Positions 1 through 64,000 of a DNA stretch of 64,000 nucleotides are shown here, piece by piece; the stretch's first letter is position 1; every line of letters begins with the position of its first letter. A program made the position numbers and the translations under genes. The notes under the pieces are model-generated. The model made no database searches, was not told the origin of the DNA, and saw nothing but the letters and a program-made list of their open reading frames with translations. The stretch covers positions 44,284-108,283 of the forward strand of contig CBFGKH010000009.1 in assembly GCA_965649295.1 (NCBI GenBank). The letters are read 5' to 3'. Source of the stretch: a candidate division WOR-3 bacterium (GTDB taxonomy: Bacteria > Hydrothermota > Tepidihabitantia > Tepidihabitantales > Tepidihabitantaceae).

Positions 1-1597
1 GCTTAGGAATCTTCCCAGCGGGAATTGCGGTAACAACGCTGTTCTCACCAGTGCTTGGTTCGACCGCCAGCTTGACGATTGCAAAGTGTCCGTGACCGCC
101 GCTTTGGCGGATGAACCGACCTTCAGCAGTTGCCGTTGCGGTGATTGTTTCTCGATAGGAAACCTGCGGTCGTCCAGGATGAACCTCGACTTTGTAGTCA
201 CGCTGCAGCCGATCAAGCAAGATTTCGAGATGCAGCTCACCCATGCCCGACAAGATTAGCTGACCAGTTTCCTCGTCGGTCCGTACTTTGAAAGTCGGGT
301 CCTCGAGCGCGAGCGTTTCAAGAGCGGTGTGCAGTTTTTCTTCATCAGCCTTAGTACGTGGTTCGACAGCAAGAAAAACGACTGGCTCCGGAAAGTTGAT
401 TGGTTCAAAGGCTATTGGGTGTGACAGGCTCGCCAGAGTCTGGCCGGTGCGTGTCTCCTTCATGCCAACGACGGCGCCAATCTCGCCGGCGCTGAGCGTT
501 GTTGTTTCTTGGGGACGGTTGGCATGCATAATCACGAGTTTTGGCACCCGTACTCGCTTCATCGTTGGCACGGCCATTACGACATCGCCTTGCTGAACGC
601 AACCCGAATAGACTCGGATGTAGTTCAGCATTCCGCGCATCGGGTCGGCTGCGAGCTTGAAGATTAGCGCCGCAAAGGGCGCAGCCGGGTCAGGGGGCCG
701 CGATTCAGGGTTGCCGGTGAGTGGATTTTTGCCGGTTATCGGCGGCACGTCGAGAGGTGATGGTAGATAGTCAACGATGCCGTCGAGCAGCTTCTGGATG
801 CCTTTGTTCTTGAAGGCAGTTCCACAGAACACAGGGACGACCTTTAGGCTGAGTGTGCCGCGACGGATGGCGGCAACGAGGTCAGAGGCAGTAACAGAAT
901 CGCCACCCAGGTAGATTTCAAGGAGTCTCTCATCGAATGTGGTAATGACGTCAATGAGATGGTGCCGCGCCGCAGCGAGTTCGGCTTGACGTTCTTCGGG
1001 TATCGGCACTTCTTCGAACGTTGCCCCAAGGTCGTCGGTATGCCAGACAAATGCCTTTTCAGCAACCACATCGATAACTCCTCGAAACTCGTCCTCGGTT
1101 CCAATCGGCAACTGCACCGGCAGTGGCACCTGTTCAAACTTTTCGCTCATCATCTTGACCACCCGATAGAAATCAGCGCCGACGCGGTCGAGCTTGTTAA
1201 CGAAAGCGATGCGCGGGACGCGGTAGCGATCAGCCTGTCGCCAGACAGTCTCGGACTGTGGTTCCACACCACCGACTGCACAGAAAACGATGACAGCGCC
1301 GTCCAGAACTTTGAGTGAGCGCTCGACCTCGATGGTGAAGTCGACGTGGCCCGGAGTATCAATGATATTGATGTGGTGACCACGCCACTGGACGGCTGTA
1401 GCGGCCGCGGTTATCGTAATTCCGCGCTCGCGTTCTTGAATCATCCAATCCATTTGGGTCGTGCCGGCATCGATCTCGCCCATACGGTGGATTCTGCCCG
1501 AGTAGTAAAGGATACGCTCGGTGGTTGTCGTCTTACCGGCGTCAATATGTGCAGCGATGCCGATGTTTCGAACGTAGCGCAGATCAAGTGCGGCCAT
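1..1597 (-). CDS. fusA: Elongation factor G (runs off left edge of window)
   Basis: Manual translation from ATG 1597: [55 protein letters not shown]; absent from the ORF track because its stop is outside the window. Confidence 0.97.
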
Positions 1598-1606
1598 GGG
1601 GCTGAT

Positions 1607-1634
1607 ACTCTATTGACCGGCAACGGATAGTCAA
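1607..1634 (-). promoter_or_regulatory. Sigma70-type promoter of fusA (TTGACT-N16-TAGAGT)
   Basis: Hexamers read directly; ATG 9 nt downstream of -10, no SD. Confidence 0.6.
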
Positions 1635-1668
1635 GAAGCCGGCAACCACCGGACGAGTGGCCATAGCC

Positions 1669-1696
1669 TTGACTTGGCAGGCAGTTGGACTATTCT
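1669..1696 (+). promoter_or_regulatory. Sigma70-type promoter of the hydrogenase operon (TTGACT-N16-TATTCT)
   Basis: Hexamers read directly, followed by GGAGG SD before TTG start. Confidence 0.6.
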
Positions 1697-1726
1697 CTCA
1701 GCCCTTACCTACCATGGAGGCAATGA

Positions 1727-2704
1727 TTGCCTGACAAGTTCAAATTCGGGTTCTACTGGGCGGCCTCTTGTGGAGGCTGCGAGATCGCCGTGCTCGATAT
1801 GAACGAGAAGATTCTTGAAGTGATCGAGCGGGCCGAGATCGTCCTTTGGCCAGTGGCGATGGATACGAAGTATGACGACGTCCGCCAGATGCCTGACCGG
1901 TGGATCGATGTCTGTTTTTTCAATGGCTCAGTGCGCAATTCCGAACAACTGGAGCTAGCCGAACTACTACGCAAAAAGAGCAAGATACTCGTCGCGTTCG
2001 GGTCGTGTGCGCATCACGGCTGCATTCCAGGGCTTGCAAACCTCTCCAATCGCAAGCAGATTCTCGACCATGTGTATACCGAGGAGGTCTCGGTCGAGAA
2101 CCCCGACAGGACGGTTCCGCGGGTTAGAACCAGTGTTCCTGAGGGAGAGCTAGCGCTGCCGGAGTTCTTCGACAGGGTGTCGCCGCTCGCTGGGGTTGTT
2201 GACGTGGACTACTATCTGCCTGGTTGTCCGCCGCCGGTGCCGCTGATCGTTGGTGCTGTCCAGGCGATATTTGACGGAAAGCTCCCGGCGAAGGGTGCGG
2301 TGTTGGCGCCGGTTAAGGCGCTTTGCGACGAGTGCGACCGTAACCTGCACGCAGCCAAGAAGATGCCAGATATTAAACGGGCCTATGAGATTCAAGCAGA
2401 TTCCAAGCGGTGCTTTCTAGAGCAGGGTATCATATGCATGGGTCCGGTGACTCGGGCTGGCTGCGGTCAGCGCTGCATCAATGGCAACTGGCCGTGTACC
2501 GGTTGCATGGGGCCCACGCCTGAAGTTAGTGACCAGGGCGGGAAGATGATTTCAGCTCTGAGTTCGATCCTGCGCGTGGATGACGAGAAAGATATCTCTC
2601 GTGCCGATACCGAGAAGCTGCTGTCTGGAGTGAAGGACCCGGTGGGCACGTTCTACATGTACAGCTTCGCTAGCGCGACCATCAATCGCCGGAGGCAGCA
2701 GTGA
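1727..2704 (+). CDS. mvhG: [NiFe] hydrogenase small subunit, MvhG-like (group 3c type)
   Basis: SCGGC, GSCA..GCIPG, PGCPP, CDEC, CFLEQG.ICMGP.T.AGC...C.....PC.GCMGP Fe-S motifs. Confidence 0.9.
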   Translation: MPDKFKFGFYWAASCGGCEIAVLDMNEKILEVIERAEIVLWPVAMDTKYDDVRQMPDRWIDVCFFNGSVRNSEQLELAELLRKKSKILVAFGSCAHHGCIPGLANLSNRKQILDHVYTEEVSVENPDRTVPRVRTSVPEGELALPEFFDRVSPLAGVVDVDYYLPGCPPPVPLIVGAVQAIFDGKLPAKGAVLAPVKALCDECDRNLHAAKKMPDIKRAYEIQADSKRCFLEQGIICMGPVTRAGCGQRCINGNWPCTGCMGPTPEVSDQGGKMISALSSILRVDDEKDISRADTEKLLSGVKDPVGTFYMYSFASATINRRRQQ

Positions 2705-4170
2705 GCAGGCGCATTACTATTGACCCGATAACCCGACTGGAAGGCCACGGCAAGATTGAGATATTCCTGAATGATACGGGCGATGTCGAAAATGCCTATC
2801 TGCAGGTGCCAGAGTTGCGCGGATTCGAGCAGTTCTGTCGCGGGCGCAAGGCTGAGGACATGCCTCAGCTCACAAGCCGCATCTGTGGGGTTTGTCCAGT
2901 AGCTCATCATTATGCCAGCGCTAAGGCGCTCGATGACGCGTTTGGCGTTGAGCCGACCCTAACTGCCAAGAAACTTAGGGAGCTAATTTACTGCGGCTAT
3001 GTCATTTACGACCACATTTTGCATTTCTATTTCCTCGGGGGACCTGATTTCGTGGTCGGGCCGGATGCACCCAGAGCCAAGCGTAACATCATCGGTGTAA
3101 TTGAGAAGGTTGGGCTAGAAACGGCGCGCGAGGTCATCAAGCATCGTGCCTACGGCCAGAAGATAACCGAGATTCTTGGCGGCAAGCCGACTCATCCGGT
3201 GTCGGGCATCCCCGGTGGCCAGACGAAGGGTCTTAGTGAGGAAGAACGCAAGCAGATAGAGGAGATGGCCCGGTCGTGCGTGGATTTTGCCGAGTTCAGC
3301 CTGAACTTGTTTGCGGATGTGGTTCTCGCCAACAAGCAGTACATGGCACTCATTACGAACCCCAGGCTTGGACACAGTATCTACAACATGGGGTTGGTCG
3401 ATGAAAAGAACCAATTGAACTTCTACGACGGCGACATCCGCGTGACCGACCAACAGGGTAAGGAGTTCCTGCGGTTCCGGGCGCAAGACTATGTGGCGCA
3501 CATTGCTGAACACGTGCTTGAGTGGAGCTACATCAAGGTACCGTACCTGAGGAAAGTTGGGTTCAAGGGCCTAGTCGATGGGCCAGATTCGGGTCTCTAC
3601 CGCGTCGGCCCGCTGGGCCGGTTGAATGCGGCCGATGGGATGGCAACTCCGAAGGCCGACGCTGCCTACCAGCAGTTCTTCAAGACGTTCGGCACCAAGC
3701 CGGTTAACTCGACCTTGGCGTTCCATTGGGCGCGGCTAATCGAACTACTGTATGCCTCCGAGCGCGCCCTGGAGCTAGCCACTGACCCGGGTATAACTGC
3801 CAGTGATATCCGGAACATGAACTTCAAAATGAAGCCTGAGGGTTTTGGTGTTGTGGAGGCCGCGCGCGGCACGCTCTTCCATCACTACAAGCTGACCGAT
3901 GACCGGCTTGTGGATGATGTGAACCTGATCGTGGCGACGACCAACAACACCGGGGCTATCTGTATGTCGGTGCGCGAGGCGGCGAAAGAGTTTATCCATA
4001 GCGGTAAGGCCGATAACGGTCTGCTTAATACTATCGAGATGTTCTTCCGGGCGTATGACCCCTGTTTCGGCTGCGCGAGCCACGTGGCTGGTAGGCCGGC
4101 AGTAACTATTGAGCTGCGCGGTCCGGACGGTGAACTCGTGCAGCGACTGGCCGACGCCGGAGGCGAATAG
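2701..4170 (+). CDS. mvhA: [NiFe] hydrogenase large subunit, MvhA-like
   Basis: RLEGHG, L1 RICGVC, L2 DPCFGCASH followed by a cleavable C-terminal extension; GTGA overlap with the small subunit. Confidence 0.93.
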   Translation: MSRRITIDPITRLEGHGKIEIFLNDTGDVENAYLQVPELRGFEQFCRGRKAEDMPQLTSRICGVCPVAHHYASAKALDDAFGVEPTLTAKKLRELIYCGYVIYDHILHFYFLGGPDFVVGPDAPRAKRNIIGVIEKVGLETAREVIKHRAYGQKITEILGGKPTHPVSGIPGGQTKGLSEEERKQIEEMARSCVDFAEFSLNLFADVVLANKQYMALITNPRLGHSIYNMGLVDEKNQLNFYDGDIRVTDQQGKEFLRFRAQDYVAHIAEHVLEWSYIKVPYLRKVGFKGLVDGPDSGLYRVGPLGRLNAADGMATPKADAAYQQFFKTFGTKPVNSTLAFHWARLIELLYASERALELATDPGITASDIRNMNFKMKPEGFGVVEAARGTLFHHYKLTDDRLVDDVNLIVATTNNTGAICMSVREAAKEFIHSGKADNGLLNTIEMFFRAYDPCFGCASHVAGRPAVTIELRGPDGELVQRLADAGGE

Positions 4171-4189
4171 CAGCAGAGAACCGTGCTGG

Positions 4190-5068
4190 ATGGCCTGTGA
4201 ACTGACCATCGTCTTCGTTAACCACAACTCGGCGCGGCTGCTCAGCCGCGCTTTGAGTTCACTGCGACGGGCCGAGCCGCAGCTGGATCTTGAGGCGCTG
4301 GTTGTTGACAATGCATCTGATGACAGACAGGAGCTGGTCACGGTCTGCCGCAAGCATAACGCCCGACTCCTGCGATTAAGCCGTAACCTCGGTTACGGTG
4401 CCGCCTTCAATCGCGGATTTCGTCATGCTTCTGGTCGGTATGTTGCCGTCGCCAACCCTGATCTGGTTTTTGACTCACCAGCAGTCAGCGGTTTGGTGCG
4501 ATTCCTCGATGTGAATCCTTCAATTGGTGCGGTATCGCCACAGCTCGTCTATGCCGATGGTGCGCCGCAGCCGACCGCTCGACGTCTGCCACGTTTGCGG
4601 TACGTATTGGCTGGTCGACGCTCGCCGCTGCTACGGCTTCTACCTCGCTATGCACCGGCGCGTGACTTTCTCTATGCAACTGCCTATCAATCCGCGACCT
4701 GGCTTTCAGTTGAGGCTCTAATCGGTGCCTTCGTGATGTTTCGGCGTGAGGCGCTGGACACGGTGCATGGATTTGACGAGGGTTTCTTCATGTACGCTGA
4801 GGACTTGGACATCTGTCGCCGTCTGCGAGAAGCAGGCTGGGATGTAGTGTTGCATCCTGGATTGCGTGTGACCCATCACTATGGCGCGGTGCGGCGGCAG
4901 CGGCCAGAGTTCAGCGACTTTCAGCGTCTGAAGGCGCTCTGCCGCTACTTCAGCTTGGATTCTGGCTTGTTCGGCCGATTATTTTTTCGCGTGGCCTTTG
5001 CTTGGTACTTGTTCTTGTCCGCGGCCGGTTGGTTGGTCAACTTGCGGGAGTACGAGTACTCTTGGTAG
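4190..5068 (+). CDS. Glycosyltransferase family 2
   Basis: IVFVNHN, VVDNAS, NLGYGAAFN, NPD, FDEGFFMYAEDLD; start moved to ATG 4190 to avoid overlap with mvhA. Confidence 0.9.
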   Translation: MACELTIVFVNHNSARLLSRALSSLRRAEPQLDLEALVVDNASDDRQELVTVCRKHNARLLRLSRNLGYGAAFNRGFRHASGRYVAVANPDLVFDSPAVSGLVRFLDVNPSIGAVSPQLVYADGAPQPTARRLPRLRYVLAGRRSPLLRLLPRYAPARDFLYATAYQSATWLSVEALIGAFVMFRREALDTVHGFDEGFFMYAEDLDICRRLREAGWDVVLHPGLRVTHHYGAVRRQRPEFSDFQRLKALCRYFSLDSGLFGRLFFRVAFAWYLFLSAAGWLVNLREYEYSW

Positions 5069-5085
5069 CCACGGGGAGCGGTGCG

Positions 5086-6471
5086 ATGACACGATTGCGA
5101 AGCTTGGTGAGCGTGGCTGTGCTTGTTCTCGGTGATCTGCTTGCCGTGGCAATCAGCTACGTTCTCGGTTATCTGACTCGCAACCTCGTTTTTACTGGGA
5201 TGCTGCATGTTGTCCCGTTGGCGCTCCCTTTCGAAGCAATCGGCGACAAGTTCTACGTGTTGGCTGCGTATCCGTTTGTTTTCGCCTATGAGGGTTTGTA
5301 CACCAAGCGGTTGCTCGGTTGGGAGGAGACGCGACGCTATCTCCGGGGTGTGTTCGTTGCAACTGCGCTTGTGATGATACTGCTCTTTCTCTGGCGCTAC
5401 TGGATCGTGTCGCGGCTCGCGGTTGTTCTAGCAATGGTCTACTGCATCATATTGGCACCGGTGATGCGCGCAGCAGTCAAGCGGTTGCTGGTTTTGTCCG
5501 GCTTGGCGACCAAACCGCTGGTGTTGTTAGGAGGGGGCAGCGCTGCTGAGCGTTTCTGCCAGGAGCTCATTCGTCACCGAGCGCTGGGTTATGTGATTGC
5601 GCAGCGAGTAGTCCGTGAACAGCCTGGTCAGTCGGTTGCGAAAATGCTGGAGCAAGTCAAGACCGACAACGTGTCGCTGGTCGTCGTGTCGGATGCGTTT
5701 ACTCCTGAGGAATTGCGTGAGCTTTTTGTCATGGCTGAGCAACGTTTCGCTGAGCTCATGGTAGTACCGAATGAGGCGCTCCTCCAGACCGCGACCGGCG
5801 ATGTTGAGCAAATCGGTAACGTGCTGGTGATGAAATACCATTACAACCTACTGCGACCACTGAATCGCTACCTGAAGCGGCTTTTTGAAATCGGCCTCGC
5901 CACTGTGCTTGTGGTGTTGCTAGCACCGTTGCTTGGGGTGTTGTCCCTCTTGGTGGCAATCTCGTCGCCCGGGCCCGTCTTTTTCCGGCAACGCCGCATC
6001 GGTCGCTTTGGTCGGGAGTTCGATTGCCTCAAGTTTCGGACAATGTATGTTGACGCCGAGGTCCGACTGAGCGAGCTGCTGGAGTCAGATCCGGTAGTTC
6101 GTTCCGAGTATGAGACTTATGCACGAATCACGAACGACCCGCGGGTGACTCGCGTCGGCCGATTCTTGCGTCGCTCGAGCCTGGACGAGCTGCCGCAGCT
6201 AATCAACGTGCTACGGGGAGAGATGGCGGTGGTGGGTCCGCGGCCATATCTGCCGGCTGAAGTGCCCAAGATTGGCAAGTATTACGATACGATTACCCGC
6301 GTGCGACCGGGGATTACTGGCCTATGGCAGGTGTCAGGTCGCTCAGAGCTGCCGTTTCGGGAGCGCTGTATCCTTGATGACTACTACATTCGTAACTGGT
6401 CGCTGTGGATGGATTTTTCAATACTGCTTCGTACTGTGCGGGCGGTGCTGACTGGCCGGGGCGCCTACTGA
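5086..6471 (+). CDS. Undecaprenyl-phosphate glycosylphosphotransferase (WbaP/WcaJ-type sugar transferase)
   Basis: N-terminal TM helices; [35 protein letters not shown] motifs. Confidence 0.93.
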
Positions 6472-6516
6472 TAATGTTTGACTGGCCAACGGTGAAGGTT
6501 ACGCTTACATCCTACG

Positions 6517-8661
6517 GTGCTGATTAGCAACATGTCACTTCTGTTTGTCGTCTTGGTCAGTGCGAGTGTGCCGTCTCAGTGGCAGGCTTTTACTAACACC
6601 AATTTCATAAACGACATGGTAGGGAGTGACACGATAATCTATCTGGCGACCAACGGGGGATTGGTTGAGCTTGAGCTGATACCGACCATCCGCTCGCGTC
6701 GGACTATTGTCAATAGCGATGGTTTGCCCGATAACCGGTGTCGCTGCGTGGTTCAGGATTCTTGTGGTAATCTCTGGGTAGGTACTGATGGCGGTGGACT
6801 GGTTGTGATTGACAGGGACAGCTTTGGGGTTAGACGCTATCGCCCGGCAGAACTCGCGAGACGAATTCGTTGTCTTGCTTGGGATGGTGGGCGATTACTC
6901 GTTGGGTCTGATCAGGGGCTGTACTGCATCGATGTTAATGGGACCCTCATGGACTTTGAGGATGACGAATTGCGCTGGTTTTCGGTCGCACGCTATCCAG
7001 AGTTGTTGAGTGACCGAATCCTGGCTCTCGCTGTCTATGACCGCTACTGGGTTGGTACAAACCTCGGTGTGTCAGCAGTCAGTCCGGAATTTCGTGACTG
7101 GCAGAGTTACCGTCGGCCGTTTGGTGACTCGGTGGCCGGTTTTGCGCAGTGGCGCGATAGTCTGCTGATTGCGACTGAGCGTGGTATTGCTATGAAACAA
7201 GGAGCTGTTTTTCGTCCGGTGTTCACTCTGGCACAGACGACAGGAGTCTATGACCTTGTTGTCTATTCTTCGACGATCTACTTTGCCACCAAGAATGGTC
7301 TCTACGTCGGTGATAGTGCCGAGCAGTCACGGTTCCAGCTGGTACTTGGTGAAGATTGCCGCTGCCTTTGGCTCGGCAACGCCATTTGGGTGGGTTGCGG
7401 TGGTAACGAACAGGCGGGTTCCGGCATTCGCTATCTGCAAAGTGGGCAAAACTGGAACTCATTCTACAACTCATGCATTGCGTCCGATGTTGTCCTTGAC
7501 TGTGCGATTGGGAATGACGGTCGGATTGCCTTTTGCCACGGTAGTGCATTGACGATGATGCCCCGGTCGGGTGAGTTCGATGTTATCTGGCCGCCGGCGC
7601 CAGTACCGGTGCAGGTTAGATTCGACAGTCAGGGCCGGATGTGGCTTGCTCACTTTGCCAGTAATGGCGGCCTCAGCGTCTTTTCATTTGGGGACAGGTC
7701 GTGGCAGACAGTCCGGTGGGGAGACTGGTCAAGCTGGAACATCATTGACGCCTTTGGCATTGACCCCAGCGACTGTAAATGGGTGTACAACGGCGGCAAT
7801 GTTGTCATTGCCATCGAGCATGACGGACGGCAGACGGTTTTCGATATTCCCGGTCTTTCGCCGCCACCAGGCGGTCTTTACGAGTTCACCTTTGACTGGA
7901 CTGGTCGGACCTGGCTCGGACTTACAGTCGGGCTGGTGATGATCGACCACAAGGGGTCGGTGTCAGACCGCTCAGACGATGAATATAGGGTAATCACTCA
8001 GGGGCTACCAGCTCCGGAGGTGAGGACCGTTGCGGCCGACAATCGCGGGCGTATATGGGTGGGCACCGCTCAGGGAGTGGCCTGCTGGGAGGGGGGGCAA
8101 TTCCGTGTTTTCACCAGGGAGAATACCGGCGGCGGTTTGCTTTCAAATAATATCTACCGCATTCGAGTCGATGCTTCTAGTCGCATTTGGGTTCTTTGTG
8201 ATCAGGGACTGGCGGTCTATGACCCGGTGACAACGCGCTGGGAGAACTTCGGCGATGGCGGGCTTGTTCCGAATCCGCTTGGCATTGACCGATTCTATTC
8301 TGCACTTGATGTAAACAGCACTGCGGGAAGAGTAGTCGTGGGCACGCAGCGCGGCGCTTCGGTGCGGGATTTTGGCATCGAGCCGGCGCCGACTGCTGAA
8401 CGGGTGCTCGTGTATCCGAACCCCTGCATACTTGATAGACTCAATCCCGAGAAGTCTGTTGTTATCGACAGCCTTTCTGCCGATATCACCAGTGTGATGG
8501 TTTATACAACCGACGGGCGACCCGTTGCCAGGCTGGGAGTCGATCCAGCACTGCGGCGTGCCGTTTGGAACCCGCGGTCGGTGGCAAGCGGTCTCTACCT
8601 GTTGATGGTGACTAGCAGCTTTGGAACGCGCGTAGAGCGCGTAGCGGTGGTCAGGCCCTGA
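6517..8661 (+). CDS. PorZ-like beta-propeller protein with T9SS-type C-terminal domain
   Basis: Signal peptide; repeated D..G.(L/I)WVGT..G propeller blades; C-terminal VYPNP...SGLYLL..V.VVR. Confidence 0.7.
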   Translation: MLISNMSLLFVVLVSASVPSQWQAFTNTNFINDMVGSDTIIYLATNGGLVELELIPTIRSRRTIVNSDGLPDNRCRCVVQDSCGNLWVGTDGGGLVVIDRDSFGVRRYRPAELARRIRCLAWDGGRLLVGSDQGLYCIDVNGTLMDFEDDELRWFSVARYPELLSDRILALAVYDRYWVGTNLGVSAVSPEFRDWQSYRRPFGDSVAGFAQWRDSLLIATERGIAMKQGAVFRPVFTLAQTTGVYDLVVYSSTIYFATKNGLYVGDSAEQSRFQLVLGEDCRCLWLGNAIWVGCGGNEQAGSGIRYLQSGQNWNSFYNSCIASDVVLDCAIGNDGRIAFCHGSALTMMPRSGEFDVIWPPAPVPVQVRFDSQGRMWLAHFASNGGLSVFSFGDRSWQTVRWGDWSSWNIIDAFGIDPSDCKWVYNGGNVVIAIEHDGRQTVFDIPGLSPPPGGLYEFTFDWTGRTWLGLTVGLVMIDHKGSVSDRSDDEYRVITQGLPAPEVRTVAADNRGRIWVGTAQGVACWEGGQFRVFTRENTGGGLLSNNIYRIRVDASSRIWVLCDQGLAVYDPVTTRWENFGDGGLVPNPLGIDRFYSALDVNSTAGRVVVGTQRGASVRDFGIEPAPTAERVLVYPNPCILDRLNPEKSVVIDSLSADITSVMVYTTDGRPVARLGVDPALRRAVWNPRSVASGLYLLMVTSSFGTRVERVAVVRP

Positions 8662-8673
8662 TGGCTGCGTAGG

Positions 8674-8838
8674 TCAGCGCTTGATTGGACGTCGGCGAGA
8701 CGAACTGTTGCCTCTGTCCTGCTCCTCGGCCGACTCCTCCATGCACGAGTCGAAGTAACGGCACTGCGGGCAACAATCGTCTGATAATTTGCCTTTGGCC
8801 CGACAAAGTTCGTAGCCAGAGCACGCACGACAGCACAT
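8674..8838 (-). CDS. Small Cys-rich protein (54 aa), putative metal-binding
   Basis: MCCRACSGYELCRAKGKLSDDCCPQCRYFDSCMEESAEEQDRGNSSSRRRPIKR; AAGGAGG 9 nt upstream of ATG; fills the porZ-speB gap without overlap. Confidence 0.75.
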   Translation of the reverse strand: MCCRACSGYELCRAKGKLSDDCCPQCRYFDSCMEESAEEQDRGNSSSRRRPIKR

Positions 8839-8900
8839 TGCCTACAGCCTCCTTGGGTGAAAGGAGTAAGTGTGGCGACCGACGGAGACCAGGGTTCTGT

Positions 8901-9734
8901 TCAAGACCGACCACCAACCAGTAATACTAGTTCTCGTACCAGTTCAGCGGCAACAACCGCACCGGTCGATGGTTGAACAGTTCTTGGGCACACTTCGACT
9001 AGGTCAGCACCGACGACATTAAGGTCGGCAAGGAGCGCCAGCGAGTGTACCAGTTCGCGAAACTGACATCCGCCTGGTTCAGGAGTCTGCACATCAGGCA
9101 TCGTACCCGGGTCGAGAACATCGACATCAAGCGTTACATAGACTGGACGGCTGCCGATCGCGCCGACAATGCTGCGGGTTGGTTCTGCTACATCAAAAGG
9201 AAACAGGTTCTGTTCCGACATTTCCTCGGGACGTGAGAAAGACCTGACGCCGAGTTGGAAAAGTGCCGAGCGAGGGATGACGTCGAGGACGCGCCGCATA
9301 GCCGTGGCGTGGCAGGTTACCTCTCCGAGAAACTCGTCACGTAAATCAGAGTGGGCGTCGTACTGAATCACGCAAAGATCGGGATAGCGTCGAGCCAGTT
9401 CGGTAACGATTGGCACGGTGATAGTGTGTTCACCGCCAATAGCAACCTGTCGGCGATGAGCGTCGTAATGGGACTTGGTCACGGTGGTGATCAGTTCGAG
9501 CGGGGCGAGTGGTGTAGCGAAGCTGAACTGGATGTTACCGGCGTCGTAGATGCGGAGCCGAGCGGTATCACGTCGAAGATAGGGACTAAACGTTTCGACA
9601 TTGTCGGCGCCAAGACGAGCGATGTCAGGCCCAAAGCGTGAGCCGGATGCAAAAGAACTGGTTCGGTCCAGTGGCATGCCGATAACGATTACATCAGCGT
9701 CGCTGACATCGGACTGAGCGTAGTAGAATGTCAT
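8901..9734 (-). CDS. speB: Agmatinase (ureohydrolase family)
   Basis: GGEHT, DAHSD, TLDVDVLDP, TPEPGG, DLVEVCP; start at MTFYY inferred from promoter position. Confidence 0.9.
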   Translation of the reverse strand: MTFYYAQSDVSDADVIVIGMPLDRTSSFASGSRFGPDIARLGADNVETFSPYLRRDTARLRIYDAGNIQFSFATPLAPLELITTVTKSHYDAHRRQVAIGGEHTITVPIVTELARRYPDLCVIQYDAHSDLRDEFLGEVTCHATAMRRVLDVIPRSALFQLGVRSFSRPEEMSEQNLFPFDVAEPTRSIVGAIGSRPVYVTLDVDVLDPGTMPDVQTPEPGGCQFRELVHSLALLADLNVVGADLVEVCPRTVQPSTGAVVAAELVRELVLLVGGRS

Positions 9735-9744
9735 TCTTGCATCG

Positions 9745-9814
9745 AGCATAGCTGCACCGAAGTTTGAGTCAAGCAACTGCCTAGCGTTGACAGACCCTGA
9801 GCTTGTGGTAGCCT
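9745..9814. promoter_or_regulatory. Divergent promoter pair speB (TTGACT-N16-TATGCT) / lpxB (TTGACA-N16-TAGCCT)
   Basis: Both -10 hexamers lie exactly 10 nt upstream of their ATG. Confidence 0.65.
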
Positions 9815-9824
9815 GTCGCTGCTG

Positions 9825-10859
9825 ATGCGAGTTGTGGTTTCCGCTGCCGAACCATCGGCCGAAGTACTGGCCGCTGAACTATCTCGTGAGATTGGCGTGT
9901 TCGACAGGGACTGCGAGGTCCTGCGTCTTCAAAGTTGGGTGTCCACCGCACCGGTTTTGGGGTTTGTGCACGGTGTAGCACTCGCGGCAAGTCTAAGTCA
10001 AGCCATAGGACGGGCAGTGCAAGTTGTCGATGCGCTCAAACCGGGGATTGTTGTGCTGATTTCCTATTCAAGCTGGCACCTTCCGTTTGGTCTCGCTTTG
10101 CGTCGGCGTGGTTATAGGGTTGTAGTACTGGCACCTCCGCAATTCTGGGCCTGGGCAGGTTGGCGGGTTCGGCTGCTTGCCCGGGCAGCCGATGTAGTTG
10201 TCTGTCTTTTTGGGTTTGAAGAACAGCTGCTGCGGCGTAGCGGAGTCAACGCGTGTTATTTCGGCTACCCTCTATTTGATAGTATCGTGAGACAGGCGCA
10301 ATGCACGCCAACGCCGAACAATGGGAGACGTTTAGTCCTTCTACCAGGGTCCAGGGCTAATGAGCTGAAATTGCATCATCGATTGTTTGTCGCCACTGCA
10401 CGGATGCTCAAAGATTGGTTTCCTGACTGTTCGTGGAGATTCCTCAGTCCAACCGATGCGATGCGCTACGCCGAGATGGCCCAGGCGACTGCTGCGATCG
10501 CGGCATCAGGCACAGCAACGCTGGAGCTGGCAATTATCGGAGTACCGATGGTGGTCTGCTACCGCCTTCCGTTGGCGGAACTGGTTCTTGCCCGGCTCTT
10601 GGTGCGTACGAGGTATTTCGCACTGCCGAACATTATCGCCCGAACAAGAATTGTGCCCGAGCTACTGAATCCAAAAGTGGATGAAATAGCTGCTGCTGTG
10701 GCTACCATCTTGCAGAGCGAGGAGCGGCGTCAGGAGATGAGGGCCGCGCTAAAGGGTTTGGTCGATGTCATTGGTCCAACTGGCGCAATGTCCAAAATCG
10801 CCCGACTCATTCTTGATCTCGGTAGTAGTCATTCGCATCGAGTGATTCGGTCGGCTTGA
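9825..10859 (+). CDS. lpxB: Lipid-A-disaccharide synthase (divergent)
   Basis: PPQFWAW, LLPGSR..E, ASGTATLE, VPMVVCY, FALPNIIA..IVPELL. Confidence 0.82.
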   Translation: MRVVVSAAEPSAEVLAAELSREIGVFDRDCEVLRLQSWVSTAPVLGFVHGVALAASLSQAIGRAVQVVDALKPGIVVLISYSSWHLPFGLALRRRGYRVVVLAPPQFWAWAGWRVRLLARAADVVVCLFGFEEQLLRRSGVNACYFGYPLFDSIVRQAQCTPTPNNGRRLVLLPGSRANELKLHHRLFVATARMLKDWFPDCSWRFLSPTDAMRYAEMAQATAAIAASGTATLELAIIGVPMVVCYRLPLAELVLARLLVRTRYFALPNIIARTRIVPELLNPKVDEIAAAVATILQSEERRQEMRAALKGLVDVIGPTGAMSKIARLILDLGSSHSHRVIRSA

Positions 10860-10893
10860 CTTCGATACGGCTTTCAATATCCTAAGCGCACCT

Positions 10894-12015
10894 ATGGCAC
10901 ACGCATATACTCCCGGCTTGAAAGTCACTGCCCGGACTTTGGTTCGTAAGCAGCGTCGTCTTCCGTTGCCGGGTGAGACTCTTGTGGTTCAGGGTGAACA
11001 GGTGACGGGTGACACGATTGTTGCACGGACGGAATTGCCGGGTAACGTTCAGACAGTGAACGTCGGCGGTTTGCTGGGTGTTCCACCGGAAGATGTTCCG
11101 AGTCTGATGACCAAGCGGGTCGGCGACACTGTCAAGAAAGACGAAGTCATTGCTCTTTCGAAGGGTTTTCTCGGTCTTTTTAAGTCGGAGGTCAGAGCGC
11201 CAGTTGCTGGGACAATTGAGAATGTGTCGCCGGTCACAGGTCAGGTCATTCTGCGGGAGCCGCCGGAGCCAGTTCAAATTGATGCCTATGTCGCAGGCAT
11301 CGTCAGTGAGGTGATTCCCCGTGAAGGGGTGATTATTGAGACTGAGGCGAGCCTCGTTCAGGGCATCTTCGGGGTCGGCGGCGAGGTTCGTGGCGCAATC
11401 AGGTTGATTGCCAAGTCACCTGATGATGTAGTTACTGCCGAGCAAATTGGTGCCGACTGCCAGGGTAAGGTCCTGATTGGTGGGTCACTGATTACTTATG
11501 AGGCGATTGCCGCAGCTCTTGAGGTTGGAGCCAAAGCTATCATCGCTGGTGGCATTGAGGATGGGACTCTGCGGAAATTCCTTGGTTACGACATTGGCGT
11601 GGCAATCACCGGCTCTGAGAAGAAGGGGCTCACATTGGTTGCGACTGAAGGTTTTGGTCGTATGCGAATGGCTGGACGGACGTTCGAACTGTTGCGGTCG
11701 CTCGAGGGAAGAATGGCATCAGTGAATGGTGCTACTCAGATTCGCGCCGGCGTTATTAGGCCGGAAGTTATTGTCCCGGCTGCCGAGAAAGGAATCGAGA
11801 CGAGCAGGAGTCAGATTGAACAGGGGTTGGCCCTCGGCTTGCCAGTGCGCATCATTCGTCAGCCGCACTTCGGTGAAATCGGCCGCGTGATTGATCTGCC
11901 GGTTGAGCTTCAGGAGATTGAGACCGAGGCACGCTGTCGGGTGCTGACGGTTGAACTTGAAACTGGCGAACGCGTGACTCTGCCACGTGCCAACGTTGAG
12001 ATAATCGAAGGCTAG
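10894..12015 (+). CDS. Conserved-looking hypothetical protein with a barrel-sandwich-like segment and C-terminal KOW-like motif
   Basis: 373-aa ORF with own promoter (10856-10883); RAPVAGTIENVS segment, VRIIRQPHFGEIGRV motif. Confidence 0.75.
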   Translation: MAHAYTPGLKVTARTLVRKQRRLPLPGETLVVQGEQVTGDTIVARTELPGNVQTVNVGGLLGVPPEDVPSLMTKRVGDTVKKDEVIALSKGFLGLFKSEVRAPVAGTIENVSPVTGQVILREPPEPVQIDAYVAGIVSEVIPREGVIIETEASLVQGIFGVGGEVRGAIRLIAKSPDDVVTAEQIGADCQGKVLIGGSLITYEAIAAALEVGAKAIIAGGIEDGTLRKFLGYDIGVAITGSEKKGLTLVATEGFGRMRMAGRTFELLRSLEGRMASVNGATQIRAGVIRPEVIVPAAEKGIETSRSQIEQGLALGLPVRIIRQPHFGEIGRVIDLPVELQEIETEARCRVLTVELETGERVTLPRANVEIIEG

Positions 12016-12018
12016 GTC

Positions 12019-12909
12019 TTGCTGCGGTCGTTGCTGCTGCTGCTACTGCCTTTGACTCTAACAAATGGCACAGGAAGGAAAGAAGGGTTCTCGTCGCTCA
12101 AGATACTGCCGGGTGCACGCGAAGCAGGGATGGGGGGGAGTGGTGTCGCCGTCGCTTTCGGCCCGCAGGCTATTGCTCTTAACCCGGCAGCGGTGGCCGA
12201 GTTCAGAACATTTGGCGTTGCTGTCGGTTACACCGATTGGTTGTTGGATACCCGTCTTCAATCGGTATTCGCCGGTCGCAAGTTAAGCTGGCTGGCAGTT
12301 GCGGTTGGTGTAGTGAGCTTTACCGGTGGCCAGTTCGAGTACCGGCTCAAACCGAGTGACGAGCCGTTGGGAACATTTGAGCCAACGGACCTGTCGGTCT
12401 ATACATCGCTTGGTCGGATGCTTGGACGCAAGGTCAGCTTTGGCCTGACCGGTCGTTTTTTTACTGCTCGACTGCTTGAACACAGTGCTAGCGGGTTTGG
12501 TATTGATGTCGGTCTGCGGTTGCGACCTATTGCCGGGGTCGCACTAGGCGCATCGCTCGTTGATTTTGGACGAACCCCCTACTACGAACGTGAGGTTTTC
12601 TGGTTACCGACTCGTGTCCGGCTTGGAGCTGGTTATGATTGGCGTTTAGCTGCGCAGTTGCGTCTAGCGCTGGCGCTCGACGGCAGTTACTATCTCTACC
12701 AGAAAGGATTAGGCGGTCACTTCGGACTCGAGCTCGTTTGGAATGACATGTTAGCAATTCGGGGCGGTTACGAGGCGACTGCTGGTGTTGGTCGTATGAG
12801 CGGCGGTCTCGGACTGCGATCAGGTCTATTCGGCGTTGATTACGCGTTGGCGTCGCTCGCAGCTGGTTTCGGTGTTGTTCAACGTTTTGGAGTTTCATTA
12901 GGGCGTTAG
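12019..12909 (+). CDS. PorV/PorQ-family outer-membrane beta-barrel
   Basis: Signal peptide; LKILPGAREAGMG..A....NPA; amphipathic strands. Confidence 0.75.
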   Translation: MLRSLLLLLLPLTLTNGTGRKEGFSSLKILPGAREAGMGGSGVAVAFGPQAIALNPAAVAEFRTFGVAVGYTDWLLDTRLQSVFAGRKLSWLAVAVGVVSFTGGQFEYRLKPSDEPLGTFEPTDLSVYTSLGRMLGRKVSFGLTGRFFTARLLEHSASGFGIDVGLRLRPIAGVALGASLVDFGRTPYYEREVFWLPTRVRLGAGYDWRLAAQLRLALALDGSYYLYQKGLGGHFGLELVWNDMLAIRGGYEATAGVGRMSGGLGLRSGLFGVDYALASLAAGFGVVQRFGVSLGR

Positions 12910-12917
12910 GGGGCACA

Positions 12918-13862
12918 ATGGCTGAGGGCTGGCTGGATTTCGAGGAACCACTAGCTCAACTTGTCTCACGACTAGAAGAACTGACGGCTATCGGTGCAAG
13001 AGATGAAGCGGCTCGGGTTAGCGAACAGATTCAAAAGCTCAAGACCAAGCTATATTCGGATCTTACGCCCTGGCAGCGGGTGCTACTTGCTCGTCATCCA
13101 CGTCGGCCGTACATTCTTGATTACATTCCGCGGATTACGAGTGAGTTCGTAGAATTGCATGGCGACCGCCGTTTCGCCGACGATCCGGCGCTGGTGGCTG
13201 GTTTTGGTTTGATTGACGGAATCCCTTTTGCCATCGTTGGTCAACAGAAAGGACGCGACACCAAGGAGAAGCTTGCCCGTAACTTCGGAATGCCTCACCC
13301 AGAGGGCTACCGTAAGGCATTGCGGGTGATGGAGCTTGCCGCCAGGTTTGGTCGGCCGATTCTGTCGCTGGTGGATGTTGCTGGCGCCTATCCTGGTGTT
13401 GGGGCGGAGGAGCGTGGTCAGGCAGAGGCGATTGCGACCTGCCTGCGGGAAATGGCAATGCTGCCGGTGCCATTTGTTTCAATCATCACTGGTGAGGGTG
13501 GTTCGGGTGGGGCTCTGGCGATTGCTGTCGGTAATCGTGTACTAATGCAGGAGAACGCGGTCTATTCGGTCATTACGCCAGAAGGATGTGCTTCGATTCT
13601 CTGGCGTGATGGTTCTCGGGCAGAAGAAGCGGCCAAGGTGATGCGAATGACCGCTCGGGAGCTGGCGGATTTTGGTATTATTGATGGCATCGTGCCTGAG
13701 CCCTTGGGCGGTGCCCACCAGGATTGGGACGAAGCAGCTCAACTACTCAAGGCAGCAGTCCTGGCTAACTACCGGGAGCTTGTAGGCTTGGCCCCGCAGG
13801 AGCTCGTCGAGCGACGTATCGAGCGGCTACGTGGCATTGGCGCATATGCCAACAGCGCCTGA
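12918..13862 (+). CDS. accA: Acetyl-CoA carboxylase carboxyltransferase alpha
   Basis: LDFEEP, ARHPRRP, LHGDR, RNFGMPHPEGYRKA, GEGGSGGALA. Confidence 0.96.
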   Translation: MAEGWLDFEEPLAQLVSRLEELTAIGARDEAARVSEQIQKLKTKLYSDLTPWQRVLLARHPRRPYILDYIPRITSEFVELHGDRRFADDPALVAGFGLIDGIPFAIVGQQKGRDTKEKLARNFGMPHPEGYRKALRVMELAARFGRPILSLVDVAGAYPGVGAEERGQAEAIATCLREMAMLPVPFVSIITGEGGSGGALAIAVGNRVLMQENAVYSVITPEGCASILWRDGSRAEEAAKVMRMTARELADFGIIDGIVPEPLGGAHQDWDEAAQLLKAAVLANYRELVGLAPQELVERRIERLRGIGAYANSA

Positions 13863-14748
13863 GTCGGCGTCGGTCTTTCGCTCCGGCTACGTTGCACTTA
13901 TTGGCATGCCCAATGCTGGCAAGTCCACACTAGTTAATGCTCTTTTGCAGTTGCACATTGTGGCGGTCGCGCCACGCCCGCAGACGACTAGACATCGAAT
14001 TCTCGGCATACTGAACGGCCCGGACCATCAGATTCTCCTTATCGATACGCCAGGGCTGCTTCAGCCGAAGTATGCTTTGCAGAAACTGATGAAGCTTGAG
14101 ATCGAACGGGCGCTAGGCGATGCCGACCTGGTGCTCGCAGTTGTGGATGCAACCGTCGGGTTGGAGCAGCTCGATCGCCTACTGCCAATTGTCGCTGGTC
14201 GGCGAGCATTGTTTGCTGTGAACAAGGTAGATGCGATCAAAGACAAGACATTGTTGCTGCCAATCGCCGAGAGATTGGCAGCGGCTGGGCAGAATGATGT
14301 GCTGATGGTTTCGGCATTACGAGGAGATGGAATTGTTGAACTCCGGCAGGCAATTGTTCGTCTGTTACCGCCGGGTCCTGCATTCTATCCGCAAGACCAA
14401 GTGACAGCACTGAACGAGCGCTTCTTTGTTGCCGAGTTCATTCGCGAGGCAATCTTCAATCTCTACGGAGCGGAGATACCATACTCGACGACCGTGGAGA
14501 TAGAGGAATTTGTTGAGCGCGAGGGACGCAAGGACTACATCAAGGCAGTAATCTATGTTGAACGTGAGTCGCAAAAGGCGATTCTTATCGGTAAAGACGG
14601 TAAGGCGCTCAAGCGCGTCGGAGCTGCCGCCCGTCGCAATATCGAGGCGTTTCTGGAACGACCAGTCTATCTGGAGCTTTGGGTCAAGGTGGCAGAGGCC
14701 TGGCGTGAGAATGAGCGTTTCATCAGACAGCACATCTACGGCCACTGA
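13846..14748 (+). CDS. era: GTPase Era
   Basis: GMPNAGKSTL, PQTTR, DTPG, NKVD, EIPYS, KH domain IGKDG, LELWVKV. Confidence 0.96.
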   Translation: MPTAPESASVFRSGYVALIGMPNAGKSTLVNALLQLHIVAVAPRPQTTRHRILGILNGPDHQILLIDTPGLLQPKYALQKLMKLEIERALGDADLVLAVVDATVGLEQLDRLLPIVAGRRALFAVNKVDAIKDKTLLLPIAERLAAAGQNDVLMVSALRGDGIVELRQAIVRLLPPGPAFYPQDQVTALNERFFVAEFIREAIFNLYGAEIPYSTTVEIEEFVEREGRKDYIKAVIYVERESQKAILIGKDGKALKRVGAAARRNIEAFLERPVYLELWVKVAEAWRENERFIRQHIYGH

Positions 14749-15166
14749 GGTCCGGGAGCAGTTTTCAGATCGTACGTAACACCTTCGGGTACAGTACTTA
14801 TACGCAGGGCCCGGGACGTCTTGGGACAGTTGATGCGAAATCGCGCCCGTTCTAGATGAGCCGAGTGTGCTGGCTGAAATGGGGTACTTGTCCGTCTCCC
14901 GTTGGTGCTTTCTATCTCCTTGTGGGTTCGCATGATTTATCTGTGCTTTTTGTCTATGCTATAGCTGCTGATCAGGCTGGGGAGAAACCGGCGACCGATG
15001 TTGATATGATGTGTTCTTGTTGTTGCCGACGAGAGAGGTCAACGCTTACTCCCTTTCTTGATGAATATCGTCCTTGCGGTTTTGACGTGCGCACGATGCT
15101 ATTGAGCCTTACGCCTGGCGGGTTGAATGCTTGACTTGCTTGGGCTTGAGTTTATGATAGCGGCCA

Positions 15167-15670
15167 GTGCGTATTGCCAGCAGACCACGCAGGTACAGTC
15201 GGAGCTGTAGGTTTGGCCCCGGTGGTGTCCGAGTCTGCTTCGATTCAGGTCGTGTCGCCGGTGTTGATTTCGTTACCAGGCTCACGGCGCACGACACTGA
15301 CCTTGTCCGTTTGCTTGAGCGTGCGCTGGACGGTCGGCCGCTTCACGGTGGCCAGAAGCTCGTGTCATTCTGTCAGTCGAGCTTCACCCGCCGTGTCCTT
15401 GCGGTCTGCGCCAAGATTAGGCCGGGAAGCGTCATGACCTACGCTGAGCTAGCGAGAGCTGCTGGCCGACCCAATGCCGCACGGGCTGTGGGCCAGGTGA
15501 TGCGGCACAATCGGTTCCCGCTGTTCATTCCCTGCCACCGTGTTGTCTGTTCTGATTTTCGGCTTGGCGGATTCAGTGGCGGCTTGAAGATGAAAGAGTT
15601 TTTGCTTGAGCGTGAGGGCTGGCAGTTTGCCGGTGCTGGCCGTAGTCGGCGGTTGGTAGCTATAGGATGA
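15167..15670 (+). CDS. ogt: Methylated-DNA-protein-cysteine methyltransferase
   Basis: TYAELA..AARAVG, IPCHRV; promoter TTGACT-N16-TATGAT at 15131-15158. Confidence 0.9.
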   Translation: MRIASRPRRYSRSCRFGPGGVRVCFDSGRVAGVDFVTRLTAHDTDLVRLLERALDGRPLHGGQKLVSFCQSSFTRRVLAVCAKIRPGSVMTYAELARAAGRPNAARAVGQVMRHNRFPLFIPCHRVVCSDFRLGGFSGGLKMKEFLLEREGWQFAGAGRSRRLVAIG

Positions 15671-16287
15671 GTCTGCGGGTTGAGAGAATCGTCGTAGGCC
15701 CACTGGCAACGAATTGCTACGTTGTTGAGTCGGCAAACGAGCTGGCGGTGATCGATCCCGGTGCAGAGGCGGATTCGATCCTTGCCAGGGTTACCGAATT
15801 GGGCGGGGTGGTTCGTTTTGTGATTGACACGCACGGTCACATTGACCACATTGGTGCGAATCGGCCACTGATCGAAGCTACTGGCGCCCCATTGTTGATT
15901 GGTGAATTGGATGCTGCAATGCTGATGCAGCCTGACCAGAGCTTGGCTTTCATGCTTGGTGCAAAGGTTGACGCGCTGACGCCAACGCGATTGTTACGCG
16001 ACGGCGATCGACTCCAAGTTGGTCAGCATGAGCTCTCGGTCATGCATACGCCTGGGCACACGCCGGGCGGAATCTGTCTAATTGGTGACGGCCTAGCATT
16101 CACTGGGGACACGCTTTTTTTGGATTCGATCGGCCGAGTTGACTTTCCGGGCGGGTCGGAGGAGCAAATGATGGCTTCACTGCAGCGGTTGCAGATGGTG
16201 TTGCGACGTGATATGATGCTGTACCCCGGCCATGGCGAACCAGGCAGTTTTTGCCGGGCGTTACTTATCAACCCTTTTCTGCATTGA
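15667..16287 (+). CDS. MBL-fold metallo-hydrolase (glyoxalase II-like)
   Basis: THGHIDHIG, HTPGHTPG, FTGDTLF, YPGHG. Confidence 0.92.
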   Translation: MSLRVERIVVGPLATNCYVVESANELAVIDPGAEADSILARVTELGGVVRFVIDTHGHIDHIGANRPLIEATGAPLLIGELDAAMLMQPDQSLAFMLGAKVDALTPTRLLRDGDRLQVGQHELSVMHTPGHTPGGICLIGDGLAFTGDTLFLDSIGRVDFPGGSEEQMMASLQRLQMVLRRDMMLYPGHGEPGSFCRALLINPFLH

Positions 16288-16332
16288 CTGTGGGTGGCGA
16301 TGAACATTAGTGAATAGATGAGAGGAGGCAAT

Positions 16333-17436
16333 GTGCCCAAGATTAGAGTTGGCTTGATTGGTGTCGGTAACTGCGCGAGTAGCCTTGTGCAAGGCGTACA
16401 TTACTACCGCAACGCCAAAGACGGCGAATCAATACCCGGAATAATGCATCCCAGCCTTGGTGGTTATCACATCGGTGACATTGAGTTCACGGTGGCGATT
16501 GACATTGACAAGCGTAAGGTCGGCAAAGACTTATCGCAGGCAATCTATACCTATCCTAACAATACTTGGAAGTTCGCTGACGTTCCGAAGACCGGCGTAA
16601 AGGTACTGCGGGGAATGACCCACGATGGTCTGGGTTACTATCTTTCACAGGTGATTGAGAAAGCACCAGGCCCGACAGCTGACATCGTTCGGGCATTGAA
16701 GGAGAGCAAGACCGACGTGGTTGTTAACTTCTTGCCAGTGGGCAGCGAGGAGGCCACGAAATGGTACGTTGAGCAAGTACTCAAAGCCGGCTGTGCGTTT
16801 GTCAACGGCATCCCGGTGTTTATCGCGTCGCAGAAGTATTGGCACCGGCGGTTCAAGGCAGCCGGGCTGCCGGTGCTCGGTGATGACATCAAATCGCAGG
16901 TTGGAGCGACGATTGTTCACCGGACACTAGTCTCGCTCTTCAATGATCGTGGGGTCAAGCTGCTGAAGACCATGCAGTTAAATGTCGGCGGCAACACCGA
17001 TTTTCTCAATATGCTCGAACGGGAACGGTTGCACTCGAAGAAGATCTCCAAAACCGGTGCGGTGACGTCGTTGCTTAAGTATGATATTGGTGCCGAGAAC
17101 GTTCATGTTGGCCCGTCAGACTACGTTGCCTGGCTCAAAGATCGCAAATGGTGCTACCTGCGTATGGAAGGGCAGACTTTTGGCGACGTACCGCTCAATA
17201 TTGAGCTGAAGCTGGAAGTCTGGGATTCACCAAATTCAGCGGGCGTGATGATTGATGCTATCCGTTGTGCCAAGCTTGCTCTCGACCACAAGCTGTCCGG
17301 CAGTATCATTGAACCATCGAGCTACTTCTTCAAGACGCCGCCGGTCCAGTTTCCAGACGACGTCTGTCGCGATAAGACCGAGGCTTTTGCCCGGCGTTAT
17401 GGGCTCAAGTCCAGCGTGAAGTCAAAGACTCGATAG
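16333..17436 (+). CDS. ino1: Myo-inositol-1-phosphate synthase
   Basis: [57 protein letters not shown] before GTG 16333. Confidence 0.95.
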
Positions 17437-17449
17437 AAGCGCGGCCGAA

Positions 17450-18085
17450 TTGAAGCGCGGCGTCCTCATTACTTTCGAGGGTGTCGAGGGTTCGGGCAAG
17501 TCAACCCAGGCACAACGACTGCATGGTTGGTTACGGAGCCAGGGATTAGACTGTGTGCTCTCGCGTGAACCTGGTGGAACGCGGATTGGTGACAGAATTC
17601 GTGATATTCTGCTCGATCCTGCCAATGCAGCAATGGACAGCCGGACGGAGTTACTGCTCTACTTGGCAAGTCGAAATCAGCATGTCCGCGAATTGGTGCT
17701 GCCAGCAATCCAAGTGGGCAGAATCGTCATCCTTGATCGCTATGCCGATTCCTCGGTTGCCTATCAGGGTTTCGGCCGCGGCCTCGGCGAGCGGCTCGTA
17801 TCTCGGCTAAACAAGTTCGCCACTGCTGGGATCAGGCCGCAGCTTACCTTATTGGTGGACATCCCTGTTTCGTTGGGGCAGCATCGTAAGGCAGCAACTC
17901 GGCTTGACAGACTTGAACAGGAGCGGGTAGAATTTCACGAGCGCGTAAGAGCCGGGTATCTACGACTGGCACGGCGGGCCGCTGGCCGCTGGCGGGTCCT
18001 CGATGGCCGGCGACCGGCTGATGAAATTGAGAAAGAGATTCGCGGACTGGTGACTGAGCTACTAACTCGAAAGGGATTACTCTAG
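17450..18085 (+). CDS. tmk: Thymidylate kinase
   Basis: FEGVEGSGKST, REPGG, DRYADSSVAYQG. Confidence 0.95.
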   Translation: MKRGVLITFEGVEGSGKSTQAQRLHGWLRSQGLDCVLSREPGGTRIGDRIRDILLDPANAAMDSRTELLLYLASRNQHVRELVLPAIQVGRIVILDRYADSSVAYQGFGRGLGERLVSRLNKFATAGIRPQLTLLVDIPVSLGQHRKAATRLDRLEQERVEFHERVRAGYLRLARRAAGRWRVLDGRRPADEIEKEIRGLVTELLTRKGLL

Positions 18086-19629
18086 TGCGCAGACAGCGTA
18101 TTGCAGTTCTTGTGGCCGCTATCGTTCTGGCGCTGGCAGTTGGCGGATTCTTTGGCCGGCTCTGGGCTCAGCGCGGTGCGAACCTAATGCAGAGTCTGCA
18201 GCTGTTTGAGCGGGTTGTGAGCATCGTACTGACCAATTACGTCGAACGAGTTGATCCCGCCAAGCTCATCACCGACGGTATCAAGGGTATGCTCAATGCG
18301 CTTGATCCTTACACCGAGTATCTCGACGAGAAGGGTTTTAAGGAACTACGGGTTCGTACTGAAGGTCAGTTTGGCGGCATCGGTATTCATATCGGTGTTG
18401 TTGATGAACGGCTGACCGTTATTTCGCCCATTGAAGGCACCCCTGCCGACCGCGCTGGAATTCGGGGCGGCGACCGTATTGCCAAAATCGAAGGGAAGAG
18501 CACTGTCGGTTTCACCACTGATGATGCCGTCAAGTTGATACGCGGCGAGCCTGGAACCAAGGTGAAGCTCGAAATCGCCAGACCCGGGGTTGAGGGATTG
18601 CTGTCCTTCGAACTGACCCGGGAGGTGATTAACATCAAGGCGGTTCCCTACGCCGGCATTGTGGCGCCGGAAATTGGGTATGTTCGGCTGGCCGATTTCT
18701 CGCGGGCGGCGACCCGCGACCTAAGCCGGGCTCTGGATTCACTTTTTGCTGTCGGCGCCAAGAAGATCATCCTCGACCTGCGGGCCAACGGAGGAGGACT
18801 ACTGGCCGAAGGGCAGGATGTTTCTGATCTCTTTCTCCCGCCAGGTCGGTTGATTGTTAAGACTCGTGGCCGCGTACCGGAGAGCGAGCGGGAATACCGT
18901 AGCGAAGAGGAGGATAAGCACGGCGACTACCCGATGATTGTACTGGTTGACCGTGGCAGCGCGTCGGCTTCAGAGATTGTTGCTGGGGCGCTCCAAGACT
19001 GGGAAAGGGCGCTCGTTCTTGGCGACACGACATTTGGGAAAGGTTCTGTTCAAACTATCCATCAACTCGGCCCCGACGTCGCGGTAAAGATCACTACCGC
19101 TTACTGGTACACCCCGAGTGGCCGCTGCATCAACCGACGCCACGATCGCGAGGGTGCCGTCATTGTTGACAGCACTGCTCGTGATACGACTCAGTACCGG
19201 ACGCTTGGGCGTTTGCGGCTGCCGGTTTCTGGTGGCGGAGCAATTGTTCCGGACTACTATCTTGGTTACGAGCGGTTGTCGTCATTTGAGCTGCGGATCA
19301 CCCGTGACGCATTCTTTGACTTCGCGGTCGACTATAACAACAGTCACGCTGGCTTGAACGCGAGTTTTGTGGCCGACTCAGTCGTGCTCGGTCAGTTCCG
19401 TAACTATCTAAGGACGGTGAAGAATCTCGAGTTCACCGATGCCGAGTTCGATTCCAGCCGCGATTACATCGCCGGCGAGATTGAACGCGAGGTGGTCGGT
19501 AAGTTGCTGGGGATGCGCGGAGAGTATCAGGTCAGACTGCGCCGCGACCCGCACGTGAAGAAGGCAGTCGAGCTACTCGGGCCGGCGCGGACAAGTGAAG
19601 CACTGATCCGCAGCGCCCGGCAGTCCTGA
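18085..19629 (+). CDS. Carboxyl-terminal processing protease (S41, PDZ)
   Basis: LDPYT, GIGI PDZ, DLRANGGG, SASASEI, TFGKGSVQ, YTPSGR. Confidence 0.93.
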   Translation: MRRQRIAVLVAAIVLALAVGGFFGRLWAQRGANLMQSLQLFERVVSIVLTNYVERVDPAKLITDGIKGMLNALDPYTEYLDEKGFKELRVRTEGQFGGIGIHIGVVDERLTVISPIEGTPADRAGIRGGDRIAKIEGKSTVGFTTDDAVKLIRGEPGTKVKLEIARPGVEGLLSFELTREVINIKAVPYAGIVAPEIGYVRLADFSRAATRDLSRALDSLFAVGAKKIILDLRANGGGLLAEGQDVSDLFLPPGRLIVKTRGRVPESEREYRSEEEDKHGDYPMIVLVDRGSASASEIVAGALQDWERALVLGDTTFGKGSVQTIHQLGPDVAVKITTAYWYTPSGRCINRRHDREGAVIVDSTARDTTQYRTLGRLRLPVSGGGAIVPDYYLGYERLSSFELRITRDAFFDFAVDYNNSHAGLNASFVADSVVLGQFRNYLRTVKNLEFTDAEFDSSRDYIAGEIEREVVGKLLGMRGEYQVRLRRDPHVKKAVELLGPARTSEALIRSARQS

Positions 19630-19662
19630 GGCCCTTTGGTCGGCCACAGCAGCTAGACAAAG

Positions 19663-20496
19663 GTGCCGGAACTGCCAGAAGTCGAGACCATCCGACGCCG
19701 ACTCTCTTCAGCAGTTGTTGGTCGGAAGATAACGGCGGTACGTGTCCAGCGGGCTGACATCGTCGGTTTCCCGGCTAGTACTCGGGCCTTTGCCAACCGT
19801 GTCCGTCGCAGGACTATCATCGCTGTTCTGCGGCGGGGGAAATACCTGATACTTCAGTTAGACAACGGCGGGCAACTGGTTATTCATCTGCGACTTAGCG
19901 GTCATCTGGCTGTCACTAGGTCACGTCACAGACTCCCATTTGAGAGAGCTCGTTTCGAGCTGGGTGATGGTCTGGTCCTGGTTTTTGTTGAGCCGCGGGC
20001 CTTGGGACGCATCTATGCTCTCGAAGCAGCTGGTCAATATCCAACGGTTCTAGCTGGACTAGCAAAGATGGGACCGGAGCCGATTACCGCTTCTTTCACG
20101 GCTGAGTTTCTGGCGGCCAAACTTCGGGGCAGAAGGTCCGTAATCAAGACTCTGCTGCTCGATCAGCGGGTCTGTTGTGGCGTCGGTAATATCTATTCCG
20201 ATGAGGCGCTGTTTCGGGCTGGTGTGCGTCCGGATCGGCAGGCCGGTTCACTCAGTAGAACTGAGGTTATTCGACTCTGGCGCTCGCTGCGGCAGGTACT
20301 GCGGGATGGCATCCGTTGGTGCGGTACGACGATGCTCGACTCGCGCTATGTTCTGCCCGATGGCGCAACCGGTGGGTTTCAGCACCGGTTGCGAGTCTTT
20401 GGCCGCGCCGGCGAACCCTGTTGCTGTGGTAGTACAATTCAGCGGCGACGGATCGGCGGCCGCAGCACCCATTTCTGTCCAAGTTGTCAGGCATAG
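19663..20496 (+). CDS. mutM: Formamidopyrimidine-DNA glycosylase
   Basis: MPELPEVET, RRGKY, GVGNIYSDE, C-terminal Zn finger. Confidence 0.96.
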   Translation: MPELPEVETIRRRLSSAVVGRKITAVRVQRADIVGFPASTRAFANRVRRRTIIAVLRRGKYLILQLDNGGQLVIHLRLSGHLAVTRSRHRLPFERARFELGDGLVLVFVEPRALGRIYALEAAGQYPTVLAGLAKMGPEPITASFTAEFLAAKLRGRRSVIKTLLLDQRVCCGVGNIYSDEALFRAGVRPDRQAGSLSRTEVIRLWRSLRQVLRDGIRWCGTTMLDSRYVLPDGATGGFQHRLRVFGRAGEPCCCGSTIQRRRIGGRSTHFCPSCQA

Positions 20497-20502
20497 GAGG
20501 GC

Positions 20503-21435
20503 ATGTTGCAGAGTCGTACACTGGGGATTATTGTTCACGGTGGAGTGGGAACAATTGCCGACAAATCGGCCTGCGCCGATGGCCTTGTTCCGGCCATCGA
20601 GGAGGGTTATCGGTTGTTGCGTCAAAGCGCTAGTGCCCAGGAAGCAGTGGTGACTGCAGTGCGAATTCTCGAAGAGAGCGGGTTGTACAATGCTGGCAGC
20701 GGAGCTGAGTTGAACGCTGACGGGCAGCAGGAGATGGACGCGGCGTTGATGACGCAGGATGGCCGATTTGGTGGGGTCTGCTGCATCAGTGGGGTGAGGA
20801 ATCCGATTCTTGTTGCCGAGAAGGTGATGCTTGATACCGACTATCTGCTGCTTGCGGGCGAAGGAGCTCGGCAGTTCGCGCGTCGGTGCGGATTTGCCGA
20901 AAGTGATGAAGTCAGTGAAAGCGCACGCCAGCGGCTGCAGCAATTCACCGCGGCCAGTACAGCAGCAGCCGGCGGCGTTGAACAGACGGTAAGTCAAACG
21001 GGCGCCGACGCGGTCCTTGGCAAAGATACCTATATCGGCACTGTTGGAGCAGTGGCAGTTGACAAGCATGGTGCGCTTGCTGTAGCCAGTTCAGCTGGTG
21101 GGCCTGTTGGTCGTTTGCGCGGTAGGGTCAGCGACACGGCTATCATTGGCGCTGGTATCTATGCCGGTCCAAGCGGTGCGGTCGCTTGCGCCGGTCAGGC
21201 TGAGGAGATAATGCGAGGACTGCTGGCGCGAGAGATTGTCGCCAAGATGGCTACAATGCCGGGTTCGGTGGCGGTCACGCTGGCCATGGCTGAAGCGCGG
21301 CGGCGAAAGATTCGTTGTGGCGTTATCGGTTTCGACGCTCATGGCGCGGTCTGCTACGGTCACACGACGCCTGAGCTTGCTTACGGCTACAAAGTGGCGG
21401 AGCGGCTTTTTCTCTTTGTTGCTGCGAGAAAGTAA
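20503..21435 (+). CDS. Isoaspartyl peptidase / L-asparaginase (Ntn hydrolase)
   Basis: HGGVG, NAGSG, EMDA, GTVGAVAVD nucleophile Thr, GRVSD. Confidence 0.88.
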   Translation: MLQSRTLGIIVHGGVGTIADKSACADGLVPAIEEGYRLLRQSASAQEAVVTAVRILEESGLYNAGSGAELNADGQQEMDAALMTQDGRFGGVCCISGVRNPILVAEKVMLDTDYLLLAGEGARQFARRCGFAESDEVSESARQRLQQFTAASTAAAGGVEQTVSQTGADAVLGKDTYIGTVGAVAVDKHGALAVASSAGGPVGRLRGRVSDTAIIGAGIYAGPSGAVACAGQAEEIMRGLLAREIVAKMATMPGSVAVTLAMAEARRRKIRCGVIGFDAHGAVCYGHTTPELAYGYKVAERLFLFVAARK

Positions 21436-21489
21436 CTCCACCATCTTGATTGACCGCACACTTCACTCGGCTAGACTGGTAACACTCTG

Positions 21490-24291
21490 ATGTTACGTCT
21501 GTTCAGTGCCTTGCTCATTGTTGCCCAAGCCGGTGCCCAGGTTTCCTACTTTGGCAAGAACAAGCTTCAAACCAGAGCCTACGATTTCAAGAGCTACGAG
21601 ACCGAGCACTTTCAGATACTGTTCTATTCCGGTGGTGAGGCTTTGGCCGAGTTTGCCGCGCGTTCGGCGGAGATGTACTACGCGACGATCAGTCGCGACT
21701 TAGGAGTTGAGCTAGAAGGTAAGACACCGCTACTGCTGTATCTTTCGCCCGGCCAGTTTGGCGAGACGAACGTCATCCTTGATATCCTTGAGGAGGGGGT
21801 CGGCGGCTTTTCGGAACTAATCCGAAACCGAATCGTCATTCCGTTCGACGGTTCCTACAGCAATCTGCATCACGTCATTGGTCACGAGCTTGTCCACATC
21901 TTTCAGTTTCAGCTATTCTACCGCAATCGGCTGTCGGCGCTGTTGGGGGCGGTGAGTGAGTTTCGGATTCCGCTTTGGGTCATTGAGGGTCTGGCCGAGT
22001 TTATGTCGGGTTGGGTGAACCAGACCTCGGAGGCGTTCATGCGCGACTTGGTGCTAAACAACCGGCTCGTGCCCTTGCAAAACCTGCACGACGGGATGGG
22101 GTACTTGGTCTATCGCGAGGGCGAGTCGTTCTATCACTTCGTTGCCGAACGCTATGGCCGAAATCGTGTTTTCGAGTTCATCCATCTACTGCGGAGTAAA
22201 CGTAGTCTCGATGCCGCCTTTGCGGCCGCGTTCGGGATGACGATCGAGCGATTCAATGCCGAGTGGTCGCGATGGTTGCAGCTGAAGTATTGGCCGCAGA
22301 TCGGTCGGTCGGTAGCGTTTGATACGCTCGCGCGAAAGCTCACTGACCATGTCCGCGACGGGTCGGTCTATAACACTGCTCCGGCAATCAGCCCAAGCGG
22401 TAACTCGGTTGCAATCGTGTCGGACCGCAATGAATACGCCGATGTCTATGTTATTTCGACTGTTGATGGCCGAGTGCTTGACCGTGTGGTGCGCGGTGGG
22501 CGGTCGGGCGGCTTTGAGGGTATGCACATACTCAGACCGGGCGTTGCTTGGTCACCGGATGAGCGGCTGATTGCTTTGTCCACGACAACTGCCGGCCGGG
22601 ACAACATTACCATAGTTACCTATCCTGGCGGCAGGGTGCAGCGGCGCATCTATGGGGCGCTTGATGCAGCATACTCGCCGCGTTTCAGCGCCGATGGAAG
22701 GCGACTGCTGTTTGTCGGGTTGAAGAACGGTTACAGTGATATCTATGAGACTGAGGTCGTTGGTGGGGAACCGAGACGACTGACCTATGATATTTACGAT
22801 GACCGCGACCCGGCAGTTGCGAGTGATGGCCAGTTGCTCGCTTTCGTTTCGGATCGGCCTGACCCGAACGATGAATGGCGGCCCGGCGCCTATGCGGTGT
22901 GGCTGCGTGACAGAGACGGTACCCTGCGAAGGATCAGTGAACGTTATGCGACGGTCACGTCACCATGCTTTGCGTCTGGTGATAGCTTACTGCTCTATGC
23001 TGTGTTCGATTCAGTCGGCTCGATTGTTGTTCACTCACTACCCGAGAACAGGCCAGTCCGCCGGGCCGAGCTGCTCGGTGAAGTCAGCTATCTGACGCTT
23101 TCGCGGGACGAGAAGAAGCTTACTTTTGCCTATTACGACAATGTCGGTTGGGACGTCTGTCTTGTGACTGACCCGTTGACTAGGCTGGCCGAGGATACCA
23201 CGGCAAGTCGTTCTGTACTTAGCGATACGATGCGGCGTACGAGCACAGGCCTTGACTTCAGTCGGGTGCGACCACTCGGGTTTCGGTTAGCGCTCGACTA
23301 CGCGCTCGGTGCAGCATCCTGGTCATCTGGTTCCCGAAGTGGGGTGACCGGAACTGTTTACTTGGCGGCCAGCGACATCCTCGGTAATCATCGCTTCATG
23401 TTTGCGACTGATATCACCGGTGACATTGTCAATTCCGATTTCTATTTTGCCTACTGGTTGCTGCCTTATCGGGTTGACTACGGTTTCGGTTTGTTTCAGC
23501 AGCGCGGCTACGCCTACTATCTGAACAACCTGACGGTGGTTGACCCGATTGCTAGAGGGGTGACGACGATAGCTGCCTATCCCTTTGATCGGTTTCTGCG
23601 GGCCGAGCTGGGCTTGACCGGCTATGTCGTTCACGAGGATACTTGGGTGTTGCGCCGGGACGAGGGCTATGAGCTTCTCGGTGCCGGCAATGTACTGACT
23701 AGCTACGCGAGTCCTGGTCTTGTTTTCGATAACACCCTCTGGACAGTTGAGGGGCCGGCCCGGGGTGTGCGGGCGCGGCTGGCTGGCGACCTGAGTCTAT
23801 TTGGTGCCAAGCGGTTTTGGGAACCCTATGCTGATTTGCGGTCTTATTTGCGGCTAGGACGGCGCTATACTTTGGCCAGTCGGCTTGCCGCTGCTGCTGG
23901 GCTGGGGCCTGATGGCAGTCGCTACACGATGGGCGGCGAGTATGTCCGCGGTTACAACTGGTATGAGTTCGTTGACAACCCTGGTCCGTTGCTCTCTATC
24001 GCCAGCCTGGAGCTGCGGTATCCGTTTATTGAGCGGCTGAAGCTCGGTTTTCCGCTGCCAATTGAAATCGGTGGTATCCGTGGCGTTGCCTTTGCCGATG
24101 CCGGACTGGTAGTGAATGACTCAGTGCACGTCTGGCAGGGGGGTAGGCTCAAAGACCTGAAGGTCGGGCTTGGCTTCGGGCTTCGGGTTCAGATATCCTA
24201 TTTCGCTCTCAAGTTGGACTGGGCAAAGCCAGTCTCCAGCACCGCCGATCCCGGATGGAAAGTCGCCCTTGGTCTTGGCAGTGACTTTTAG
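21490..24291 (+). CDS. Outer-membrane protein: HEXXH peptidase-like domain, PD40/TolB-like propeller and Omp85 (BamA/TamA) barrel
   Basis: Signal peptide, HELVH..P.W..EGLAE, P..SPDG repeats, VRGY, ELRYP, C-terminal Phe. Confidence 0.85.
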   Translation: MLRLFSALLIVAQAGAQVSYFGKNKLQTRAYDFKSYETEHFQILFYSGGEALAEFAARSAEMYYATISRDLGVELEGKTPLLLYLSPGQFGETNVILDILEEGVGGFSELIRNRIVIPFDGSYSNLHHVIGHELVHIFQFQLFYRNRLSALLGAVSEFRIPLWVIEGLAEFMSGWVNQTSEAFMRDLVLNNRLVPLQNLHDGMGYLVYREGESFYHFVAERYGRNRVFEFIHLLRSKRSLDAAFAAAFGMTIERFNAEWSRWLQLKYWPQIGRSVAFDTLARKLTDHVRDGSVYNTAPAISPSGNSVAIVSDRNEYADVYVISTVDGRVLDRVVRGGRSGGFEGMHILRPGVAWSPDERLIALSTTTAGRDNITIVTYPGGRVQRRIYGALDAAYSPRFSADGRRLLFVGLKNGYSDIYETEVVGGEPRRLTYDIYDDRDPAVASDGQLLAFVSDRPDPNDEWRPGAYAVWLRDRDGTLRRISERYATVTSPCFASGDSLLLYAVFDSVGSIVVHSLPENRPVRRAELLGEVSYLTLSRDEKKLTFAYYDNVGWDVCLVTDPLTRLAEDTTASRSVLSDTMRRTSTGLDFSRVRPLGFRLALDYALGAASWSSGSRSGVTGTVYLAASDILGNHRFMFATDITGDIVNSDFYFAYWLLPYRVDYGFGLFQQRGYAYYLNNLTVVDPIARGVTTIAAYPFDRFLRAELGLTGYVVHEDTWVLRRDEGYELLGAGNVLTSYASPGLVFDNTLWTVEGPARGVRARLAGDLSLFGAKRFWEPYADLRSYLRLGRRYTLASRLAAAAGLGPDGSRYTMGGEYVRGYNWYEFVDNPGPLLSIASLELRYPFIERLKLGFPLPIEIGGIRGVAFADAGLVVNDSVHVWQGGRLKDLKVGLGFGLRVQISYFALKLDWAKPVSSTADPGWKVALGLGSDF

Positions 24292-25426
24292 GTGGTGCTA
24301 TCTTGTCACCGGGCTACTTCTCTGCTGGTATTGTTCTTTGGCAGTCGGGTTGGCCGAGCCAATTGACCTGCGGCAGTCGCTGGCCAAACTCGACAGCGCG
24401 AGCTCGTTCCGGTTCAGTCTCTCCTATCACGCCGGTGCGGGTTGGGGGATAGCGGCCAGTTTTCAGGGCTGGCGTCGTCGGCCCGACACCGAATTATGGG
24501 CCGGGACGTGGACCAACCAAGGGGTCAGTTCGCAGGTGGCGATGGTCGCTAGCGGCAGCAAGCAGTACACAAAGGGCGATGATGGCCAGTGGCTGCTGAC
24601 CCAACGCGGGGTGGAGACCAGAATACTTGACCAGGTGCAAGCAGTCCTGCTCGATACGATGGCATCCTTGCTGCGTCCCGGTGTTTATGGCTTTGCGGCG
24701 CGGATGCCCCTGTTCGATGCCGCCGCAGCTGGACGGTATCAGGGCGAGATTAGAATCGGCCGTAACGGAATGCCGGTTGCCATAGCCGTGCGTGAGACTG
24801 GCGGGAAGAGTGGCTGGGAGTGCCGGTTCAGCCGGTTCGGTTGGCCGGTGCGCATCCGGCTGCCGTTTGTCCCGGCCCAGACGATTCGTATCCAGCCCGA
24901 GACGAGGCACTGCTGCTGTGTTGTGCAGCAGGCGCGACGGCGGCTGATTGCCAGGTTTCGGTCAATCGGAGTTGATGTTCGGCTGGCGGCTGGTGGCCGA
25001 GTCATGGTTGACCAGGCGCTACCGGTTTCGCTCCTCGGAATGCTGGTTGGACAGGGCAAGGTCGAGCTCTGGTCTGCTGTTCGCACTGAAGACACGGCTG
25101 GCCAGCCAGTGGCTGGCGATGTCGCGCGCCGGGTTCGACTTGAACATTGGCTGCTTGCTAACCGCTCGCTGCTTGCTCGGCCTGATACCTTGCTACCGCT
25201 TTCGCCAACTCTGACTTGTGCGATTCTACCCGATTCAGTCGCTCGACTGGTAGCCCTAGTGGTTGATGGGCAAGTCCTTGATGTCCGTGAGGTGGAGCCT
25301 TACCAGGACAAGGTGCAGTTCTCTGAACTGGGTTCATCACCGTTTGTCGCGGCAATCGCGGCGATGGCGCAAGCCGCGCCATTGCCATTCGGTTTTAGGG
25401 TAGTCGAGGTCGGTAATGGCCGCTAG
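24281..25426 (+). CDS. Exported hypothetical protein; C-terminal part resembles the SecD P1 domain
   Basis: Long ORF between coupled genes; hydrophobic leader; start uncertain (GTG 24281). Confidence 0.6.
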   Translation: MTFRWCYLVTGLLLCWYCSLAVGLAEPIDLRQSLAKLDSASSFRFSLSYHAGAGWGIAASFQGWRRRPDTELWAGTWTNQGVSSQVAMVASGSKQYTKGDDGQWLLTQRGVETRILDQVQAVLLDTMASLLRPGVYGFAARMPLFDAAAAGRYQGEIRIGRNGMPVAIAVRETGGKSGWECRFSRFGWPVRIRLPFVPAQTIRIQPETRHCCCVVQQARRRLIARFRSIGVDVRLAAGGRVMVDQALPVSLLGMLVGQGKVELWSAVRTEDTAGQPVAGDVARRVRLEHWLLANRSLLARPDTLLPLSPTLTCAILPDSVARLVALVVDGQVLDVREVEPYQDKVQFSELGSSPFVAAIAAMAQAAPLPFGFRVVEVGNGR

Positions 25427-28400
25427 GTCTTGGCTTTGTCTCCTAATTGGCCTGGCAGTGGCGACTGCGGCAAGTGGAGAACCGAAAGTGCAGGTTCTCG
25501 GTTCAGACCGGACCGGCTTCAGCTGTCGCGTCGAGTTTGGGGAGCCGGTCTTGGTGGCCCGGGGTCAGGCTAGCAGGGTGGAGCTGGACGGCTGCGACAA
25601 CGTGGCAGAGCCAGGCTGCTTCGACCTGCCGAGCAAGACGATTTGCGTTGGTCTGCCGCAAAGCGGTGGCTACCGTCTCGAAGTAGTAGCGCGTGATACT
25701 TACTCGCTGTCAGCAGTAGTGGCGCGGGTTCCGCGCTGCTCTTGGGAAGATGAATGGGACGGGCAAGGCCCAGCAGCGAGCGCGAGGGAAGGAGGAGCGG
25801 CAGAGTCTAGTGGCGCTGCTACTGAGAAGTGTGGGCAGTCAGGCTGGGTAGTCGCTGGTGCGATCAGTTGTCGGCGTGGGATTCGTTTCGTGCCGCTAAC
25901 CCTCCGGCCTGTTCAATACGATGCCGGGCAGAGAACTGTCCAGGTTGCTCGGTCCCTTGAGCTGCGCGTTTGCTTCGAGCAACAGCCGGTTGAACTGAGT
26001 GTCACTGACCCGTTGACCGCGGTGGTCGGAAATTGGCTTCTCAACGGCACGGTTGCCGCAGCCTGGAGAGTAGTGGAGATGGGCGCCAATCCTAATCCTT
26101 TTGCCCGGTCGGCAAATTGGCTGCGGATTAGAATTGATTCGACCGGCCTCTACGGGATTACCGGTCGCGACCTGGCGGCGGCCGGGTTGTCACTGTCTGG
26201 TTTGGCTGTATCAACCCTGGCTTTGTACCGTCCGCAAGGAGCAGACCACGGGGCTAGCTTTGATTCGTTGGTGCCGGTTCCGATCCATGTTGACGATGGC
26301 GGTGATGGCAGGTTTGATGCCGATGATGTTATCGTATTCTGGGGGATTGGTGCGAGCCACTGGACTGCGCTGCAAGCCGAGTATGTGACCAATCTCTACT
26401 CGAACCAGAGCGCATACTGGCTGACATGGAATGGTGCGGCTGGTGCGCGGATGCCGGCTGGGCTTGGTCCTGATTCGATCGGGGCCAGGCGCGTCACGAC
26501 CGGTCTTGGCCGGGCTCGCATCGAGAAGGACTTGATATGTCCGGCACGTTCGGGTCTGCTCTGGCTTTGGCAGCAACTCTACAAGCCGCGGGAGCAGTTG
26601 GAGGCTTTGTTCCAGACCGACATTCGGCTAGTAGCGCCGTCTCGGCTCCTCGGTATTGCTGGCCGACTGCTTGCTGATTCTTCAGGTAATACTGTCAGCG
26701 TGAAATTGAATGGTCGGCAGGTCGGAACATTAGTTTTCAACGAGGCAACACCGGGCCGGCCGTTTCTTTTCAGCCTGGCTGCTGACTTGCCACTTGATTT
26801 CAGCAGCAACAGTATCGAGCTCAGCCTGCGTGGCAACGGTGGCAAGCGGCTCTGGGTTGACTATTTCGAGTTCGAGTACGAGAAGCGACTGACACTCGAA
26901 TGCGGCCAACTTTTCTTTGTGACAACCGACACCGGTCTCTGTCGCTATGTGCTGCGTGGTGTCAGTGCCTTGCCCTATGTGGTCAATACGACCGTGCCGG
27001 AACGGCCGTTGCTGATTACCGAGCCGCTCTGGCAAGGCGACAGTCTTGCTTTCTGCCATCGTGCTGGCCAAGCCAATGAGTTTGCAGTCGCGACCCGGAG
27101 TCAGTTGCGCCGGCCAAGCGAGATTCGGCGCTGCCAGCCGGGTCGGCTGCGTGACCGACTGGTGGCGGCTGACTACTGGATAATCGCACCGTCAGCCCAG
27201 TTTGCAGCGGCAGAGCGGTTAGCTCGCTATCGAACCGGCAACGTTCCCGGCATCAGCAATGCTCGGGTTGCGGTCGCAGTTCTCGAGGAGGTCTATGACG
27301 ACTATGGCGGCGGCAATGAATCTCCTTGGGCAGTGAAAAACTTCATTGCCGACAAGCAGCCAAGTTATGTCCTGCTCGTTGGCGACGCGACTTGTGACTA
27401 TCGCGGGCTATTGGGCCCCAGACCGGCTGGCGTGCCGGCCTGGGAGTATGGCTATGGTCTCAATCCGGATGCCTATGACCGAACCGTCATGGCCTTTGAT
27501 GCCTGGTATGCCGACTTCGAGGGTGATGGCGGGTCGCCGGACGCTATCCTTGGACGAGTGACCACCCGGGACGGAACTGAACTATCGCAATACGTCAGTC
27601 GAATCATTGAGTATGAGTCACGACCAACTGGCTACTGGCAGCGACGTTTTCTGTTGCTGGCTGACGACGAGTTCGAAGGGTCGGTGAGCCGGCCGGACCC
27701 GATTGGCTTTGGCCACATCGCCTATTGCGAGGCGATGGCCGCACTCGCCGACAATACCCTAGAACCGGTCAAGGTGTATCTTACCGAGTATCCGTATGTC
27801 GGGGTGAAGAACAAGCCTGGCGCCCATGCTGCTTTGATGCGGGAGCTAGGTCGTGGCGGTCTGGTCTTGGTCTTCTTTGGTCATGGCGCAGGTCACGACC
27901 TGACGCACGAGAGCGTATTGAACATCACTCACACCAGCAGCATCCGTAACGAAGGCCGGTCACCAGTGTGTTTCTTCGGCAGTTGCTCGGTGGGAAGATT
28001 CGACGACTGGCTCTTTGAGTGCATTGCCGAGGATATTGTCCGGCAGGGTGGGGCGATTGCAGCAGTGGCAGCAACCAAGGCGACCACTTCTGGTTCAAAT
28101 CAGGTATTCTGTCGTCAGTTCTTGACCCCACTCTTCTCGTGGCCGGATTCGACAGTCGGACTCAGCTTCTTTCTTGCCTGGCCAACCGACCGCATCTATC
28201 ACTTCTTCGGCGACCCAGCGCTGCGGCTACGTCTGCCGACCGTTGCGACCGCTCCGGTGACGGTTCGGCCCAGTGTTGCCCAACCGTTGCTTGAACTCTC
28301 CTGCCGAGCAGTGCTCGACACTTCGGCCGGCGAATACGAGTGGCGGTTCTTTGGGCCGCGCCGCAGCCGGCTCTATCGGTCAACTCAGGGCCAGGTAATC

Positions 28401-29270
28401 TACCTGCTGGCGGGAACAGAGGCAGGCCGGGGCCGAGGCCGTATCGAACACGGGATGGTCGCTTTTCGGACCATGCTGCCCTTGGGGATTCCGCTCGACA
28501 CCGTCTTTGTGGCGGACGGCTACTATGCGCCGGTTGTTCGGTCATGCCGAGTTGGGATCGTCACTGCTGAGCGGATATGGCGCAACGACACAATTGAATT
28601 CGCGTTGGACACTGCCCCGAGTGAGGACACGGCTGGTCCAACGGTCGAACTGCGTTGTAACGGTACCCGGCTGACCGACGGTGCAACCGTGCCCCGGGAC
28701 TTCACCCTTGAGGTCGTACTGACCGACACGAGTGGCGTGCTCGGCGCGGCGACACCGTTTGGTGCGGTGACGCTGACCATCGGTGCTGCTGCGCCGATTG
28801 ATGTGACGGATCGGCTCGCGTTCGGTGACTCGTACCGGCATGCGACCTTGACGGTACCGGTCAGTCTAGCCCAGGACTCGACCCGAATCACGCTCGTAGC
28901 CTGTGACAATGCCTTGAACAGAACCACGACTAGCGTTGTGGTGAGAAGCAGCAGTGTTGCCGAGTTGAAGCTCGACTCGCTACTGCTCTTTCCCAATCCG
29001 GCCCGCTATTCGACGAGTCTCTTCTTCTGGTCCAGCCGACCAGCGGTAGCCCGTTTCCGCGTCCATACCCTTTCCGGCCGGCTCGTCTTTGACTCTGGTA
29101 CTCGGGCGGTGCGTGCCGGGCACAACCAACTGGACTGGCACGGCCGTGACCAGCAGGGCAATATCGTACCGGCTGGTGTTTACCTTGTTTCCTTGCGGCT
29201 GACCAGTTCAGCTCCAGACCGACAGTCGCGCACGACGACCGCTTGCGAGCGACTAATAGTCCGTCGCTAG
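25416..29270 (+). CDS. C25 (gingipain-family) cysteine peptidase, PorU-like T9SS sortase
   Basis: Signal peptide, propeptide, GLYGIT, YVLLVGD, FFGHG and GSC catalytic motifs, D..GP.V, FPNP/FlgD-like C-terminus. Confidence 0.82.
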   Translation: MAARSWLCLLIGLAVATAASGEPKVQVLGSDRTGFSCRVEFGEPVLVARGQASRVELDGCDNVAEPGCFDLPSKTICVGLPQSGGYRLEVVARDTYSLSAVVARVPRCSWEDEWDGQGPAASAREGGAAESSGAATEKCGQSGWVVAGAISCRRGIRFVPLTLRPVQYDAGQRTVQVARSLELRVCFEQQPVELSVTDPLTAVVGNWLLNGTVAAAWRVVEMGANPNPFARSANWLRIRIDSTGLYGITGRDLAAAGLSLSGLAVSTLALYRPQGADHGASFDSLVPVPIHVDDGGDGRFDADDVIVFWGIGASHWTALQAEYVTNLYSNQSAYWLTWNGAAGARMPAGLGPDSIGARRVTTGLGRARIEKDLICPARSGLLWLWQQLYKPREQLEALFQTDIRLVAPSRLLGIAGRLLADSSGNTVSVKLNGRQVGTLVFNEATPGRPFLFSLAADLPLDFSSNSIELSLRGNGGKRLWVDYFEFEYEKRLTLECGQLFFVTTDTGLCRYVLRGVSALPYVVNTTVPERPLLITEPLWQGDSLAFCHRAGQANEFAVATRSQLRRPSEIRRCQPGRLRDRLVAADYWIIAPSAQFAAAERLARYRTGNVPGISNARVAVAVLEEVYDDYGGGNESPWAVKNFIADKQPSYVLLVGDATCDYRGLLGPRPAGVPAWEYGYGLNPDAYDRTVMAFDAWYADFEGDGGSPDAILGRVTTRDGTELSQYVSRIIEYESRPTGYWQRRFLLLADDEFEGSVSRPDPIGFGHIAYCEAMAALADNTLEPVKVYLTEYPYVGVKNKPGAHAALMRELGRGGLVLVFFGHGAGHDLTHESVLNITHTSSIRNEGRSPVCFFGSCSVGRFDDWLFECIAEDIVRQGGAIAAVAATKATTSGSNQVFCRQFLTPLFSWPDSTVGLSFFLAWPTDRIYHFFGDPALRLRLPTVATAPVTVRPSVAQPLLELSCRAVLDTSAGEYEWRFFGPRRSRLYRSTQGQVIYLLAGTEAGRGRGRIEHGMVAFRTMLPLGIPLDTVFVADGYYAPVVRSCRVGIVTAERIWRNDTIEFALDTAPSEDTAGPTVELRCNGTRLTDGATVPRDFTLEVVLTDTSGVLGAATPFGAVTLTIGAAAPIDVTDRLAFGDSYRHATLTVPVSLAQDSTRITLVACDNALNRTTTSVVVRSSSVAELKLDSLLLFPNPARYSTSLFFWSSRPAVARFRVHTLSGRLVFDSGTRAVRAGHNQLDWHGRDQQGNIVPAGVYLVSLRLTSSAPDRQSRTTTACERLIVRR

Positions 29271-29907
29271 TGAGCGCCGGAGTGCAGTTGGGTAGCTCCG
29301 GCCGCTCCTTCCCAGGACAGCCAGATAACATCGCCGGGAAGACCAGGCAAGGGGTGGGTAGCGGTGCTGGCAAAGGCTCTGCTCAAGCCCGGTCCCAGTA
29401 ATCACGATAACAGATTGTTAGACAGAGGGTTAGATGCTGGAGTTTAGGCACTGCCAAAGAACAGAGCAGAGGCAGGTCGAAACAGTAGGGCAGAGGGACA
29501 AGAAGAGAAATCGGCCAAGGCTAGAAGATAGGCCGGGTAAGAGTTCTTGCTGCTGGCTTTGGTCAAGTCTGCGGGTTAGGCTGCGGAGAACGGTGGAGGT
29601 AAGGGCTAGGGGGACGGCCACTGGGTGGCCCAGGGGACGGGAATTGCCGGGTTGGTGGCTTGCGAGCGTATGTATAGCCGGAGCAAGGATGGGTAGTGGA
29701 AGTCGCCGGCCGCCAGCCAGGCAAGAGAACAGGCCAGCGAGTTGGCCAGGACAAGGGAGATTCGCGGTGCAGGCCGAGCAGTTGGCAGGAAGAGGTGCAG
29801 AGCTGGCAGAGGCGACGCTGGTCAGGAGTGCGGCCGCTGACCGGTCTGTCTGCCGCGCTTGGGCTCGGCTAGCTTGACGCTTGTGATACTGAGTTCTATA
29901 ATCAACC

Positions 29908-31083
29908 ATGCCCCAAAGTCAGAATAGTCCTTTTGGCAAGAGCCCGATGCCACTCCTTTCGCGGAGCGGCTTGATTGTGAGAGTCCTTGGCTTGGTTATG
30001 GTCGTTGTTGCCATTGCTGGTGCCGGCCAGAACCCGGGGGCAGTGTTTCTCATGATCTGGCCGGCGGCCCGGCCCACATCGCTTGGCGGTGCTTTTACCG
30101 CTATCGCCGACGACGCGAGCACGGTTTTCTATAATCCCGGCGGCATGGCTTTCCTGCCCCGGACAAATGCAACGTTGATGCACTGCAACTGGCTGCCCGG
30201 GCTTTATCCCGGGATGTACTACGAATACGCTGGTGTGACGCATAGTCTCGGCAGTCGCGGCAGCGTCGGTGGCAACGTCGTCTATCTGACGACTGGCGAA
30301 ACCGATGTGATAAACGAGCGCAACGAATTCCTCGGCCGTTACACGACTTTCGATGTGGCGGTTACCGGCTCCTATGGCTACCCAGTGCTGCCCAATCTCG
30401 GCTTGGGCGTTGGCGCTAAGTTTGTCTATTCCTTCTTGGTTCCGGATTGGGTCTGGAGCGTGATGCCGGAGCTTGGCATTGAGGCTGGCGGCACCGGTAT
30501 CACCTGGGCGCTCGACGCCGGCGCGCTCTATCGGCCTTTCGACTTTCTCAAAGTCGGAATGTCGCTGGCCAATCTCGGGCCGAACATCTCCTATACCTCG
30601 TCAGGGGAATCAGACCCACTGCCGCGGATGCTGCGGCTGGGCGTCGCCTACACGCCAGTGGACAATCGGATAGTGAAACTCACGGTCTCTCCCGAGTTTA
30701 CCAAGATACTGGTCGGCATGTTCTACAACCCTGATGGCGACAAGACCCTTGGCCGGATGTTGCAGGAGGAATGGCGCAGCACCTGGCGCAGTTTCGGGGT
30801 TGAGGCCTCATTTGTCAATCTGATTCATGCTCGGGTTGGCTACTTTGAGGACATTGAAGGTCAGCGCGGCGGCATCGTGCTCGAACGGCCGGGCGAGAAT
30901 CAGGTTCATTACGGCCTTGACGAAGTGCTGGTGCGTAAGAATCTGGGGCGGTTCAAGTCCCTTGGCCTCTGTTTCGGGGCTGGCATCGAGTATGCCAAGT
31001 TCAAGTTCGACCTGAGCATTGACAAGTTGATCTACGACTTTCCGACCGACAACTACAAGTTCTCGCTTTCATACCAATTCTGA
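29908..31083 (+). CDS. PorV-family outer-membrane protein
   Basis: FLMIWPAARPTSLG.A.TAIADDA...FYNPGG, NLGP.ISY, PLP..LRLG, C-terminal Phe; promoter TTGACG-N17-TATAAT at 29874-29902. Confidence 0.82.
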   Translation: MPQSQNSPFGKSPMPLLSRSGLIVRVLGLVMVVVAIAGAGQNPGAVFLMIWPAARPTSLGGAFTAIADDASTVFYNPGGMAFLPRTNATLMHCNWLPGLYPGMYYEYAGVTHSLGSRGSVGGNVVYLTTGETDVINERNEFLGRYTTFDVAVTGSYGYPVLPNLGLGVGAKFVYSFLVPDWVWSVMPELGIEAGGTGITWALDAGALYRPFDFLKVGMSLANLGPNISYTSSGESDPLPRMLRLGVAYTPVDNRIVKLTVSPEFTKILVGMFYNPDGDKTLGRMLQEEWRSTWRSFGVEASFVNLIHARVGYFEDIEGQRGGIVLERPGENQVHYGLDEVLVRKNLGRFKSLGLCFGAGIEYAKFKFDLSIDKLIYDFPTDNYKFSLSYQF

Positions 31084-31095
31084 GGCCGACTGGCA

Positions 31096-32415
31096 ATGGC
31101 TAGTCTGGTTGTTGTCGGCGCTCAGTGGGGTGACGAGGGCAAGGGCAAGGTGGCCGACTTTCTGGCCACTACCGCCGACATGGTGGTGCGCTTCCAGGGT
31201 GGCCCCAATGCCGGGCATACCGTGGCGGTGGGTGATTATGAAGTCACATTCCACCAGATTCCTTCGGGAGTGCTCAACCCGGCGGCGAGGTGTCTGATTG
31301 GCTGCGGCTGTGTCATAGACCCCTTGGCCTTCAATCGGGAGCTGGCAGCGCTAGTGCGGCGCGGGCTGCGGCCGAAAGGGAGACTGGCGGTTGACTTCCG
31401 CACCCATCTTATTCTTCCCTACCACGTTCAACTCGATGGCTGTCGCGAAGCCCAGGCGGGTACGTTGCGGATTGGCACAACCGGTCGTGGCATCGGTCCG
31501 GCCTACGTTGACAAGTTCGCCCGCGTCGGCATCAGAGTCGCTGACTTGCTTACCGAGGAGACGTTTCGGGAAAAGCTGCGCGTCAACATCGCGGCTGCGA
31601 ACTTCTTGCTGATGGAGCGCTACAAGGCCGAACCTTTGTCGTACAAGCAGACCGTGGCCAGCTACTGGCGCTTGACGCGGCCGCTCGCCAGAATGGCGAC
31701 CGATGTAAGCCAAGAGGTTGAAGCGGCCCTGGTCAAAGACCGGCGGGTCCTCTTCGAAGGAGCCCAAGGTATGCACCTCGACATTGACCTTGGCACCTAT
31801 CCTTATGTCACGGCATCGTCGTGCTGGGCAGGTGGGGTGGCGCCGGGGGTCGGGATTAGTCCGGTCTGGATTCGGGACGTGCTCGGCGTTGCCAAGGCCT
31901 ACACGACACGGGTCGGACTCGGTCCTTTCCCGACCGAGATGACTGACGAGGAGTCGGCAAGAATCCGGGATATTGGCCACGAGTATGGTGCGACTACTGG
32001 CAGGCCGCGACGTTGCGGCTGGTTTGATGCTCCGGTTGTTCGGGCCGCGGTCCGCTACAACCGACTGATGGGTCTCGTGATAACGAAGCTGGACGTCCTC
32101 GACAGTTATCCCGAGATTCGGCTATGCCACTCCTATCGAGTCCAGGGTCGTTTGCTAGGCGAGTTCGAGCCCTATCATGCCGGTGTCTATGAGCCGGTCT
32201 ATAGTGTCATGCCGGGCTGGCGGGAGCCAACCAGTCAATGTCGTACCTGGCGTTCGCTGCCCCTTGCCTGCCGACGCTATCTGCGGAAGATTGAAGAACT
32301 GACCGGCTGCCCGATCATTTCGGTTTCGGTTGGTCGGGCGCGCGAACAGACAGTTCTGGTCCAACCCAAGCGACTGAAGTGGTTAGGCGATGGTGCTAGC
32401 CAATGCCGCGGTTAG
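31096..32415 (+). CDS. purA: Adenylosuccinate synthetase
   Basis: GAQWGDEGKGK, NAGHT, IGTTGRGIGPAY, FEGAQG, TTGRPRRCGWFD. Confidence 0.97.
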   Translation: MASLVVVGAQWGDEGKGKVADFLATTADMVVRFQGGPNAGHTVAVGDYEVTFHQIPSGVLNPAARCLIGCGCVIDPLAFNRELAALVRRGLRPKGRLAVDFRTHLILPYHVQLDGCREAQAGTLRIGTTGRGIGPAYVDKFARVGIRVADLLTEETFREKLRVNIAAANFLLMERYKAEPLSYKQTVASYWRLTRPLARMATDVSQEVEAALVKDRRVLFEGAQGMHLDIDLGTYPYVTASSCWAGGVAPGVGISPVWIRDVLGVAKAYTTRVGLGPFPTEMTDEESARIRDIGHEYGATTGRPRRCGWFDAPVVRAAVRYNRLMGLVITKLDVLDSYPEIRLCHSYRVQGRLLGEFEPYHAGVYEPVYSVMPGWREPTSQCRTWRSLPLACRRYLRKIEELTGCPIISVSVGRAREQTVLVQPKRLKWLGDGASQCRG

Positions 32416-32448
32416 ATGAACGTAAGGTCGAGGACTTAGGAGACTAGC

Positions 32449-33117
32449 TTGGCAGAGATAGCGGTCCTGAAAAGAGTATTGGCGTCCAATGATGCTGTCG
32501 CGGCACGGCAGCTTGAGCTGCTGCAACGGAACGGCATTCTGAGCGTGAACCTGATGTCAGGCCCGGGCGCGGGCAAGACCGCGCTCATTGAGAAGACCCT
32601 GGAGAAATTGGCTTCACAATTGCGGATTCACGTAATCGAGGGCGACCTCTGCGGCGATATTGACGCGCGGCGGATTGCGGCAAGGGGTGTGCCTTGTACG
32701 CAAATCAACACTGAGGGCGGATGTCACCTCGATGCTGTCAGCTTGGAACCGGTTATTGCCGAACTGCCATTGGACAGGCTCGACCTGCTGCTGATTGAGA
32801 ATGTCGGGAATCTTGTCTGTCCGGCTGAGTTTGCCATGCCGGCTCAGCGGAACGTTACATTGCTATCGGTAGCCGAAGGTTCGGACAAACCGATCAAGTA
32901 TCCGTACATGTTTGCCAAGTCTGACCTTGTGGTTGTGACCAAGACCGACCTGTTGCCCTACGTGGACTTTGACCTCGCTGCCCTCCGGGATGCGATTGGG
33001 AAGCTCAAACCCGGACTGCGGGTATTGGCTTTGTCGGTGCGGACTGGCGATGGACTGGCAGATTGGCTGGATTGGGTGGTGAAAGAGCGAGCCCTGTTTG
33101 CGCGTACGTCGGTCTAG
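32449..33117 (+). CDS. hypB: Hydrogenase nickel incorporation GTPase HypB
   Basis: GPGAGKT, GGCHLDA, ENVGNLVCPA, DKPIKYP, TKTD. Confidence 0.95.
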   Translation: MAEIAVLKRVLASNDAVAARQLELLQRNGILSVNLMSGPGAGKTALIEKTLEKLASQLRIHVIEGDLCGDIDARRIAARGVPCTQINTEGGCHLDAVSLEPVIAELPLDRLDLLLIENVGNLVCPAEFAMPAQRNVTLLSVAEGSDKPIKYPYMFAKSDLVVVTKTDLLPYVDFDLAALRDAIGKLKPGLRVLALSVRTGDGLADWLDWVVKERALFARTSV

Positions 33118-33916
33118 GTTAGCCCTTGCCTGGCGGTTTCTGCTGGGCGGGCTGGCAGCCATTGCTGGTTGCAGTGTTCCGGTCCTGCAGCCATCCCAGC
33201 CAGTCTCGGTACTGGCCGAAACCTACTTGTCTTCGCCGGTAGTTGACATCTGCGTTGATGGCAAGTCAGTGTTGGCACTTGATGTCGGCGGCGGCAGGTT
33301 GCTGCGCTTTACTCCTGAACTACTGCCGGTTGATACGGTTGTTCTGCCCCAACGGGTTGTGAACGCACGCGGGTGTGCTAGCGACCGGGCTTACTTCTAT
33401 CTCTGGAACGACCACAACCTCTACCGGCTGCAGCGAGCAGCCGACAGCCTTGCCCTCTGGCTGGGGAATGTTCGGCTGGCCGGAATCGCTTCCTATGGGG
33501 TCGGCGAAGCCCTGGTTGCCGATGCCCAGCAGGGAGCAGTATTTCTCAAGACAGTTTTCGGAGCGAGCCGTCGCTTCCTCCCGGCCGCCGACCTGCCCCG
33601 GCCCGGTCCAATGGCGGCACTATCGTCCGATGAGTTCTGTGCCCTAAGCGGAACGACACGCCTAGTCTTTTTCAATCGAACCGGCGCTGTCCTGCGCGAA
33701 ATGAAGCTGCCCACTAGCTGCAATCTGCTCGCAACCGCCAACGGCAACATCTATGTCGCAAGGAGCGGGGCTGGCGAAGTCTTCCGGCTGGCTGGGGGCA
33801 AGTTTCTGAGAATCCTCTTGCCCGAGGGTGTGAGACCGGAACGGATTGTTGCAATCGAGGATCGGCTCATCGTCCTGACTGCGGGCTGGCGACTGGTTGC
33901 GCTGTCGGCCCGCTAG
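33098..33916 (+). CDS. Putative lipoprotein, beta-propeller-like
   Basis: Lipobox-like IAGC after a hydrophobic stretch; in-operon ORF. Confidence 0.6.
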   Translation: MRVRRSRLALAWRFLLGGLAAIAGCSVPVLQPSQPVSVLAETYLSSPVVDICVDGKSVLALDVGGGRLLRFTPELLPVDTVVLPQRVVNARGCASDRAYFYLWNDHNLYRLQRAADSLALWLGNVRLAGIASYGVGEALVADAQQGAVFLKTVFGASRRFLPAADLPRPGPMAALSSDEFCALSGTTRLVFFNRTGAVLREMKLPTSCNLLATANGNIYVARSGAGEVFRLAGGKFLRILLPEGVRPERIVAIEDRLIVLTAGWRLVALSAR

Positions 33917-33927
33917 TTCGCGGCGCG

Positions 33928-36900
33928 TTGGTGAACATTTCGGTGCTACTTGTTTTGCTAGCGACTGCCGCTCGTGTTCAACCCGGCGTTCTATGCTCGG
34001 TAGTGACGCTAGGTGATGGCGTCACTCGTGTCTTTGAGTTCCAGCACTCGCTGGTTGTCGAGGGTTCAGAATCGATCTATCTCGGAGACCGGGTTCTTGA
34101 CAGTACTGAATACCTCGTTGACTATCATCGCGGGCTAGTTGTATTGACCAGCGCTCCGCCATTGTGGTCCCTTTTGGTTCTCACCTATCGTAGCCTGCAG
34201 CCGCTGCTGGGTAGCAGCGACAGGGTCTATCAATCGCGGCCGATGGTGGTGGGGATCGCGGCGGCGACCCCTGAGAGCAGTGTCGCAACTGGTTCTGAGG
34301 TCACGGTGGTGAGTGAGGAATCGGCCGAGCCAGGGCTCGTTGTCAGCGGGACCAAGTCACTGGGCGTTTCGTTGGGTTCGGCTGGCGGCATTGAGCAGTC
34401 CACGCGGCTGACGGTCAGCGGCAGAGTCGAGGGCGTTGATGTGGCAGCAGAGCTTAGTGACGCGGCAGTCGGGATCCCAGCGGAAGGAATGTCGCAGCGT
34501 GTTGATGAGTTTGACCGACTGCTGCTCCAGCTTCGGGGACGGCATTGGCGAGCGACAATGGGCGACATAGACATGATGCTGCCGGCTGGAGGATTTGGTA
34601 GTATCAGACGGCGCGTCGTTGGTGCCCGGGCCGGCGTGGACCTGTTGCGGACAGAGATGACAGCACACTACGCCATGCCCAAAGGCAGGTCAGGCTATCT
34701 GGCGATTAGTGGTGAAGATGGGGTTCAGGGGCCCTATGTCCTCGCTGTTGAGGGGAGGGAGGCAACGATCGTTGCTGGCAGCGAGCAGGTCTGGCTTGAC
34801 GGCGAGAAACTCGAGCGCGGTTGGGACGCCGATTACACCATTGATTACTCAACCGGTGAGGTTTTCTTCACAAGCCGTCGGCAGATTAGTCGGTCTTCAC
34901 GCATCGAAATCAGCTACCAAACTGCCACAACCGATTACGTTCGCTCAAGTGTCGCTGGCACAGCAACTGCCACGTCTGGACCGTTTCGGCTTGGTGTCTT
35001 GCTCTTTCGCGAGGAAGATGACACCAGGCGGCCGACATTCGGAGAGCTAACCGAATCAGAAAAAAGGCGGCTGGCTTCAGTTACAGCCGATTCCGGTTTT
35101 GCCTGGTTTGACGGAGGAGTCTATGTCGGTCCTGGCAAGGGCGAGTATCAGCGAGACAGCAGCAGTTATCGGTATGTCGGTGCGGGTGCGGGTGAATACC
35201 GAGTTACATTCACGGCGGTCGCTGACTCTGCCGGTGACTATGTCTATGATGACTCGCTGCTGGCCTGGCGCTACGTCGGGGCGGGCCAGGGTAACTATGT
35301 TGCCCGCAAGCGCGTCGCTCTGCCCGAGCGGCGTGAACTGGGTGTGGCAACGGTTGCGCTTAGCCAGGGACTCTGGTCAACGGCAATTGACTTTGGGATA
35401 ACCGGGGCCCGTCATAACCTCTTTTCGACCACGGCTGCGGCGGTTGTGGCCGGGGCGCTCAATGTTGACGTGGTCTGGGGCGACTCGACCCGCAGCATCA
35501 GTTATTCGCGCCGAATGGCTGGCAGAGGATTCAGGTTTCCGGGCGAGACCCCAGAAATTGACTTCCCTTGGCGTTGGGGTGGAATTGGGGCCTCGGCGCG
35601 CCAGGCCGGCGATGAGGTCAAGCTGTTCGTCAGACCGGCTCCCGGGGTTCGGATTCTGGCTGAGGCAGGTAGGCTGCAATGCAGTGATGCGAGTTCGGTT
35701 CTGCGTTACTCAGGGAATCTCGAACTGGGTGTTGTCAGGTTGTCAGGGACAAGCGTTGGCGCAACGAGTCGAGCCGAGGCGAGCATTGCACCCCGATTGG
35801 GTAGCCTTCTGCCGTCATTGGGTTGGCGAATTGTTGCCAGTGATACTGGGCGTGAGGATCATCTGCTGACCGGTATCGCTACGAGACAGGCCGGCTTCAA
35901 CACGGCATTTGATATTGACTATTCTTTCGAGAGGTTCAATGCTGACACATCACTGCGTAACGCCGCTACTCTGGCACGCGGTCGGGTTGAGTGGCAGCCA
36001 AGTGACGCGTATCGGACGACGCTGGCGGCTACGTACAACAGTCGGTCGGCAGTAACCGCGAGCAGCGCCGAGGGAAACCGAGTCGGCATCAGCCTTAGTA
36101 TCTTCGCGGCACCGCGACCGGGTGTCCGGTTTACTTTCGACGGCGAGCAGGCTGGACGCCGCGTGCAGCTACGCGATGAGACTTTCAGTTACGTCGGGAC
36201 TGGCCGGGGAGCTTACCGCCGCGATTCAGCTACAGGCCGTTTCTTCCCCGATTCCCTGGGTGGCTACGAACGCGTGCTGGTTCCTTCCGGGCGAACGACA
36301 CTGGCCCGTGAGTTGACGGCCAACGGTTCAATCGAGCTGAGTCAAGTTTGGCCTGTGACCGTGCAAGGTTCGTTCAGTCATCTGGCAACGGTAACCGACA
36401 CCGGTGTGCTTCGCCGGTTGCTGGCGATAGATCTAAGAATGGCGCTTGCTGATGCCGATTGGCCCCTGACACCGGCACTTGGCACTGCTTATGACATGAC
36501 TGAGGATCAGTTGGTAGCGGCTACAGGGACGTGTTCCCGGCGAGCGCGGGCTTGGGTTGAGGTCTACGGAGAAGAGTTCGGTCCGTTTAGTAGCCGGGTT
36601 CGAATTGAAGGCGCGCATGAACGAGTTGGAGGAACGATTGCCGAGCGTAATGATGACATCGGTAGAGTCGAGATCAGCCCGGTGCTCCGATTGTTACGTC
36701 TAGAACTACCAGTCGGGATAGAATGGCGCAGGGTGGAGCTGCCGAGAAGGCATCCGGAGCTAGGTACATTTGGTGTTTGGGCTGTTCGTGCGGGACTGGC
36801 TCGGAGTTTATTCATTCAGGAGCGCGGGCGTGTACGGGGTTCGTTGGAACTGTTGCGAAGGCTGGCGACTATTCCTGTTATGCCATATGAGGTTGCGATG

Positions 36901-37053
36901 AGCGAACCTACCGGTTGGCTGCCCAGCGCCACGATTGAGGCTTCATACGCAATATCGAAGGTCCTATCGGCTTCGGCCCGTTACTCATATCGGAAGCGAC
37001 CCGACCGGCCGTCTGAGCACGGATTGGGGGCCGAGCTGCGAGCCGATTTCTAG
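33928..37053 (+). CDS. Large outer-membrane protein
   Basis: 1041 aa, signal peptide, two GSE..(W/Y)L.....L.....Y.(I/V)DY..G modules, beta-rich C-terminal half ending in Phe. Confidence 0.75.
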   Translation: MVNISVLLVLLATAARVQPGVLCSVVTLGDGVTRVFEFQHSLVVEGSESIYLGDRVLDSTEYLVDYHRGLVVLTSAPPLWSLLVLTYRSLQPLLGSSDRVYQSRPMVVGIAAATPESSVATGSEVTVVSEESAEPGLVVSGTKSLGVSLGSAGGIEQSTRLTVSGRVEGVDVAAELSDAAVGIPAEGMSQRVDEFDRLLLQLRGRHWRATMGDIDMMLPAGGFGSIRRRVVGARAGVDLLRTEMTAHYAMPKGRSGYLAISGEDGVQGPYVLAVEGREATIVAGSEQVWLDGEKLERGWDADYTIDYSTGEVFFTSRRQISRSSRIEISYQTATTDYVRSSVAGTATATSGPFRLGVLLFREEDDTRRPTFGELTESEKRRLASVTADSGFAWFDGGVYVGPGKGEYQRDSSSYRYVGAGAGEYRVTFTAVADSAGDYVYDDSLLAWRYVGAGQGNYVARKRVALPERRELGVATVALSQGLWSTAIDFGITGARHNLFSTTAAAVVAGALNVDVVWGDSTRSISYSRRMAGRGFRFPGETPEIDFPWRWGGIGASARQAGDEVKLFVRPAPGVRILAEAGRLQCSDASSVLRYSGNLELGVVRLSGTSVGATSRAEASIAPRLGSLLPSLGWRIVASDTGREDHLLTGIATRQAGFNTAFDIDYSFERFNADTSLRNAATLARGRVEWQPSDAYRTTLAATYNSRSAVTASSAEGNRVGISLSIFAAPRPGVRFTFDGEQAGRRVQLRDETFSYVGTGRGAYRRDSATGRFFPDSLGGYERVLVPSGRTTLARELTANGSIELSQVWPVTVQGSFSHLATVTDTGVLRRLLAIDLRMALADADWPLTPALGTAYDMTEDQLVAATGTCSRRARAWVEVYGEEFGPFSSRVRIEGAHERVGGTIAERNDDIGRVEISPVLRLLRLELPVGIEWRRVELPRRHPELGTFGVWAVRAGLARSLFIQERGRVRGSLELLRRLATIPVMPYEVAMSEPTGWLPSATIEASYAISKVLSASARYSYRKRPDRPSEHGLGAELRADF

Positions 37054-37146
37054 GATCGCGATTCGGCTTGACAGTATCGGATGCGATTGGGTATCTTCTA
37101 CTTGTGACAGGTAGTTCGTCGGTCCAGCCACAGCCAAGAGGAGACG

Positions 37147-37728
37147 GTGATGATGGCAACAAGACATGACTCGGGGCCGCGACCGCTGCGGCGCGGCAAA
37201 AAGACTAACCCCATGCAGCAGTACCTCTTGATCGCCGGAATCTTCGTGGCGCTAATTGTGGTTATGGTGTTGCTGATGACGAGTCGAAAGCCGGCGGCTG
37301 CGCCGAGGGTGGCGACGCGGGTGAAGAGCGAAGAGGGAACAGAGGAGAGCCGCTCGTCGCGGCGTAAGGAAGCGTCTCCCCGCGCTAGTCGAGCACTTCG
37401 ACGTGAGCGCAAGGATAAGGAAGAAGTGCGCGAGCAGCGACGTCGTGAGCGCGAGGAGCGGACAATGGTGCGTCGCAACGAGGAACGGTCGAGCAGACGA
37501 ACCGGTTCCGCTGACTTGAACTCGCGGGTCCGGACGAGCAGTCCGTATCAGTTGCGGGCGATAATGACCGACGAGAGTGGAGTCCGTTATGCGCTGGTTG
37601 GTGACCGTCGATTTCGAGCTGGCGACGATATCGGTGGGCGCAAGCTCGTTGAGATTGGTGTTGACGAGGTGAAGGTAGATAACGGCATCAGCACATACCC
37701 GGTAAAAGTCGGTCAGACAATCTACTAG
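37147..37728 (+). CDS. Single-TM protein with charged linker and GspB/PilP-like C-terminal beta domain
   Basis: One TM helix, R/E-rich region, LRAIM...YALVG......GD.IGG..LVEI...V; GAGGAG SD. Confidence 0.65.
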   Translation: MMMATRHDSGPRPLRRGKKTNPMQQYLLIAGIFVALIVVMVLLMTSRKPAAAPRVATRVKSEEGTEESRSSRRKEASPRASRALRRERKDKEEVREQRRREREERTMVRRNEERSSRRTGSADLNSRVRTSSPYQLRAIMTDESGVRYALVGDRRFRAGDDIGGRKLVEIGVDEVKVDNGISTYPVKVGQTIY

Positions 37729-37746
37729 CGCAGCGGGTCAGACGCG

Positions 37747-38319
37747 GTGAATCGATTAGCCCTGTTGCTGCTGTCATATTCTCTGCTCCTAGGCAACAAT
37801 CTAGTAATCAATGGTGACTTCGAGCTAGACCCAATCGCCAATGGCTGGGTCTTTGAGCGCTGGGGCAATTACCCGGACACTGGCAACTGTCGGTTGCGCT
37901 GGCTTCATAGTCTGAATCCGGACCGCGACTTTGAGGTGATGGTTCAGAAGACGCTCCACCGTGAGGCGCGACTCTCCCAAGTCGTACGGGTGCCAAGCCT
38001 AGAACTCGAGTTCGCTGTCTCCTGTCAGATGTACTGCTCGACACGCAGCGAATCAACATGGACTGCGGCCTGCGTCAATCTTGACTACCTTGACGTTCAG
38101 GATTCAGTCCTTGGTACCACCAGAATCTACAAACCTACCTCTGGCTGTACCTGGGTTAGCGATACGAAGCTTTACTTGATTCGGGTGAATGATACGCTAT
38201 GGCATGACTATCGGATTGATGTCGCTGTCGAGCTGGCGCAACATCTGCTCGGTGTCAATGTTGCTGACATCCGCTCGATCCGAGTAGGGATTGTCGGCTA
38301 TGTTGTAGACGACTGCTGA
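37747..38319 (+). CDS. N-terminal part (signal peptide and CBM-like domain) of a probable single gene 37747-39675 read through TGA
   Basis: NLVINGDFE domain start; ends ..VDDC-TGA in frame with the next ORF. Confidence 0.75.
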   Translation: MNRLALLLLSYSLLLGNNLVINGDFELDPIANGWVFERWGNYPDTGNCRLRWLHSLNPDRDFEVMVQKTLHREARLSQVVRVPSLELEFAVSCQMYCSTRSESTWTAACVNLDYLDVQDSVLGTTRIYKPTSGCTWVSDTKLYLIRVNDTLWHDYRIDVAVELAQHLLGVNVADIRSIRVGIVGYVVDDC

Positions 38320-38367
38320 ATGGGGCGACCAGAGGCGAAGGTCTTCGCCGACAATATTTCGCTCCAT
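38320..38367 (+). promoter_or_regulatory. Candidate bacterial SECIS element
   Basis: Lower stem ATGGGGCGA/TCGCTCCAT; upper stem GGCGAA-GGTC-TTCGCC (38334-38349) with AGGTCT apex, directly 3' of the in-frame TGA. Confidence 0.65.
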
Positions 38368-39675
38368 ACCCGCACCACTCCAAGTTTGGAGTATCGAACG
38401 TTCGAGATTGACGATGCTGGTGGAATAGTCAATGGTAAGCTTGACCCGGGAGAGGAGGCGATACTGCGGTTGGTACTGCAGGCAGGTGGTGGCAGCGTTC
38501 CGGCGACTACTGGCCGACTTTCGAGCCGGTCGAGTTCGCTTGCTGTATTGGATGCGGACGCCGAATTTGGGCCGGTCCTAGCCGGTGAGACGACGGCTTG
38601 TGTGGTCAATCCCTTCCGGGTTAGAGCTTCTCCTACTGCTCCGGTTGAAGAGGCAGCCTGGTGCGACCTAATACTTGCCGGAGATCACTACGATGACACT
38701 GTCTCGGTGCCCGTCATAATTGGCGACTCAATGAATCTGCCGCTTGGGCCAGATAGGTATGGCCATCGTATGTTTGACTACAGCGACTCGGCATACGAGC
38801 AATGTCCTGACTATGACTGGATAGAACTACGGGGAATCGGAACCCGTCTGCCCCTAGGCAACGACGAGACGAGGACGGTGCCGTTACCAGTGCAGTTTGG
38901 CCGATGGTGCTGGTATGGTGTGGCGTACGATTCGATCTCAATTTGCTCTAACGGTTGGATAGCAGCGGGAGTAACGGAACGCCCAGATTTTGTCAATATC
39001 ATTCTGCCCTACAGCGGTTCACCGGCCAACATCCTCGCTTTCCTCTGGTGTGACCTTGACCCGAGTCGCTATGGTGCCATCTGGTATTGGTACGACACAG
39101 CAGGTCATCGGTTCATTGTCGAGTTTGACTCAGTTCCTTACTTTGCTTTGCCGAACAATTGGGAGAAGGTCCAAGTACACATTTACGATGAACATGTTTT
39201 AAGCTCAGGCTGCGACAACCTTGTAACTATTCACTACCAAACCGCAAATGCCTGCAGTCTGATCACAGTTGCTTTTCAGAACAGTGACGGAACCGATGGT
39301 TTGACTCATGTCTGGAATAGCTGGCATCCGCGGGTCAGTGCGCCAATCAGAGCAGGCAGTGCGTTCGGCATTGTAGCAGGGCCATCGGTTGGTGTTGGCA
39401 AACGTCAATCGGCTGAGCCAGCCAGCGGGGGACGGGTGGTTGTTTCTCCAAGCCCGTGTCGGCGCGGCCGACCGGTGTTGTTTAGTCTCTCCGGAGGTAA
39501 TGTACAGACCTTGGAGATTACCGATGGATTGGGGCATCGTGTTGCCCAGCTTCTTTTGAACAAGGGACAGACGACGGTCAGGTGGTGGCCGGTGTCGCTA
39601 CCCAATGGTGTTTATTTTGTTATGTCCAGGACGCCGGGCGCCGTGGAGTGTGAGAAGCTTGTCCTGCTTGAGTGA
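38320..39675 (+). CDS. C-terminal part of the secreted T9SS-type protein (Ig-like and SNGW/nidogen-like module plus CTD)
   Basis: No signal peptide or SD; NGKLDPGE, ICSNGW, V.PSP...GVYFV...KLVLLE CTD. Confidence 0.8.
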   Translation: MGRPEAKVFADNISLHTRTTPSLEYRTFEIDDAGGIVNGKLDPGEEAILRLVLQAGGGSVPATTGRLSSRSSSLAVLDADAEFGPVLAGETTACVVNPFRVRASPTAPVEEAAWCDLILAGDHYDDTVSVPVIIGDSMNLPLGPDRYGHRMFDYSDSAYEQCPDYDWIELRGIGTRLPLGNDETRTVPLPVQFGRWCWYGVAYDSISICSNGWIAAGVTERPDFVNIILPYSGSPANILAFLWCDLDPSRYGAIWYWYDTAGHRFIVEFDSVPYFALPNNWEKVQVHIYDEHVLSSGCDNLVTIHYQTANACSLITVAFQNSDGTDGLTHVWNSWHPRVSAPIRAGSAFGIVAGPSVGVGKRQSAEPASGGRVVVSPSPCRRGRPVLFSLSGGNVQTLEITDGLGHRVAQLLLNKGQTTVRWWPVSLPNGVYFVMSRTPGAVECEKLVLLE

Positions 39676-39748
39676 AGGCCGCAAAAAGTGCTTCGGGGCC
39701 GCTGAGCGAAGTGTGCTCCCAGTTGCGCCGGGTAATCGGTCGCTACGT

Positions 39749-41392
39749 TCACTTCAGTTTGACGACGCGGGCAGTCGTTAGGGGGATGGTTCGGTCGTGC
39801 GTTTCAAGCATACAGACATAGGCTCCTGCCGGTGCTTGATTGCCGGATTCGGTCCGGCCATCCCAGATTACCTCGTTCGGTCGGGTAGGCAAGAGCGTAC
39901 GCACGACATTGCCCGTAGCGTCGCAGACTCTAACAGTCGGGCCAGGTTCGAGGACCGAGTTCCAGCGTAGTGTTACAGTTTGCCCGAATATCGTCGGATT
40001 AGCCATCAAACAGCCGAGCTTGATCGCTAGCGGTTGGGCCGGTGTGTTTACGGCGGTAGCAGTTATCGGTAGTGTGGTATCGTACGGACAGAGATTGGGG
40101 CCGGTAACGACCAACCGAACCCGACCCGTATCCGGTAGTGTAACTTGGAGCTTGATTACACCCAGCGAGTCAGTGTAGCCGTAGCTATAGACGGTTGTAT
40201 CGCTGGCCATTGAGAGACAAGCAAGTGCGCTCTCTCTTGCGACACCGGCAGCGATGACTACGATATCGACACGCTGCAAGCCAGGGAGCAGTGTTGGCGG
40301 ATGGCTTACACTCGGACGCTCCGGTGTCTTCGTCCAGACGCGCAGGGACGGATCGCCGAGCAGATTGAAACCACGGTAGTCGTTAGTGCGTGAGGGGAAC
40401 TCAGTGTATAGCTGCTGCTTGGCTCGCAAGAGCAACTTGCCTAGTGGCAGAATTCCTTCGCTGAAGAGTCCGGTAAAGAAGCCACGAGCTATGGCGCCTC
40501 GAACGCGGGCAACGTTATTGTCACTATGGGTGTTACCGATGAAGGCAACTGCGCCTTTGAGCGCTGAGACCGTCCCGGTCTTTAGCCAAGCCTCGCCAAC
40601 CATTGATTCATTCGGTGTCAAGGTCATCGTGGCACAGGTAGCGGAGAGAATCACAGGCAGTTTGGTGCCGTTGCTAGTCGCGGCGGGATTGACAGCAAAT
40701 GGGTCATACCAGTTGCCGACTGCGCTGCCGCGATAGAGCACAATGCCTCGGCCAGCGTTAATCGCTGACACGACATGGCTAGCTGAATGGCCACGGTAGT
40801 TTGAAAAAGAATCACAGCTTACCCAGCCAGCGGTACGAGCAAGGCTGGCCGCATAGCGGGCGTCATTCCAATAGACTGTGTCGTCGCTATCACCGCCTTC
40901 TCGAACAATCGTCACAAGGCGACGCATCCAGAGCGTGTCAGTCAGGTCCGGATAGCGTTCGTAGGCCAACGTCTTGGCGACCATAACGTCAAGCTGAGCT
41001 GCTGTGCGGGCGGGAAAACGACCAACCGGTAGCTCGGCTCGGAAATCGCCAGTGACATCACCGTAGTTGTTATCGGTAGCGTAGTCGTAGGGCATTGTCC
41101 GATAGTAGACTGCCGGCAGCGAGCTTTGTGAACCGACTAGCAAAACGTACTCGGGCCGCACCGGCCAGTTGTTGTAGGCGTTGCGAATGTAGCTGTGAAT
41201 CGACCCTGTGTCGCTACCAATCGTCGAGAGTTTGACAACCCGCGTCGAGAGCCCAGTAGCATGTTTCCACTGGGCAAGCGGCAGAATTGAGTTGTACAGT
41301 GCGTCAGTGGTTATTATCAGCAGCCGTGCGCCGTCATCGGCAAGAACGGTCGTTGTCAAAATAGCCACCAGGAGAAATGCCAGTCGTTTCAC
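39749..41392 (-). CDS. C25 (gingipain-family) protein with FlgD/T9SS-type C-terminal domain
   Basis: Signal peptide, YVLLVG, VGRFP, K...YE, FNLLGDP, WDGR..G..AG.Y. Confidence 0.85.
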   Translation of the reverse strand: MKRLAFLLVAILTTTVLADDGARLLIITTDALYNSILPLAQWKHATGLSTRVVKLSTIGSDTGSIHSYIRNAYNNWPVRPEYVLLVGSQSSLPAVYYRTMPYDYATDNNYGDVTGDFRAELPVGRFPARTAAQLDVMVAKTLAYERYPDLTDTLWMRRLVTIVREGGDSDDTVYWNDARYAASLARTAGWVSCDSFSNYRGHSASHVVSAINAGRGIVLYRGSAVGNWYDPFAVNPAATSNGTKLPVILSATCATMTLTPNESMVGEAWLKTGTVSALKGAVAFIGNTHSDNNVARVRGAIARGFFTGLFSEGILPLGKLLLRAKQQLYTEFPSRTNDYRGFNLLGDPSLRVWTKTPERPSVSHPPTLLPGLQRVDIVVIAAGVARESALACLSMASDTTVYSYGYTDSLGVIKLQVTLPDTGRVRLVVTGPNLCPYDTTLPITATAVNTPAQPLAIKLGCLMANPTIFGQTVTLRWNSVLEPGPTVRVCDATGNVVRTLLPTRPNEVIWDGRTESGNQAPAGAYVCMLETHDRTIPLTTARVVKLK

Positions 41393-41515
41393 AAAAGCCT
41401 CCGAATCTCTTGCTTTTCATGCAAAGTCGAGAGGCTGACATCCGGTACCGGTTCGACCGGTAGTATCCCATACGTCAGCCTTCGGGGTTATTCTATCACA
41501 ATCAAGCAAGCGAAG

Positions 41516-42217
41516 TCAATAGATGTTGGTAGCCGCACCCTTGATAACGACGAAGGCATCAAGGGTTGCAGCAATCGCGAAGTGAAGAATAGCACAAGGT
41601 ACGAAGCTCTTACCGCGAACGGCAAGAATGCCAAGAACAACGCCAGCGACCACGGAACCAGCGGTTTCTGGCAGGGGTTTGCCGAAGTGGAGAATGGTGA
41701 AGGGAATCAATTGGACGGCGAGAGCAGCGGATACGCCAACCCGGCGGGCGAATCCGAACAGTAGGTAGCCACGAGTAATGAACTCCCATGCGAACATCCC
41801 GACTAACCGGACAAGCTGTGCTAGGAGAAAACCCGTAGGCAGCACGCGGGCAAAACTAAAGTAGGGATACACCCGCGAGAACTGCGGCTGCTTGGCTGCC
41901 CAGAGTAGAATCGGCAGCATCAGTATGTAGAGGAGGAGGACGTCAGCTAGCCACTTGCGCCAGGTGCCTACGCGTAAGCCCACAGCACGAGGGGTGAGTC
42001 GCAACAATGGCAGACTAAGCACCGGGATGATCAAGAAAATTGCGCTGCGGATTAACATCCTTATTGCAGGTCGCGCAGCCGGGTCAGTTTTCAACGGTAT
42101 GCGAAAGTAGTGTTCGGTTATGAGAGTAATAGACACGACGGCGGCGATTACCAACAGGTCGGGATACTCGGCAATGGTCTGTCGGATGTCAGCCCAGAAG
42201 CTTCTAAAGTAGTGCAT
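41516..42217 (-). CDS. CPBP (Abi/CAAX) family intramembrane metalloprotease
   Basis: Multi-TM; WEFITRG, F..LHFGKP..E, H motifs. Confidence 0.82.
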   Translation of the reverse strand: MHYFRSFWADIRQTIAEYPDLLVIAAVVSITLITEHYFRIPLKTDPAARPAIRMLIRSAIFLIIPVLSLPLLRLTPRAVGLRVGTWRKWLADVLLLYILMLPILLWAAKQPQFSRVYPYFSFARVLPTGFLLAQLVRLVGMFAWEFITRGYLLFGFARRVGVSAALAVQLIPFTILHFGKPLPETAGSVVAGVVLGILAVRGKSFVPCAILHFAIAATLDAFVVIKGAATNIY

Positions 42218-42337
42218 AGGTTTCAGGTTCGCAGATGGCCGAGCTGCAGCGAATTAGTTGCACGCGACGTCTATTGTCAAGGTATGCGTCAAACGAAAGA
42301 ACGGAGCTAGCGATGACTGGCGGGGTTGGCGTTGAAT

Positions 42338-43885
42338 TCAGGCTATTTGGTAGACGCTGTCGAGAACTGTGCCGTCAATCCATTTCACTACGGCCACAAC
42401 TTTGTCGGTGAGTTTCGGTCGGCTCGGTTTGCCGCAGATTCGTTCAACTTCTGCCTTGATGTCTTCGATTGGCCGAATCGGCAGGCCCTTGCCCTTGGTT
42501 GATTCGATGAGATCGGGGCGAAGGGGGTTGATGGCAATGCCTAGTTCAGTGACAACAACGTCAACGAGCTCGCCTGGTGAACACAGGGTTGTGACTTCGT
42601 CAACAATGATTGGCATACGGTCGCGCATCGCCGGTACGGATAGTATTGTGCAGCGGGCGTTCATGCAGTTTTGCCAGCCGCCAATACCGTGACGCAATCG
42701 ACCATCAGAGTGCGTTACGACGTTCGCATTGAAGCTGGTATCAACCTCGGTAGCGCCGAGAACGGCCACATCAAGTAGGTTGATGTAGTTGCCCTTGGCG
42801 TGATAGTTGTAGCTGATGAGTGGTGTCGTTGAGACATGGCCACGGTTGACGGCGATCGAGTGAACCGCGTCGAGATCAAAAGCCTGACCGTCAATCAACG
42901 CAGAGGTCAGGCCCTGTTCGAGCATCTCAACAAGATAGCGAGTTGTGCCGCCGTGAATCCAGCTTGCCTTGACGCCGGCATCGCGCATCATTTCAGCGAG
43001 GAAGATTGCGAAAGCAAGGGAGACGCCGCCGGCTCCGCCCTGGAAACTAAATCCGTCACGCATGATTCCGGCATCGCGGATAAACCTTGCTGTTAGCTCG
43101 GCAATATAGAGCCGATCCGGGCTGCGAGTGATCTGGGTCGTGCCGGAAACAATTCTTTTGGGGTCACCGATTGAATCGGTCTGGACAACATAGTCGATGT
43201 ATGAACCATGGAGTTGTATCGGTATGCAGGGGAAAGGTACAAGATTGTTGGTGACGATGATACTGCGATCGGCGTACATCGTGTCCGGAACGGCGTAGCC
43301 AAGAACGCCACAAGCAGCCTCGCCCTGAATCCCATTTGCGTTGCCAAAACAGTCGGCTGCCGGCGCCGCAAGCACAGCGATATCGATGTGGACTTCGCCA
43401 TCCTGAATCGCTTGTGCCCGGCCGCCGTGGGAGCGAAGTACACCAAGGCCGCGCATCCTGCCTTGTGTGCAGTAGTCACCGAGCGGGCCGTTGAGACTGC
43501 CTTCAACGTGATGTATGACACCGGAATCAAGGTGTTTCGTGATCGGTGCGTGGCACGGGAACGCGGCCGACGGGTACCAGACGAGGTCTCTTAGGCCCAT
43601 CTCAGCGCAGATGTCGAAAAGCTGCAACGCGAGAGTGTCGCCGTCTCGAAAGTGATGATGGGTCGAAATGGTCATTCCGTCCCGAATTCCACACTTCTCC
43701 AACGCCGTGCGCAGGTCAGGTAGGACTTTGTTGCCGTCTTCTGGATAGTCAATGCAGGTCGGAATTGGTGGGCAGGCCTTGCGACCGGCTGGGCGGTACT
43801 TGCCTACTCCGGCGAAGGGAACTGCCGGCTTACCATTGACTTCAGTGGGTACAGGCCGCCCCAAAGCGTTCCTGACGATAGTCAT
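42338..43885 (-). CDS. citF: Citrate lyase alpha subunit-like acyl/CoA transferase
   Basis: GMTIS.HHHFR.GD, RSHGGR, FSFQ.G.GG, A.EVD..FN.NV, GIGG, DGTVLD.VYQ; real start ATG 43885 overlaps the upstream stop (ATGA). Confidence 0.9.
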   Translation of the reverse strand: MTIVRNALGRPVPTEVNGKPAVPFAGVGKYRPAGRKACPPIPTCIDYPEDGNKVLPDLRTALEKCGIRDGMTISTHHHFRDGDTLALQLFDICAEMGLRDLVWYPSAAFPCHAPITKHLDSGVIHHVEGSLNGPLGDYCTQGRMRGLGVLRSHGGRAQAIQDGEVHIDIAVLAAPAADCFGNANGIQGEAACGVLGYAVPDTMYADRSIIVTNNLVPFPCIPIQLHGSYIDYVVQTDSIGDPKRIVSGTTQITRSPDRLYIAELTARFIRDAGIMRDGFSFQGGAGGVSLAFAIFLAEMMRDAGVKASWIHGGTTRYLVEMLEQGLTSALIDGQAFDLDAVHSIAVNRGHVSTTPLISYNYHAKGNYINLLDVAVLGATEVDTSFNANVVTHSDGRLRHGIGGWQNCMNARCTILSVPAMRDRMPIIVDEVTTLCSPGELVDVVVTELGIAINPLRPDLIESTKGKGLPIRPIEDIKAEVERICGKPSRPKLTDKVVAVVKWIDGTVLDSVYQIA

Positions 43886-45102
43886 TGCGTCTCCTTGAGC
43901 CAGTCTGCGTCCAGGCAACCGCAGCTGATTGCTAGTTCGATTGTGCGTATCGCCCGTCTGACTACCGGTGTATCGATCATTTTCGAACCGACACTTACAG
44001 CCCCGAGGCCGCGCGTTTGAGCTTTGTTGTAGGCGCGTACAATTTCCTGGGCCTTTTCGATCTCGAATCGAGTAGGGGTGAACGCTCTGTGGACCACGGC
44101 AATCTGACGCGGGTGTATGCAACCTTTGCCTTCAAAACCCATCTCTTTGGCAGTGATACAGCTGAGTTCAAGCGTCTTCATGTCATCAACGTCGGCAAAG
44201 ACAGTGTCAATAGCCTGAACTCCCGCGGCTCTGGCAGCATTGACAATTTGTGATCTGGCCCAGAGGCTTTCCAGCCCGGCTGCAGTTTTTGTTCCTCCGA
44301 GATCAGCAATGTAGTCCTCGAGTCCGTAAGTCAATGCGCAGATGCGCTTGGAAGCGCTGGCTATTTCACGGGCACGAAACATTCCCTCGCAACTCTCGAT
44401 AATCGGCATTAAGAAGACATCTGAGTGTGACCGGCGTGCTACCGTTTGAGCGGTTGCGACGTGTTCATCGACAGCGATAACCTGTTCCGGGGTCTCGCAC
44501 TTAGGAATGAGGATGACATTGGCACCAGCCTGGACAATCGTGTCGATTTCATCGAGTCCGCGCGGCAGCTGATTGATTCTCACCATCCGTTCGCATGAAC
44601 CGAAATCAACTGCCCGCAGTGCGTTACGGACAAGAACCAGGGCTGCGTCTTTCTCAGCTGGCGGTACCGAGTCCTCGAGGTCGAGAATAATAGCGTCAGG
44701 CTGGTGGATGCGGGCATTGAGCATGAATTTGGGCTCATTGCCCGGCAGATACAGTCTTGTGCGGCGCCAGCGCTCCTTGTTTGTCGGCCTGCCCATTGTC
44801 GGCCCGGGCTCAGGTAGGTACTCGGGAACCTTACACCCAGGAAATGCTCGCCGGACGGCCGTTTCAAGTCGAGCCATAATGACAAATGGCAAAGCACCGG
44901 TGTCCTCAGCCGCAACACGACAGTGGTTGACACCTAGCGCGCTCAGTTCGGTCATGATAAGCTCGCGATTGGGCTGGCCGTACATGAAGTCAACTTTGCT
45001 CTTCAGTTCCAGTTCGATGCCGCCGCTGTCACGGGGTTCGACCTCGATCCAGATATCGCTGCGTACGTCCGGTCCGCGTCGGCCCGCCGATGCTATAGCC
45101 AT
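43882..45102 (-). CDS. Fused citrate lyase ACP (CitD)-like and citryl-CoA lyase (CitE)-like protein
   Basis: N-terminal AG..SD...ELKSKV...YG...D.GAL...I.AR.ETAV.R; then RRTRLYLPGN, DLEDSV, RIN, PK, IIES, G.ED, GK.CIHP.Q, MID.PV. Confidence 0.88.
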   Translation of the reverse strand: MAIASAGRRGPDVRSDIWIEVEPRDSGGIELELKSKVDFMYGQPNRELIMTELSALGVNHCRVAAEDTGALPFVIMARLETAVRRAFPGCKVPEYLPEPGPTMGRPTNKERWRRTRLYLPGNEPKFMLNARIHQPDAIILDLEDSVPPAEKDAALVLVRNALRAVDFGSCERMVRINQLPRGLDEIDTIVQAGANVILIPKCETPEQVIAVDEHVATAQTVARRSHSDVFLMPIIESCEGMFRAREIASASKRICALTYGLEDYIADLGGTKTAAGLESLWARSQIVNAARAAGVQAIDTVFADVDDMKTLELSCITAKEMGFEGKGCIHPRQIAVVHRAFTPTRFEIEKAQEIVRAYNKAQTRGLGAVSVGSKMIDTPVVRRAIRTIELAISCGCLDADWLKETQ

Positions 45103-45594
45103 CTATGCGCCCTTCCGCGTCCTGAGTTTGGCGCGAGTGAATTCGAGCAGGCCGCCTGCACGAGTGATTGCCAATATCTCTTCGGGTAGCCTGGGAAAAG
45201 AGTAGATGTCATTGCCGATCTTGATGGTGCCAGCGGCGGCATCAAGCTGAACAGGCAGGCCTGGATGATAAGCCTCGACTGCTGCCGGGGCTTCGACCAG
45301 CAGCAAGCCTTGATTAATGGCAGCCCGGTAAAAGATGCGGGCGAAACTCTTCGCAACAATCGCTTGGATGCCCACTGCCTTCAGCCCAACAACCGGTTGT
45401 TCGCGTGAGGAACCACAACCGAAGTTTCTGCCGGCGATGATGATATCACCAGCCTGAACTTCTTTAGCAAATGTCGGATCAAGGTCTTCGAGAAGGCGCG
45501 GCTTGATTTCCTCGGGCTTGGCACAGGTGTAGGTGTATTTGCCCGGAAACAGCATGTCGGTGTTGATATCGTCACCGTAATGCCAGACTTTCAT
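45103..45594 (-). CDS. LeuD/HacB-family dehydratase small subunit
   Basis: GDDINTD..FPG.Y, NFGCGSSRE, SFARIFYR.AIN.G, GGL. Confidence 0.92.
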   Translation of the reverse strand: MKVWHYGDDINTDMLFPGKYTYTCAKPEEIKPRLLEDLDPTFAKEVQAGDIIIAGRNFGCGSSREQPVVGLKAVGIQAIVAKSFARIFYRAAINQGLLLVEAPAAVEAYHPGLPVQLDAAAGTIKIGNDIYSFPRLPEEILAITRAGGLLEFTRAKLRTRKGA

Positions 45595-45595
45595 C

Positions 45596-46858
45596 TTAGG
45601 CCACCTTTCGCGGGTCAGTCAGTTTACCGGTGATGGCAGTCGCCGCGACCGTGGCTGGGCTTGCAAGGTAAACCTCCGCGTCCTTGCAACCCATGCGGCC
45701 CTTGAAGTTGCGGTTCGACGTCGAAAGGCAACGCTCGCCAGGCGCGAGGACACCTTGGTGGGCCCCCAGACAAGGACCGCAGCCCGGCGGCAGCAGGACT
45801 GCACCGGCAGCAACCAGCGTCTGTATGTCACCAGCGTCGAGAGCTTTGTTTAGTTCGCTACGTGAGGCCGGCAGAATTAACAGACGAGTATTGGGAGAAA
45901 CTTGTTTGCCTTGGAGAATGCGAGCAGCAACCGCGATGTCACTCGCGCGGCCATTGGTACACGTACCAATGAGGCACTGGTGAATCTCAAGACCTTCAAG
46001 GTCGGTAACCGGTCGGTAGTTGTCAACCTTATGAGGCGCTGCTACCGCTGGAACAATTCTGTTCAGTTCGAATTCGAGCTCCTGGCGGTAGCTCGCTCCC
46101 GGATCGGCCCATTCTGCGTTCCAGGAGATCCGGGTGATGCCGCTTCCGGCGAGATAGCCCTTAGTGACTTCGTCAACAGGAAAGACCGCATTCTTCGCGC
46201 CCATCTCCACGCCCATGTTGGCAATTACGAACCGGTCGTCCATCGTCAAGTTTCCGATTTCGCCCCAGTACTCGACTGAACAATAATCAGCGCCGTCAGC
46301 GCCGAGTTGGCCGATGATCGTCAAAACAAGGTCCTTGGCCGAGACCATTTCTGGTAGTCGGCCCCTAAGCGTTATGCGAATTGTCTCGGGTACCTTGAAC
46401 CATGTCTCGCCAGTCAACAGTAGAGCCGCAGCTTCGGTTCGGTCAATCCCCGTCGCAAAGGCATTCACCGCACCGTATGAGCAGGTGTGTGAATCAGAAC
46501 CAACCGCAAGCATACCGGGTAAAACCAGACCTTTTTCGACCATAACCTGGTGACAGACACCGGTACCGATATCGAAGAAGTTCTTGATTCCGTATTGCTT
46601 GACGAATTCACGAATTCGCTGATGACTCATAGCTGTCTTTTCGTCGGACGCAGGAACGACGTGATCGAGGACGATGACCGGCTGATTAGGATCAGCGACT
46701 CCAAACTCAGTGAGGTCATTAGCAATCTTGCCAACGATAGCGGCAGCATTGTCATGCATCAGCAACCGATCCGGCTTACATGTTACAAGCTCACCGGCGT
46801 GTGTTTCCTTTCTGCCGGCCTTACGCGCCAGCACCTTTTCGGCAAATGTCATTGGCAT
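45596..46858 (-). CDS. LeuC/HacA-family dehydratase large subunit
   Basis: HD, DH, GVCHQV, GSDSHT, GTCTNGR, CGPC.G, STSNRNF.GRMG. Confidence 0.93.
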   Translation of the reverse strand: MPMTFAEKVLARKAGRKETHAGELVTCKPDRLLMHDNAAAIVGKIANDLTEFGVADPNQPVIVLDHVVPASDEKTAMSHQRIREFVKQYGIKNFFDIGTGVCHQVMVEKGLVLPGMLAVGSDSHTCSYGAVNAFATGIDRTEAAALLLTGETWFKVPETIRITLRGRLPEMVSAKDLVLTIIGQLGADGADYCSVEYWGEIGNLTMDDRFVIANMGVEMGAKNAVFPVDEVTKGYLAGSGITRISWNAEWADPGASYRQELEFELNRIVPAVAAPHKVDNYRPVTDLEGLEIHQCLIGTCTNGRASDIAVAARILQGKQVSPNTRLLILPASRSELNKALDAGDIQTLVAAGAVLLPPGCGPCLGAHQGVLAPGERCLSTSNRNFKGRMGCKDAEVYLASPATVAATAITGKLTDPRKVA

Positions 46859-46902
46859 CGGGTTCCTCTTTTCTTGAACTACTGGTCAGCCCGGATGAGC
46901 AG

Positions 46903-46930
46903 ATTATAGGGCCTAGCCAGCGACTGGCAA
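46903..46930 (-). promoter_or_regulatory. Internal promoter TTGCCA-N16-TATAAT driving the leuC-leuD-citDE-citF-like genes
   Basis: Perfect -10 in the 108-nt gap; GAGGA SD downstream. Confidence 0.6.
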
Positions 46931-46966
46931 GGCCTGGAGGGTTGCCCCGGGGTTGTGTATTCTTGT

Positions 46967-48766
46967 TCAGCCGAGTAGGCCTCCACGCCGATAGATGTCA
47001 AGCTGAGCCTTAGCGAACGGCCGTCCCTGAACTCGCTGCCCCGTACGTTTGATGACAATCTCACCGGTTTCAAGATTCGCACTGACCTCGTCGCCATTCC
47101 TTACGCCCGCATTCACCAGGTCAGCTATCATCACTGGCAGGGCGACATTGACCGCATTGCGAAAGTAGATGGCGCCGTACGACTTCGCGATAATTAAGCT
47201 GATACCGAGGCTGAGGAGGCAGTCCACTGCCTGCTGGCGCGATGACCCGGCACCGAAGTTTGCGCCAGTGACGATAATGTCGCCCGGCCTAGCCTTTTTG
47301 GCGAAGTCCTCCCAGCCCGGCAGGTTGTCGAATGTGTACTTACCCATTTCTCTGCGGTCAGTGATGGCTAAATAGCGGTTGTGAAATATCATATCGGTGT
47401 CGATATTGTCACGATCGATTACCCAGACCCGGCCAGTGATAACGGTTGGGCGAGGACCGGACGCCGGTCGGCCTGATTCTGATGCCCTGGTTGAGCCGGC
47501 GTCAACAGTGAAAACCGCTGGTGTGGCCGGTATGGTATCGGCAGTCGTGATGATGCCGGCAACAGCCGACGCGGCCGCGGTAGCGGGTGAACAAAGCCAG
47601 ACTTCGCCCTTGCCCTGCTTGCCAGTGAAATTGCGATTGCCAGTTGAGACAGTAATTTCCCCAGGCCCGTTCTGGCCAATTTGACCGGCAGCGCATCCAG
47701 CGCAGCCGGCGTTGCCGATGAGTGCACCGGCCTTCTTGAATACTTCGAGTAGGCCGTTATGCATGCACCTCTGCCAAATAGCATCAGTCGCAGGTACGAC
47801 TTTTAGGACGACACCGGGCGCGACCTGGCGTCCGGTGAGAATCTGGGCGGCGGCCATGAGGTCAGAGAGACGTCCATTAGTACATGAGCCGATGAAGGCT
47901 GAGTCAATCTTGCGGCCGGCGACAGTGCCGACCTCGACCACATCTTCAGGATGACCTGGACGAGAAATGAGTGGCTTGAGACCGGCTAGGTCAAGCCGTT
48001 CGACCCGGGCATACTTTGCATCACCATCAGCATTGACAGGCATTGCCTTGCGGCCGGTTCGTTCCGTGCAGTAGTCAATGATTTCATCGTTGGGAGGAAA
48101 GAGAATGATTATCGCTCCCATTTCGGTGCCGAGCGAGGAGATTGTTATGCGGCCGTCAAGGTTGAGACGGTCAGCATAGTTGCCGTAGACCTCAGCAGCA
48201 TAGCCGAGCAGACCGTCGGCGCCGAAGTGCCGGAGCAAAGCAAGTCCGACATCCTTCGGGGTGATTGCGGGGTTGGGCTCACCGATAAGTTCGATTCGGA
48301 TCGTCGGTGGAACCTCGAACCAGACTTTGCCGTAGGCCCAAGCGTGAGCAATATCCTGATCGCCCATGCCTTGACCAAAGGCGCCAATGGCGCCGAGGAT
48401 GTTAGCGTGTGAGTCGGTTGAGACCAGTGTTTCGCCTGGACCAACTAGGCCTTCATCAATTGCTAAGTGCGTGCCAATGCCGGCGTTAATATCATAAATG
48501 CGGATTCCATGCCTGCGGGCGAATAGGCGACAGAGTTGCTGATTAGCCGCATACTTCTGGTCTGATCCGGTAGGATTGCAATCAAAGGTGAAGAATGTCC
48601 TTTTCGGGTCAGCAATGCCCAGATTGTGTTCTTCAAGCGCCTGGACGACATTGGCACCCCCAAAATCGCGTGCCACGCGTGCATCAATTTCCAGCTCGAC
48701 GATGTCACCGGGCGCAACCGACTTACCACAATGGGCGGCGATAATCTTTTCGACAATCGTGGCCAT
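46967..48766 (-). CDS. Fused large+small aconitase-family (LeuC-LeuD type) dehydratase
   Basis: DSH, GSCTNGR, GCAGC, STGNRNF.GKQG, linker, then DNIDTD, NFGAGSSR, GGLL swivel domain. Confidence 0.9.
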   Translation of the reverse strand: MATIVEKIIAAHCGKSVAPGDIVELEIDARVARDFGGANVVQALEEHNLGIADPKRTFFTFDCNPTGSDQKYAANQQLCRLFARRHGIRIYDINAGIGTHLAIDEGLVGPGETLVSTDSHANILGAIGAFGQGMGDQDIAHAWAYGKVWFEVPPTIRIELIGEPNPAITPKDVGLALLRHFGADGLLGYAAEVYGNYADRLNLDGRITISSLGTEMGAIIILFPPNDEIIDYCTERTGRKAMPVNADGDAKYARVERLDLAGLKPLISRPGHPEDVVEVGTVAGRKIDSAFIGSCTNGRLSDLMAAAQILTGRQVAPGVVLKVVPATDAIWQRCMHNGLLEVFKKAGALIGNAGCAGCAAGQIGQNGPGEITVSTGNRNFTGKQGKGEVWLCSPATAAASAVAGIITTADTIPATPAVFTVDAGSTRASESGRPASGPRPTVITGRVWVIDRDNIDTDMIFHNRYLAITDRREMGKYTFDNLPGWEDFAKKARPGDIIVTGANFGAGSSRQQAVDCLLSLGISLIIAKSYGAIYFRNAVNVALPVMIADLVNAGVRNGDEVSANLETGEIVIKRTGQRVQGRPFAKAQLDIYRRGGLLG

Positions 48767-48768
48767 GG

Positions 48769-49344
48769 CTACTGTAGTAGTTGACCCTTGTCGAGCATGA
48801 CTAACGGATCGAATGTTGCGAAGTCGGCCTGGTGAATAAGCACTGTTTCCACGACCTTGGGCGCGCCTTCACCCTCTTTAGCATGGCAGGCGATGGTGTT
48901 GACGATATCATCAGGCAGACCTACCTGAGCAGCCAGAATCGCTCCGGAAATGGGGTGTCGTGCATACATCCCGCGAGAGCTCTTGCGATAGCCGCCTTTA
49001 CCGTCCTTTTCCGTTTCAATAAGTTTCCCCACGTCATGGAGCAGGCCGCCGGCAATGAGCCGGTCCATGTTGATCTTGTACGGCATTTGCCTGTAGGCAT
49101 TCTCCTGCGCGTCAGCTAGAGCACAGGCTCCTTCGGTCACAGCAATGGTATGTTCTATCAGGCTGATGCCGTAGGTCTTGGTGAGCAAGGTGAAGGGAAG
49201 CTTGTGCAGTTCCTCAATTGAAGTCCAGTTACCCTGTCGGCAGCCCTCAAGCCAGGTTTGAACCACCTTCTGGCGAATTTCCTTGTCCCCAATCTCGTTC
49301 AACTGATCCAGGAAGACTTCCTCGATTTGACTAGCGGTGATCAT
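48769..49344 (-). CDS. HD-domain metal-dependent phosphohydrolase
   Basis: EH...LLHDVGK...H...CH...HQAD. Confidence 0.88.
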   Translation of the reverse strand: MITASQIEEVFLDQLNEIGDKEIRQKVVQTWLEGCRQGNWTSIEELHKLPFTLLTKTYGISLIEHTIAVTEGACALADAQENAYRQMPYKINMDRLIAGGLLHDVGKLIETEKDGKGGYRKSSRGMYARHPISGAILAAQVGLPDDIVNTIACHAKEGEGAPKVVETVLIHQADFATFDPLVMLDKGQLLQ

Positions 49345-49353
49345 CTCTCTTCC

Positions 49354-50535
49354 TCAAAGTGCAGCAATTATAGCGTCTGTCATCTGTTGAGTCGTGGCCG
49401 CACCGCGAGCAGTTACATCTGGGCCACCGGGCAGACGTAGCATATCGTAAGTACGCACTTTGCCTTCCTTGATGACGCGTGCAACTGCCCGTCGTATGCG
49501 TTGCGCTCTATCGGTCTCACCGATGTGGTCAAGCATCATGCAGGCAGCAAGAATCATGGCAATCGGATTGACAATTGATGGCGACAGCTTCTCATACTTC
49601 GGAGCTGAACCGTGAGTTGGTTCGAACACGGCGACATCGCGTCCGATATTGGCAGAGCAGGCAAAGCCGAGTCCCCCGACGAGACCGGCAAAGCCGTCAG
49701 ATACTATGTCACCGAACATGTTGCCGGCGACGATAACACCGTAGCTCTCCGGATTCTTTGTCAACCACATCATCACCGCATCGATGTTATCAGAACGGAG
49801 AGCGATGCCGGGATAGTCCCTGGCGACTTTCTTGGCTTCAGCTTCCATCATTCCTGAAGTTTCGCGGATGACGTTGGGCTTTTCGCAGACGGTCACCGAA
49901 CTGTAGCCGAACTGGCGAGCGTATTCGAACGCGGCCCGACAGATGCGTTCGCAGGCCTGCCGGGTGAAGATGCGCAGCGATATTGCCATGTCGGCCGATG
50001 GCACGTGCTTGAAGGCCTGCATCTTCTTGTGGGTTTCCAGTGCGCGTCTTACTTCATCGGGCGGATTGGTCCACTCGACACCGACGTATAGACACTCGGT
50101 GTTCTGGCGGAAGATTACGGCGTCAACCTTAGGTTCCTCAAAGCCTCCGTCGTGGCGACGGATGAAGTTGAGGGGATTACCTTCGAATGAGCGGCAGGGG
50201 CGGATACAGATGTCGAGGTCGAAATGCTGGCGCATCGTGACGATGGGCGAGAAGTATTGCAATCCTTTGCCCTGGAGCGACGGATCGAGTTCGGCCTGAG
50301 CCTTGTCCTTGGGCTTTGACGTAATGGCGCCAAAGAGACCAAGTCGGTGGGTCTCGAGCAACTTGACAGTTCGTTCTGGAAAAGCGTTGCCCTCCTTGCA
50401 CCAGAACTCCCAGCCGATATCGCCGTGGACATAATCCGCCGCGAAACCAGCGGCCTCAAGCACGCGAATTGCCTCAGGGAGGACGATCTTGCCGATACCG
50501 TCACCAGGCATGGCTACGATTGTTCGCTTGGCCAC
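49354..50535 (-). CDS. Isocitrate/homoisocitrate/isopropylmalate dehydrogenase family protein
   Basis: PGDGIG, SPIVTMR, RQNTE.LY, NMFGDIVSD, FEPTHGSAPKY, NP.A. Confidence 0.93.
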   Translation of the reverse strand: MAKRTIVAMPGDGIGKIVLPEAIRVLEAAGFAADYVHGDIGWEFWCKEGNAFPERTVKLLETHRLGLFGAITSKPKDKAQAELDPSLQGKGLQYFSPIVTMRQHFDLDICIRPCRSFEGNPLNFIRRHDGGFEEPKVDAVIFRQNTECLYVGVEWTNPPDEVRRALETHKKMQAFKHVPSADMAISLRIFTRQACERICRAAFEYARQFGYSSVTVCEKPNVIRETSGMMEAEAKKVARDYPGIALRSDNIDAVMMWLTKNPESYGVIVAGNMFGDIVSDGFAGLVGGLGFACSANIGRDVAVFEPTHGSAPKYEKLSPSIVNPIAMILAACMMLDHIGETDRAQRIRRAVARVIKEGKVRTYDMLRLPGGPDVTARGAATTQQMTDAIIAAL

Positions 50536-50584
50536 ATTACCTCCGAAGGTTGTAGTTTCTGTGTAGGCTGACTAACGGTGGGCT

Positions 50585-50612
50585 ATTCTAGCCGAGACAC
50601 TTGAGAGGTCAA
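50585..50612 (-). promoter_or_regulatory. Promoter TTGACC-N16-TAGAAT of the dehydrogenase/aconitase/lyase cluster
   Basis: Hexamers read directly; GGAGG SD before GTG. Confidence 0.65.
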
Positions 50613-50629
50613 GCCGGAGAGAACAGCGG

Positions 50630-51688
50630 TTAGCCGGAAACGAGATAGGCCAGGATGAGCCGAATGGTGGCGTCGAGTGACCGACGATGAGTGCGCTCGA
50701 GATTGTGAGAGGCATTGATGCCGGGGCCGATGAGTCCAGTTACAACGTCGGCGCCGGCGCGGACAGCAGCAGCAGCGTCGGAGCCATAGTGGGGATAGAC
50801 ATCAACCCTGTATGGTATGGCAAATTGCTGACAAAGGTCAACAAGGTGCTGGCGCAGACGATAGTCGAATGGGCCGGTTGAGTCCTTGGCGCAGATTGCA
50901 ACCGAGAACTCATCTGACTCTTGTCCCTTGCCGACTGCGCCCATGTCAATGGCGAGGAGCTGGTAGGTACCAGTTGGGATACCAGACGACGCACCTGACC
51001 CGACTTCTTCGGATGTGCTGAAAAGGAAGTGACTGGCGTGGCGCGGTTGCAGCCGATTATCTCGCAAGCACTTGATGGCCGTGACCATGCAGGCAACTCC
51101 GGCCTTGTCATCGAGGTGGCGTGATTTCACAAAGCCGGTGTCAGTCAATTCAAAGCGTGGATCGAAATGGATGTAGTCGCCGGTAGCGATGCCTAGTTGC
51201 TGTAGCTCTTCCTTGGTACTGGCCTCGGCGTCAACGCGGACAACCAGGTTCTCGATCTCACGCGCTGCGTTGACCACGTCCTTGCTGACATGGGCTGACG
51301 GTTTTTCGTAAAGCACGGTGCCACGATAAGACTTTCCGGCTGAGGTTTCGATTGTGCAGTATTCGCCCTCGATCGAACCTGGCGCATAGCCGCCGACTGG
51401 TGTCAGTCGAACCTGACCATCTTTGTCCAGCTCTTTAACCATTGCAGCAAGTGTATCGACGTGAGCAGTCAGGGTGCGATGGGGCCCGGCATCGCGGCCA
51501 GGCATCGAGGCGACGAGAGCACCGCGACTCGTACGGACGTGGCTGATGCCCAACTGGTCAAGTTCGGCCTCCAGTAAGCGGATTGCCGCTTCAGTGTGAC
51601 CGGCCGGGCTGGGAGTGCGGCAGAGTCTCTCGAGTAACTCAACCGTATAGTTGGTGATATCACTGGGAACAGTGAGAGCTGTATCCAA
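50630..51688 (-). CDS. M42 family metallopeptidase
   Basis: PSPAG, AHVDT, SRHLDDKAG, EEVG, DMG, GSDA, SH..ER. Confidence 0.9.
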   Translation of the reverse strand: MDTALTVPSDITNYTVELLERLCRTPSPAGHTEAAIRLLEAELDQLGISHVRTSRGALVASMPGRDAGPHRTLTAHVDTLAAMVKELDKDGQVRLTPVGGYAPGSIEGEYCTIETSAGKSYRGTVLYEKPSAHVSKDVVNAAREIENLVVRVDAEASTKEELQQLGIATGDYIHFDPRFELTDTGFVKSRHLDDKAGVACMVTAIKCLRDNRLQPRHASHFLFSTSEEVGSGASSGIPTGTYQLLAIDMGAVGKGQESDEFSVAICAKDSTGPFDYRLRQHLVDLCQQFAIPYRVDVYPHYGSDAAAAVRAGADVVTGLIGPGINASHNLERTHRRSLDATIRLILAYLVSG

Positions 51689-51697
51689 GTGGAATCC

Positions 51698-52603
51698 CTA
51701 CCAATCTACCAGCGCCGGTACCCAGGAGTTGCCGGCGTCGGTCGTAAAGAGAAGCGTTCTTTCGTCACCGCCAATGATGCCGCGAACCCCGTCGGCAAAG
51801 AAACGGATACTGTAGAGGTCAAAACTGACGCCGGTGTTGAACCGTTCCCAGGTTCTGCCACCGTCACTGGTGTGAACCAGCGTACCCTTAGCACCGCAGG
51901 CGAAACCTTCCATCGTGTCATGGCGAAAGTCAAGCGAGTAGAGCGGCGGCAGAATGAAGTCCATTGGCAGTGGTCGCCACACCTCACCGCCAGAGTCGGT
52001 GAATATCACATGGCCGGAGCTGGTGACGGCAAAGCCCACCACGTCATCAGCCGGGAAGTGAACAGCTAGGATGTTGACGTCTGGTAGCAGACCATTGAGG
52101 TTGTCGGTCTGCGAGAACCAGACAGTGCCACCGGTCGTCGTCTTGAGCAAGGTGCCATTCAGACCGACCGCATAGCCGGTCAACTCGTCGGTCGGGAAGC
52201 ACATGTCCATTATCTTCTGGTCAGTGGCGACAGCAAGCCGCTGCCAAGTCTGTCCGCCGTCGGCGGTGCGAAGAATTACTCCGTTGTCACCAGCACAGAA
52301 TCCGACCTGAGGCGAGACCGGGAATCGAATCGAACGTAGATGTTCAGAAACTCCGGAATTGAGCAGTTTCCAATTTGCGCCGGTGTCCTCGGTTCGCATT
52401 ATCGTACCGTTGTCACCGCAAATGTAGCCGATCGCCCCCTGGCCGGGATAGTTCATCGAATAGAGATTGACCGTTGTCGGGACCGGCCGGCGTTGCCAGG
52501 TGGCGCCACCGTTGGTGGTGCTTAGGCGGAGACCAGCGTCACCGACTGCAGCCGCGAGCAAGGTGTCGTCAAGGGTAAAGACTGAGTTGATGCGGTTCGC
52601 CAT
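51698..52603 (-). CDS. Ycf48-like (BNR repeat) beta-propeller protein
   Basis: Repeated G..G.I..T.DGG.TW blades. Confidence 0.85.
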   Translation of the reverse strand: MANRINSVFTLDDTLLAAAVGDAGLRLSTTNGGATWQRRPVPTTVNLYSMNYPGQGAIGYICGDNGTIMRTEDTGANWKLLNSGVSEHLRSIRFPVSPQVGFCAGDNGVILRTADGGQTWQRLAVATDQKIMDMCFPTDELTGYAVGLNGTLLKTTTGGTVWFSQTDNLNGLLPDVNILAVHFPADDVVGFAVTSSGHVIFTDSGGEVWRPLPMDFILPPLYSLDFRHDTMEGFACGAKGTLVHTSDGGRTWERFNTGVSFDLYSIRFFADGVRGIIGGDERTLLFTTDAGNSWVPALVDW

Positions 52604-52697
52604 CGCCTAGTCATATTGCTCGATTCCGAAGAGGATGTCAAGCCGAGAGCGAGGCTGGTTGACTGGTCAGATGCCGGTTCTATAATCGTCTTACCCA

Positions 52698-54242
52698 ATG
52701 TTGCGTCTGCTATCTGCTGCCGAACTGGGCGAGATTGATCGCCGGGCAGCAACCCAGTTCGGTATTCCGCCAGCAACGTTGATGGAGAATGCCGGCCGGG
52801 CCGTTCTTGCGGCAATGGCCGATTTTCTTGCTGGATTGGCAGAACACAGTTTTGTCGTGGTCTGTGGTCGAGGCAACAACGGTGGCGACGGGTTCGTCGT
52901 TGCCCGGTTGCTGCACGAGGCGGGACTAGCGGTGCGCTGCTTGTTGTTGTGGTCGGCGGACGAGCTACGTGATGATGCGCGCGTCAAGTATTCGCAATTG
53001 GTGGCGAGCGGTTGCCGGATTGAACAGTATGTGCCGGGGATGATTATTGATGCCTGCCGACAGTCAGGGGCAGTCATCGTTGATGCCCTCTTTGGAACCG
53101 GACTGAAGCGACCACCAGCGGGCAAGGCGGCCGAGGCAATTGAGGAGATGAGCACAAGTACTGCGCTGGTTGTTGCCGTTGATGTGCCTTCAGGTGTTGA
53201 TGCTGACACCGGCGCAGCACCAGGCCCGGCTGTACGGGCCGCACTGACCGTGACAATGGGGGCCCAGAAACCCGGGCTCGTGCTCTATCCCGGCCGAGCC
53301 CATGCCGGCCGGGTCATCGTGGCTGATATTGGGTTTCCACCAGAGTTGCTTCAGGGCGGTGATAAGTTTCTGCTTGACGGTGCTGCTGTGCGGACGATGC
53401 TGCCAGCACGCCGGCCGGATGGCCACAAGGGCAGTTTTGGCACGGTGGCAGTCATTGCTGGTTCGGCTGGTTTCTCGGGTGCGGCAATCCTTGCGACGGC
53501 GGCCGCGGTTCGTTCCGGATGCGGGCTTGTTCGTGTTGCCTGTCCGCGTTTGATTGAACCAGTGATTGCTGCTGCAGTTCCGGAAGCAGTGAAGGTGCCG
53601 CTAGGCGACAGTAACGCGGATTGTCTCGGTCCCGAGTCAGGGCCGACGCTTCGCAAGCTGCTTGAGACTGCTGACGCCGTTGCTATCGGCCCAGGGCTGG
53701 GAACTGCTGACCGCACCAGTCAGCTCTTGATTGAGCTTGCTCCGGCAGTCCGCTGTCCGACCGTACTTGACGCTGATGGTTTGAATATCGCTGCGGCCCA
53801 CCCGGAAGTGCTTAGCCGTTTTTCTGCGCCGCTCGTCCTCACTCCTCATCCTGGTGAGTTTGGCCGGCTGACCAGCATGAGCGCCCAGGAAGTCAATTCT
53901 GACCGGATTGGGCACAGCCGTGCTTGGGCCAAGGAGCATTCGGCAACACTTGTCCTAAAGGGAGCTTCAACCGTAATCGCTGACCCGGCCGGTCGAGTAC
54001 TAGTCAATCCAAACGGCAACTCGGGTCTTGGGACCGGCGGCAGCGGCGACATATTGACTGGACTGATCGCTGGCCTCCTTGCGCAGGGTGCCAGTCCGCC
54101 AAATGCGGCTGCTGCGGCTGTCTTCTTACACGGCCTTGCTGCCGATATCGCCGTGCCGGAGATGACAGAATACTGCCTTGGCGCCGGTGACCTGCTGCGC
54201 TATTTGCCGGCTGCCTTTCGGTCGGTTCTGACAAGTAACTGA
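52698..54242 (+). CDS. nnr: Bifunctional NAD(P)HX epimerase/dehydratase
   Basis: LMENAG, GNNGGDG, DALFGTG, DVPSG, HKG.FG, GPGLG, DADG, TPHPGE, GGSGD; promoter TTGACT-N16-TATAAT at 52659-52686. Confidence 0.95.
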   Translation: MLRLLSAAELGEIDRRAATQFGIPPATLMENAGRAVLAAMADFLAGLAEHSFVVVCGRGNNGGDGFVVARLLHEAGLAVRCLLLWSADELRDDARVKYSQLVASGCRIEQYVPGMIIDACRQSGAVIVDALFGTGLKRPPAGKAAEAIEEMSTSTALVVAVDVPSGVDADTGAAPGPAVRAALTVTMGAQKPGLVLYPGRAHAGRVIVADIGFPPELLQGGDKFLLDGAAVRTMLPARRPDGHKGSFGTVAVIAGSAGFSGAAILATAAAVRSGCGLVRVACPRLIEPVIAAAVPEAVKVPLGDSNADCLGPESGPTLRKLLETADAVAIGPGLGTADRTSQLLIELAPAVRCPTVLDADGLNIAAAHPEVLSRFSAPLVLTPHPGEFGRLTSMSAQEVNSDRIGHSRAWAKEHSATLVLKGASTVIADPAGRVLVNPNGNSGLGTGGSGDILTGLIAGLLAQGASPPNAAAAAVFLHGLAADIAVPEMTEYCLGAGDLLRYLPAAFRSVLTSN

Positions 54243-54248
54243 GTTTCA

Positions 54249-55652
54249 ATGGTCGGTTTGCTGCTGCTGGCAACGCTCGAGGCAATTGCTCCGGCACTCC
54301 GCCGTGACTATCCCGCGATGGATGAAGTAAGATGTCTCAGTGTAAGTAGCAGCCGACTCTACATTGGCGTACGGCTGGGGGTCTACGTTGTTGACCGCGC
54401 TGACTACTCCTGTGTCACAGCCGTAACCAGGGCTGATGGGCTATCGGGCGAGGTCAAGCTTTGCTGCCACAACCCGATTCGCAACGAACTGCTGATTCTG
54501 ACCGATGACGGCCTTTACAGCTACATCGAACTAACAGACCTGCTGCGGCGCTTGAAATCGCCACCGGACATTCGTTCGATTGGCGTCAACGATAACGGCG
54601 TCTGGCTCGAAACGGCATCAGGTTACTGGCGTAAGCATCGTTTGCTCGATGAGTTCGAGCCAAGCAATGCTCCGACACGGGCGATATGGTATGGTGCCCG
54701 TGACTCAAGCAGCCCGCGCGACTATTCGTTCCTGGTTCCGTGGGTGGTTCTTGACGAGCAGTTGCAGAGTTTCCCCATGACTCTTGTCCGGTCTGACCCT
54801 TCTGGCCGGCGTCTGTTCGTCGCCACGGCTGGCCGCGGTGTGATTGTCTATGGTCTCCGCAGCGGGCTGGCTGAGCAGCGGGTTCAGTTTGGCCCGGCTG
54901 ATTCACTGCCGGCGCAGTTTCTTGATGATGGTGGCCAGCTCTGGTTGCGTTCACCTAACCGCCTGGTGATGATGAACGGTGACACTAGCTGGCGGTACTA
55001 TTCGACGCAGGCCGGGCTGTGGCTGCCGGCTGATGTTCCGCTTGCCAATCGTGGCCTGCTTGGCGTCGGCCGGCGAGAGAGTATCAACGCAATCTGGCAT
55101 ACTGGTGGCGGTCTTATTGTGGGGACTGATAGCGGTATCTATCAGGTAGCGGATGGGCAAAACCCGTTTTTGCTACTACCAGTCGGTATGCCGGTGCAGG
55201 CCGTCGCCGAACGTGCCGGCCGGGTGTTGTTCGGCACCAGCGTCGGCCTCTTTGCTGTGGACGGCGACAGCGTCGTGCCGGTACAGGACCCATGGTTGCG
55301 CAGTGACTGGGGTATCTGGGCGGTTGCTGGTTCGGCTCAAGACCGGCTTTGGTTTGGAGTTCGGGGAGGAGTATTGGGGCTAGACACAAACGATGTCTGG
55401 AATTTCTTCGTGCCGCCAGGGTTTGACCTTGAGCAGCCGGTTCAGGCCCTGGCCAATTTTGACAATCTGGTTTTCGCTGCCGGCGGTTCACGCGTGGCAA
55501 TCGGCAATGTCACCAACGGGACCTGGACCTTCCTTGATGAGCAGAACGGTCTTGGGCCTGGCAAGGTCACGTCGCTATTTGCTGACTCAACCGGACTCTG
55601 GGTTGCCCAGCCAGGACTGATTACTTACATCAGTCGCCGGGCACTGCAATGA
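54249..55652 (+). CDS. Hypothetical beta-propeller protein
   Basis: 467-aa ORF with (L/V)(W/F).GT..G(L/V) blade repeats. Confidence 0.7.
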   Translation: MVGLLLLATLEAIAPALRRDYPAMDEVRCLSVSSSRLYIGVRLGVYVVDRADYSCVTAVTRADGLSGEVKLCCHNPIRNELLILTDDGLYSYIELTDLLRRLKSPPDIRSIGVNDNGVWLETASGYWRKHRLLDEFEPSNAPTRAIWYGARDSSSPRDYSFLVPWVVLDEQLQSFPMTLVRSDPSGRRLFVATAGRGVIVYGLRSGLAEQRVQFGPADSLPAQFLDDGGQLWLRSPNRLVMMNGDTSWRYYSTQAGLWLPADVPLANRGLLGVGRRESINAIWHTGGGLIVGTDSGIYQVADGQNPFLLLPVGMPVQAVAERAGRVLFGTSVGLFAVDGDSVVPVQDPWLRSDWGIWAVAGSAQDRLWFGVRGGVLGLDTNDVWNFFVPPGFDLEQPVQALANFDNLVFAAGGSRVAIGNVTNGTWTFLDEQNGLGPGKVTSLFADSTGLWVAQPGLITYISRRALQ

Positions 55653-55681
55653 CTCGGCGCCCGCCGCGGCGGGCGCCGAGT
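55652..55681. terminator. Perfect 30-bp GC-rich palindrome between convergent genes (probable bidirectional terminator)
   Basis: ACTCGGCGCCCGCCG/CGGCGGGCGCCGAGT is self-complementary. Confidence 0.6.
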
Positions 55682-55697
55682 GGTTGTGGGAGCCTGA

Positions 55698-56141
55698 TTA
55701 GGCAGGCTCGCGCACCTTGACGCCTGCTTCCTTCAACATTTTACGGGCGAACCTGTCCGGATACTTGTTGCCAACGACAAACTCACGGATACCGGCATTG
55801 ATGAGCATCTTTGCGCAAGTGATGCACGGTTCATGGGTGCAGTAGAGCACAGCACCGGCAACACTCACTCCGAACGTTGCCGCCTGCACTAGGGCGTTCT
55901 GTTCGGCATGAATGCCACGACAGACCTCGATGCGTTCAGCTGGCTTGATGCCAAGTCGCTCACGAATACAACCAACTTCTTCACAATGAGCCAAACCATG
56001 GGCAGCACCGTTGTAACCGGTGCAGAGAATCCGCTTGTCCCGTACCAGGACAGCACCCACCTTTCGACGCAGGCAGGTCGAGCGTTCGCTCACCAGTTGG
56101 GCGATGTCGAGGAAGTAGCAGTCCCAGGACTTGCGTTTCAC
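55698..56141 (-). CDS. dCMP deaminase family protein
   Basis: RSTC.R..VGA, GYNG, HAEQNA, PC..C. Confidence 0.93.
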
Positions 56142-59100
56142 TAGCGGGTGAAGACGACCTTGGTCGTTGACAGCTCAGAGTCATTCTGGAGCTGCAGCCA
56201 ATAGACGCCTGCCGCGAGCCTGGTGCCAGTGGCGTCACACCCATCCCAGATTAGCTGATGTCTGCCAGCCGACTGCTGTCCCTCGAAGAGCAGTCGTATC
56301 CGTCGGCCGCTGTTATCATAGACGGCGACCTGTGTCCGTTCGGGTCTCGTCAGGACATAGCCAATGTGGATAGTGCCGCCTACCGGATTACTGTTTACCC
56401 AGAGTCGTTGCGACCGACCAGGTTCAGGTTGGTCAGCTACCACGACGCCGGTCGGGTCGTCGGTTGCGAACTTGATTGCCCGATTCGGTTCAATTGCGGC
56501 GCAGCCACGGCTATAGGCTCCATCAAAGAGGCACTGAATCGCGATGGTTCGAGTTGGGTCCTGCTCACCAACCGTGCATGAGGTCAGGTCCGACACAATC
56601 TGATACTGGACTACCGCCTTGCAATTGCCATCACCGGCTGCGAGTGTCGTATCGTAGAGAATCAGTTGGAACTTCTGGAAGGCTGTCCGATTCCGATACA
56701 AGGGCACCGAGTCATACTCGACGATGAAACGGTGATTGGTCGCGTCGTGGTAATACCAGACTCCACCACCGGTCGGCGGATAGAGGTCATCCCAGTAGAG
56801 GCAGAACATCGGCGGCAGCGAAGTGTTGGGCAGCGACGTGTTGGTATAGGCCGAACTCGTTGTCGTACCCAGACCAACCCAGCCATTGGAGCAGACTGCC
56901 AGTTGGTTGTAGTTCTGGCCGTAGAATCGGAACGGGCCAAAGCCACTCGGCAGGCTGACCGTTGCGGTCTGGTCATCAGACAAGGTCAGCCGCGTTCCGA
57001 TGTTGGCAATTTCTACCCAGTTGTAGGTTGGTCGAGCTGAATAGCCCACGTCAACATCGTCGTAAGCCCAGTAGAGCGCTGGGGTGCGCGGTCCATCCGG
57101 GATCGGGTCAATCGGCCTTATCTCACCAACTACAATCTCAAATCCGATGCTGTCCTCATAATCGGTACCGCTGAGGTAGATGGTCATCCGGGCGCTGTGC
57201 TCGCGCGGCGTATTTGGCGCTGCGGCAATGCGGAAAGGTGAGGCTGTGTTTGTTCGCACAGAATCTGGCGCCATCGCGCCATACTGGGCTATTGACTCTT
57301 GGATGCTGACAAACCCATCGCTCGTCCGCAGCACCGCACTAAGGGCTGCCAGCCCAACACGGCCGGCATTCTTCAAGGTAACTAGCAGGCCGGCGGTCTC
57401 GCCCGGGTCAAGCTTGCCGTCGTTGTTGCCGCCGGGGGGCGAATCGAGCACTGTCTTTGTCTCATAGACGATTGCCGGCGCGTTGACGACAACTGCCTCA
57501 ACAGCATCAAGGTCAAACCCGGCATATGGGCCAGTGCCGCCATTGCCATCGTCGCGGATGCGCACAAATCGAGCAATAGCTTGGCCAGCCGCACTCAGGT
57601 CATAACCTTGGGTGCCGGTGCCGAACCCGACATAGCGCCACGGTCCAAGCCAGTTGTTGCTAACAAAGACGCTGCAAGCCTCAGGGTCGCCGTCGTCTTC
57701 GACAACAAAGAAGTCATAGCCGGGGCCGTTGACGATTGGCGTGTTTGCTCCCATATCAAGGGTAACGAACCCGCCATTGCCCAGTGAGAAGCGACGGCTG
57801 TCGCGGCGACCCAAAGCCCAGCAGGCATTGGTCGGATTGGAGTTGGCTGGCGACTGAGCTATCTTGCAGGTATTGACCTTGAAGGCGCAGACCGGCGCGG
57901 TGCTGTCCGGCGGCAGCGTGATGTTCACGACCACATAGGTGTCGGCTGGAACCACGATGCCACTAATCGTCCGGCTCGCATAGCCGTTGGCTATTGCTGT
58001 TACACTATAAGTGCCGGGTCGCAGGTTCTTGTGATAAAAGCCAATGGCGTCGGTATAGGTGAACCAGCCCGGTGGATTGACCTCGATTCGGGCCGCAACT
58101 GGTTGGCCGGTGACCGAATCAGTAACATAACCACGGATACCCCAGGCCACGCGGACAATCTGTTCCCTCATTGCCGTCCAGTTGGCACGGTTGATGGTAT
58201 CAATTTGCGAAGGCGGGCTGGGCTGGCCATCACAGACCTCAATTGCGTAGCCGAGCGCACCGCGTGCACCGTAATACCAGTCGGTTGAACCGCCGTTGAC
58301 TGAGTAGAGGACGCGTGCTATCTGGCCGCTCGGATAGTTGCAGATGGTGCCGTAGCGGTTCATCTCATAGGCGTGGATAATCGAATCCATCGTCGCCAAT
58401 GTCGTGTAGCCCCACGGTTGCATCGCCAGCTCAGTACCCGAATGGTACTGACTCCACGCTGCCATCGGATATTCCTCGGCAAGATGGTAGAACGCCTGCA
58501 CCTCGGTTTCCTGAAATGGCACCGCGCCGCCGCCAGCCCCTTCGTCAAATGCATACCCGTAATCCCGGTTCATATCAATGCCGTGGTCGTTGTAGCGCGA
58601 GCGTGAGACGAGGCCGTCAGGGTTGCTCATCGGGATGAGCCATATCTCCCGTTCGTTCACCAGATAGGTTACGAGCGGGTCAACCCCGTAGTTCTGCAAC
58701 AACTGCTTCATCACATGGTCAGCAATCTCACAGCCGTTGTTCTCATTACCGTGAATCGAGAAGTCAAAGCAGATGCGTGGCTCGCCCTCCATGACATCGG
58801 GATTGTCAGTAATCTTCATTGCGACAAGCAGCCGGCCGCCGGCCGAGGTGCCGATCGTGTCAAACCGGCAAATGTTCGGATACTGAGCAGCAATCATTCC
58901 CCAAGTATCGCGGAAGTAAACGTAAGAATGGAAGTAGGCGTCGAACTCCATTGCCCGGGCACGAACGTCCGGCACCAACACCTCGACACGGTAGCCTTTA
59001 GCCAAGAGCTCTTCGTAAACCGGCTTCTGCACGGCGCCGATAAACCACTCTGGCGTGGCTGCGTAGAACTCAAGCACCTGCTGGCGGAAGGTCTGCACCT

Positions 59101-59215
59101 GTCCTGGTGTAGCATAGACCTTCACCTTCATCTCTGGAATCTCAAGCCAGCTCTGCCCCAAGGTAGGGGAGAGGAAAACAAGGCCGACCAGGGCCAAAAT
59201 GACAACTCTGCTCAC
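56141..59215 (-). CDS. Secreted M14 zinc carboxypeptidase with accessory domains and FlgD/T9SS-type CTD
   Basis: IHGNE, NPDG, NRDY, YHSG, G.S.DW.Y, IEV; C-terminal WDG.D..G..L.AGVY. Confidence 0.9.
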
Positions 59216-59510
59216 CGGGCCTCCTGTAGTGTTAGGTTCTGGTTAGATTGTAGGCCTGACCGCAGGCCTGTAAAGAGAAATCGGAGCCAATCATCACATT
59301 GGGCCCGACACTGGTACTAACACCGATTGGGACACGCCGCAACTATCTCATCAGCTCATAGAACTGGAGAGGGTAGATGGGACTGTCCGGGGGATGACCC
59401 CCCAAATTCTCACCATGACAGCTAACTAATCTTACTACAAGCAGATGGCCGAATAAGTTGGCAGTATTCTTAGTGTACTATGAAGTACACAATCGCAGCT
59501 AGCTGGTCAC

Positions 59511-59545
59511 AAAAGCTGCAGGGGCGTCTTTGACGTCCCTGCAGC
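59511..59545 (-). terminator. Intrinsic terminator after 59563-60186
   Basis: GCTGCAGGGACGTC-AAA-GACGCCCCTGCAGC followed by TTTT on the minus strand. Confidence 0.75.
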
Positions 59546-59562
59546 ATAACGGTCAGGTTTGA

Positions 59563-60186
59563 CTAATCGGTCAGGACAATCTTGAACAAGCTGCTCTGGC
59601 TGCCGTTGTTCACCCTCAGTAGATATAGGCCAGCGGCAACCGCTCGGCCAGCACTGTCGCGACGATTCCAGACCAGTCCGTCAAAGCTCTGCACCAAAAG
59701 CCCGGCACCGTCATACACCTCGACACGTGGAACACTGCCTGCCGGAAGTGAGCCAATCAGGCGGACCGGGCCGCTGGTCGGGTTCTGGGCCGGCCGAATT
59801 GCGGCAGGTCTGGCCTGACCGATGCCGTTGATGCCAGCCGGCACGCGGGTGAACCTGACCATTGCATCCACTGGTGTTAGGTCAAACTCATACCAGACAC
59901 CCTCTTCGAATGTTGGTGGTCGCAGCGGTAGGTCGAGCGTGTCGTCAACTCGGGCATAGAGCCGGAAGCTGCGCGGGAACTGTCGCACATCGAAATAGGT
60001 CGTATCGTAGGTCATCGTGTCGCCGGCCCAGTCAACGACCTGAAAAACCTCGCCGTCAAAAGTCACTTGATTGACAACAACCCGGTGGCTGCCGGTAAAG
60101 AGTTCGCCCATCAACTGCAGACCTGATGCGGCCGAAGCGAACAGAGCGAAAAGAGCTAGTGAGACAGAGAACGCTTTGCGGGACAT
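59563..60186 (-). CDS. Small secreted protein with FlgD/T9SS-type CTD
   Basis: Signal peptide, QNP...VYD..G.LV....W...D..G..V.AG.Y; AGGAGG SD. Confidence 0.85.
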   Translation of the reverse strand: MSRKAFSVSLALFALFASAASGLQLMGELFTGSHRVVVNQVTFDGEVFQVVDWAGDTMTYDTTYFDVRQFPRSFRLYARVDDTLDLPLRPPTFEEGVWYEFDLTPVDAMVRFTRVPAGINGIGQARPAAIRPAQNPTSGPVRLIGSLPAGSVPRVEVYDGAGLLVQSFDGLVWNRRDSAGRAVAAGLYLLRVNNGSQSSLFKIVLTD

Positions 60187-60472
60187 TGCACCTCCTGAAG
60201 TGCGATTCTAGTTGCGCTATATTTGAGCTTATTCCTTGCTCGTCCGATGTCAAGCGTGGACATTTTGTTAGCCCGGTCGCGGCGACCACAGGCGACCACA
60301 AAAACCTATTGACAGCATACTAGGTGGGGGGGTAGAATAAGGCCCCAAGGGTCGCATCCGAAAAGTCAGAGCACGAGACAGGCCGAACAACGGTTCGGCC
60401 GCGGCTGCCGGATTGCCGGCGCCGTGTCTAACCAAAAAAGAGCGCGCAAGCGCAAAACCTATAGGAGGCACG

Positions 60473-63400
60473 ATGCAGAAAGGACTGCTAGGAGTCCTCG
60501 TGCTGGTGTTCGCAATCGGTGTCGCGGTAGCAGCAACGCCACCGCTTACGACCACCGGCACTGCTAAGACTGAGAAGCAGTTCGTGAAGCCACCGGAGTT
60601 GCCTGCTCCGGACCACTACGAGATAAAACCGCCACCACCAGGAATGGATCTTTGGTTCTACATCGGCACCGGTACTGCTACAACCAACGTCGCACCCTTC
60701 AACACCTACTGGGGCTATTCCTACAGCATCAGCATCTATACTGCCGCTGAGATTACTGGTGCGGGCGGTGGTCCTGGTACGATCACTGACCTCGCTTGGT
60801 ACGTGGCGACAGCCGGCGCGGGCACCACTTACCCGTTTAAGATCTGGTTGGCCAATACCACCTTGTCGCAGGTGCCCACTGGCCAGACCTGGGCACAGCA
60901 TATGGCGAACTTCAACCCGACGCTCGTCTATGACGGTACGCGCGCTTGGGCTGGCACTGGCTGGCTCACTCAGGCCATCACGCCGTTCCCATATACCGGC
61001 GAAAACCTGGCCGTGTTCTGCATGAAAGACGGCCCGGCAAACCAGTATGAGTACCCATATCCCTTCTGGCAATACACGAGCGTGACCAATGCCTGTGCCT
61101 ACGCTTACCAGGACCCGGCTCCGCCAACGGGCGCTTTGACTGTCTTCAGCAATCGGCCGAACATCGGGCTGAACATCACGACTGCGTCGAACCCGGTTGA
61201 CGGCGCGATTACGGCTCTCACTGGGGTCACGCCAGGTGACTACGTAGTTGGCGAATCTTTCACGGCTAGCGCAACCGTCATGAACTTTGGAACTGAGGAC
61301 ATTCCGGCTGGCACGACCATCAACCTCGACATCACTGGTCCGGGCGGGCCTTATAACCTGACCGCGACGACCGCTGCCGCGATTCCTCAATACGGCAATG
61401 AAGTCGTCACCTTCCCAGGCTGGACCTCAACTCAGACTGGTGTCTACACTTTCACTGCTTCCATCAATCTTGTCGGCGATGCTAACCCAGCCAACAACAG
61501 TCAATCAGTTACGCTGAAGGTCAATGCCTGGGTTGAGCGTTTTACCGATCCTACGTTCCCGCCTGAGCGCTGGACCCTCGGCAGTTCCTCGACACCCTGG
61601 TATCGTACGACATCATCGTTCTATAGCGCACCGGCGTCAGCCTGCTGGGACTGCTGGAACTACTATTCCGGTTCGGCTGACACCCTGACCTCGCCCCAGC
61701 TTGACCTCACTCAGAACTCGAACGACTCGCTCACCTTCTGGTTTGCGCGCAACAGCTACGCCGCCTACGACTATATCTACGTTGAGGCATCAACCAACGG
61801 TGGCGTTGATTGGACCACGCTACTTACGATCAACAGTGCTGGTGAGGCCTGGAATCGCCGCGCGATCGACCTCGAAGGTCTTACACAGACAAACCAGGCC
61901 TTCATTCGTTTCCGCGGCCTTAGCGGCTACGGGACTTACCATTTCATTGATGACGTCGCCGGCCCGCCGAACTACATTCCTCCGCATGACGTCGGTGTTG
62001 TTTCGATAGCCGCTGACCCGAACCCAGAGCCGGGTGTGCCCACTTCCTTGAGCGCAGTGGTCAAGAACTACGCGACGATTGACGAGCCGTCGGTACCGGT
62101 GGCACTCGAAATCAGCACCCCGACCGACGGAATCGTTCATGCCGAGACAGTCTTTGTCGCGATAGCAGCCGGTGCCGAAGTGCCGGTTTCCTTCACCGAC
62201 TGGATTCCGCCGGCCGAAGGAGCCTACTACGACACGGTCAAGACGCTGCTCCCTGATGACGGTTATCCGGGCAACGACCGGAAAGCAACAACCATCAGCG
62301 CGTCCTACTGGCTTGAAGTTGAACATGCCTACGACGACGGCGGCAACGAGGCCATGTACTGGGTTAATAATCCGTCGGACACCACTCACTGGTTCTCGAC
62401 GCGTATCACACCTCCGGGACCGAGCTTCCGCCTGAAATACGGTAAGTTCTATGTGGCAACAAGCGGAACGACGGCCTTCAACAGTTGTGGCGTTTATCCG
62501 GACAACGGCTCCGGCTTTGCCAACCTGACAGCGCCGATTGTGACCGTACCCAACAAGCCGGACGGGATTCAGACAAGCCTCACCTGGCAGAATGTTGACT
62601 TCGGCAATGTTGATGCTACTGCGCCGGGCGACATTTTCGTCTGCGTGCAGTGGCCACAAGGGTCAGCAACCGGCCCGTATGTTGGCGCTGACGCGAACAA
62701 CACCGGTCGTTCCGCTTGGACCAGTACCAACGGCTCAACGTGGAATGCCTGGGGCAGCCACAACTGGATGATGCGCATCGTGTTTGCGGTGCCGCGTCGC
62801 GATGCCGCCCTGCGTAGCATCACGTCGCCGCCGCCATCCTTCAACCTTGGCGGCAGTTATGTCCCGGCGGTCGTCGTCGCCAACGAAGGGGCATACGACC
62901 GTCCGATCGACGTTGCCTTCACGATCACCGACGCTGGCTCGAATGTCGTCTTTGCCGAGACGGTCTTTGGTCTCAACTTGCCTAGTGGCAGCTCGCAGAC
63001 TGTGAACTTCACCGGCGTGTGGACGCCGAGCCAGATGGGTGACTACACGATGACCGCGAAGGCGCTGATGGCCAACGACCAGCGGCCGTCGAACGACCAG
63101 GTCGTGGCCAACTGCCATGTCATCTACGACGACCTCGGCGTGACGAGCATCGTCCGGCCGAATCCGTCGGAGAACCCGGGCGTGGTTCCGGTCCGTGTCA
63201 ACTTCAGGAACTACGGCACCGAGCCGATTACCGCCAACCTCCGGGCTGAGTGCAATGACGGCTATGTCAGCGAGCGGAACGCCCAGAGCTTCGATCCGGG
63301 TGAGGAACGGCTGATTCAATTCGACCCCTGGCCGGCAGAAGGCGGTGTCTGGGAGTTCAAGTTCAAGCACTTCTATGCGGACATGAATCCCAGCAACGAC

Positions 63401-64000
63401 TCGATGCTGCATACGGTTTCGGTCGGCACCGTTGATATCGCCTGCGACCAGATTACGGTTCCGGCGGGCGACATTGACACGGTGATGACGGTCATCCCGG
63501 CGGCTTCGTTTACGAACAACGGTTCGGTCAGCCTCGCCTTCCAGGCGACCTACACGATTGACGACGGTTCTGATGCTGTCGTCTATACCGATGTCCAGAA
63601 CTTCACGCTGGCGGCTGGTCAGACGCAGACGTTCCAGTTTGTCGAGTGGCCGAAGCCGCACGCGCTGGGTGACAACTATGTAGCCAAGTGCTCGGTATTC
63701 GTCGCCGGCGACCAGAACCCTGCCAACAACGTCAAGACCAAGCCGTTCCGCGTTCGTCTCGTCCTCGAGAATCCGGGCTGGTATGCTCGTCGTGACACGA
63801 TGACCGGTGGCCCGGTCCGTGACGGCGGCGGCATCACCTACAACGCCGACAAAGGCCTCGTGTATGCCATCAAGGGCGGCAAGACCGACGAGTTCTGGCA
63901 GTACAACCCGGTCGAGACGACCTGGACCAAGCTCACTGACGTCACCGCTGGCACCAAGCCGGTCAACAAAGGCGCAGCCATCACCACCGGCGGCGGGTTC
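60473..64000 (+). CDS. Large secreted surface protein with CARDB/Ig-like repeats and Kelch-like repeats (runs off right edge)
   Basis: AGGAGG SD, MQKGLLGVLVLVFAIGVAVA signal, open for 1176 codons; repeated D.....I...V.N.G and D.NP.NN modules; YAIKGGKT.EFW.Y. Confidence 0.9.
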   Translation, partial: MQKGLLGVLVLVFAIGVAVAATPPLTTTGTAKTEKQFVKPPELPAPDHYEIKPPPPGMDLWFYIGTGTATTNVAPFNTYWGYSYSISIYTAAEITGAGGGPGTITDLAWYVATAGAGTTYPFKIWLANTTLSQVPTGQTWAQHMANFNPTLVYDGTRAWAGTGWLTQAITPFPYTGENLAVFCMKDGPANQYEYPYPFWQYTSVTNACAYAYQDPAPPTGALTVFSNRPNIGLNITTASNPVDGAITALTGVTPGDYVVGESFTASATVMNFGTEDIPAGTTINLDITGPGGPYNLTATTAAAIPQYGNEVVTFPGWTSTQTGVYTFTASINLVGDANPANNSQSVTLKVNAWVERFTDPTFPPERWTLGSSSTPWYRTTSSFYSAPASACWDCWNYYSGSADTLTSPQLDLTQNSNDSLTFWFARNSYAAYDYIYVEASTNGGVDWTTLLTINSAGEAWNRRAIDLEGLTQTNQAFIRFRGLSGYGTYHFIDDVAGPPNYIPPHDVGVVSIAADPNPEPGVPTSLSAVVKNYATIDEPSVPVALEISTPTDGIVHAETVFVAIAAGAEVPVSFTDWIPPAEGAYYDTVKTLLPDDGYPGNDRKATTISASYWLEVEHAYDDGGNEAMYWVNNPSDTTHWFSTRITPPGPSFRLKYGKFYVATSGTTAFNSCGVYPDNGSGFANLTAPIVTVPNKPDGIQTSLTWQNVDFGNVDATAPGDIFVCVQWPQGSATGPYVGADANNTGRSAWTSTNGSTWNAWGSHNWMMRIVFAVPRRDAALRSITSPPPSFNLGGSYVPAVVVANEGAYDRPIDVAFTITDAGSNVVFAETVFGLNLPSGSSQTVNFTGVWTPSQMGDYTMTAKALMANDQRPSNDQVVANCHVIYDDLGVTSIVRPNPSENPGVVPVRVNFRNYGTEPITANLRAECNDGYVSERNAQSFDPGEERLIQFDPWPAEGGVWEFKFKHFYADMNPSNDSMLHTVSVGTVDIACDQITVPAGDIDTVMTVIPAASFTNNGSVSLAFQATYTIDDGSDAVVYTDVQNFTLAAGQTQTFQFVEWPKPHALGDNYVAKCSVFVAGDQNPANNVKTKPFRVRLVLENPGWYARRDTMTGGPVRDGGGITYNADKGLVYAIKGGKTDEFWQYNPVETTWTKLTDVTAGTKPVNKGAAITTGGGF

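Follow-up and report, generated by a model that had tools for sequence, protein, structure and literature searches.

Most known bacterial selenoproteins are cytoplasmic and are thioredoxin-fold proteins or metallo-enzymes. In E. coli fdhF, the SECIS element is a hairpin that lies directly after the UGA, within the open reading frame, and a bulged U in its upper stem is a determinant and contact for SelB. Thioredoxin reductase carries a C-terminal Gly-Cys-Sec-Gly redox centre, and a vicinal Cys-Sec pair can form a selenenylsulfide. A vicinal pair also marks the CU-motif selenoproteins (SaoB, SaoC, SaoL, HgcA, KCU-star), where the authors read it as a pair of heavy-metal ligands (Haft, bioRxiv 10.1101/2022.07.06.499078, accessible part of the text).

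In the window (the whole 64,000-nucleotide stretch of DNA analysed here), two open reading frames share a common frame and are interrupted solely by a TGA at 38317-38319, as the preliminary description had stated and translation confirms. The upstream frame (37747..38319) encodes 190 residues ending in GYVVDDC, and the downstream frame (38320..39675) encodes 451 residues beginning with MGRPEAKVFADNISL. Joined, they give a 642-residue translation with a putative Cys190-Sec191 pair. Homologues align across the TGA, and the predicted full-length model has a mean pLDDT of 81.2. We conclude that this is very probably a genuine selenocysteine-encoding gene of a new family. Its features are collected in Table 1.

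Table 1. Features of the putative selenoprotein gene, in window coordinates.
Feature	Position	Strand	Basis or detail
Whole putative selenoprotein gene	37747..39675	+	GTG start, 642 codons (codon 191 for the putative Sec), ends in TGA 39673-39675
Signal-peptide-like N-terminus MNRLALLLLSYSLLLG	37747..37794	+	Sequence-based proposal; residues 2-13 helical in the model
CBM-like β jelly-roll, residues 17-208, with the Sec codon inside	37795..38370	+	Predicted model, structure alignment
In-frame TGA, putative selenocysteine (residue 191) after Cys190	38317..38319	+	TGA conserved in homologues
Outer stem, window-specific: ATGGGGCGA 38320-28 with TCGCTCCAT 38359-67	38320..38367	+	Predicted fold of the window
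Conserved SECIS-like hairpin GGCGAA-GGUC-UUCGCC (GGCGAA 38334-38339, GGTC 38340-38343, TTCGCC 38344-38349)	38334..38349	+	Loop conservation, covariation, synonymous constraint
Ig-like β-sandwich domain, residues 214-325	38386..38721	+	Full-length model (secondary structure, confidence); no family assigned
β-rich domain, no family match, residues 335-545	38749..39381	+	Paralogue matches
C-terminal β-sandwich, T9SS-type sorting domain, residues 557-642	39415..39672	+	Homologues, profile, fold

At the DNA level, all 70 distinct homologues (30-56% identity) share an in-frame TGA located in the same loop. These derive from 22 loci plus 55 others taken from named MAG records, all of which (22/22 and 55/55) have the TGA. 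Among 41 genomes, 38 listed matches start before residue 100, and 37 of these carry the TGA while one does not; in a 201-genome sample of the phylum, 123 matches extend to the column and 121 of them have it. The residue before it varies: Cys in 36 of the 70, Gly in 23, Thr in 6, Ser in 4 and Tyr in 1. The vicinal Cys-Sec motif proposed earlier is thus present at residues 190-191 and is the commonest form, but it is not a family invariant. Profile column 88 holds a Cys in 12 of 22 Gly-Sec forms, compared to 1 of 68 Cys-Sec forms. Cys forms make up a small minority of the family. Of 16 read-through relatives (cluster representatives), six carry Cys either in the Sec column or one position earlier, and ten lack a Cys in its vicinity. 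A paralogue in this genome (C3:200402-202171) has neither TGA nor Cys there. The fold family as a whole can therefore do without this residue.

The Gly-Cys-Sec-Gly sequence of thioredoxin reductase recurs identically in some family members (L053 reads G-C-U-G). However, the pair here lies in an internal β-sandwich loop instead of a flexible C-terminal tail, the location is predicted to be extracellular, and no flavoprotein partner is evident. With the CU-motif proteins, as the accessible part of that preprint presents them, the gene shares the vicinal Cys-Sec and the typical database truncation at CU; with SaoB and SaoC, it shares the predicted exposure outside the cytoplasm (bioRxiv 10.1101/2022.07.06.499078). 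There is no sequence relation to them, as the N-terminal domain matches no NCBIfam model, and the present family differs in its jelly-roll, its predicted role as type IX secretion system (T9SS) cargo, its occurrence in other phyla and its alternation of CU with GU.

Database proteins reflect this truncation. At 50% identity, there are 318 matching clusters with E <= 0.001 and 184 with E <= 1e-10. The 150 best of the 318 representatives include 116 that stop exactly at the Sec column, with Cys as the C-terminal residue in 84 and Gly in 23. The N-terminal piece has 11 relatives, each 189-232 residues long, and we found no unsplit relative of residues 1-215 among proteins of 353-1126 residues. 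The TGA almost certainly encodes selenocysteine, which makes these a large family, hitherto unannotated, of apparently exported selenoproteins with a lectin-like shape, found in uncultured bacteria and routinely split by gene callers. Annotation should accordingly join hundreds of "hypothetical 190-aa proteins" to the neighbours that follow them.

Downstream of the TGA lies a stem-loop whose nucleotides also encode A-K-V-F-A of a β strand. The preliminary description had placed a two-stem hairpin here and likened it to the fdhF SECIS. Checked on NC_000913.3, the likeness holds: the two share an A-GGUC-U apex at a similar distance, with the GGTC loop, closed by A-T, at +19..22 in fdhF and +21..24 here. 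In contrast to fdhF, the 6-bp stem (GGCGAA/UUCGCC) pairs throughout and has no bulged U, the spacing is variable (17-26 nt), and four members have an AGUU loop. Of the two stems, the inner one is kept in 70 of 70 homologues, but the outer one is confined to the window, being absent from the consensus fold and from single folds of homologues. We therefore rejected the two-stem structure as a functional unit.

The model of bacterial SECIS elements in the accessible part of PMC13188914 specifies a loop of 3-9 nt with G in the two leading positions, a stem of 4-16 bp, a distance of 16-37 nt from the UGA and a minimum free energy (MFE) of at most -7.5 kcal/mol. Our element falls within three of these four stated constraints, with its 4-nt GGUC loop, 6-bp stem and spacing of 17-26 nt. 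The inner hairpin alone (16-nt core) comes just short of the energy value at -7.3 kcal/mol (z -2.87), and its 60-nt context folds at -21.1 kcal/mol (z -2.66; 3 of 200 shuffles fold as well). We consider the structure to be more than chance because the TGA and inner hairpin recur in all 70 homologues, and not on account of a single fold. No Rfam covariance model matches at 38317-38370, even at E <= 10.

The homologues also reveal how the hairpin has been maintained. Of the 70, 66 have a GGTC apical loop and the other 4 have AGTT, and the distance of the hairpin from the TGA varies by whole codons (17, 20, 23 or 26 nt). In set A4, the six inner pairs are standard in 371 of 372 cells, with compensatory changes in four pairs. 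None of 500 shuffles reaches the observed percentage of paired cells, the pairs and cells changed on both sides, or the covariation score, while "further pair types" are reached by 59 of 500 shuffles in A4 and by 500 of 500 in set A1. Synonymous choice is constrained as well: GCG is used in 68 of 70 (background 30%), GTC in 66 of 70 (44%), GCC in 67 of 70 (42%) and, where the hairpin encodes Ser, TCC in 23 of 23 (18%). The Asp codon immediately after the hairpin is free (GAT 38, GAC 32). Paired codons are AAG/TTC in 42 cases, GAG or GAA with TCC in 22, and a G.U intermediate in 4; Lys-to-Glu and Phe-to-Ser changes co-occur because their codons base-pair. The pair-breaking AKVSAD has 0 cases, even though the search pattern allowed it. 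Because that pattern, a peptide encoded by the hairpin itself, was used to find the 55 further loci, the presence of the hairpin in them is partly circular; the TGA and the synonymous choices are not. Nature here provides a clean case in which an RNA hairpin and a β strand constrain one another.

The same genome contains SelA (500 bits), SelB (345 bits, above its cut-off), two SelD genes that each contain a single in-frame TGA, and a tRNA-SeC with anticodon tca. The putative SECIS loops of the two SelD genes differ from each other and from GGTC, which would require one SelB to tolerate loops of several kinds. A genome scan for GGTC-loop hairpins lying after a TGA, in places where long frames stay open both before and after, singled out just four genes, all of this family. 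Beside these four, the three known families searched gave two SelD genes, one Prx-like gene and no FdhA in this genome. In the 201-genome phylum sample, 55 genomes have both the family and SelA, 1 has the family only, 12 have SelA only and 133 have neither. SelA is thus found in 55 of 56 family-bearing genomes and 12 of 145 others, a contrast that is not a probability because the genomes are related. Two genomes, G013 and G027, lack both the family and SelA, though their taxonomic families otherwise have both.

The N-terminal part had been described as a CBM-like jelly-roll whose last strand follows the TGA, and the predicted structure bears this out. Residues 16-216 are modelled with a pLDDT of 93.3, Cys190-Sec191 is placed in the loop before the last strand, and that strand (residues 196-208, AKVFADNISLHTR) is encoded after the TGA. 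VIA-align gives Z scores of 14.8 to the C-terminal domain of phage CBA120 TSP4, 13.8 to a porphyran-binding CBM, 12.5 to CBM16 and 11.6 to CBM4-2. Over the β-jelly-roll CBMs (CBM4, CBM16, CBM61 and porphyran- and hyaluronan-binding modules), Z is 10.7-13.8 with 135-149 residues aligned. Like them, the domain begins with an NGDFE-type first strand, and we take its ..ADD.SL last strand to resemble theirs. The likeness is one of predicted fold. The domain has no Pfam match at E <= 1, and hence belongs to no curated CBM family.

Pfam gave chance-level matches only, both for the joined protein and for its two pieces; with the full-length model, Foldseek gave only low-TM multi-domain matches, and the VIA-align match list was filled by the N-terminal domain. 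A profile search of residues 214-545 against the PDB found nothing credible, and residues 335-545 have no Pfam, NCBIfam or PDB sequence match. This last domain is common to many TGA-free proteins of 1000-1670 residues in these genomes. Many stop-free paralogues match from residue 179 on (mostly from about 200) to about 640.

The proposed T9SS-type sorting domain is supported by homologues and predicted fold, although TIGR04183 scores this protein's C-terminal domain below threshold (E 0.0086, 16 bits against a cut-off of 23). NCBIfam gave no other match to the protein. Among 22 homologues, the domain matches FlgD_ig in 16, Por_Secre_tail in 5 and CHU_C in 3. Its profile finds FlgD (1.5e-5) and PorZ (1.4e-3) in the PDB, and its modelled fold superimposes on the PorZ C-terminal domain with Z 10.3 and rmsd 2.5 over 83 aligned residues. 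A search of the genome for T9SS components, which covered PorV, identified a PorV gene (PF19572, E 7.7e-9) at window 29908-31083.

Were the TGA a true stop, the locus would encode a 190-residue exported piece and a 451-residue downstream protein as conserved neighbours. Gene callers annotate it in this way, as the 116 truncated representatives attest, and in this window an ATG directly follows the TGA. However, that ATG occurs in only 4 of the 70 homologues, where the codon is mostly GGN and never GTG or TTG. The earlier suggestion that the hairpin buries a downstream AUG thus describes a local accident. Termination would also leave the last jelly-roll strand (pLDDT 93) beyond the stop and put the signal-like start on the upstream product alone and the sorting domain on the downstream one, and it gives no reason for the nucleotide constraint on the hairpin or for the co-occurrence with SelA. 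We assign it a very slight chance. It is extremely unlikely that the TGA arose in this genome by nonsense mutation, pseudogene formation or assembly error: nothing beyond the bare stop codon speaks for such an origin, and it is refuted by the same codon in the 70 distinct sequences, which come from independent assemblies and have intact frames on both sides.

A different possibility is that the TGA is read through by a near-cognate tRNA inserting Trp, Cys or Arg, with the hairpin as a general stimulator. Selenium in the protein is deduced from sequence, and the Cys found at the site in some relatives is what Cys insertion would mimic. Against this stand the distribution of SelA described above, the identity of the GGUC loop with the SelB-binding loop of E. 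coli fdhF, the fit to the bacterial SECIS constraints as given in the accessible text of PMC13188914, and the fact that this genome already decodes UGA as selenocysteine in SelD. Together these leave non-Sec read-through a slight chance. That the whole genome reads TGA as a standard amino acid (code 4 or 25) has no support and is practically impossible: among 1149 frames with 300 codons or more, TGA is the terminator of 430, and it also ends this gene, which refutes such a code. In addition, paralogues of the C-terminal part have no internal TGA, and the UGA-reading tRNA is tRNA-Sec.

Selenocysteine insertion, the reading we favor, would proceed as follows. The cell's own SelB and tRNA-Sec would decode UGA 38317-38319, directed by the 6-bp GGUC-loop hairpin 20 nt downstream. 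This hairpin lies inside the coding sequence and would also encode the start of the last strand (AKVFAD). The product would comprise, in order, a signal-peptide-like start, the jelly-roll with Cys190-Sec191, an Ig-like domain, a β-rich domain and a type IX sorting domain. The single 642-residue exported protein with selenocysteine at residue 191 that was originally proposed is supported by the machinery, the conserved TGA, the hairpin, the jelly-roll and the co-occurrence with SelA. Nor does it appear to belong to a described selenoprotein family. No NCBIfam selenoprotein model matches the N-terminal domain; Table 1 of a 2026 catalogue of 119 families contains no jelly-roll, lectin-like or T9SS family and no CBM with selenocysteine (PMC13188914); and full-text literature searches, judging by listings and abstract starts, returned no description of such a family.

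By analogy with other Cys-Sec proteins, we tentatively suggest that the selenocysteine may lie exposed on a cell-surface or secreted module and serve there as a redox centre or as a ligand for soft metals or chalcogens. As a redox centre, it could form a selenenylsulfide with the vicinal Cys or, in Gly-Sec forms, with a Cys in another loop. A bolder proposal, which we consider unlikely as a whole, is that this family and not formate dehydrogenase is the main selenocysteine user in an uncultured FCB-type group, with an exposed selenenylsulfide on the lectin module at the tip of a T9SS cargo. The partner would then be the vicinal Cys in Cys-Sec forms and could be the column-88 Cys in Gly-Sec forms. 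Because the sorting domain follows the UGA, delivery of the cargo would, under this proposal, be gated by selenium supply.

The family stands apart from the cytoplasmic selenoproteins that make up most of those known in bacteria: it is large, consists nearly entirely of Sec forms, appears to be exported, lectin-shaped and T9SS cargo, has been invisible to annotation, and tracks SelA closely across the phylum sample. If the family is indeed the main user of selenocysteine, it would provide these organisms with a reason to keep the Sec machinery. If its selenocysteine acts as suggested, these anaerobes would possess an extracellular surface that is redox-active or captures metals or chalcogens.

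The gene at 37747..39675 (+) has a single interruption. Its first ORF (37747..38319) encodes 190 aa ending in GYVVDDC, and the second (38320..39675), in the same frame, encodes 451 aa beginning with MGRPEAKVFADNISL; the TGA at 38317-38319 is all that separates them. Re-reading the frame and coordinates bore out the preliminary description of this arrangement. Reading through the TGA yields a 642-residue product carrying Cys190-Sec191. Elsewhere in the genome TGA is an ordinary stop: it closes 430 of the 1149 stop-to-stop frames that span 300 codons or more. The selenoprotein gene itself also terminates at TGA.

Whether relatives keep the internal TGA, a question raised in the preliminary description, is answered by 70 distinct sequences drawn from 22 and 55 loci. 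Among the matches listed when 41 related genomes were searched in six frames, 38 start before residue 100; 37 of these carry TGA (one copy in 36, two in 1) and 1 has none; the remaining listed matches start at residue 179 or later and contain no stop. In all 22 loci that we extracted, the TGA falls in one shared loop, where its position agrees to within one alignment column and precedes a conserved A-[KE]-V motif by 4-7 residues; the protein is conserved on both sides (31-53% identity). Screening a single genome of each species with a peptide pattern that the hairpin itself encodes added 55 loci; in 55/55 the in-frame TGA lies 5-8 codons before the motif, preceded by at least 187 open codons. 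Submitters labeled the corresponding MAGs Cloacimonadota, Stahlbacteria, Eisenbacteria, Krumholzibacteriota, Thermoanaerobaculales or 'uncultured bacterium'. For an even 201-genome sample of the phylum, the listing has 126 N-terminal-domain matches, and 123 of them extend to the column; TGA, scored per match and not by position row by row, is carried by 121 and absent from 2.

In a collection of 5.8 billion proteins, we found none of 353-1126 aa matching residues 1-215. For the N-terminal piece there are 11 relatives, each 189-232 aa long and either called 'hypothetical' or without a name. A profile of the domain matched 318 of 1.84 billion cluster representatives at E <= 0.001 (184 at E <= 1e-10). 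Among the best 150 of these 318, 116 have their C-terminus right at the Sec column, a further 16 continue through it and the other 18 are fragments.

The 60-nt stretch with the hairpin folds with -21.1 kcal/mol (z -2.66), and the 16-nt hairpin core by itself with -7.3 kcal/mol (z -2.87). The two-stem hairpin of the preliminary description is present in the window, but homologues lack the outer stem, which we rejected as a family feature. The consensus fold of 22 sequences is the inner stem alone, with an invariant GGTC loop and compensatory changes in 4 of 7 pairs. For covariation we aligned 62 of the 77 regions, having dropped 15 duplicates or near-duplicates by eye. Across the six inner pairs, all but one of the 372 cells are standard pairs, and 28 cells are changed on both sides. 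Not one of 500 shuffles reached the observed percentage of paired cells or the covariation score, or as many pairs and cells with changes in both partners; for 'further pair types', 59 of 500 did. Sliding the register lowers the paired fraction to 18-66%. The seventh pair is weak, being unpaired in 20 of 62 sequences.

Synonymous sites within the hairpin are almost frozen in the 70 sequences. Ala is GCG in 68/70 and GCC in 67/70 at its two sites (backgrounds in the same genes 30% and 42%), Val is GTC in 66/70 (44%) and Ser is TCC in 23/23 (18%), and the Asp codon directly after the stem is free (GAT 38, GAC 32). The stem also forces coupled amino-acid replacements. Lys and Phe occur together (AKVFAD, AAG..TTC, 42 times), as do Glu and Ser (AEVSAD, GAG or GAA..TCC, 22 times); Glu with Phe is a G.U intermediate (AEVFAD, four times), and the pair-breaking AKVSAD never occurs, though the search pattern admitted it. 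These residues are coupled in the β strand because the SECIS stem is translated, so that base-pair covariation shows as protein change.

The loop begins 17 nt (20 sequences), 20 nt (44), 23 nt (5) or 26 nt (1) from the TGA. Three of the four constraints of the published bacterial SECIS model, as set out in PMC13188914, hold for the hairpin, and the fourth, energy, holds only with flanking sequence. Rfam has no match at the hairpin. The E. coli fdhF gene (NC_000913.3) reads TGA-CACGGCCCATCGGTTGCA-GGTC-TGCACC; as had been claimed, it shares the A-GGUC-U apex, with the loop at +19..22 after the TGA versus +21..24 in the window.

The window belongs to contig C9 of its genome. That genome (2.28 Mb in 19 contigs) encodes the selA/selB/selC/selD set named in the preliminary description: SelA (500 bits), SelB (345 bits, above the curated cut-off), one tRNA-SeC with anticodon tca, and two SelD, in both of which a single in-frame TGA falls where expected near the N-terminus (AG-U-AAKV; AG-U-ASKL). 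The putative SECIS loops of the selD genes (UGCAG-GUA-CUGCA; GCGC-AGUUG-GCGC) are unlike the GGUC hairpin. An AhpC/TSA gene is probably another selenoprotein. A search of the genome, rated 100% complete, gave no FdhA (TIGR01553). The genome has three further family members, all with a single in-frame TGA and a hairpin of the window's type. The family also often forms tandem arrays, such as three copies at G209:C5:76763-82836.

Features of the window (plain positions) and of its genome, G000 (positions with contig, C)
Feature	Position	Strand	Remark
inner hairpin GGCGAA-GGTC-TTCGCC	38334-38349	+	just 3' of TGA
outer stem	38320-28 with 38359-67	+	encloses inner hairpin
peptidase C25, FlgD_ig-like tail	25416-29270	+	type IX secretion context
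PorV	29908-31083	+	type IX secretion context
upstream ORF, 1041 aa	33928-37053	+	no Pfam match
upstream ORF, 193 aa	37147-37728	+	no Pfam match; hydrophobic segment and long Arg/Glu/Ser-rich stretch
second peptidase C25	39749-41392	-	convergent with selenoprotein gene
C-terminal-part paralogue	about 56276-57508 (C9:100559-101791)	-	residues ~202-608, 31% identity; 1033-aa frame without TGA; about a dozen large proteins of this kind in G000
family member	C2:194863-196755	-	YSG-U-GT
family member	C3:252044-253627	-	EDG-U-TN, in 1669-aa frame
family member, short form	C11:6239-6670	-	ends 26 codons after A-C-U
fourth paralogue	C3:200402-202171		neither TGA nor Cys at site
selD	C1:318451-319377	-	with Sec codon
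second selD	C1:355394-356299	-	with Sec codon; directly adjoins selB (C1:356367-358244)
AhpC/TSA (peroxiredoxin-like) domain	C6:70681-71028	+	one in-frame TGA inside 489-aa open frame

Across the 201 genomes, SelA occurs in 67 and the family in 56: both in 55, the family alone in 1 (G173, 300 contigs), SelA alone in 12 and neither in 133. Since the genomes are related, this tally shows a pattern but does not stand as a statistical test. G013 (92% complete) and G027 (98% complete) lack both, though they belong to otherwise positive families. Five related genomes carry a family member and selA 4-11 kb apart on one contig (G038:C37, G040:C59, G147:C14, G182:C133 and G192:C233); the window's genome lacks this placement.

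A model of residues 16-216 with 23 aligned sequences (pLDDT 93.3) is a β jelly-roll whose last strand follows residue 191. VIA-align against 48,161 chains matched it to the C-terminal domain of phage CBA120 TSP4 (Z 14.8), a porphyran-binding CBM (13.8), a hyaluronan-binding module (12.9), CBM16 (12.5) and CBM4-2 (11.6); Foldseek concurs (TM 0.44-0.53). Modeled at full length (pLDDT 81.2), the protein further shows an Ig-like domain (214-325), a β-rich domain (335-545) and a C-terminal sandwich. The putative type IX-type CTD of the preliminary description finds support in fold (PorZ CTD, Z 10.3, rmsd 2.5, 83 residues), in profile (FlgD and PorZ) and in HMM matches of homologues (FlgD_ig 16/22, Por_Secre_tail 5/22), but the window protein's own HMM score is sub-threshold. 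In these models the TGA would divide a single domain and part the N-terminal export signal (a signal peptide by eye) from the sorting signal. The two upstream ORFs lie directly 5' of the gene.

A true stop between two separate genes is extremely improbable: it would split the jelly-roll domain, a restart is not conserved, with ATG directly after the TGA in just 4 of 70 sequences, and the constraint acts at the RNA level. Read-through without Sec is very unlikely, as it leaves both the tie to SelA and the fdhF-like loop unexplained. The presence of TGA in 70 distinct sequences excludes mutation or assembly error, and its service as a stop excludes genome-wide recoding. Insertion of Sec at residue 191 is highly probable.

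NCBIfam has no model covering the N-terminal domain. No such family appears in the portions consulted of Table 1 of a 2026 review (119 families; PMC13188914), of the account of deep-Sep (nine new families) or of the BSepDB text, and searches of the full-text literature yielded no paper describing one. This agrees with the earlier failure to recognize a described family. We therefore assign the gene to a new family within a class already known, that of bacterial selenoproteins whose SECIS lies in the coding region.

The vicinal Cys-Sec pair noted earlier is present in the window protein and is the commonest form, but it is not shared by all members: the residue ahead of Sec is C in 36 of 70 sequences, G in 23, T in 6, S in 4 and Y in 1. 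Among the best 150 of 318 representatives, the 116 truncated ones end in C in 84 cases and G in 23; of the 16 that read through, 6 show Cys in the Sec column or the preceding one, and 10 in neither. Of the 98 truncated representatives whose N-terminus is complete, 12/22 Gly-Sec versus 1/68 Cys-Sec forms carry Cys at profile column 88 (window residue ~Thr103), as raw counts that ignore kinship. This hints that the selenol of Gly-Sec forms may pair with the column-88 Cys instead, or that Cys may be a mere clade marker. By analogy with CU selenoproteins treated in bioRxiv 10.1101/2022.07.06.499078, the best-supported function, still tentative, would be that of a selenol exposed on a lectin-like module at the surface, serving as a selenenylsulfide redox center or as a soft-metal/chalcogen ligand.

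Follow-up and report, generated by a model that had tools for sequence, protein, structure and literature searches.

What do seven neighbouring genes accomplish when they combine an isocitrate dehydrogenase-like enzyme, two aconitase-family hydratases and a citrate lyase-like pair without any synthase gene? ORF calling on a window of 64,000 nt (the whole stretch of DNA analysed) from a candidate division WOR-3 genome (GCA_965649295.1) places all seven on the minus strand within 42338..50535. These genes and two weak promoter-like sites are the following:

50585..50612, minus strand: weak promoter-like site upstream of the dehydrogenase (10/12 consensus bases)
49354..50535, minus strand: dehydrogenase (Iso_dh; 393 aa, PF00180), predicted NADP-type homoisocitrate dehydrogenase / 2-oxoadipate reductive carboxylase
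48769..49344, minus strand: small HD-fold protein (191 aa, PF01966)
46967..48766, minus strand: fused aconitase large+small Fe-S hydratase (599 aa, PF00330+PF00694), predicted to interconvert homocitrate and homoaconitate
46903..46930, minus strand: weak promoter-like site within the 108 bases that separate the fused hydratase from the second one (11/12 consensus bases)
45596..46858, minus strand: LeuC-type large subunit (420 aa), homoaconitase-like, predicted to interconvert homoaconitate and homoisocitrate
45103..45594, minus strand: LeuD-type small subunit, partner of the homoaconitase-like large subunit (163 aa, PF00694)
43882..45102, minus strand: ACP(CitD)-CitE fusion (406 aa, PF06857+PF03328), predicted homocitryl-CoA lyase
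42338..43885, minus strand: CitF-like CoA-transferase (515 aa, PF04223), predicted acetyl-CoA:homocitrate transferase

The intergenic gaps, from the dehydrogenase to CitF, are 9, 2, 108, 1, 0 and -4 bases, as expected from the preliminary description of seven co-oriented, mostly tightly spaced genes. That description also rightly stated that the cluster holds no isopropylmalate or homocitrate synthase and that CitE/CitF-like proteins are found there instead; the fusion of CitD to CitE is an additional observation. Domains were called by Pfam and NCBIfam profile searches, and scores are given below as bits against the model cut-off. For CitF, the ATG at 43885 was taken as the start and the TTG at 44122 called by the ORF tool was not used. 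The promoter scan found 9 sites against 6.1 ± 2.3 in shuffled sequences, which is not above chance. The flanking M42 peptidase and CAAX protease were rejected as members, being near the dehydrogenase in 0 of 80 loci.

The seven genes are inherited together, as a module, in many bacteria of anoxic habitats. We propose that this module, judging from sequence and genome context, probably serves anaerobic lysine catabolism through carboxylation of 2-oxoadipate and subsequent cleavage to acetate and 2-oxoglutarate. The module is real and conserved: three further genomes of the family (L099-L101) have all seven genes in the same order. Among 80 loci of other phyla, many of them on short contigs, the HD protein lies near the dehydrogenase in 62, the fused aconitase in 36, CitF in 22 and CitDE in 21. 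Of 141 Bacteroidales genomes in the sample, 58 carry the module; 57 contain both the dehydrogenase and the CitD-CitE fusion, and 5 have just one of the two. In the window's phylum it is carried by 45 of 111 genomes. This synteny survey finds the cluster conserved as a unit. A plasmid search returned only distant relatives (<40%). Carriers include the cultured genera Labilibaculum (L060/L063) and Carboxylicivirga (L061).

The dehydrogenase is the only PF00180 gene in the window's genome (G000) and passes no equivalog model; the best NCBIfam match is AksF2 homoisocitrate dehydrogenase (275 < 540), followed by AksF (257 < 500), LEU3_arch (252 < 410) and leuB (155 < 353). Both signatures named in the preliminary description are present. 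SPIVTMR, which had been likened to SPIVALR, presumably the motif of fungal homoisocitrate dehydrogenases (HICDH), aligns to E. coli SLNVALR and places I98 at the N115 position. This Ile recurs in the 99 relatives listed of 100 and in 78/78 of a second set; in alignments, Thermus HICDH likewise has it, and its combination with an FGAxxSP-type loop is that of Thermus and S. pombe HICDH. In HGSAPKY, K313-Y314 fall on E. coli K344-Y345, a Lys-Tyr signature of NADP type that is found in 100/100 relatives and stands where the NAD-type HGSAPD has its Asp. N115 is kept in all 12 isocitrate dehydrogenases (IDH) of Table 2 in PMC3521221, and K344/Y345 are the NADP-discriminating residues. A homoisocitrate-type substrate is supported by this Ile, the HICDH-like loop and the homoaconitase-passing neighbours described below, and use of NADP, as previously suggested, by the Lys-Tyr signature and the genome context.

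Could the enzyme nonetheless be an ordinary IDH, which with aconitase and citrate lyase would form a citrate/2-oxoglutarate shunt (a reductive TCA segment or citrate fermentation), alone or besides C7 acids? Its top PDB match, by sequence and by fold, is indeed an IDH (6lky); Ser113, the gamma-carboxylate binder of IDH, is retained, and the module holds the only IDH- and aconitase-family genes of the window's genome. In L009/L014 the module has ACL-like and 2-oxoacid:ferredoxin oxidoreductase genes at its flanks. Moreover, the CitF and CitE::CitD of Ignavibacterium album (IALB_1146/IALB_1147), a fusion of the same type whose orthology we assign by description only, have been read as an ATP-independent citrate lyase, possibly of the reverse TCA cycle (Liu et al., 2012, PMC3362086); the main text of that paper contains neither the word homoaconitase nor isocitrate dehydrogenase, and presents no assay. 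However, N115 is replaced by Ile, and residues 40-108 match only HICDH chains in the PDB, weakly; IDH, HICDH and IPMDH cannot be told apart in the fold search (Z 41-44). Citrate synthase is equally common with and without the module (37/58 vs 46/83). Of the 37 module genomes that possess it, 13 have a monomeric IDH, and a second PF00180 gene (282-319 bits) was found in 10/10 more, three of them beside citrate synthase, the other 14 lying outside the sample. Finally, one aconitase would be enough, yet 52/58 module genomes have at least two aconitase-family matches. We therefore regard the shunt as quite unlikely, and a plain TCA role as unlikely.

The two hydratases differ markedly. The fused enzyme keeps the three Fe-S cluster Cys but is changed at three conserved LeuC/HacA His positions (HD to RD, DH to DC and CHQ to GTH, compared with M. 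jannaschii large subunits). It forms its own clade in a quick tree of 18 random type-A and 29 type-B relatives, the two window proteins and E. coli LeuC. Across 180 loci the fused hydratase (53) and a PrpD-like gene (7) never share a locus; the PrpD-like proteins are far under PrpD cut-offs (74-89 vs 575). The LeuC-type large subunit passes the cut-offs of hacA_fam, a mixed subfamily, and of the IPMI_arch subfamily, and fails LEU2, HacA_Meth (HacA 437 < 550) and TIGR00139 (298 < 530). In the quick tree it sits, on a long branch, in a supported 21-row clade that includes three proteins passing the fungal-type homoaconitase model but lacks any characterised homoaconitase. This fungal-type model is passed (687-870 > 530) by the hydratase next to the dehydrogenase in four loci. 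The small subunit scores 166 > 109 with LEUD_arch, and its loop FPGKYTY recurs in all 10 relatives whose motif was examined. In fungi and Thermus, interconversion of homocitrate and homoisocitrate needs two aconitase-family enzymes (PMC3556520). Sequence and genome context support the earlier suggestions that the two hydration steps are split between two enzymes and that homocitrate is involved.

The scores with archaeal IPMI-type subfamilies are what would be expected of a plain LeuB/LeuCD set of a leucine or citramalate route beside a canonical citrate lyase. This explanation is highly improbable: leuB is far below its cut-off, a separate LeuB (416-437 bits) occurs in 7/15 module genomes scanned with PF00180, and LeuA, IlvC, IlvD and IlvA were not found in the 100%-complete window's genome. 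Leucine synthesis there is largely refuted by the absence of LeuA and IlvCD. The only HMGL-like gene is a carboxylase/decarboxylase subunit, and homocitrate synthase, citrate synthase and PrpC were likewise not found. The search elsewhere in the genome that the preliminary description had proposed, for citrate or homocitrate synthase, lysX and leuA, gave none, with lysX over cut-off in none of five genomes tested.

The lyase pair also departs from the canonical enzyme. The fusion is under both cut-offs (citD 51 < 63.5, citE 278 < 443), with CitE 37% identical to E. coli CitE, and the CitF-like protein, 40% identical to E. coli CitF, narrowly misses its own (497 < 501). The position of E. coli CitD Ser14, which we take to be the prosthetic-group serine, is Arg in the fusion and in 23/24 relatives and Lys in one; a Ser one residue along in 23/24 leaves modification possible. 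CitC, CitX and CitG, which accompany citrate lyase (PMC10798043), were not found in the window's genome (PF01874 none; tblastn with E. coli or L206 proteins, E <= 1e-3), contrary to what either a citrate shunt or a LeuB/LeuCD set beside citrate lyase would require. In the relative L206, a free CitD with GTLESSD and citC, citX and citG lie beside the same module. Other loci have ACL-like genes (L009, L014, L133) or, in L093, a gene of the ICL/PEP-mutase family in the lyase slot; none of the 180 dehydrogenase loci has a LeuA-, GltA- or PrpC-like gene.

As for the HD protein, its H...HD...D metal motif is intact in the window, whereas the His of the HD dyad is Ala, Cys or Ile in many relatives; H65, D104, K107, E110, R129, H130, H154, E157, E166, H171 and D174 are invariant in 37 aligned rows. 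The fold search gave YhaM alone (9h3f, E 2.8e-4), there was no PDB sequence match, and Atlas returned only generic HD clusters. A role as PrpF-like isomerase was rejected because the HD gene also occurs in PrpD-type loci.

The link to lysine emerges from the genomes that carry the module. In the Bacteroidales sample, a saccharopine-type lysine:2-oxoglutarate reductase (LKR-like) gene is present in 58/58 module genomes vs 26/83 others, which a citrate shunt leaves unexplained. Conversely, lysine 5,6-aminomutase, of classical lysine fermentation, is found in 1/58 vs 19/83 (G002 and G148 carry both it and the module). P6C dehydrogenase is found in 25/58 vs 12/83; 33/58 are without it, as is the window's genome over the cut-off (best 385 of 730). 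Fisher values for these co-occurrences are too strong, since related genomes are not independent. In the window's phylum, LKR is present in 15/16 close-type genomes vs 11/66 without the dehydrogenase family, and in only 15/29 with the more distant dehydrogenase type. A lysine-catabolic gene is directly adjacent in only 6/180 dehydrogenase loci, plus L119, which has the run LKR-SDH-fused hydratase. In four Cloacimonadota loci, saccharopine genes lie directly upstream of citDE (both in L022, L023 and L045; the reductase in L030); in L061, P6C dehydrogenase (801 > 730), LKR and SDH follow the module; L204 has L-lysine 6-transaminase (637 > 521) after it and a KamA-like gene beside it.

The same context can be read biosynthetically: CitE/CitF would replace homocitrate synthase, the module would make 2-oxoadipate and the saccharopine pair would complete lysine. 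Indeed, lysA is rarer with the module (20/58 vs 47/83) and with LKR (26/84 vs 41/57), and no clear lysA was seen in G003 and G004. The saccharopine pair of the window's genome (C5:20495-23167) follows dapA-dapB in one run, as in G079, and the DAP route of the former looks incomplete, with no DapF hit and lysA under cut-off. On the other hand, 20 module genomes retain lysA, and a classical lysine-fermentation enzyme is found in 14/36 genomes having neither module nor lysA, so that loss of lysA is a mark of lysine consumers too. Enzymes that would activate or reduce aminoadipate were not found, either as LysX or thioester-type reductase over cut-off in five genomes tested or as AOR in the window's genome. 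Furthermore, thioester hydrolysis drives synthases, and a transferase/lyase pair lacks such drive. Condensation by a lyase is observed only at high acceptor excess (PMC3832036). Biosynthesis thus keeps a small but real chance.

Another possibility is that the module handles a different tricarboxylate (e.g., methyl-branched) or a 2-oxoadipate not derived from lysine, the lysine link reflecting a shared lifestyle. PrpD-like and PrpB-like genes in some variants, the unexplained HD protein, the failure of all equivalog models and the weaker LKR link of the distant dehydrogenase type are compatible with this. Three different lysine-catabolic neighbours in separate lineages, the homoaconitase-passing orthologues and the near exclusion with aminomutase make it improbable.

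In the lysine-catabolic route that we favour, the saccharopine pair, an aldehyde dehydrogenase and an aminotransferase would convert lysine to 2-oxoadipate. The dehydrogenase would carboxylate it with CO2 and NADPH to homoisocitrate, the LeuC/D-type pair would form cis-homoaconitate and the fused hydratase homocitrate. CitF would move CoA from acetyl-CoA onto homocitrate, and CitE would release 2-oxoglutarate and regenerate acetyl-CoA, probably on free CoA, given the absence of the ACP serine and of CitC/X/G. Lyases of the CitE type use (S)-type thioesters, and the intermediate is therefore probably (S)-homocitrate, enantiomeric to the (R) form of biosynthesis; this would account for the rebuilt hydratase active site and the exchange with PrpD-like proteins. 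The 2-oxoglutarate would return to the saccharopine step or pass to GdhA or to ferredoxin oxidoreductase and SucCD. Net direction is likely that of the fungal lysine-building steps in reverse. The catabolic sense is favoured by the aminomutase near-exclusion, the P6C dehydrogenase enrichment, the synthase-free lyase slot, the NADP signature, the lack of LysX, thioester reductase and AOR hits in the genomes searched, and an NfnAB-like pair plus GdhA in the window's genome. Among the three options first put forward, the catabolic reverse route is hence preferred, the citrate shunt is unlikely and biosynthesis retains, through lysA depletion, some standing.

The module shares two aconitase-family enzymes, the HICDH-like substrate loop and homoaconitase-model-passing orthologues with the upper alpha-aminoadipate pathway of fungi and Thermus; it differs in having a CoA-transferase/lyase for homocitrate synthase and no LysX or aminoadipate reductase found, and is predicted to run oppositely, via (S)-homocitrate. 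Fungal HICDH uses NAD (PMC6268379), whereas the module enzyme has the NADP signature. With citrate (pro-3S)-lyase (CitDEF, EC 4.1.3.6) it has in common CitD, CitE and CitF homologues and an ACP-like domain; unlike that enzyme, the pair is inherited with a dehydrogenase and two hydratases. The logic of the reductive TCA segment (IDH, aconitase, ATP-citrate lyase), namely reductive carboxylation of a 2-oxoacid, isomerisation and retro-Claisen cleavage, is the same, and ACL-like module variants exist, but the substrates predicted here carry one carbon more, and the hydrated arm must be the one cleaved. PrpD of the 2-methylcitrate cycle (with AcnD/PrpF) catalyses syn elimination of water on the acyl-CoA-derived arm of a citrate-synthase-type product (PMC5690661), the geometry predicted here, and PrpD-like genes replace the fused hydratase; no PrpC occurs in the loci. 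In plants, animals and bacteria, the saccharopine pathway (LKR/SDH/AASADH) converts lysine into aminoadipate (PMC7253579). SucA gave no hit in the window's genome. The known continuation of that pathway is oxidative, via glutaryl-CoA.

In the literature searched, which included few subscription journals, no description of such a homocitrate-cleaving, 2-oxoadipate-carboxylating route was found. We tentatively suggest, at somewhat less than even chances, an undescribed, widespread CO2-fixing lysine fermentation of Bacteroidota, Cloacimonadota, WOR-3, Ignavibacteria and others, with relatives in Thermoplasmata archaea, comprising an NADPH-driven 2-oxoadipate carboxylase, a new aconitase subfamily making (S)-homocitrate and the first homocitrate lyase on free CoA with a vestigial ACP; it may replace the aminomutase pathway and supply 2-oxoglutarate to cells without citrate synthase. 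If true, it would add a carboxylating NADP-HICDH, an opposite-stereochemistry hydratase and a homocitrate lyase to the predicted enzymes, and genes in metagenome bins that currently pass for citrate lyase, IDH, LeuB/C/D or signs of a reverse TCA cycle would need re-annotation. It would constitute a further route of anaerobic lysine breakdown in Bacteroidales and the window's phylum, among them many peptide fermenters of sediments and digesters.

The seven minus-strand genes of the module are separated by 9, 2, 108, 1, 0 and -4 bases, and profile searches assign their products to a PF00180 dehydrogenase, an HD protein, a fused aconitase-family protein (the fused hydratase), LeuC-type and LeuD-type subunits, a CitD-CitE fusion (CitDE) and CitF. 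None of the seven reached an equivalog cut-off in the family-model search, and a search of the window's genome, G000 (2.28 Mb, 100% complete), found no further PF00180 or aconitase-family gene beyond the cluster. The HD protein has its named relatives in WOR-3, which makes that the likely phylum of the host. The flanking genes are not conserved with the module:
window:50630-52603, same strand, upstream of the module: M42 peptidase and YCF48-like gene
window:41516-42217, downstream of the module: CAAX protease

Among the best 80 dehydrogenase loci (63-77% identity, contigs often short), which span Bacteroidota, Cloacimonadota, Krumholzibacteriota, Ignavibacteria, Planctomycetota and others, the HD gene was found in 62, the fused hydratase in 36, CitF in 22 and CitDE in 21. 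The preliminary description had named a lack of conservation as a unit as grounds for refutation, and the cluster proved conserved: all seven genes occur in identical order in three genomes of the window's own family (3 of 20 regions fetched), where dehydrogenase and CitDE coincide in 8 of 12 genomes, neither occurring in the other four. Of 141 evenly drawn Bacteroidales genomes, 57 have both, 5 only one and 79 neither. Within this sample, 57 of the 58 dehydrogenase-bearing (module) genomes contain the hydratase type, and at least two hydratase-type matches are present in 52/58 of them vs 7/83 others. The module is a functional unit, even where its genes are dispersed in the genome. A more distant type of the dehydrogenase (51-60% identity) extends to Aminicenantes, Atribacterota and Thermoplasmata; in Thermoplasmata archaea (loci among L137-L210) the dehydrogenase family is common, keeps the NADP signature and often lies behind a lone small hydratase subunit. 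Five Bacteroidales loci (L036:4885-5295, L058, L064, L074, L077) have, directly upstream of citDE, a glyoxalase-family gene that is likely a methylmalonyl-CoA epimerase. Carboxylicivirga and Labilibaculum are among the cultured carriers of the module.

In alignment, SPIVTMR of the dehydrogenase lines up with SLNVALR of E. coli isocitrate dehydrogenase (IDH). Asn115, which every one of the 12 IDHs in Table 2 of PMC3521221 retains, is replaced by Ile in the dehydrogenase of the module, in Thermus homoisocitrate dehydrogenase (HICDH), in all of the relatives whose residue was read (99 of 100) and in 78/78 distant relatives. The NADP-type signature noted earlier is borne out by the K344/Y345 pair, a mark of NADP use (PMC3521221), which all 100 dehydrogenase relatives retain; NADPH use fits reductive carboxylation, the catabolic direction. 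The top family model is the AksF2 HICDH, below cut-off, and the top PDB match overall is an IDH, so that the fold leaves the substrate undecided. As for the hydratases, at four loci the one adjoining the dehydrogenase scores above the cut-off of the fungal homoaconitase model. Three of these four group with the LeuC-type subunit of the window, in a clade that has support in a quick tree but a long branch. The presence of two hydratases in the module fits the need for two enzymes in the conversion of homocitrate to homoisocitrate in fungi and Thermus (PMC3556520). The fused hydratase keeps its Fe-S cysteines but no longer has His at three conserved positions.

The CitE family model is named a pro-3S lyase and CitE relatives cleave (S)-thioesters (PMC3832036), from which the predicted lyase substrate would be (S)-homocitryl-CoA, given the same priority order; the fungal intermediate is (R)-homocitrate (PMC6268379). 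Conversion of cis-homoaconitate to (S)-homocitrate would call for the geometry of PrpD, which acts with syn stereochemistry on the arm derived from the acyl group (PMC5690661). Of 180 loci, 7 (two of them short) carry a PrpD-like gene and 53 the fused hydratase, with no overlap between the two sets. An (S)-homocitrate intermediate is a sharp prediction that can be put to the test.

The lyase slot is variously occupied, by CitDE/CitF, an ACL-like pair or an ICL/PEP-mutase-family gene:
L206:45-10511, Aerophobetes variant: full citC-citD-citE-citF-citX-citG, then HD, both hydratase subunits, dehydrogenase and a PrpD-like gene
L204:1550-3271, Atribacteria variant: 452-aa and 109-aa genes upstream of HD, no known lyase in the locus
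L093:10542-11432: ICL/PEP-mutase-family gene between dehydrogenase and hydratase, candidate CoA-free lyase
L009:7500-19004, L014:7479-18980 and L133:2183-9119: ACL-like genes in place of CitDE/CitF

Ser14 of E. coli CitD, which we take to be the prosthetic-group attachment site, is Arg in 23 of 24 fusions and Lys in one; a Ser one residue beyond is retained in 23/24. L206 provides a natural control, with a free CitD bearing GTLESSD and citC, citX and citG beside the same module, and by this comparison the substrates of the fusion are probably esters of free CoA, as is the case for other CitE-like enzymes (PMC3832036). No match to CitG, CitC or CitX was found in G000. The L206 gene at 11367-12200, after the module, resembles the C-terminal part of a pyrrolysyl-tRNA synthetase. 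The L204 pair, without NCBIfam match, has the look of AtuA-type and DUF4387 proteins and could be a fourth type of lyase. The module is preceded in L009 and L014 by a 2-oxoacid:ferredoxin oxidoreductase gene. An HD gene accompanies both first-step hydratases and every lyase type except in L093, whose locus has none. Within this family the HD dyad does not always keep its His, while a His/Asp/Glu/Arg set is invariant; the predicted structure (pLDDT 96) is closest in fold to YhaM, and our guess is that it may be a lactonase or cofactor-repair enzyme.

Saccharopine-type lysine:2-oxoglutarate reductase (LKR) is present in 58/58 module genomes vs 26/83 other Bacteroidales, four of these 26 having CitDE and being possibly incomplete, whereas the classical lysine-fermentation aminomutase occurs in 1/58 vs 19/83; G002 carries both module and aminomutase. 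Fisher values for co-occurrence disregard kinship between genomes. In the window's own phylum LKR is present in 15/16 genomes with the close-type dehydrogenase, 15/29 with the distant type and 11/66 without the family. Saccharopine genes adjoin the module in four Cloacimonadota loci, P6C dehydrogenase-LKR-SDH (SDH, the saccharopine partner) in L061, L-lysine 6-transaminase in L204, and LKR-SDH a module gene in L119 (a locus reached through LKR, as the one case among 20 regions). These neighbours occur in separate lineages; with 6/180 dehydrogenase loci plus L119, such adjacency is the exception.

We consider it fairly probable that the module serves lysine catabolism, in which 2-oxoadipate, CO2 and NADPH would yield homoisocitrate, then homocitrate, and finally acetate and 2-oxoglutarate; of the three options in the preliminary description, this reverse route is the one favoured. 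The same module running towards biosynthesis seems unlikely. Counting against catabolism, lysA is rarer with the module (20/58 vs 47/83) and anti-correlated with LKR (26/84 LKR genomes vs 41/57 others), P6C dehydrogenase is missing from 33/58 module genomes, and the best G000 aldehyde dehydrogenase scores below the P6C dehydrogenase cut-off. The G000 LKR-SDH pair, moreover, sits behind dapA-dapB, and the DAP route there looks incomplete (dapL-like 467 < 507, lysA-like 272 < 298, no DapF match). Against biosynthesis, none of 180 dehydrogenase loci showed a synthase-like gene, and no aminoadipate-reducing enzyme (LysX, thioester-type reductase, AOR) was found in the genomes tested. A transferase/lyase pair lacks the thioester hydrolysis that drives synthases. 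The dapA-dapB-LKR-SDH genes form one tight run in L082:6829-11183 (G000 C5) and L125:4913-9295 (genome G079), an arrangement that the other 19 of the 20 LKR regions fetched do not have and that could reflect co-regulation or a saccharopine pair acting on a dipicolinate-derived substrate.

The search for citrate or homocitrate synthase, LysX and LeuA elsewhere in G000, as earlier proposed, returned none: there is no match to citrate synthase, SucA, PrpC, PrpD, LeuA, IlvC, IlvD, IlvA, GltB, LysX or lysine 5,6-aminomutase, and the sole HMGL-type match is a biotin carboxylase/decarboxylase subunit. The absence of LeuA counts against a plain leucine route, and LeuB, where present in module genomes, is a separate gene. 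G000 has several 2-oxoacid:ferredoxin oxidoreductases, SucCD, GdhA and a pair, with a GltD match, that we presume from its gene pattern to be NfnAB-like.

The module may also act on citrate, as a second activity; Liu et al. (PMC3362086) interpreted the CitF and CitE::CitD pair of I. album as citrate lyase. Citrate synthase is about equally frequent with and without the module (37/58 vs 46/83). Thirteen of these 37 have monomeric IDH, and a second PF00180 gene was present in 10/10 further genomes tested, three times beside citrate synthase (a test that covered 10 of the other 24). The module is unlikely to be a TCA substitute, and the suggested citrate shunt is disfavoured in that role.

A literature search, with most subscription journals outside its coverage, found no account of homocitrate lyase, homocitryl-CoA or the reverse route, and we could not find the predicted pathway described in the literature searched. 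The module enzymes belong to known families, and their logic is that of the reductive TCA cycle plus citrate lyase, one carbon longer; the ACL-like loci L009, L014 and L133 would be taken for reverse TCA clusters in annotation.
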